Part shown: positions 1 to 26,319 of the stretch, in pieces | Layout of the letters: every line of letters starts with the position of its first letter | Position numbering within the stretch: position 1 is the stretch's first letter | Translations under genes and position numbers: made by a program | Source: a virus | Taxonomy: Duplodnaviria; Caudoviricetes | Reading direction: 5' to 3' (one strand) | Length of the DNA stretch: 26,319 nucleotides | Virus record (IMG/VR): IMGVR_UViG_3300016722_000155 | Coordinates: 1 to 26,319 of that record | The notes under the pieces: generated by a model | The model's input: only the letters and a program-made list of their open reading frames with translations | What the model was told of the DNA's origin: nothing | Database searches by the model: none

Positions 1-1083
1 TCATAAAATTTCCGATATTTTTTTAGCAGCCATTGTGTCTAAATCAGAGGTTACATGTGAATAGGTATCCATGGTCTGTTGGAACGAAGAATGACCTAGG
101 CGTTCTTGTACAATCTTAAAATGGACACCGGCTTTTAATAGTAAAGTTGCGTGAGTATGCCGGAGTGAATGAAAGGTGAACCCATCAGGAAGGTTTGCTT
201 TTATTTTGTACTTCTGTGCTAACCTAGAAAGGTAATCAGGATTACGAGGTTCGCCGTTAGGACCAGGAAAAAGCAAATCGTTATCAATATAGTTAGGACT
301 GGTCATTTTTCGCTTTAAAACCAAAATACGTTGTTTCTTTATCCGTGCTAACAGAATATCATCTATTGCTATACTGCGTTTACTTGATTTGTTTTTTGTT
401 GTAGGTGATAGTACAACCTTAGTTCCTTCTCTTATAACAGTACGGTCTATGGTAATAGTCTTAACACTACTGTTTTTTGGCGGTAAATAAAGGCCAAGTA
501 ATTCTGATCTTCGCACTCCAGTAGATAAGGCGACATAAAAGATATTGTAATCTTCTTCATCATCAACTGATGCTAACAGTCTTTTGACTTCTTCAGACGT
601 AAGGGCTACAATTTCATGGGTTCTTTCTTTTTTAGGCTTTTTTATTTTGTCCATTGGGTTTTTAACTAGCAAATCATCGTTAACAGCAAGTTTTAAAGAA
701 GCTTTAAGCAGGGTATATATATATTCTACGGTTCTAGCGGATAGACCACTTTCTAGTTTGCGATTGATAAAGTCACGTAGCAGTGGAGCTGACATCTGTG
801 CAATAGTATAGGTGCCGAGTTCGCGCAGGTGTTTATTAACTATTATTATATAGTTAATGTATGTTGATACTGAAATTGTATGTTGTATGGCATCTAGCCA
901 AGCATCTAGCCACTCATCAAAAAGGATATCAGAATTATACACTTTTTCTTTTTGCTCAGATTCAAATTCTTCTAGTTTGATTTTTGCTTTTGCTTCGCTG
1001 CTACCGTAAAAGAATTTGCGTTTACCGTTAAACATCTTGGTAATACACACACGGCCGTCAGTACGTTTCTTTAATTTTGGCAT
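1..1083 (-). CDS. int: Tyrosine recombinase (phage integrase)
   Basis: Catalytic motifs TGVRRSE (R), KNKSS (K), FHSLRH (HxxR), LGH, TMDTY (Y); N-terminal arm-binding-like segment. ATG 1083 preferred over GTG 1092 because AGGAG SD lies 8 nt upstream. Confidence 0.97.
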   Translation of the reverse strand: MPKLKKRTDGRVCITKMFNGKRKFFYGSSEAKAKIKLEEFESEQKEKVYNSDILFDEWLDAWLDAIQHTISVSTYINYIIIVNKHLRELGTYTIAQMSAPLLRDFINRKLESGLSARTVEYIYTLLKASLKLAVNDDLLVKNPMDKIKKPKKERTHEIVALTSEEVKRLLASVDDEEDYNIFYVALSTGVRRSELLGLYLPPKNSSVKTITIDRTVIREGTKVVLSPTTKNKSSKRSIAIDDILLARIKKQRILVLKRKMTSPNYIDNDLLFPGPNGEPRNPDYLSRLAQKYKIKANLPDGFTFHSLRHTHATLLLKAGVHFKIVQERLGHSSFQQTMDTYSHVTSDLDTMAAKKISEIL

Positions 1084-1100
1084 AAAAATCACTCCTTTTA

Positions 1101-1111
1101 TGTGATATAAT
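1101..1111 (+). promoter_or_regulatory. Extended -10 promoter (TGTG-A-TATAAT) firing antisense to the int leader
   Basis: Perfect TRTGnTATAAT at 1101-1111; no convincing -35. Confidence 0.6.
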
Positions 1112-1115
1112 AAAA

Positions 1116-1191
1116 GGGCAGACTTGTGCCCTTAATCGTGGACTAGCTTTGCACAGACCGTTCGGCGTTGGCGCGCTGAGCGGTCATTTTT
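1116..1191 (+). ncRNA. Candidate ~75-nt antisense small RNA ending in an intrinsic terminator
   Basis: Follows the extended -10; 12-bp stem GACCGTTCGGCG/CGCTGAGCGGTC (1156-1185) with two G-U pairs valid only on the + strand, then ATTTTT. Confidence 0.5.
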
Positions 1192-1720
1192 ATAAATTAC
1201 TAGTATCTATTATGCTTAATTCGTCTAATGCTTTATTTAATGCGTCACTATAAGTGTCATCAAAAGAAGGTCGTATATTCAGAAATGACCAATCGCGACC
1301 ATCTTTTACTACTCGGTCCGCAAAGGTGTATTCACCAGTTGCAACATTCATAAGACGGATATCACATGTTATTGTTACTATTAAATCTGTTGAAAGTATC
1401 TTTTGAGCACTTCGGGGAATGTCATTATCAACAAGCAAAAATAAAACATAATCAGCACCAAGTCGTTTGCCTATTGTCTGCACATCAGTCATTTTAAGCA
1501 CATTTAGTATGTTGTGTTCCTCACGATAAATTCTTTTTTGCGTTTGTGAAACACTAAATGGGAAAACATCAAATTTCGGTAGCTTAAATATTTTGGCAAC
1601 TTTTTCAGGAACGACTTTATAAAAAATTTTATTGTTAGCAGTAGTAAACGGAGCTTCTAATAAAACAGCAATTTTTTTTACTTCCTCGGTAAACATAGCA
1701 GCACTTTTATCATCTTTCAT
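1190..1720 (-). CDS. Accessory protein with CsgG/TolB-N-like alpha/beta fold
   Basis: Pattern IGKRLGADYVL...DIRLMNVATGE resembles CsgG/LpoB/TolB-N-like domains; AAGGAG SD precedes ATG 1720; no signal peptide visible. Confidence 0.55.
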   Translation of the reverse strand: MKDDKSAAMFTEEVKKIAVLLEAPFTTANNKIFYKVVPEKVAKIFKLPKFDVFPFSVSQTQKRIYREEHNILNVLKMTDVQTIGKRLGADYVLFLLVDNDIPRSAQKILSTDLIVTITCDIRLMNVATGEYTFADRVVKDGRDWSFLNIRPSFDDTYSDALNKALDELSIIDTSNL

Positions 1721-1785
1721 TGTAAATAACACTCCTTTTTATTTGTGCCGGAGGAACTCCAGCTCATTAACATTTACAACATCAT

Positions 1786-2022
1786 TCAAATCGTTCCTAT
1801 GGAGAAGCTAATGTTTGTAGGTATGTATGTATCTCTATTCGCTTCATAAATCGTGCGTGAATTGAGTATGCATATAGGTTCATTATCTATAAATTTTTCT
1901 ACGTCCTTGATATTTTCAGGTTGTAGTTTTCTAGAGGCTTCAAAAAGAACTCCATGCTTGTCATACATTTATTGGGTAGTTTTAACTGTTTCTGAATCAA
2001 GGTACCACCATGAAGCAGTAGT
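1786..2022 (-). pseudogene. Probable gene remnant (TTASWWYLDSETVKTTQ* then MYDKHGVLFE...)
   Basis: Protein-like sequence in the same frame as the upstream gene, interrupted by TAA at 1971-1969; ATG 1968 has no SD. Confidence 0.3.
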
Positions 2023-2568
2023 TTATTTGTATTTTGCATCATTAACAACAATACGGAAGTTAGTCATGCTTGGATTTAACTTTGCCATACTTGAAAAAAT
2101 CTTTCGTTCTTGAGGCTTTATTTCCTCTGGTATTGGGATATTTTGGCTATCAATAACATTACCTTTTTTATCAAGGGCTTCATATCGCAAAGTAATAAAT
2201 TGCAAAGATCGGTCGTTTGAAACATTTTTTATGCTGCCATCGATATTGACATATCTACCTGATGGTGTTGTTTCTGCGTGAGGGTTTATTATTAATACGT
2301 CGGCTAATGGGTTGGCCTTATATTTTTTAGGAGTAGACTTACCGGAAGATTTTCCACCGGAGAGCATAGTTATCATTGCTGTAAATAAAGCTGCTAAAAC
2401 AATAAAAGCTACGACTTTGCCAGCATTAGATGGTTTTTTGTTTGGCGGTGATTTCTTGGTTTCGGACGGTTGTTCTTTGACTGGTGAGATTTCTTTTTGT
2501 TTTACACCACATTCTGGGCAGAAGGCACTGTCATCCGCTATTTCAGCACCACATTTGCTACAAAACAT
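2023..2568 (-). CDS. Zinc-ribbon / TM / FxLYD-domain membrane protein (possible superinfection exclusion)
   Basis: CSKCG...FCPECG zinc ribbon, TM VVAFIVLAALFTAMITML, C-terminal YEALDKKGNVID FxLYD-like motif; lies in the cI operon. Confidence 0.8.
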   Translation of the reverse strand: MFCSKCGAEIADDSAFCPECGVKQKEISPVKEQPSETKKSPPNKKPSNAGKVVAFIVLAALFTAMITMLSGGKSSGKSTPKKYKANPLADVLIINPHAETTPSGRYVNIDGSIKNVSNDRSLQFITLRYEALDKKGNVIDSQNIPIPEEIKPQERKIFSSMAKLNPSMTNFRIVVNDAKYK

Positions 2569-2683
2569 TATGCACCAACTTTCTGTCGTCTTCGGACGTT
2601 TTTTATTTATGCCTAATAACTTCTAAAAAATGGATGTTATAGGTGAAAAGCAGTTAAAATATTAATGGAAATTAATTCCATGA

Positions 2684-3358
2684 TTATATAAATTTTCCTC
2701 TCAATTCAACAACCTTTCCTAAAATGGTAACAGGCAATTTTTTAATATCTTCACATGTATAAAAATGAGTAGGATAAACAGCTGGATTAAAAGCTTGCAG
2801 CATAATACCGTCAGGTCGCACTATAACTTGTTTTAGGGTAGCTTCCTCGCCATTTATTAGAACAATAGCTAAACTGCCACTATCTACTGACGGCTGCTTA
2901 CGAACTATAACAACGTCATTTTCACAAATACGCGGTGTCATTGAATTCCCTTTTATTTGTAAGGCAAAAAAATCACCAGTAGCCGCTAATTCAGCGGCTA
3001 TTTCTTCATAATCAATAACATCTGTTACAGCCTCAACAGGAATTCCAGCGACAACGCGACCAAGAACTGGAATTTCAACTGCTTTTGAATTATTGTTTTC
3101 TTTGTTTTGTTCCCATGATATTGATACCGGCTGGTCACCATCAAGCAAACTAAGTAAATCATTTAAGTCAATAGACATACTGCTAGAAATTTTTTTTAAA
3201 GTTTCCAATGATGGTATAATTGGTTTTTTAGATTGAGGATTTTCATTTTTTTCTAACATGGAAATATAACCTTTGCTTAGTTTACACATTTCAGCGAAGG
3301 AATCCATGCTAAGACCGTGCGTTGCTCTATAAGAAGATATAATTTCAGCTAAAGTCAT
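2684..3358 (-). CDS. cI: CI-like repressor (XRE HTH + S24 peptidase), SOS-inducible type
   Basis: N-terminal HTH, IPVLGRVVAG with Ala-Gly cleavage site, GNSM catalytic Ser, ATLK catalytic Lys; AGGAGAGG SD. Confidence 0.95.
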   Translation of the reverse strand: MTLAEIISSYRATHGLSMDSFAEMCKLSKGYISMLEKNENPQSKKPIIPSLETLKKISSSMSIDLNDLLSLLDGDQPVSISWEQNKENNNSKAVEIPVLGRVVAGIPVEAVTDVIDYEEIAAELAATGDFFALQIKGNSMTPRICENDVVIVRKQPSVDSGSLAIVLINGEEATLKQVIVRPDGIMLQAFNPAVYPTHFYTCEDIKKLPVTILGKVVELRGKFI

Positions 3359-3394
3359 TTTATTTTACCTCTCCTAAATGTTGTTGTTTAGTTT

Positions 3395-3423
3395 ATTGTA
3401 CAAAATTAAATAGGAAAATACAA
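3395..3423 (-). promoter_or_regulatory. Leftward cI promoter (PRM-like)
   Basis: TTGTAT (3423-3418) - 17 bp - TACAAT (3400-3395). Confidence 0.7.
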
Positions 3424-3441
3424 CATTTTTGTTTAATATAC

Positions 3442-3470
3442 TTGACACCTCAAGTTTAATGTATTAAACT
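3442..3470 (+). promoter_or_regulatory. Rightward lytic promoter (PR-like)
   Basis: TTGACA (3442-3447) - 17 bp - TAAACT (3465-3470). Confidence 0.8.
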
Positions 3471-3498
3471 TGAGAAAAATAATGGAGGTGGTGACAAT

Positions 3499-3699
3499 AT
3501 GGTTTTTAAAATTAAAGAATTTAGAGAAGAAAAAAACTGGACACAAGAAAAACTTTCAGAGGAATCAGGTGTTTCGCGAACCATAATAGCAGGATTAGAA
3601 AGTGATGCTATTAAAGTAACTACGACATCAACATTGCTAAAATTATCAAAAGCTTTAAAAAAACCGGTTAATGAAATTTTTTTTGCAAATAAAGTTTAA
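3499..3699 (+). CDS. cro: Cro-like XRE HTH regulator
   Basis: 66-aa HTH (WTQEKLSEESGVSRTIIAGLE), divergent from cI, GGAGGTG SD. Confidence 0.9.
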   Translation: MVFKIKEFREEKNWTQEKLSEESGVSRTIIAGLESDAIKVTTTSTLLKLSKALKKPVNEIFFANKV

Positions 3700-3709
3700 T
3701 ATATTAAAC
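3694..3709. promoter_or_regulatory. Fourth operator, perfect palindrome overlapping the cro stop codon
   Basis: GTTTAATATATTAAAC, exact consensus of the intergenic operators. Confidence 0.8.
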
Positions 3710-3733
3710 AAAAGGGCAGAATGGAGGTTTAAC

Positions 3734-4051
3734 ATGGATGTGCCATTATCAGAACGCATTACAGTAACTATTGCCGATGCTTGTAAACTGACAAGCATTG
3801 GTCGGAAACAGCTTTGTGATTGGATAAAGGATGATATAAATTTTCCTAGTTTTAAGGTTGGCAGCAAAACCATGATAGCGGTAGAACCATTACGTCAATA
3901 TATCGCAAATAAGGCAAAAATACGTATTGGTGAACCGATTCACAATGAAAGAATTGCCGCTATTTATGCTAGGCGAGAGGCTAGAGTGGTTCAATCTAAA
4001 GAAAGGATGGCTGATGTTAATGGTAAAAGAACAGCGCTCGAAATGCGGTAG
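3734..4051 (+). CDS. xis: Excisionase-like winged-helix DNA-binding protein
   Basis: ITVTIADACKLTSIGRKQLCDWIK...FPSFKVGSKTMI resembles the HTH_17/excisionase pattern; GGAGG SD before ATG 3734. Confidence 0.75.
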   Translation: MDVPLSERITVTIADACKLTSIGRKQLCDWIKDDINFPSFKVGSKTMIAVEPLRQYIANKAKIRIGEPIHNERIAAIYARREARVVQSKERMADVNGKRTALEMR

Positions 4052-4313
4052 AGAATTAATAATACTTGCGTTTATAGCAGTGGTGCTTATGGGGTGTATG
4101 CAGCAACCTAAAACTATGTATACCAATAAGGAAGTAGTAACAGTTCATTTGGGAGATACAGTGTGGGGGATTGCTAGCAGGTATTGTGGAGACGTATATA
4201 TGTTGGAATACCTAGAAGAGCTGAAGTCATTGCCGGAAAACAAAAAAGTTTTAAAGCCAAATAGGCCACTGCAGCCGGGAGATAAGCTGACTGTATCAAT
4301 ATATATAAAATAG
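4014..4313 (+). CDS. LysM-domain lipoprotein (YneA-like architecture)
   Basis: Hydrophobic LIILAFIAVVLMG-C with lipobox-like LMGC; LysM VTVHLGDTVWGIASRY...LQPGDKL; AAAGGA SD before ATG 4014 (ATG 4020 is an alternative). Confidence 0.8.
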   Translation: MLMVKEQRSKCGRELIILAFIAVVLMGCMQQPKTMYTNKEVVTVHLGDTVWGIASRYCGDVYMLEYLEELKSLPENKKVLKPNRPLQPGDKLTVSIYIK

Positions 4314-4375
4314 AAATGTAAAAGTAAATGAAAACAAAATGTTCTGTAAGAGAATTTGAAGAACTTATAGAAACT

Positions 4376-4408
4376 CAAAAAAACATCCAGCATGTTTCAA
4401 CTGGATGT
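4376..4408 (-). terminator. Intrinsic terminator of the leftward accessory cassette
   Basis: Stem ACATCCAG/CTGGATGT (4383-4390/4401-4408) followed by a T-run on the minus strand. Confidence 0.6.
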
Positions 4409-4452
4409 GGATAGTAATATATACGCAAAAATAATGCTAATATTTCATGAAA

Positions 4453-5166
4453 TTAACATTGTTTATTAGATTCCGTTACTCCATAAGAAAATCCTAATAT
4501 CTGATCTGTAAACACGTTCAGGATACTAAAAGTGAGCTTCTGATTGGGATTAGAAAATGGCATAATGACAGCATTTTTCAACGGAATATAACAAGTATTA
4601 TTCACGACAAAAGTGTTTTTATTTTCATCGTTTTTAAGAGACTTGTAAAGACCTTTTTTAAAATTTGTATTTATAATTAAACCTACGTCTAAAGTTTCAT
4701 CATCGCTGTCTTGAATTATAACTTCACCAATAATTTCAGCAGATGATGTTAAAATCGCTATTTTTGTGTCTTTATCAAGGCTGAATTTATCACTTTTTTT
4801 TAAAATATCTATTACACCGGCAATAGCAAAAATATTTTCTGCCTTCATATCTATTCGATTTTTGATATAACTTGGAGCATCGTCTAAACTTGGAGCATCG
4901 TCTAAACTTGGAGCATCGTCTAAACTTGGAGCATTATCTAAACTTGGAGCATCGTCTAAACTTGGAGCATCATCTAAACTTGGAGCATCGTCTAAACTTG
5001 GAGCATCATCTAAACTTGGAGCATCGTCTAAACTTGGAGCATCGTCTAAACTTGGAGCATCATCTAAACTTGGAGCATCATCTAAACTTGGAGCATCGTC
5101 TAAACTTGGAGCATCGTCTAAACTTGGAGCATTATCTAAACTTGGTATATCGTTTACTTTATTCAA
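4453..5166 (-). CDS. Accessory protein: 15 x PSLD[D/N]A acidic repeat fused to a GvpU-like / Sm-like beta domain
   Basis: Open frame through the repeat; C-terminal IAILTSSAEIIGEVI...YIPLKNAVI...DQILGFSYG recalls GvpU-like proteins (tentative); TTG 5166 follows a GAGGTG SD (ORF track uses GTG 5175). Confidence 0.7.
   Translation of the reverse strand: MNKVNDIPSLDNAPSLDDAPSLDDAPSLDDAPSLDDAPSLDDAPSLDDAPSLDDAPSLDDAPSLDDAPSLDDAPSLDNAPSLDDAPSLDDAPSLDDAPSYIKNRIDMKAENIFAIAGVIDILKKSDKFSLDKDTKIAILTSSAEIIGEVIIQDSDDETLDVGLIINTNFKKGLYKSLKNDENKNTFVVNNTCYIPLKNAVIMPFSNPNQKLTFSILNVFTDQILGFSYGVTESNKQC
4869..5145. repeat. 18-bp tandem repeat, 15 full copies plus partial ends
   Basis: TTGGAGCATCGTCTAAAC x9, TTGGAGCATCATCTAAAC x4, TTGGAGCATTATCTAAAC x2; no spacers. 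Confidence 0.98.
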
Positions 5167-5239
5167 AATAATCACCTCATTCTATTTTGATGTTCTTGCA
5201 GTAATAGTGGGTTTAGACAAAATGTAAAACATTTTAACT

Positions 5240-5368
5240 TTATTTCTTTTTAGCTTGTGATAATGCACTGGCAGCTACAGCTTTACTAGTCTTACTAGCA
5301 TGGCTATTTTGTAGTATTTTGCCGGCCTTGCTTGCAACTGTTTTTGATGTTTGGCGTTTATTAATCAT
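5240..5368 (-). CDS. 42-aa basic small protein (not in ORF track): MINKRQTSKTVASKAGKILQNSHASKTSKAVAASALSQAKKK
   Basis: GGAGGTGA SD ahead of ATG 5368, TAA at 5242-5240; resembles small conserved QTS..VAS.A.K.L......K..A.SALSQ hypothetical proteins. Confidence 0.85.
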   Translation of the reverse strand: MINKRQTSKTVASKAGKILQNSHASKTSKAVAASALSQAKKK

Positions 5369-5490
5369 ATTATTCACCTCCAGTCTGTCCAAGGATATGT
5401 AGCAGTATTTTAGAATGGCAGCACATGTTGTACGAACCTATGTTCACATCACTACATATAGATGATACTGCAAGAAATGGAGGAAGTCAA

Positions 5491-5673
5491 ATGACTATAA
5501 ACTTGCAAAAAGTTAGAGATGAAAAAGGGGTTAGCAGGTATAAATTAGCAAAGGATACAGGTATAACTTACAAATCGCTTTGGAAAATTGAAAATGGTGG
5601 AGATGCTAAGATATCAACTTTAATGGTAATAGCAAATGTCCTTAAATGTAGTGTAAAAGATTTTTTTGATTAA
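5491..5673 (+). CDS. XRE-family HTH regulator
   Basis: VSRYKLAKDTGITYKSLWKIENG HTH; GGAGG SD before ATG 5491. Confidence 0.9.
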   Translation: MTINLQKVRDEKGVSRYKLAKDTGITYKSLWKIENGGDAKISTLMVIANVLKCSVKDFFD

Positions 5674-6050
5674 TGAAAGGGGTGGCTAATTTGGCGGCAT
5701 ATAACACGTGTGAAAAATGTGGTGCGCATTTAGATCCTGGCGAAAAATGCGACTGTGAATATCGCAAGGCCCTAGATATCGTATCAGGAGAACACAGAAA
5801 ACCTGTGTTTCATACGCTAAAAATACAAAAAAAGTTCTTTAACGATATAGTACGAGGATATAAAAAATTTGAGTTACGGCGCTTTGACAGAGATTTTAAA
5901 GTAGGCGACAAAATATTTCTATCAGTTTATGAAAACGATGAATGTAAAAACGTAGGGATAATAGTGAGAATAATTTATATCCTTTCCAATTGTCCACAGT
6001 TTGGATTGCATGAAGATTATTGTATTTTAGGGATTGAGGTGGAGAAATGA
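5673..6050 (+). CDS. Zn-finger + DUF3850 (ASCH/PUA-like) protein
   Basis: CEKCGAHLDPGEKCDC followed by HTLKIQKKFFNDIVRGYKKFELRRFDRDFKVGD; true start may be TTG 5691. Confidence 0.8.
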   Translation: MKGVANLAAYNTCEKCGAHLDPGEKCDCEYRKALDIVSGEHRKPVFHTLKIQKKFFNDIVRGYKKFELRRFDRDFKVGDKIFLSVYENDECKNVGIIVRIIYILSNCPQFGLHEDYCILGIEVEK

Positions 6051-6592
6051 GCATAGTAGTTAATTACTTTACTTGCCAGCAACCTATAAAGGTTGACTAT
6101 CGTATTTATGAAGATGACTTGGACAAGTCGCTTATCACTGTGGTTACAAAAAGTGTACAGCCACATCCGGATTTTCAAAAAGCCTGTTTAGCCGTTTACG
6201 AGATGATTCGCAGGTTTTGTGAATTTGATAAGTTAACAGAAAATCTAATAGGAGACTTGAATATTTATGAAGCTGAGGGTGAGCAATCATTAAAAGTAGT
6301 GGAAAGTAACGCTGAGTGGAACAAGTTAATAGTACCGCAAAAAATATCATTTCCAACTTCAGATAAAAAGGGTACAGGAATAAAGATAAATTTCATATTC
6401 AAAGTAACAGATTTTGGCGGCGAAATAAAAATGGTAACACCAACATATTGGGATGCAGATTTAACACCAGACGAAAAGGTCCAAATAGAAGTAATGAAGC
6501 AAGAAGCATTTGCCTATGCGCACAAAAACAAACAGGCACAAACAGAGCTTGAATTTAGTAAAGTACAGGATTTGGACCAGGGAGCTGATTAA
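6047..6592 (+). CDS. Hypothetical phage early protein
   Basis: 181-aa ORF, GAGGTGGAG SD, ATGA overlap with upstream gene; no motif recognised. Confidence 0.75.
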   Translation: MSIVVNYFTCQQPIKVDYRIYEDDLDKSLITVVTKSVQPHPDFQKACLAVYEMIRRFCEFDKLTENLIGDLNIYEAEGEQSLKVVESNAEWNKLIVPQKISFPTSDKKGTGIKINFIFKVTDFGGEIKMVTPTYWDADLTPDEKVQIEVMKQEAFAYAHKNKQAQTELEFSKVQDLDQGAD

Positions 6593-6901
6593 ATGGGATG
6601 GTATTTTTTGGCCATTTGCATTCTGCATCCTAGGGAACTAGAAATGGCACAAGCTGAAAGGCTTTTTTATACAGGCAATATTAATGGATTCTTGCCTAAA
6701 CATAGACTGAAAAAGATTGACTATGATTTAGAAGTTCCAAAATGGGCAAAACAAAAAGCTGCAGGAGCGACTTATCAGCAAATAGCAAATGCTGCAGGGG
6801 TTAGCGACAATACGGTTTATAGAAAGCTTCGCAATATAGGTTCTCTTAAATCAAAAGACAATCACGGAACTTTTTATCCTTCTAAAATAAAAAATGCATA
6901 G
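6593..6901 (+). CDS. HTH-containing phage protein
   Basis: C-terminal ATYQQIANAAGVSDNTVYRKL helix-turn-helix; GGGAG SD. Confidence 0.7.
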   Translation: MGWYFLAICILHPRELEMAQAERLFYTGNINGFLPKHRLKKIDYDLEVPKWAKQKAAGATYQQIANAAGVSDNTVYRKLRNIGSLKSKDNHGTFYPSKIKNA

Positions 6902-6920
6902 TAAAAAGGAGCAAAACAAG

Positions 6921-7223
6921 ATGAAAACAATATATTTTTCACACCCATATGGTGGAAAGGCAAAGAACGTACAGCTGGCGGCAGAAAAACTAAATGCATT
7001 GCATAAAATGAATCCGGGAATTTGTTATGTGTCACCACTTCATGCACTTGCCTTTATGCCATATAACGATGGTAACTATAGCAAAGGCTTGTCCTACTGT
7101 TTGGCATTATTAAAATGTTGTGACGAAATATTAGTAGGTTCTAGAGACTGGGAGGAGAGCAAAGGCTGTTGTGCAGAGGTTGCCTATGCTTATGCTGAGG
7201 GAATACCGGTGAAGTTTGTATGA
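6921..7223 (+). CDS. Nucleoside 2-deoxyribosyltransferase-like fold protein (DUF4406/DUF1937-like)
   Basis: IYFSHPY...SPLH...CLALLKCCDEI...WEESKGCCAEVAYA...GIPV; AAGGAG SD before ATG 6921. Confidence 0.75.
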   Translation: MKTIYFSHPYGGKAKNVQLAAEKLNALHKMNPGICYVSPLHALAFMPYNDGNYSKGLSYCLALLKCCDEILVGSRDWEESKGCCAEVAYAYAEGIPVKFV

Positions 7224-7513
7224 TACCCAAAAAAATAACAGTCAAGCTAAGCGGGAAAAAGCTGAAAGAATTAAATGATCGCATAGCTGAAAGAGAAAAT
7301 AATTTGTGCGCATTATGTGGTGCTTATGTAGACCAAGGAATGAAAGCGCACCATGAACCACAAGGGGCACTGAAAAGTGACGAAGAAAGCAAAATGATAC
7401 TTTTGTGTCTCATGTGTCACTATAAACGGCATAATACATCGTCGGGAGAAGAAATAAAGGCAAAGTGTAAGGCGTATTTATCTAATTTAGAAGAAGGGGT
7501 TCAAAATGAATAA
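7220..7513 (+). CDS. HNH endonuclease-like protein
   Basis: CALCG...HH...LLCLMCH...H zinc-binding HNH pattern (central Asn not canonical). Confidence 0.75.
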   Translation: MIPKKITVKLSGKKLKELNDRIAERENNLCALCGAYVDQGMKAHHEPQGALKSDEESKMILLCLMCHYKRHNTSSGEEIKAKCKAYLSNLEEGVQNE

Positions 7514-7883
7514 AATTCAATTAACTGGTTGGCTAACGGATAATCCGGATGTAAGGGCTACACGCAGCGGTAAGATGGTTGCTGATTTCACAATCGCTGT
7601 GCCGCGTATAACCAAGGATGCGCAGGGGAGAAGAGAAAAAGATTACATTAAATGTATCGTATGGGGACAGGCAGCAGACTATGCTTCAAAGTATCTGAAG
7701 AACAGGCAGCTTATCGGGGTATCAGGCAGGTTACAGATGCGTAGATATGAAGCAGATAATGGCAAAGTGCAGTATTTTACGGAAGTTGTTGTTGATCAAT
7801 TAGAACCTCTGAGCAAGGCTCCTGCTTTAGAAGAATCGCAGGAAGAGACAATGGGGGCCTTCGGTGAGGAAATACCTTTTTAA
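7506..7883 (+). CDS. ssb: Single-stranded DNA-binding protein
   Basis: MNKIQLTGWLTDNP...FTIAVPR...WG...VSGRLQ and acidic C-terminal EEIPF. Confidence 0.96.
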   Translation: MNKIQLTGWLTDNPDVRATRSGKMVADFTIAVPRITKDAQGRREKDYIKCIVWGQAADYASKYLKNRQLIGVSGRLQMRRYEADNGKVQYFTEVVVDQLEPLSKAPALEESQEETMGAFGEEIPF

Positions 7884-7910
7884 CTGGTTTGAAATAGAAA
7901 TACTATAAAT

Positions 7911-7950
7911 CGTCAAGCGTGGAGTGCTATTCTGCGTTTGGCGTTGTTTT
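7911..7950 (+). terminator. Terminator/attenuator-like hairpin between ssb and rep
   Basis: 14-bp stem 7911-7924/7930-7943 with several G-U pairs valid only on the + strand, then TTGTTTT. Confidence 0.55.
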
Positions 7951-7996
7951 GCAGAGGAAATAAACGCGTTTTCCTTCATTAAATAACGATTACAGC

Positions 7997-8043
7997 CAAG
8001 GGACTTGTCCCTTGTAGGCTTGTTACTATATATTAACTTGATG
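7997..8043 (+). other. Candidate double-strand origin (dso) for the HUH Rep
   Basis: Palindrome CAAGGGAC-TT-GTCCCTTG (7997-8014) followed by TATATTAACTTGAT, resembling the CTTG^AT nick motif of phiX174/pC194. Confidence 0.4.
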
Positions 8044-8059
8044 ACCGGGAGAGATAAAA

Positions 8060-8848
8060 ATGTATAAAAAGAAAACTTATATCTGTGGGCAAACGATTGA
8101 AGTAGAAAAAATATATACATGCCATTGTCACTCAAAAAACATTCACCGGTCAAAAAGAATAAATAAAACTAATGCGTTTGTGGAAAAACAAAATGCTAAA
8201 AATGCTTTTAAGAAATATCGCAGATTAGTTAATGCTAATTTTGAGCCTGCTGATTATCATATTGTTTTGCATTATGATAAATATCATAAAACTTTGGATG
8301 CCGAAATAGCTAAGAAAGATTTACAGAAATTTTTAAGAAGGTTAAGAACTATTCTAAAAAAACGTGGTAGAGAATTAAAATACGTTTGTGTTACTGAATA
8401 CGGCGAAAGATCTATCCATTACCATTTGATTATAAAAAATAATATAGAGCAAGATATTATAGCAATAGCATGGGAATGCGGCAGCACAAACTTCAGGCCG
8501 CTCAAACAAAACGGAGATTATAGTGAATTAGCCAGCTATCACATGAAGCAGGTAGAAGATAATCGCAGAGCAGGCAGAGGCGTGTTTGCCAAACGTTGGA
8601 CCCAATCAAGCAATCTTATTATTCCAGAAGCTGTAGTTGAGATAGTCAAGGCTGATTCTTGGCGTCAAGATCCTGTTGTACCAGCTGGATATATTTTAGT
8701 TCAAGACAGCTTGAGAGTTGGTGTATCTGAAATTACAGGATATCCATATCAGTATTACAGATTAGCAGCAATTCCTAAATTTAAAAATGTAAAAAGAAAA
8801 AGAAAGGAGCGTGACCATGGAAGCACTAGAGGAAAAGGTTATAAGTGA
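8060..8848 (+). CDS. rep: HUH-superfamily rolling-circle replication initiator
   Basis: Motif I-like HIVLHY, motif II IHYHLII (HUH) preceded by VTEYG, motif III LASYHMK (YxxK); directly follows ssb. Confidence 0.85.
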   Translation: MYKKKTYICGQTIEVEKIYTCHCHSKNIHRSKRINKTNAFVEKQNAKNAFKKYRRLVNANFEPADYHIVLHYDKYHKTLDAEIAKKDLQKFLRRLRTILKKRGRELKYVCVTEYGERSIHYHLIIKNNIEQDIIAIAWECGSTNFRPLKQNGDYSELASYHMKQVEDNRRAGRGVFAKRWTQSSNLIIPEAVVEIVKADSWRQDPVVPAGYILVQDSLRVGVSEITGYPYQYYRLAAIPKFKNVKRKRKERDHGSTRGKGYK

Positions 8849-9293
8849 TTTAAATCATTATTTGTTTTATGAAGATGCGATTAGGTATGCAGTTGGTGTT
8901 GCACGTTTGGAACAGGGCGCAGCACGTGGCGGTACTGTCGGTGGCAGCGGGCATGCCTTTATTAGTGACCCTACAGCATTGTTAGCAATGAAGCATACAG
9001 CTCCGCTTAAAAGTATTAAGATAGTTACTCAGGTTCATGGAGAAGAAACTATATGTAATCCGGAAGCATGGCTTAGAGTAATGGACAAGCTTTATCAGTT
9101 GTATGAATATCAGATGGCTGGCAAATGTATGCGCCAACGTTATATAAAACATGAGAGACCTATGCGAATAATGATACGCATGGGTATTAGTCAGCGCACA
9201 TATTACTACTGGAAAGATGAATTCATAAGAGACTTTGCAATGCTGGCAATACAGGAGAAGCTGATAGAGCCTAGGACTATTGTCAAAAGATAA
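8817..9293 (+). CDS. ArpU/RinA-like late transcription activator
   Basis: ISDPTA motif and C-terminal HTH MRIMIRMGISQRTYYYWK; last gene before the packaging module; AAGGAG SD. Confidence 0.75.
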   Translation: MEALEEKVISDLNHYLFYEDAIRYAVGVARLEQGAARGGTVGGSGHAFISDPTALLAMKHTAPLKSIKIVTQVHGEETICNPEAWLRVMDKLYQLYEYQMAGKCMRQRYIKHERPMRIMIRMGISQRTYYYWKDEFIRDFAMLAIQEKLIEPRTIVKR

Positions 9294-9298
9294 TATAA

Positions 9299-9339
9299 AA
9301 AAAGTGTTGCACTTTTTCTGTGTTTCCTCATGGTAAAAT
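9299..9339 (+). promoter_or_regulatory. Late promoter (extended -10 with upstream palindrome)
   Basis: TG-G-TAAAAT 9331-9339; AAAAAGTG-TTG-CACTTTTT palindrome containing TTGCAC at non-optimal 21-bp spacing, consistent with activator dependence. Confidence 0.55.
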
Positions 9340-9390
9340 ACTAGTGTCAGAATTATATAGTACAAGTTAATAAGCTTATTTCCTCCTTAA

Positions 9391-9427
9391 ATGGGGCGTG
9401 TGAATCATTGCACGCTCTATTTTATTT
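9391..9427 (+). terminator. Hairpin + T-tract in the late leader
   Basis: ATGGGGCGTGTGA-ATCA-TTGCACGCTCTAT with G-U pairs, then TTTATTT. Confidence 0.55.
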
Positions 9428-9485
9428 ACCTTGTGGAAGAGCTGATTATTATTGTCACACTAATAGGAAATAGGAGATAAGTCAT

Positions 9486-9788
9486 ATGGCACAAGATTTT
9501 GCTTTAGCGTTTTATCACAGTAAAGCGTGGCTTGAGTGCCGAGCAGGATATATTAATTCAGTGCTTGGACTATGTGAACACTGCCATAAGCAAGGCCTTA
9601 TAGTGCATCACATAGTTAAGCTAACACCTGAGAACATAAACAATCCAAACATAACGCTTGATTGGAGTAACCTTATGTATCTTTGCCTTGATTGCCATAA
9701 TGCAATTCATGCAGATAGATTAAGCACAAAAGAAAATTATTATTTTGATGAGAAAGGAAATTTATGCTATGCCCCCCTTAAAAAATAG
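9486..9788 (+). CDS. Packaging-associated HNH endonuclease (HK97 gp74-like)
   Basis: FYHSKAW...CEHC...VHH...NLMYLCLDCHNAIH; directly upstream of terS. Confidence 0.92.
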   Translation: MAQDFALAFYHSKAWLECRAGYINSVLGLCEHCHKQGLIVHHIVKLTPENINNPNITLDWSNLMYLCLDCHNAIHADRLSTKENYYFDEKGNLCYAPLKK

Positions 9789-9856
9789 TGGTGTGTCCGT
9801 AAAAGCAGTACCGCGCTTATACCTTCGAAAAATACACAAGGCGCGCGCAAGGGGGG
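9772..9856. other. Candidate cos region
   Basis: Nested inverted repeats CCCCCCTT/AAGGGGGG and GTGTGT/ATACAC, both centred on position 9814, between HNH and terS. Confidence 0.6.
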
Positions 9857-9876
9857 GTGGTCATGGAGGTGAGGTA

Positions 9877-10326
9877 ATGCCCATAGAAAAAACAGTAAAA
9901 AAAATAAAGACTTCTAATAATGCCGCAAAAAATTTGCCAGTAAAAAAATCGGTTACCAAGAAATCCGCAAAGTTGGAAAAAGATGTGCGTATTGATAAGG
10001 AACGGCGCAGACTTACGACTATTTTTACAAAAATTGAGCAAAATACCAAAAAAGTGACGGTTGAACTAATAAAAAACGCTGCTTTTTTGGCAATAATACT
10101 GCAAGATTTGCAAGAATCAATCAAAAAAACAGGTACTATGACTAAATATAGAAATAGTGCCACGCAATATGGCCAACGGATAAATCCTGATGTCCAAGCC
10201 TATAATTTAATGGTTAAAAACTACACTGCCACCATAAAACAGTTGACGGACTTTCTCCCAAAGGATGAAGTAAATAAAGTTAAAAAGGATACTGCGGTTG
10301 AAAACTTCATCAACTCAAGAGATTAA
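9877..10326 (+). CDS. terS: Terminase small subunit (P27-like)
   Basis: LIKNAAF...LQESIKKTG...INP..Q.YN pattern; GGAGGTGAGG SD before ATG 9877; position before terL. Confidence 0.85.
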   Translation: MPIEKTVKKIKTSNNAAKNLPVKKSVTKKSAKLEKDVRIDKERRRLTTIFTKIEQNTKKVTVELIKNAAFLAIILQDLQESIKKTGTMTKYRNSATQYGQRINPDVQAYNLMVKNYTATIKQLTDFLPKDEVNKVKKDTAVENFINSRD

Positions 10327-11986
10327 TCCGGTTAGGGAATACTGGCAACAGATTCAAGGCGGGCTTGTAGTTTCAAAGAAAATTCGTGCCATATATAAAA
10401 AGCTTGTGCAGGACATGGACAATCCTGAGTGCATTTGGGAATACAACGAGCGCCGTGCGAATCACGCTATTTTATTTATTGAAACCTATTGCAGACACTC
10501 CAAAGGCAAACAGGGCGGCAAGCCGTTCATTTTAGAACTATGGCAAAAAGCGGCTATTGCGGCAACCTTTGGCTTTGTTCATAAGATAGATAAGGTGCGA
10601 AGGTTTCTTGAGGTAATCTTAGACGTTGCTAGAAAAAATGGGAAATCCACATTGGCGGCGGCTGTAGGTATTTATTTAATGATTGCCGATGGTGAGGCAG
10701 GTGCGGAGATATATGCGGTGGCGACAAAGCGTGATCAGGCTAAAATAATTTGGCTGGAAGCAAAACGCATGATCAAGAAGTCACCGGAGCTTCGCACGAT
10801 GATTAAGTGTTTGGTTGGCGAAATAGTTAGCGACTTTAACGATTCAAGTTTTAAACCATTGGGTTCAGATAGTGAAACATTAGATGGTCTTAATGTTCAC
10901 GGTGGCATGCTTGATGAAATTCATGCATGGAAGGATAGAAATTTATATGACGTTGTAAAAGACGGTACTACTTCACGTGAACAACCGCTTATCTTTGTCA
11001 CTACTACTGCCGGCACAGTTCGTGACGGTATTTACGACATAAAATATGAGGAAGCAGAGAGGGTTATAGCAGGTTATGAATCGGGTGAAGAAATCAATGA
11101 GCGCATGCTGCCTCTTTTCTATGAACTTGATTCAAGAGACGAATGGACTGATCCTAAATGTTGGCCAAAGGCAAACCCGGGGTTAGGAACTATAAAAAAT
11201 ACGAATCAGCTGGAAGCCAAAGTAAAGGCTGCTAAGCTGAATTTTTTATTGGTTAAAAATTTGCTCTGCAAAGATTTTAATATCAGGGAAACATCCACTG
11301 ATGCATTTTTAAACTATGAACAGCTAAACAACGAAGCCAAGTTCGCAATAGAAAACCTGTTTCCAAGACCACGCTATGCCTTTGGTGGTGTAGACCTTTC
11401 AGAAACCACAGACTTAACTGCTGCGGTAATTCTATTCAAAACGGCTATTGATTCGCCTGTATATATATTGAGCCAGTTTTGGCTACCGGAAGACTTGTTG
11501 GAAAAACGGGCAAAAGAAGATAAGATTCCCTACGATATTTGGGTAAAGGCAGGATTAATGAGGACCACGCCGGGTAATAAGCTTCATCCTAAATTCATAA
11601 CGCAGTGGATGGAAGAAGTGCAAAGCCAATATAACCTTTGCTTTTTAAATATCGGTTATGACGCTTGGGGTGCAAAATATTGGTTGGAAGAGATGTCCCA
11701 AACCTTTGGACCGGCAACTATGGAGCAGGTTATTCAGGGTAAGAAAACGCTTTCTCAGCCCATGAAAACACTCAAAGCTGACTTGGAAGCCAAAAAAATC
11801 ATATATAACAATCATCCAATCTTGAAATGGAACATGGCTAATGTGAATGTGGATATAGACAAGAACGGTAATATCCAGCCAATAAAAGGTAGAAACCAAA
11901 GGTTAAGGATAGACGGCTTCGCAGCTCTTTTGAATGCGTATGTCGTTTATCAAAATCATATGGAAGAATATAACACGTGCTTATAA
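10298..11986 (+). CDS. terL: Terminase large subunit
   Basis: LELWQ, ARKNGKST Walker A, MLDE Walker B, GVDLS and RIDG nuclease motifs; exact start uncertain. Confidence 0.97.
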   Translation: MKTSSTQEINPVREYWQQIQGGLVVSKKIRAIYKKLVQDMDNPECIWEYNERRANHAILFIETYCRHSKGKQGGKPFILELWQKAAIAATFGFVHKIDKVRRFLEVILDVARKNGKSTLAAAVGIYLMIADGEAGAEIYAVATKRDQAKIIWLEAKRMIKKSPELRTMIKCLVGEIVSDFNDSSFKPLGSDSETLDGLNVHGGMLDEIHAWKDRNLYDVVKDGTTSREQPLIFVTTTAGTVRDGIYDIKYEEAERVIAGYESGEEINERMLPLFYELDSRDEWTDPKCWPKANPGLGTIKNTNQLEAKVKAAKLNFLLVKNLLCKDFNIRETSTDAFLNYEQLNNEAKFAIENLFPRPRYAFGGVDLSETTDLTAAVILFKTAIDSPVYILSQFWLPEDLLEKRAKEDKIPYDIWVKAGLMRTTPGNKLHPKFITQWMEEVQSQYNLCFLNIGYDAWGAKYWLEEMSQTFGPATMEQVIQGKKTLSQPMKTLKADLEAKKIIYNNHPILKWNMANVNVDIDKNGNIQPIKGRNQRLRIDGFAALLNAYVVYQNHMEEYNTCL

Positions 11987-12001
11987 AAGGGGGAATGGAA
12001 C

Positions 12002-13210
12002 TTGAGCATCTTTAACAAAGTAAAACGATTTTTTAATAAAAATCCTGCCGTTGTGCGCTATGAGCTTTTCAGGGACGTTGGCAGTGGGATTTATGCTTGG
12101 AACGGCAAATTGTTCAGGTCAGAGCTTTTGCGGTCAACATCAAGGCCTTTTGCCTCAGCAGTAAGCAAGCTGCAGGCCAAGCATTTAAGGATTACGGTAA
12201 AAGCCAATGAGGACGGTACCACAAAAACAGTCATACAAGAAAATCCTGATCTATATTTAAAAATCCTTCTAGAAGAGCCGAATCCCTTGATGTGTGCCCA
12301 GCAATTTCAGGAGAAAATTTCCTTTCAGTATTTCCTGAATAATAACGCCTTTATTTATATAAATCGGGATAGTAATGGTTACGCAATGGAACTTTACCCT
12401 ATTGATGCCACAAGTGTTAATCCTGTTTGGGACACGCAAATGAATTTATTCTTACGCTTTTATATGGCTAATGGCAAGGTTTGTACCTATAGCTATGACG
12501 ACATTATTCATTTGCGCAAAGACTTTGCTGACAACGATATATTTGGTTCAGATAACGCAAGAATTTTGCAACCGCTTATGGATGTTGTGGCGGCGACTGA
12601 CCAAAGCGTTATTAATGCTATTAAAAATTCAGGGATTATAAAATGGCTTTTAAAGTTTAACCGCAACCGCACTCCGGAAGATTTGAAAAGTGATTCAAAA
12701 GCTTTTGCGAATAACTTTTTAAATACTACGGAATCAGGTGACGGTTCTGTAGGCGTTGCCGCTACGGATGCAAACAGCGAGGCAAAGCAGATAGATCCAA
12801 AAGATTATGTGCCAAACGCACTTATCATGAAGCAGAACACAGAGCGTGTTTATGCGTACTTTAACACTAATGCAAAGATTGTAAATTCAACATGGAATGA
12901 AGACGAATGGAATGCCTACTACGAAGCTGTAATTGAGCCTTTTGCCATACAGCTTAGCCAGGAATTTACAAGAAAGATTTTTAACCGTCGTGAAAGAGGG
13001 TTTGGAAATAAAATCGTATTCGATGCCACTAACCTTGCTTGCGCGTCTATTACGACAAAGCTTGCTTTCGTTGCCATGGTTGATAGAGGTGCAATGTCTC
13101 CCAACGAATGGCGTAAAATAATGAACCAGTCACCTATTGACGGTGGGGATGTCTATTTGCGAAGGAAGGACACAGGCACAGTTAAAGACGGACAAGGAGG
13201 GGGTGAATGA
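12002..13210 (+). CDS. HK97-family portal protein
   Basis: EPNPLM, NNAFIYI, DIIHLR, GAMSPNEWR...PIDGGD motifs; position. Confidence 0.95.
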   Translation: MSIFNKVKRFFNKNPAVVRYELFRDVGSGIYAWNGKLFRSELLRSTSRPFASAVSKLQAKHLRITVKANEDGTTKTVIQENPDLYLKILLEEPNPLMCAQQFQEKISFQYFLNNNAFIYINRDSNGYAMELYPIDATSVNPVWDTQMNLFLRFYMANGKVCTYSYDDIIHLRKDFADNDIFGSDNARILQPLMDVVAATDQSVINAIKNSGIIKWLLKFNRNRTPEDLKSDSKAFANNFLNTTESGDGSVGVAATDANSEAKQIDPKDYVPNALIMKQNTERVYAYFNTNAKIVNSTWNEDEWNAYYEAVIEPFAIQLSQEFTRKIFNRRERGFGNKIVFDATNLACASITTKLAFVAMVDRGAMSPNEWRKIMNQSPIDGGDVYLRRKDTGTVKDGQGGGE

Positions 13211-13896
13211 TTTTGAAAAGACTAAAAATTGGCGGCGTTATAATTCCTAACGACTATCAAGACGTGTACGACTGGTTCGGTCTCGAAGCTACGTCTCCCA
13301 AAAAAGTAGCAGCTTTTTTAGCAGATGCTAATGGCGAAGATGTAACGCTGGAGATAAATTCAGGCGGTGGGTTTGTTACTTCCGGTTCTGAAATATACAC
13401 TTTGCTAAAATCCTATAATGGCAGAACCATTGCAGAAATTATGGGCATGGCGGCAAGTGCCGCTAGTATTATTGCTATAGGATGCTCAATAGTGACTATG
13501 TCTCCTACAGCCATGTTTATGATACATAATGTGGCCACAGTAGCAGAGGGTGACTACAGGGCTTTAGAAAAAGAAGCAAATGTTTGTAAGGGTTTTAACC
13601 AATCACTTGCTAATGCGTATAGGCTAAAGACCGGTAAGAGCGAAGCAGAATTGCTGAGTCTCATGGACCAGGAAACATGGCTTACTGCACAAAAAGCAAA
13701 AGAACTGGGGTTTGTTGATGAAATCATGTTTGATAAAGAAAATCTTTTGGTTGCAAGCATCGGCAATATACTACCGATTGAAGCAATAAATAAAGTCAAA
13801 AATATTTTGGCTGAACAAAAAAATGAAAAGGAAAACAAAGAAAAAGCGCAGACGTTGGCTGTTGAAGCCGAACGTATAGCGCTTTTATCTTTGTAA
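13207..13896 (+). CDS. ClpP-type prohead maturation protease
   Basis: INSGGG, MAASAAS (Ser), MIHN (His), ETWLTAQKAKELGFVDEI. Confidence 0.95.
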   Translation: MILKRLKIGGVIIPNDYQDVYDWFGLEATSPKKVAAFLADANGEDVTLEINSGGGFVTSGSEIYTLLKSYNGRTIAEIMGMAASAASIIAIGCSIVTMSPTAMFMIHNVATVAEGDYRALEKEANVCKGFNQSLANAYRLKTGKSEAELLSLMDQETWLTAQKAKELGFVDEIMFDKENLLVASIGNILPIEAINKVKNILAEQKNEKENKEKAQTLAVEAERIALLSL

Positions 13897-13913
13897 AAAT
13901 GGGAGGGCAAAAA

Positions 13914-15143
13914 ATGAACAAAGAAGAATACCAGGCAAAACGTACTGCCTTAATGGCAGAAGCAAAGGCGGCAATTAATGCCGGTGATGTAGAAAAAGCA
14001 AAAGAAAAGCGTGAAGCAGTTGAAAAGCTTGATTCTGATTTTGAGGCATTTACAAAAGAACTTGCCAATCAGGAAGCTTTAGAAAAACGCCAGGTTCTCA
14101 ATATGGGTAAAAAGAGCGTAGCTATTGAAAATGGTCTGGAAGACGAAGGAATGGGAGATGGAAAAGTGGACGAAAAGAAATTATATGAAAATGCTTTTGC
14201 CAAACATTTAATGGGCATTGCCATGAGCAATGATGAGCAAAGAGTCTTTGGCAATGTGATGGAAGCATTTAAACAAAGAAGTAACGAGGCTATAACTACG
14301 AAAGGAGTTTTAGTTCCGGAAACCGTACTGGCTGGAATTTGGAAAGAAATGGGCGAGAACCATTCAATCATTGCGGATGTAGGTATTACTAAAATACCTG
14401 GGGCAGTTTCTGTAATCAGAAATACCGTAGAAGGTGATGATGGCGAATGGTATGACGAAGCAACTGTTGTTGCTGATGGTGCTTTGGATTTTGACAAGCT
14501 GGAATTAAGTGGGTGTGAGTTGGCCAAAGATATTACGGTTACTTTCAAAATGAAAAAGATGTCTATTGATGCCTTTATTCCATATATCACTAGCCTGATT
14601 GCTGAAAAGATGGGTAACGCTTTGGCAAATGCTTTTATAAACGGTAAAGGCAAAGCCGGCAATAACGATACTTTTAAAGACCAACCTTCCGGGATTATCA
14701 CAGCATTAAATGCCGAAGAAAACACTCCGCAAATTAAGACATATACGGCAAGTATGGTCTATAAAGATATTACAGGAATGTTTGCACTATTAAAATCAGG
14801 CTATAAAACCGGTGCTAAAGTTTATGCACGAAACACTTCCATTTGGAATGACTTAGCTAATATAGTAAACGCCAACGGAAATCCAATATTTGTTCCGGAC
14901 CCAACAGGCTCAACTATTGGTCGTTTATTCGGTACCCCAGTAACGGAGGAAGGATTCGTTCCGGAAGGTGCTTTATTGCTTGCAAACGCCGGTAAGGGTT
15001 ATGCGGCAAATGCCAATGAAGATATCAGTATCAACTATGAGGACCATTTAAAATCTCGCACTACCGATTACATGGGTTATGCCTTGGTAGATGGCGGCGT
15101 TATTACCACGAAAGCCTTTGTGTTGTTAAAAAAATCAGTTTAA
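13914..15143 (+). CDS. HK97-fold major capsid protein
   Basis: N-terminal coiled-coil delta domain, GVLVPE, FINGKG...PSGI, GRLFGTPV, KAFVLL; GGGAGGG SD before ATG 13914. Confidence 0.95.
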   Translation: MNKEEYQAKRTALMAEAKAAINAGDVEKAKEKREAVEKLDSDFEAFTKELANQEALEKRQVLNMGKKSVAIENGLEDEGMGDGKVDEKKLYENAFAKHLMGIAMSNDEQRVFGNVMEAFKQRSNEAITTKGVLVPETVLAGIWKEMGENHSIIADVGITKIPGAVSVIRNTVEGDDGEWYDEATVVADGALDFDKLELSGCELAKDITVTFKMKKMSIDAFIPYITSLIAEKMGNALANAFINGKGKAGNNDTFKDQPSGIITALNAEENTPQIKTYTASMVYKDITGMFALLKSGYKTGAKVYARNTSIWNDLANIVNANGNPIFVPDPTGSTIGRLFGTPVTEEGFVPEGALLLANAGKGYAANANEDISINYEDHLKSRTTDYMGYALVDGGVITTKAFVLLKKSV

Positions 15144-15412
15144 CGGTAGCCCCTGAATCTGCAACATTCAGTAAGGCCGCGGCGGCTGATGTTGTGGTTA
15201 CCGTAAGCGGTGCGCCCGCTACGCTGTCAAATTTGAAAAATAGCAACAGTAATGTAAATACCGAAAATTACACCTTTGCAAATAATGTTTTAACAATCAA
15301 ATCGGCTTATTTGGCGTTGCAAAGTAACGGTGAAAAGACTTTCACCCTTTCCGTGGTTGTTGGCGATGGAGATGTAGTTGACTTCGTTATCGCGGTAACG
15401 GTGGGTGATTAA
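15128..15412 (+). CDS. -1 frameshift extension of the capsid protein: Ig-like, CBM X2-like domain
   Basis: In-frame A-AAA-AAA slippery heptamer 15128-15134; -1 frame reads ISLTVAPESATFSKAAAADVVVTV...YTFANNVLTIKSAYLA... to TAA 15412; GTG 15194 has no clear SD. Confidence 0.8.
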   Translation, partial: KKISLTVAPESATFSKAAAADVVVTVSGAPATLSNLKNSNSNVNTENYTFANNVLTIKSAYLALQSNGEKTFTLSVVVGDGDVVDFVIAVTVGD

Positions 15413-15414
15413 TC

Positions 15415-15735
15415 ATGGCGGCAGTAACGCTTGATGAAGTAAAACTTTATCTTCGTGTAGATTACGATGAGGAAGATGCAACCATAGCGGGACTAATGGA
15501 AGCGGCAACAGCCTTGATAAAGGAACAGGCCGGTAAAAACAAAAAAGTTTTAAGCGTTAATGGCGAAGTTATTGAGTCACCATTGGAAGACTTACCCTTG
15601 TTTCAAACCTGTGTTAAGCAGCTTGTTGCACATTGGTTTGAACGTCGTGGCGCCCAGGGTTTGCAGCAACAAAGTTTGCCGTTCAGTGTTGACATGATAA
15701 TTGACCATTTTAAGTTGTCCTATGACTATCAATAA
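15415..15735 (+). CDS. Head-tail connector (gp6-like)
   Basis: VTLDEVKLYLRVDYDEEDATI...LVAHWFERR. Confidence 0.92.
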   Translation: MAAVTLDEVKLYLRVDYDEEDATIAGLMEAATALIKEQAGKNKKVLSVNGEVIESPLEDLPLFQTCVKQLVAHWFERRGAQGLQQQSLPFSVDMIIDHFKLSYDYQ

Positions 15736-15743
15736 GAAAAGGG

Positions 15744-16073
15744 GTGACTGCAATGTTAATCGGGGATTTAGACAAACGCATAATAATTAAGGAACCTGTG
15801 GACGTCCCCGATGGGCAAGGTGGACGGAAAAATGATTGGTTAACCAAATACACAGTATGGGCAAGTATAAAAGCTCCAAGGACAAATACGGCTGTGGTTA
15901 AAGGGGCTGTGTCAAGTGAAATGACTCATGAAATAACTATACGCAAAAAGGATGATGTTGTAGCTGGCTATAAAGTATTTCATAAAAAGCATGAGTATGA
16001 TGTTTTGCACAGTTACGAGGATTTTTACAATGGTACAGTGTTACAGTGCCGAGAAATTATAAAGAGGTCTTAG
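15744..16073 (+). CDS. Head closure protein (SPP1 gp16-like)
   Basis: IGDLDKRIII...DGQGG...W...VWASI...THEITIR; ATG 15753 is an alternative start. Confidence 0.9.
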   Translation: MTAMLIGDLDKRIIIKEPVDVPDGQGGRKNDWLTKYTVWASIKAPRTNTAVVKGAVSSEMTHEITIRKKDDVVAGYKVFHKKHEYDVLHSYEDFYNGTVLQCREIIKRS

Positions 16074-16076
16074 GTT

Positions 16077-16511
16077 ATGCACATAACTTGTAAAACAAAA
16101 GGCGTGAAGGAAGTTGTCGCTAAAATAGGCAGATATGATACCGAGACAACTAAAAAGGTCAGTGATGTTGTAAATGGTTCGCTAAAGAATATAGCTAAAG
16201 GTGCTAGGCAAAGACTACCAACGTCAAAGTCAGGAAACTTGCGCAAAGGATTGAAAAAGAGTTTTGCCAAGAAAAATATAACCGGTTATGTAAAAGAAAC
16301 TGCACCTCATGCTCACTTAATCGAATTTGGAACCAAGCCACATAGTTTGGACAAAGGAACTAAGAGAAAAGTAATGGTTATAAATGGCAACCCTATTAGC
16401 GGTAATGTAATGCATCCTGGATCTAAAGCGAAACCATTTATGCAGCCGGCATATTATGCTGAAAGGCGTAACTATGTAGCCAATATGATAAAGGCGGTGA
16501 CTAAAATTTGA
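16077..16511 (+). CDS. HK97 gp10-like tail completion protein
   Basis: P..SGNLRKGL, HAHLIEFGT, AKPFMQPA. Confidence 0.9.
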   Translation: MHITCKTKGVKEVVAKIGRYDTETTKKVSDVVNGSLKNIAKGARQRLPTSKSGNLRKGLKKSFAKKNITGYVKETAPHAHLIEFGTKPHSLDKGTKRKVMVINGNPISGNVMHPGSKAKPFMQPAYYAERRNYVANMIKAVTKI

Positions 16512-16903
16512 AACGAATACCACTTAATGCTTTTGCAAAAGCTATGTATGAGCTTCTATCAACCTATCAAACGACACCGGTGTATGACGACATTCCTGAA
16601 GGGGCAAAAGCTCCGTATATTTCATTTGGCCTTTTTACTTCCAAGGATGCAGGGACAAAGGTAAATGACATATCAGACTCAACTTTGAACATTGATATAT
16701 GGAGTGACTATTCGGGGAAAAAAGAAGTAAATTCAATTGCTAACGATGTAATTGCCGTAATTAACACAGGCGCTTTTAACATTGGTGATGATTTTAGGTT
16801 TGAAGGTGGTCAGGTAGATTTCTTTGAAAGTTTTCCTGAAGACGACGGAGGTTATCACGGAGTAATAACCTTCCTAGCAAAAATTAGAAATATGAAGGAG
16901 TGA
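16508..16903 (+). CDS. Tail terminator (DUF3168/gp17-like)
   Basis: PVYDDIPEGAKAPYISFG...IDIWSDYSGKKEV...YHGVITF. Confidence 0.88.
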   Translation: MKRIPLNAFAKAMYELLSTYQTTPVYDDIPEGAKAPYISFGLFTSKDAGTKVNDISDSTLNIDIWSDYSGKKEVNSIANDVIAVINTGAFNIGDDFRFEGGQVDFFESFPEDDGGYHGVITFLAKIRNMKE

Positions 16904-16908
16904 TTTTA

Positions 16909-17361
16909 ATGTCAGTATTAACATTACCAACTAATCCTAACTTATCGTCTGGGGAAGTCGGTAAAGATTTTATCTTGAAAATAAATACGGGAACAGCTGA
17001 AGTCCCTGTATGGACTACCATTGGAGGGCAACGGGGAGCATCGCTTTCTAGGTCTGCTGATGAAATTGATGTAAGTAGCAAGACAAGTGATGGCTGGAAA
17101 GCAACAAAGGCAGGATTGCGTTCGTGGTCTATTGACCTTGATGGTCTGGTTATTTTAAACGACACAGGTGCGCAAGCTCTTGAACAAGGTTTTAATGCTG
17201 GGAAAGAAGTTAATTTACAACTACTATACCCGGACGGAACGGCACAAACCGGTTGGGGTTCAATTACCGACCTTTCACTTGATGCGCCGCATGACGGAGA
17301 AGCTACTACAAAGGGCACGATTAGCGGAAATGGAGCATTATCTGAGCGGGTAGCTGCCTAG
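16909..17361 (+). CDS. Major tail tube protein (TP901-1-like)
   Basis: GKDFILKI, IGGQRGASLSRSADEIDVSSK, GLRSWSIDLDGL, GTISGNGAL; AAGGAG SD before ATG 16909. Confidence 0.93.
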   Translation: MSVLTLPTNPNLSSGEVGKDFILKINTGTAEVPVWTTIGGQRGASLSRSADEIDVSSKTSDGWKATKAGLRSWSIDLDGLVILNDTGAQALEQGFNAGKEVNLQLLYPDGTAQTGWGSITDLSLDAPHDGEATTKGTISGNGALSERVAA

Positions 17362-17377
17362 TCAAAAATAACATGTT

Positions 17378-17408
17378 AAAAGGGGTGGCTTAGTGCCACC
17401 CCTTTTTT
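17378..17408 (+). terminator. Intrinsic terminator after the tail tube gene
   Basis: AAAAGGGGTGGC-TTAGT-GCCACCCCTTTTTT perfect stem plus T-run. Confidence 0.9.
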
Positions 17409-17428
17409 GAAAATGAGGAGAGATTAAA

Positions 17429-17815
17429 GTGAAAAAAACAATACCTTTTGACCTATTTAGGCAGGGAGATACATTATATTTTAATATTTTAAGATTGCAA
17501 GAACTGGAAAGATTGTTGAACAAGCCCATAATGGAGATTATAGAAAAACAGTACATGGGTATTGATTTTTGCCTAGCAGGGTTGCAAGTCGGATTAAAAC
17601 ATAACTATCCACGTGCCAACGCTCAATTCTTTGCGGCAAAAATTGAAGAATACATGGATGATGGAAAAGGTTCAATTGATCCATTTATCGTTGCTATCAT
17701 AAGCGCAATTATGGCCAGCGGAATTTTGCGTAAAGCCACGGCGAAAAAAACAGAAGAAAATGAGGAACAAGAAAAAAACGTGCAGAGGACGGAAGCAACC
17801 CCGTCCGAAGCATAA
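17429..17815 (+). CDS. Tail assembly chaperone (gpG analogue)
   Basis: Between tail tube and tape measure genes; ends ...EKN at a slippery site; GAGGAG SD. Confidence 0.88.
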   Translation: MKKTIPFDLFRQGDTLYFNILRLQELERLLNKPIMEIIEKQYMGIDFCLAGLQVGLKHNYPRANAQFFAAKIEEYMDDGKGSIDPFIVAIISAIMASGILRKATAKKTEENEEQEKNVQRTEATPSEA

Positions 17816-18123
17816 CTGAGTGGCTGAAATGGGCTGAACCTCTAGCATATGGACCTTTAGCACTACTGCCGAGGGAGTTTGAAGAATTGCAACCGCAAGA
17901 ATTTATAATGCTGTTAGATGGATATAAATGGCGACAGGAGAACGCAGAAAACTTGGCGGCATACTTTACGGCTTGCCAAATGTCCGTTCATACCAAAAGA
18001 CCCGTATCTCCTGTAGCACTATTAAAACCTCTAAGACCAAAACAGGTCAAGGCAGTGCGAAAATCTGATGTGGAATATTTTAAAGCAATGGAAAAAAAGC
18101 TGAGTAATAAGGGTGGTGAGTAA
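17773..18123 (+). CDS. Tail chaperone -1 frameshift extension (gpGT analogue)
   Basis: A-AAA-AAC at 17773-17779, hairpin GGACGG/CCGTCC 7 nt downstream; -1 frame open (RAEDGSNPVRSITEWLKWAEPLAYGPLALLPREFEELQPQEF...) to 18123. Confidence 0.88.
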   Translation, partial: KKRAEDGSNPVRSITEWLKWAEPLAYGPLALLPREFEELQPQEFIMLLDGYKWRQENAENLAAYFTACQMSVHTKRPVSPVALLKPLRPKQVKAVRKSDVEYFKAMEKKLSNKGGE

Positions 18124-20559
18124 ATGGGTAAAATAGGCGAAATGATAGTAGCGCTTGGAGCAGATAATGCCAATTTAAAGAAAGGTATGAAAGAATCAGA
18201 AAATATAATAAGCAACACCATGAACGTTATTTCAAGTATGAAAGCCGAACTTGCCACCTTTGGCTCTTTGGCAACTCCATTGGTAGCAATAAAGTCATGG
18301 GCTGCAGCCGTAAACGATTTAGAAGATAAAACAAATTTAGCAGCAGAGTCTGCTTCTGAGCTTCTAGCAATTGGCCAATATGTCGGCCTTTCCACTGAAG
18401 ACATGGCTATGTCGCTTTCAAAAATGAGTAAAACAGCTATGACAGCGGCGCAATCAATACAAACTGCTTCTCAAAGCGGAACGGAAAGCACAGACGTTTT
18501 TACTAAGTTTGGCATACAGATTTTAGACACCAATGGGAAATTATTATCTGCTGAACAGATTTTTGACAACGTGACCACTAAGCATAGAGAAATGGCAAAC
18601 GGGCTTGAAAAAACAGCTATGGAGATGGAAATATTTGGCCGTAGCGGTGCCAAGCTAAACGATATGCTGAACCTATCTAAAACCGAAATGGATAATGTTA
18701 GAAATGTTGCTCAAAAGGCTGGGTTAGTTTTATCACATGACGTTACTCAAGCTTTTGAAGATGCTGAATTTAGGGGTAATCTTGCCGCACTATCTATTAA
18801 AGGCATAGCGACTAGCATAGGAGCGCAGATGCTCCCTGAATTCAAGGAATTGACGGGTAAGATGCAAGAAATGTCCGAAGAGTTCGCGCAGCTAGATGAT
18901 GATACCAAGAGAAATATTGCTGTATTGTTAGAGGCGGCAGGAGGAGTTGCTCTGCTTTCAGTGGGCTGGCGTGGACTTGTTTACTTATCAGCACCTGTTA
19001 TAAGTGCTATTAATGGAATATCGGCGGCATATGATGTTCTGACGGCATCAGCAGTGGCGGCAGAAATAGCTGTGGGTGGACTTGTATTAGCCCTTGCAGC
19101 TGTTGTAGCAACAAAGGCTTATAACGACTTCCAACATTATAAAAATGGTGGGAAATTTGAATATGATGATTTGGGAAATGTAACACAGGTAGAAGGCAGT
19201 GCAGACCCTATGCCCAATGGCTCAAGTGGTTCATCTGATGATTGGGACTTACACAAAGAGGGTTTTGATATGTATGACGATGACCTGGGGAGAAAAGATA
19301 CAACGCCAGGTGGCTTGTCATTTAGCCCTAGCGAATCCGGTAGTACAAAAACTCCTAAGGCACCTAAAGCAACAAAAAACATACAAGATTCCATTGACGA
19401 TATTACAGATGCCTGGAACAAAATGAACAAAACCATTAGCGACTCAACGCTTAGCGGTAATGCGGCAGAAATAGCGAACTTGTCGCAAACGGCTATAAAC
19501 TCCATTGAAGGTGTAGGGGATAAATGGAAAAAGCTATCCCTTGATTATTCAAAATTAAGCGAAGATGACAAGGCAACGTTTCTTAAAAATTTAGATGATA
19601 AAAAAATCGCCTATGAAATTGACGGAGACGATCAACTTACTTTTACAGCCAATACTTTAACCGAGCAGCAAGCCATATATAAAAAATATTATCAAGACTT
19701 AGAAAACAGGCATAAGTCCTGCAAAGATATCATGGCTGATATTGATGCTGCCTATCAGGAAAACAGCATGGCCAAGTTGCAAGAAGCATTAACTGCTGAG
19801 AATGCTATACGCCTTAATGACTACGCGGCGCAACAAAGCATGATGGATACATGGAAAGAGGCTTTCTTGGCTGCGCATCAAACTACCGCAGATTTAGTAT
19901 CAGGGCTTTATTCCACGTTATTTAACGGATTAAGTACCGCCCTATCAGATATTCTAACGCAAACGCAAACTATTGGGGATGCCATCAAAACGCTTGGGAC
20001 ATCACTGATTAAAGTTATAGCAGACTTTTATGCTAAACAGCTTGCTGGTATTATAGTAACTCAGTTAATGGGAAAGAAAACGGCGGATAAGCAATTGGAT
20101 TCAGATGTTGCAAATGGGGCCGCTACGGCGGCAGCATGGTGGCCGGCAGCTGTAGCAAGGTCATTGGCTACGGCTGGTGGAAATGCGGCACCTGCAATTT
20201 TGGGTATGACGGCTACATCAGCAGCAGCGGCTGCGCTGAATGCGACTTTAAGCGGTATAACAGGTAATAAAGATGGTGGTTTTATAAACGGGAGCGGAAC
20301 AGCGACATCGGACAGTAATTTAAGATGGCTTTCCAATGGAGAATATGTGATGAGGGCTTCCGCAGTTAGAAATATCGGAGTATCTAACTTAGAGAACCTT
20401 AATAACGGGGGAGCATTACCAACTGCTATTGTAAGTGGCGGCGGTATTAGTGCGGTGGCAACTCTAAATAATTATGGTGATATAAATAACGGTTCAGATT
20501 TAGAAGACTTGTATGACGAATTCAATTCGTTAATTGGCGCAGCAATAAGGGGGGCATAG
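18124..20559 (+). CDS. Tape measure protein
   Basis: 811-aa Ala-rich helical protein, EIFGRSG motif, hydrophobic segments, C-terminal GGFINGSGTATSDS...LSNGEYV. Confidence 0.93.
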   Translation: MGKIGEMIVALGADNANLKKGMKESENIISNTMNVISSMKAELATFGSLATPLVAIKSWAAAVNDLEDKTNLAAESASELLAIGQYVGLSTEDMAMSLSKMSKTAMTAAQSIQTASQSGTESTDVFTKFGIQILDTNGKLLSAEQIFDNVTTKHREMANGLEKTAMEMEIFGRSGAKLNDMLNLSKTEMDNVRNVAQKAGLVLSHDVTQAFEDAEFRGNLAALSIKGIATSIGAQMLPEFKELTGKMQEMSEEFAQLDDDTKRNIAVLLEAAGGVALLSVGWRGLVYLSAPVISAINGISAAYDVLTASAVAAEIAVGGLVLALAAVVATKAYNDFQHYKNGGKFEYDDLGNVTQVEGSADPMPNGSSGSSDDWDLHKEGFDMYDDDLGRKDTTPGGLSFSPSESGSTKTPKAPKATKNIQDSIDDITDAWNKMNKTISDSTLSGNAAEIANLSQTAINSIEGVGDKWKKLSLDYSKLSEDDKATFLKNLDDKKIAYEIDGDDQLTFTANTLTEQQAIYKKYYQDLENRHKSCKDIMADIDAAYQENSMAKLQEALTAENAIRLNDYAAQQSMMDTWKEAFLAAHQTTADLVSGLYSTLFNGLSTALSDILTQTQTIGDAIKTLGTSLIKVIADFYAKQLAGIIVTQLMGKKTADKQLDSDVANGAATAAAWWPAAVARSLATAGGNAAPAILGMTATSAAAAALNATLSGITGNKDGGFINGSGTATSDSNLRWLSNGEYVMRASAVRNIGVSNLENLNNGGALPTAIVSGGGISAVATLNNYGDINNGSDLEDLYDEFNSLIGAAIRGA

Positions 20560-20561
20560 AA

Positions 20562-21317
20562 GTGGGCCTCAAAACAATTAAGAACGGTGTTGTATGGGAA
20601 CTTCCGGTTGGTTGGTCAATTGAAAATCATGGTACTTATGAATTTAATGGCAAACTGGAAGATAAAGCTTTCGCTCATGGTTCTAACCTAGTAGGTGATA
20701 TGAAAGTTTCAGGACGTACTCTTGCTTTAACTTTTGATATGAAAGAAGGAACGGAAGAAGATTACAATAAGGCAATGAATGACGCATATTTGCACCTTAC
20801 AGGAGCCTTCGATTTGGTTACGGGTAGAGAAGACCGGGTTTATCGTGTAGCAGGGTGCAAGGCACTTAAAATAAGTGAAAAACCTGGGTTTAAACAACGC
20901 TGGGGCGAAGTAGAAGTAACATTATTTCTCGCAGATCCATTTCGCTATGCTACCGATGAAACTGTTATAAATACCACTTTTACGGCAGCACAAACTCAAG
21001 GCGTAATAACATTTGAAAATCCATCAAGTGTAGACGTTCCCATAATAGTAACCTTCACGCCAGCAGCAGACTTGCCGGAAATTAAAATTGAACACGTTGA
21101 AAGCGGACAATATTTCGAGGTTAAAGATTCACTGTTAACAGCACCGGCAACGCTAAAGGTAAATTGCGAAGATGGAACTGTTTGGCGCGATAGCAATAAT
21201 GCGATTAATGCTTTTACTGGGTTATTTTTGCATGTGCTTCCTGGCACCAATACTTTTAAATACACAGGCAAAGCCGGTACTGTTAAAATTGCTTACACTG
21301 CGGGGTGGTTTATTTGA
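20562..21317 (+). CDS. Distal tail protein (Dit-like)
   Basis: Follows the tape measure gene; FLADPFRY, FENPSSVDVP, FLHVLPGTNTF motifs. Confidence 0.85.
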   Translation: MGLKTIKNGVVWELPVGWSIENHGTYEFNGKLEDKAFAHGSNLVGDMKVSGRTLALTFDMKEGTEEDYNKAMNDAYLHLTGAFDLVTGREDRVYRVAGCKALKISEKPGFKQRWGEVEVTLFLADPFRYATDETVINTTFTAAQTQGVITFENPSSVDVPIIVTFTPAADLPEIKIEHVESGQYFEVKDSLLTAPATLKVNCEDGTVWRDSNNAINAFTGLFLHVLPGTNTFKYTGKAGTVKIAYTAGWFI

Positions 21318-22540
21318 ACTTACTATATGGCAGACGACTCCGTGGTCGCTACATCTATATTGGTAAAACTACGTCCTCTGGTTCTCAGGATGATACACCG
21401 GCAACTTATTTGCCAGGAGTCTTTAAGATAATTTGTTATAAAGATGACGGCACTATATCTGCTGAATTTGGTGCCGGAGCGAAGAAAAACGCCGTTTCAA
21501 GTTTTAACTTTAAAAACGGCGAAACAGGTTGTGGTCAATGCACTATTACATTTAAAGAACTTCCTAGCAACACTGAATTAAATTATAAGCAGCGGGTTGA
21601 TATCTTTTTGTTTAATGATAATAAACCGTGGTGGAGTGGTTACGTTTTAACGAGACCGGTAAAGGGGACCACAGAAACGGAATTTAACTTTACCCTGTAT
21701 GGTTATTATAACTTGCTGGAAAAAGTCCAGTTATTTAAAACCTACGAAAACAAAGATGCAGGAGAAATCGTACGTGATATTGCAAAGACTGCTGAAAAGA
21801 AAATAGGTCTTGTGTACAATGCTGAAAAACTCATTAACACAGGGTATTTAATTACTAAGATAGTATTCGACGGGGTTACTGTTAAAGATGCTTTAGATCA
21901 ATTATGTGACTTTGGGTTAGATTATGTGTACGGTGTGGACGAAAGACGCTCAATTTATTTTAAACCTAGGGTAACGGACATTAACGAACAAGCTCGGTTT
22001 TGGGTTGGCAAAAATTTAGATTCTTACATACCAACATGGAATATTGAGAAAATAGTTAATTGGGCACGGATAAAAGGGGCTAATGTTGACGATTCAGGCG
22101 AAAGCTGGCTTGCTACTGTAGAAGATAAAGAAAGTCAGGTAAATTATGGATTGCAAGAAGATATTTGGACATTGCCAAGTGCCTATGAAGCAACAGATGC
22201 AGAACGTTGGGGACAAAATCAAATTGAGAAATATAAAAATCCTGTTAAATCAGCAAAAATTAAAGGAATCACGCTGGAATACAACAAAAAAGATGGGACA
22301 TTTAATGTGCGCAAACTCTCTACTGACGGTGAGTGTGTAATTACTGATACTGATGGGAACTCTGCGCAATACCCAATATCTACTATAAAGTATACCGTAA
22401 GCTCTGATAAGGGTATTTATTGCGAAATGGAACTCGGTGAACAACCATTTTCAATTGAGCAATATCTTGCCAAATTGGAAAGAGAATATAAAAACACGGA
22501 GTTGTTACAGCAGGCCTCTAACCAGCAGTTAACAACTTAA
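21314..22540 (+). CDS. Baseplate hub / Tal-like tail protein
   Basis: Follows Dit; WWSGYV, YGVDERRSIYF, ESQVNYGL motifs; TTGA overlap start preferred (GTG 21305 alternative). Confidence 0.75.
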   Translation: MNLLYGRRLRGRYIYIGKTTSSGSQDDTPATYLPGVFKIICYKDDGTISAEFGAGAKKNAVSSFNFKNGETGCGQCTITFKELPSNTELNYKQRVDIFLFNDNKPWWSGYVLTRPVKGTTETEFNFTLYGYYNLLEKVQLFKTYENKDAGEIVRDIAKTAEKKIGLVYNAEKLINTGYLITKIVFDGVTVKDALDQLCDFGLDYVYGVDERRSIYFKPRVTDINEQARFWVGKNLDSYIPTWNIEKIVNWARIKGANVDDSGESWLATVEDKESQVNYGLQEDIWTLPSAYEATDAERWGQNQIEKYKNPVKSAKIKGITLEYNKKDGTFNVRKLSTDGECVITDTDGNSAQYPISTIKYTVSSDKGIYCEMELGEQPFSIEQYLAKLEREYKNTELLQQASNQQLTT

Positions 22541-22556
22541 AAGGAGTTGATTTTTA

Positions 22557-23705
22557 GTGCCAAAAGATTATAGATATAACCCATTTGACGACGTGGCAGA
22601 ACCGGTGCAATGCGTGGAGACACACATAATTCCCATGAATTCGCCATATGTGGTTAGGCTAAATGAAGTGCCTGTTAAGGTTTCGCCTTCTACTATAACT
22701 ATGACTATTGCAGGAGTAACGGCTACCGAAGTTGCGGCGGCACCGGCAAGCGGTGAATTTCGTCCGGATTATTCTACTGGAGCCAATGATGACTCGGAGT
22801 GGAATACAGGGTTAATTCAATTTAATGCAGCTGATGCTGGGAAAATAATAGTAGCAACTTACAACGGACTAGGAACTCTGGCCAGCGTAAAAGCACCAAG
22901 TTATCCTGCGTGGTTTACGGACCGTGGAGATGGTAGCGACGGTGACTATGCACCTATCGCAAGCACGACACTTGCTGGTGGAACATACAATTTTAAAAGC
23001 GTAAATATTCCCAGTGGAGTGACTATTACACTAACTGGATGCGTCATCCTTAAATGCTTGGGTGCATTTGTTTGCGCTGGTATTATTACTGCTAACGGTG
23101 GTGATGGTGCTGCAAACAATGCAGGGAGAACTGGTGGAACGTCTGGTGGTAATATTGGGGGAATAGGAGGAACTGGTGGATTATCTGATATCAGTCCTGA
23201 AAATGGAGGTATTGGGTTCTGTGGCGGCATCGGTGGTTCCGGCGGAAGATATTATAACGGTGGTACTGTTGCCACAGGCGGTGGAATCAGTTATTTAGAC
23301 AATGGAAAAGCACCAGCTGGAAATATTAATTTTGTTTTAAATCGTGGTCCTCTTGCTATTTGCGGTGGTGGAGGAGGCGGAGGTTTGGCTGGCAGTTATG
23401 GTGGAGGCGGAGGAGGAGGTGGTGGTGGAGGTATGCATATTATTGCTCATTCTGCAACCATTTCAGGTTCTTTAACTGCAAATGGTGGAAACGGTGGAGA
23501 CATTTTAAGTTGGAGTGGGTCTGCTTACTCTGGTAGTGGTGGTGGAGGCGGTGGTGGTGCCGTTATAGTGGTTGCGAATACTATTTCGAACACAGGTACT
23601 ATTACAGCAAAAGCTGGTGCTGCCGGAGTTGGCAAGACTACTTATACGACTGGTGTTGCTGGTTCTAATGGTATTGTTTACTTAAAAGAATTGGGGGCGG
23701 CATAA
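22557..23705 (+). CDS. Glycine-rich tail fibre / receptor-binding protein
   Basis: Position; GDGSDG motif, YNFKSVNIPSGVTIT, repeated poly-Gly tracts alternating with ITANGG strands; AGGAG SD. Confidence 0.75.
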   Translation: MPKDYRYNPFDDVAEPVQCVETHIIPMNSPYVVRLNEVPVKVSPSTITMTIAGVTATEVAAAPASGEFRPDYSTGANDDSEWNTGLIQFNAADAGKIIVATYNGLGTLASVKAPSYPAWFTDRGDGSDGDYAPIASTTLAGGTYNFKSVNIPSGVTITLTGCVILKCLGAFVCAGIITANGGDGAANNAGRTGGTSGGNIGGIGGTGGLSDISPENGGIGFCGGIGGSGGRYYNGGTVATGGGISYLDNGKAPAGNINFVLNRGPLAICGGGGGGGLAGSYGGGGGGGGGGGMHIIAHSATISGSLTANGGNGGDILSWSGSAYSGSGGGGGGGAVIVVANTISNTGTITAKAGAAGVGKTTYTTGVAGSNGIVYLKELGAA

Positions 23706-24188
23706 ATGCGAATTGCAATAGTTAATGATGAGGGAATAGTAACCAATATTATAGAAGCAAATATGATTTATGCGGACAATCAAAAACCTTGTTATGACTG
23801 GACTGAGCTTCGCGAACCATATACAGATGTTGAGCCACTAGAACATGCTAGAGCACGTTATATTGCGGCCGCTAAAGTTTATAGGGATGGGCAGGAAGTT
23901 GCGGTTATACCTTATAACGGCAACAATTATGATTACGATGATAAAGCTCGTGAACGACTAAGAGTCGCTAGACAAATGTTGACTGATAATATTGGAGCCA
24001 CTCCAATAAATTGGACTACGGCAGATAATACAGATGTTACGTTGACTATTGATGACTTTGCGGCTATTAATATTTTAGCGGCTACTAGGTCTAACACATT
24101 ACACATTGCTTATAGGACCACAAAAGAAAAATTAGAAGCGGCAACAAGTATTGAGGAATTAGAACAAATTTATCCCCTAGAGGATTAA
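23706..24188 (+). CDS. DUF4376-like tail fibre-associated protein
   Basis: YDYDDKARERL...INWTTADNTDVTLT...KEKLEAATSIEELEQI. Confidence 0.8.
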   Translation: MRIAIVNDEGIVTNIIEANMIYADNQKPCYDWTELREPYTDVEPLEHARARYIAAAKVYRDGQEVAVIPYNGNNYDYDDKARERLRVARQMLTDNIGATPINWTTADNTDVTLTIDDFAAINILAATRSNTLHIAYRTTKEKLEAATSIEELEQIYPLED

Positions 24189-24190
24189 AA

Positions 24191-24223
24191 AAAGTATCGC
24201 TGGTTATTGCTCAGCGATACTTT
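24191..24223. terminator. Bidirectional terminator between tail genes and the moron
   Basis: AAAGTATCGCTG-GTTATTGCT-CAGCGATACTTT, A-run on the left and T-rich on the right. Confidence 0.8.
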
Positions 24224-24257
24224 GGTATTTTATGCGGAGTTGTGTGTTAGGTAGATG

Positions 24258-24629
24258 CTAATGGGTAATCAAGCCAGAAATATTAGCGGCAATAACCCCA
24301 TCGGCAATCATTTTAATTACGGACAATGATGCAGAACCACCAATACTAACTAAACGTTCTTTAACTTTATCCCAAACAGAATCGTTCCTAACACTGTCAA
24401 GATAATCACACCCTGCGGAGGTTAAGCGGTTTATAATACAGTCACCGTTGTTATTTACAACATTTAACATACGGCAATCAATAAACTTGGCATCATTAAG
24501 TAGTTGTACATGAAAAAGTATAGTAGGACGATCGGCACGATTATCTGTTAAGTCAGTTAAATGTACAGCCTTATTAGAGGTTTCGATTTTCAGCATAATT
24601 GTTCTGAGCATATCTAAATCTCTTTTCAT
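24258..24629 (-). CDS. DUF2513-like moron protein
   Basis: MKRDLDMLRTIMLKIE...FHVQLLNDAKFI...RLTSAGCDYLDSVRNDSVWDKVK; GAGGAG SD. Confidence 0.85.
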   Translation of the reverse strand: MKRDLDMLRTIMLKIETSNKAVHLTDLTDNRADRPTILFHVQLLNDAKFIDCRMLNVVNNNGDCIINRLTSAGCDYLDSVRNDSVWDKVKERLVSIGGSASLSVIKMIADGVIAANISGLITH

Positions 24630-24653
24630 TTATACATCATCTCCTCGGCTGTT

Positions 24654-24664
24654 ATTATAGCATA
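24654..24664 (-). promoter_or_regulatory. Extended -10 promoter of the moron
   Basis: TATG-C-TATAAT on the minus strand just upstream of the SD. Confidence 0.65.
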
Positions 24665-24748
24665 AATCAAAGTATATGGTGTATAGAAAATAAGTATATA
24701 GGGGTGAGAGCATGTTAATAAAAGCAAGTATAAAAAAATATCAAATAA

Positions 24749-25195
24749 ATGGTTAAGGAGGTGATCCAAATATCTGAGGTATGTAATTTTTTAAGCAATC
24801 TTTATACAAAAGCGGAAATTAAAATAATTGCAGTTTCCGGAATTATTGGCGGCATAATAGCTTCTGCTGTTGGTGGGTTTGATAAACAGTTAACAGCGTT
24901 GTTTGTATTAATGATTTTGGATTATGCAACAGGCATGTATGCAGCATGGCATGAACATACCATTTTTTCAAAACGTGGGTACCAGGGAGTTATGAAGAAG
25001 CTGTCTATCTTGGTTGCTGTTTCCTTTGGTGTTTTGGTGGATATGGTCTTAAAGACAGATTTTTGCCGTTATACCGTTATAGCAGGGTTTGGTGTCATGG
25101 AAGCTATATCTATTATAGAAAATGCTGACCGTGGTGGTTATGGCCACGTTATACCACCTGTAATCAGGAAGCATCTAAAAGAATTGAAGGGATAG
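24749..25195 (+). CDS. Holin (phage holin 4-1 / toxin-secretion family)
   Basis: GGFD...LFVLMILDYATG...SKRGYQGVMKK...EAISIIENA...IPPVI; start ambiguous (see findings). Confidence 0.9.
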   Translation: MVKEVIQISEVCNFLSNLYTKAEIKIIAVSGIIGGIIASAVGGFDKQLTALFVLMILDYATGMYAAWHEHTIFSKRGYQGVMKKLSILVAVSFGVLVDMVLKTDFCRYTVIAGFGVMEAISIIENADRGGYGHVIPPVIRKHLKELKG

Positions 25196-25196
25196 C

Positions 25197-25475
25197 ATGA
25201 ACGAAAAGTTGTTAGAGATGTTAAAAGAAAATGGTGAATGGTCATTTACACGCTGGATAGCCTTTATTGGCTATTCGGCGTTTTTGCTAGGCTCGTTTTA
25301 TCTGCTTTATAAAGGTCAGAAATGGGATAACTATGACACGTTTGCTAATTTGACTGGTGGCGGTGGAGCTATTACTCAGTTGGTAAACAAGTTTATAAAT
25401 GGAAAATATAACACCAATTTAGGAGAACCGGGAAAACCGGTACAAAAAGATGAAGAAAAAGGAGCTGACAATTAA
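25197..25475 (+). CDS. Small membrane protein in the lysis module (second holin / antiholin candidate)
   Basis: WSFTRWIAFIGYSAFLLGSFYLLY TM helix plus a Gly-rich second segment; position. Confidence 0.6.
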   Translation: MNEKLLEMLKENGEWSFTRWIAFIGYSAFLLGSFYLLYKGQKWDNYDTFANLTGGGGAITQLVNKFINGKYNTNLGEPGKPVQKDEEKGADN

Positions 25476-25900
25476 TGGCAAAATTGCATTATGATGGTAA
25501 AAAGTTGAATTTACATTATTCGCGTGATAATGACGAGGAATATGATTTTGACTGCCACAATCAATTTGAAAGCGGTGAAAATGAAGAGGGAGAGCCACAT
25601 GAAAGTTTGCCTAATGGGATTTACCCTCATGCTTGGGCGGAGGACGCTGAAACAGCAATGAACAATGGCAAGAGTTACGGTTGCGGGTATATCCATACTG
25701 GTGATGCTCGCGGGCGGGATATTCATGGCGGCGGCAGCTCACTATCTGACCCTTATGCTGATTATCAAGGTTGGTTATGCACTTATGGGTGCTTGCGCAT
25801 GCAGAATGCCGATGTTGTTAAACTATCGGAAATGATGATCGAGGATGGCAATGATGTTGAGTTAACGGTAGAAAATAACGAAGACGCAGAAGAAATTTAA
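25475..25900 (+). CDS. L,D-transpeptidase (YkuD)-fold protein in the endolysin position
   Basis: LPNGIY, GRDIHGGG and TYGCLRMQNADV: His and Cys catalytic motif of the YkuD family; no signal peptide; AAGGAG SD. Confidence 0.8.
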   Translation: MAKLHYDGKKLNLHYSRDNDEEYDFDCHNQFESGENEEGEPHESLPNGIYPHAWAEDAETAMNNGKSYGCGYIHTGDARGRDIHGGGSSLSDPYADYQGWLCTYGCLRMQNADVVKLSEMMIEDGNDVELTVENNEDAEEI

Positions 25901-25924
25901 AATACTAAGAAAGGAGTGAATAAG

Positions 25925-26319
25925 GTGTGGAAGACAAAAAAACTATGTTCTTGTATATTGGTATTGTCATTCTTGCTATCACCTGTAGCTACTTGTTATT
26001 CAGCATCTACCACGATGACCATGACAGTGGAACAGGCCAGCAGATTGAAAGAGATATTTCAGGAGCTGAACAACATCAACAGTCAGCTATCAACCGACTT
26101 GACGGCATCACAACAGACCTTGGAACAACAGCAAGCGAAGTTGGACGAATATCAGATTTGGTTGGAAGCAGTGCAGCTGAAATTGGTAGCACTGCAGAAA
26201 GAATCGGAACTGACCAAGCAAGAGTTGCTGCAAGTGCAACACTTATTGCAGAAGGTCAAGGAATCCTTCGAGACATACAAAAAAGCAACCAACAAGAAAA
26301 TAAGCCAACTAAAGATTGA
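25925..26319 (+). CDS. Overlapping ORF B (partial, runs off the window): signal peptide + leucine-zipper coiled coil, spanin candidate
   Basis: GTG 25925, 8 nt after AAGGAG; at least 131 codons with no stop: MWKTKKLCSCILVLSFLLSPVATCYSASTT...LSTDLTASQQTLEQQQAKLDEYQIWLEAVQLKLVA...; absent from the ORF track. Confidence 0.8.
   Translation, partial: MWKTKKLCSCILVLSFLLSPVATCYSASTTMTMTVEQASRLKEIFQELNNINSQLSTDLTASQQTLEQQQAKLDEYQIWLEAVQLKLVALQKESELTKQELLQVQHLLQKVKESFETYKKATNKKISQLKI
25927..26319 (+). CDS. Overlapping ORF A: N-terminal TM + coiled coil, i-spanin-like candidate
   Basis: GTG 25927, 10 nt after the same SD; TM MFLYIGIVILAITCSYLLFSIY; heptad L/V/I pattern; follows the putative endolysin. 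Confidence 0.7.
   Translation: MEDKKTMFLYIGIVILAITCSYLLFSIYHDDHDSGTGQQIERDISGAEQHQQSAINRLDGITTDLGTTASEVGRISDLVGSSAAEIGSTAERIGTDQARVAASATLIAEGQGILRDIQKSNQQENKPTKD

Follow-up and report, generated by a model that had tools for sequence, protein, structure and literature searches.

An overlapping gene pair in phages of diderm Firmicutes encodes a candidate lipoprotein-free spanin of two predicted coiled-coil proteins

Introduction

The closest described systems are the two-component spanins, which are found after a holin and an endolysin gene and whose two genes can be embedded (lambda Rz/Rz1), overlapped (P2 LysB/LysC) or separated (T4). Their i-spanin has an N-terminal transmembrane (TM) helix followed by a periplasmic coiled coil, their o-spanin is a short, Pro-rich outer-membrane lipoprotein with a lipobox Cys, and the two contact each other C-terminus to C-terminus. 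According to the available text of PMC6139136, described spanins depend on an outer-membrane lipoprotein, and about 70% of the embedded o-spanins start at 0.4–0.5 of the i-spanin. The same text presents T1 gp11, a u-spanin, as a protein acting alone, with an outer-membrane lipoprotein signal and a β-rich periplasmic part.

For Negativicutes, it is reported in the accessible part of PMC5007114 that LolA and LolB were not found, and in that of PMC10665443 that no outer-membrane lipoproteins were identified in Veillonella parvula, whose periplasm measures 24.2 nm. Without Lol, ordinary o-spanins should be unavailable in Negativicutes. In a survey of 485 Negativicutes prophages, the lysis module is annotated as a holin and a lysin only, and the term “spanin” is absent from the available text (10.1101/606087). 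Likewise, we found no description of spanins of diderm Firmicutes in titles and abstract openings, among which subscription journals are sparsely covered. These reports raise the question of how Negativicutes phages cross the outer membrane.

Here we describe two overlapping genes, A and B, whose position downstream of holin and endolysin is that of the two-component spanins. A follows the i-spanin plan, and B is likewise in the +1 frame and extends past A, with a separated form existing as well. They differ from these systems in the site of the B start, right where A begins, and in the nature of B, which equals A in length, is helical instead of short and Pro-rich, carries a hydrophobic tail at its C-terminus and is not a lipoprotein. 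A differs too, as it is one unbroken helix almost without periplasmic Cys, and the predicted contact between A and B is an antiparallel coiled coil over the full length. B resembles T1 gp11 in having an export signal at its N-terminus and a hydrophobic segment at its C-terminus, but it has no lipobox, is all helix and is found together with A.

Results

Two co-initiating reading frames at the end of a temperate phage contig

The window analysed here is a whole contig of 26,319 nt (26.3 kb) from a temperate tailed phage, in which integrase, repressor, terminase, portal, capsid and tail genes, recognised by their order and look, are located upstream of the lysis genes. The A/B pair lies at the very end of the contig, where we annotated the following features:

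24749..25195, + strand: holin, Phage_holin_4_1 (PF05105, E 2.2e-27; phrog_199)
25197..25475, + strand: hydrophobic protein of 92 aa, encoded between the holin and endolysin genes, without family match
25475..25900, + strand: putative endolysin of 141 aa with a weak, sub-threshold YkuD-like match
25911..25916, + strand: Shine-Dalgarno (SD) sequence AAGGAG, 8 nt from the B start and 10 nt from the A start
25925..26319, + strand: ORF B in the +1 frame, of whose 150 codons the first 131 are in the window; predicted signal peptide and coiled coil
25925..26005, + strand: B signal peptide, predicted signal-peptidase-I type, without conserved lipobox
25927..26319, + strand: ORF A, 130 aa, stop TGA at 26317-26319; i-spanin-like by prediction, with an N-terminal TM helix and one long periplasmic helix
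25948..26010, + strand: A TM helix, about residues 8-28 (hydropathy; AF2 helix 4-30), predicted N-in/C-out from charge asymmetry
26032..26298, + strand: coiled-coil helix of A, spanning residues 36-124 and some 13 nm long (AF2 model, mean pLDDT 89.6)
26098..26269, + strand: nine NTTG-type sites at 21-nt spacing, supplying the heptad core residue in both frames
past the window end, + strand: B hydrophobic C-terminal tail, residues ~134-146, taken from the near-identical locus L005

An earlier sequence-only reading had claimed a single SD followed by two GTG starts, at 25925 for B and 25927 for A, two open frames and nine sites spaced by 21 nt that supply a heptad residue to both proteins. All of these coordinates turned out to be exact, and so did the 130 aa of A, the run of B up to the window end and both residue series, seven sites being NTTG and the two variants being ATCG at 26203 and CTTC at 26266. 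The same reading had described the DNA as AT-rich, which we had to correct, since the region has 42% GC compared to 39% in the window and is therefore not unusually AT-rich. It had also suggested extending the contig to find the end of B. For that, we used locus L005 (L005:2999-3451), which is 99% identical and gives a B protein of 150 aa whose stop is located 58 nt after the A stop, so that B reaches about 20 codons past the end of A and closes with its hydrophobic tail. A further GTG in the B frame, at 25916, overlaps the SD itself.

The third frame contains many stops over the A/B region. When codons were shuffled according to local usage with the A protein held, B was open in 0 of 20,000 shuffles (mean of 8.1 stops), and in the converse shuffles with the B protein held, A was open in 0 of 20,000 (mean of 10.3 stops). 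Also, none of 1,394 windows of the same length from seven neighbouring genes had an open +1 or +2 frame. Self-identity at lag 21 is 0.44, versus about 0.2–0.35 at other lags up to 41, and reaches 0.40 at lag 42. The motif spaced by 21 nt reflects the coding of two proteins, with the A codon NTT giving Leu, Ile or Val and the B codon TTG giving Leu. This codon pairing explains the motif, and we rejected a DNA repeat element as its origin.

Elsewhere in the window, a six-residue unit (18-nt repeat) recurs about 16 times in tandem in the first half of the ORF at 4453-5175, and the strand opposite the repeat is open as well. A lipoprotein-like ORF (4014-4313) that is presumably LysM-like, judging by its look, is found in the early region, well away from the lysis genes.

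The pair mostly follows peptidoglycan hydrolases in lysis cassettes

By scanning the nearest upstream ORF in a non-redundant set of 123 loci, 7 of which had no such ORF to scan, we found a peptidoglycan hydrolase in 75 out of 116 cases. These enzymes belong to six Pfam families, that is, by hand count, Amidase_3 (25), Amidase_2 (16), GH25 (15), Peptidase M15 (9), VgrG3-like C-terminal (8) and glucosaminidase (2); the remaining 41 upstream ORFs, including that of the window, had no hydrolase match. With these hydrolases and the PF05105 holin upstream, the pair does sit in the spanin slot of a lysis cassette, as had been supposed from the window. The 141-aa ORF is possibly an endolysin of an unrecognised type, and in close relatives of the window its slot is occupied by an Amidase_2 or M15-like peptidase gene instead. 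The 92-aa hydrophobic ORF (25197-25475), a possible second holin or regulator, is conserved in loci L014, L016 and L017 and matched no Pfam or PHROG family. At eight loci (L077, L087, L099, L103, L112, L125, L128 and L163), a stand-alone VgrG3-like C-terminal domain (PF21277) occupies the endolysin slot. Between the tail and holin genes of the window, a DUF2513 gene on the opposite strand (24258-24629, -), absent from that place in L014, is a probable moron.

Other settings were also encountered. In two loci from the class of genome G355 (L058 and L060), the pair comes after a Cro/C1-type HTH gene and not after an endolysin, and in L060 it is followed by a 197-aa ORF without Pfam match, beside a repetitive stretch. 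In genome G438 (L225:6233-7096, the same locus as L062), A and B are separate and adjacent and come after genes for an AHH nuclease domain, Imm11, an AAA ATPase and an eCIS core; no endolysin was seen adjoining them. This gene setting suggests that the pair could have been reused for the release of a contractile injection system.

Both frames are conserved and under selection

By using a profile built from 23 close relatives of A, we collected 147 representatives of 50%-identity clusters, and 133 of the 146 new ones are 100–160 aa long. A protein collection at 90% identity held 24 relatives for A and only 3 for B, which suggests that gene callers mostly record one of the two frames. At the genome level, A-family matches were found in 109 of 401 genomes from the class of genome G229 and in 8 of 58 from the class of G355. 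The former is an LpxC-positive class of Bacillota, which we infer to be the Negativicutes.

The sequence-only reading had asked whether relatives keep both frames and suppress synonymous variation, and both turned out to be the case. First, among 150 of the 151 matches from the class of G229, a +1 ORF of at least 120 codons was present at 146 loci, with B identity going down to about 15%, while truncation or a frameshift accounts for the other four; the +2 frame was open at 0 of the 150 loci (mean of 12 stops). Second, we compared third codon positions in 41 independent pairs, 13 of them with controls. Those of A showed 0.098 changes per site versus 0.30 in upstream genes, and those of B 0.162 versus 0.284 in the B-only tail. 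For the family-wide analyses, 174 loci were reduced to 157 by dropping 9 without a usable start call or with a broken B and 8 on length or completeness filters, and these gave the 123 loci that are non-redundant at 85% identity, of which 119 entered the covariation test below. In 121 of these 123 pairs, core lengths differ by multiples of 7 residues. Together, the substitution patterns and the 21-nt indels show that both frames are under selection, each for its own protein. In L062/L225, intact A and B genes stand in tandem without overlap, and the +1 frame of A has 10 stops there.

It had also been proposed that the choice of start codon sets the stoichiometry of the two proteins, and here the outcome was mixed. 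The predicted starts are offset by -2 (20 loci), +4 (54 loci) or +7 nt (8 loci) in 82 out of 143 loci, which is consistent with one shared SD. On the other side, not even close relatives keep GTGTG itself, two separate SD sites are present at many loci, and at one locus the genes are fully separated.

In L014 (L014:2999-3040), both frames agree fully with the window over their first ~13 codons, and both proteins then switch to a subfamily with 29% identity (L016, L017), a sign of recombination within the common 5' end that preserves both frames. Protein P0142 is a frameshift chimera with the N-terminal part of A and a B-type C-terminal tail, and L226:2316-2770 (minus-strand count) is a decayed copy in which the start of B is joined to the end of A; these chimeras may be sequencing errors or remnants.

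A is predicted to be an i-spanin-like protein and B an exported helix without lipobox

In A, an N-terminal TM helix had been noted in the window, and such a helix is predicted in 121 of the 123 family members. The AF2 model combines this helix with one unbroken helix of 89 residues, i.e. by prediction the N-terminal TM and periplasmic coiled coil of an i-spanin, and periplasmic Cys residues are nearly absent in the family (0.5%). Spanin profiles gave no match for the window proteins. Rz-like PHROG families matched at most 11 of 132 A members each, weakly (best E 2.9e-7), and this is a generic similarity between proteins with a TM helix and a coiled coil. PHROG 18860 (42 of 132 A members) and PHROG 6631 (18 of 123 B members), two families without assigned function, gave weak matches as well. 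A fold search with the A model against viral structures returned 0 matches at E <= 0.001, and the matches in PDB, Pfam and NCBIfam were rejected as homology because they reflect generic coiled coil only. When six queries were compared by tblastn to 50,697 GenBank phage records, five had no match and one had a partial match to an unannotated record (E 0.06), and the nearest ESM Atlas clusters (scores of 0.92–0.95) are unnamed and serve as a lead only. The pair is real, widespread and apparently undescribed.

For B, a basic n-region was found in 121 of 123 members, and a small-X-small cleavage pattern also in 121 of 123, the latter by a permissive pattern test and not by SignalP. The suggestion that no canonical lipobox is present extends to the family, as a canonical lipobox was seen in only 6 of 123 B proteins and a relaxed pattern in 6 of 123, and no Cys follows the h-region in 36 of 123. 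Thus, B has neither the lipobox Cys of an outer-membrane o-spanin nor the N-terminal lipoylation signal of a u-spanin. We also considered B as a non-canonical lipoprotein and rejected it, given that the Cys is not conserved and, where present, is coupled to W-Y-L-F codons of A. Another lipoprotein-like ORF, within the pair or up to 700 nt downstream, was found at 1 of 123 loci, and none was found in the lysis region of the window.

The AF2 model of B consists of the signal helix and one helix of 115 residues (mean pLDDT 90.3), and this all-helix model does not have the β-strand periplasmic domain of u-spanins. The C-terminal tail is hydrophobic in 108 of 123 members, with a median of 15 uncharged residues, but only five of the 123 reach the threshold of a 19-residue TM window. 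In addition, positive charge is greater before the tail than after it in 101 of 123 members. By the positive-inside rule, the opposite is expected for a type I anchor of the inner membrane, and the asymmetry observed in B is therefore the reverse of such an anchor. It is on its length and charge only that we would place the B tail in the outer membrane.

Covariation supports an antiparallel coiled coil between A and B

To look for contacts between the two proteins, A was mapped onto the B alignment via the shared DNA, and mutual information was read away from shared codons, where it peaked on one antidiagonal. With end-anchored coordinates (119 pairs, ~84 effective sequences), this antiparallel register ranked 1 out of 52 both for A-N/B-C and for B-N/A-C with two alphabets and was the best one in 40 of 40 subsamples, and it was retained in a set of 78 sequences with less than 50% identity. 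The mutual information of A-A and of B-B peaked at the same register, which we attribute to codon coupling.

Side-chain volumes were more specific to the A-B pair. Core volumes anticorrelate between A and B (-0.30 and -0.14) versus +0.01 for A-A and +0.09 for B-B, and the A-B correlation is near zero in other registers of the same heptad class. At A61/B94, for example, Ala in A occurs with Leu in B in 45 cases and Ile in A with Ser in B in 22, and buried Asn-Gln and Asn-Asn pairs are found among further examples. Among 53 sister pairs, volume changes were opposite in 20 of 28 cases (p 0.018) and in 21 of 32 (p 0.055). The register also accounts for the variant site at 26203, where Ser94 of B would face Ile61 of A. 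A charge-complementarity scan of the registers was uninformative. The covariation between chains supports an antiparallel coiled coil that would pack residue i of A on residue 155-i of B, in line with the heterodimer that had been suggested from the window. Two other arrangements were rejected. A parallel in-register strut of ~15 nm (14.9 nm) would be too short, and the covariation at offset 0 is due to shared codons; an intramolecular hairpin finds no A-A or B-B volume complementarity.

With a helix rise of 0.15 nm per residue, the median helix lengths are 13.8 nm for A and 15.2 nm for B, which would be enough for the two proteins to meet across a periplasm of ~24 nm. The antiparallel register would bring the membrane-proximal end of A beside the start of the B tail, with both anchors at one end.

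The hosts tested are diderm Firmicutes in which LolA was not detected

G229 and G355, the genomes at the centre of their classes, are both LpxC-positive. In a phylum-wide sample with 9–10 candidates scored per genome, they were the only ones in which the A and B profiles were both strong, so that the pair was found in 2 of 85 LpxC-positive genomes and in 0 of 316 LpxC-negative ones, the other 83 LpxC-positive genomes having no match. Hits of at most 48 bits in this sample were mostly longer coiled-coil proteins, and at 38 inspected loci with such hits no full-length B partner was found. This restriction to diderms may reflect only host ancestry and the reach of the profiles.

A diderm Firmicute had been suspected as host from the window sequence, in agreement with the LpxC-positive class of the tested carriers and with the presence of Omp85 in 5 out of 5 of them; LolA or Lnt above cut-off was found in 0 of 5 carriers tested. 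We also sought a Lol-positive diderm Firmicute for contrast, and LolA was found in 0 of 15. The missing Lol is the likely reason for a lipoprotein-free pair in these hosts. One family member is named from Pelosinus. Another locus, L021 of genome G001, is labelled Acholeplasmataceae, but the genome has LpxC and Omp85 and carries the pair twice, and the label is thus probably wrong.

Discussion

We consider it fairly probable that A and B constitute a two-component spanin free of lipoprotein, suited to diderm Firmicutes without a Lol pathway. According to this model, A would be anchored N-in/C-out in the inner membrane, and B would be exported and its signal cleaved, with its hydrophobic tail of 12–16 residues inserting into the outer membrane as a substitute for the lipid anchor. 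The distal tips, that is the C-terminus of A and the N-terminus of B, would be the first to touch across the ~24 nm periplasm. Once the endolysin has cleared the wall, zippering toward the anchors would fuse the membranes with a SNARE-like geometry, and the final state, with the A TM helix and the B tail at the same end of the rod, would resemble a post-fusion one. Signal cleavage, tail insertion, fusion and the role in lysis are proposed here from sequence. The gene overlap keeps the two helices matched in length, because one 21-nt indel shifts both by one heptad. SNARE helices are parallel with C-terminal anchors, whereas the combination of an N- and a C-terminal anchor requires an antiparallel bundle, and we refer to SNAREs as a mechanistic analogue only. 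What would be common to both is that helices in two membranes zipper from distal tips to anchors, as described for SNARE complexes in the available text of PMC7830690.

Were only one of the frames real, the other would be open through the codon bias of the first, and the excess of A over B relatives in the protein collection could be read in that way. We regard this as extremely improbable given the shuffles in either direction, the suppressed third-position change in both frames, the two intact proteins where the genes are separated (L062/L225), and the signal, heptads and 20-codon tail past A that B retains. With two real proteins, the position in the lysis cassette alone leaves their step undefined, and the periplasmic coiled-coil pair could be a non-fusing accessory. 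It could set the timing of the holin, deliver the endolysin or switch it on, or act on some other load-bearing polymer of the envelope. A precedent is the corynephage protein LysZ, presented in the accessible part of PMC13123898 as the product of a lysis gene beyond holin and endolysin without an outer-layer target. Such a role seems unlikely to us, as the six hydrolase families preceding the pair speak against an enzyme-specific partner, the pair was not found in 316 LpxC-negative genomes, whose phages also need holins and endolysins, and two long complementary helices with anchors at opposite ends are better suited to a membrane bridge.

A slightly better case, unlikely as well, can be made for the same antiparallel rod with both anchors first in the inner membrane, either because the B tail stops transfer or because the signal stays uncleaved. 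The tip of the ~14-nm rod would then act on the outer membrane or a tether (e.g. OmpM) after wall loss, or the tail would be passed late to the outer membrane. The antiparallel register fits two inner-membrane anchors equally well, and a cis complex would place both at one end without any conformational change. It is also textbook knowledge that the transfer of a Sec substrate is usually halted by a hydrophobic stretch at its C-terminus, and the C-terminal TM of T1 gp11 lies in the inner membrane according to the available text of PMC6139136. Against this stand the B tail itself, which is short, weak by a 19-residue window and reversed in its charge asymmetry, and the length of the rod, since 14–15 nm cannot span the 24.2 nm given in the accessible part of PMC10665443.

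Going beyond the spanin model, we tentatively suggest, with rather less confidence, that the pair might represent a third class of phage membrane fusogens, a SNARE-like antiparallel heterodimer that is made from a single dual-coded gene and held in the outer membrane by a short C-terminal helix instead of a lipoprotein. Negativicutes phages might then rely on it as their main exit device, with a further use next to a contractile-injection locus, and it might reveal a Lol-independent anchoring route for helical outer-membrane proteins of diderm Firmicutes.

The candidate spanin gives a concrete and testable answer to the question of how phages exit Negativicutes, and it occurs in 109 of the 401 genomes sampled in the class. 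The pair further stands out as an unusually clean example of almost complete gene overlap held at low identity, for which coupled heptad indels provide a mechanical reason, and it offers a residue-level register for what would be a minimal bacterial fusogen.
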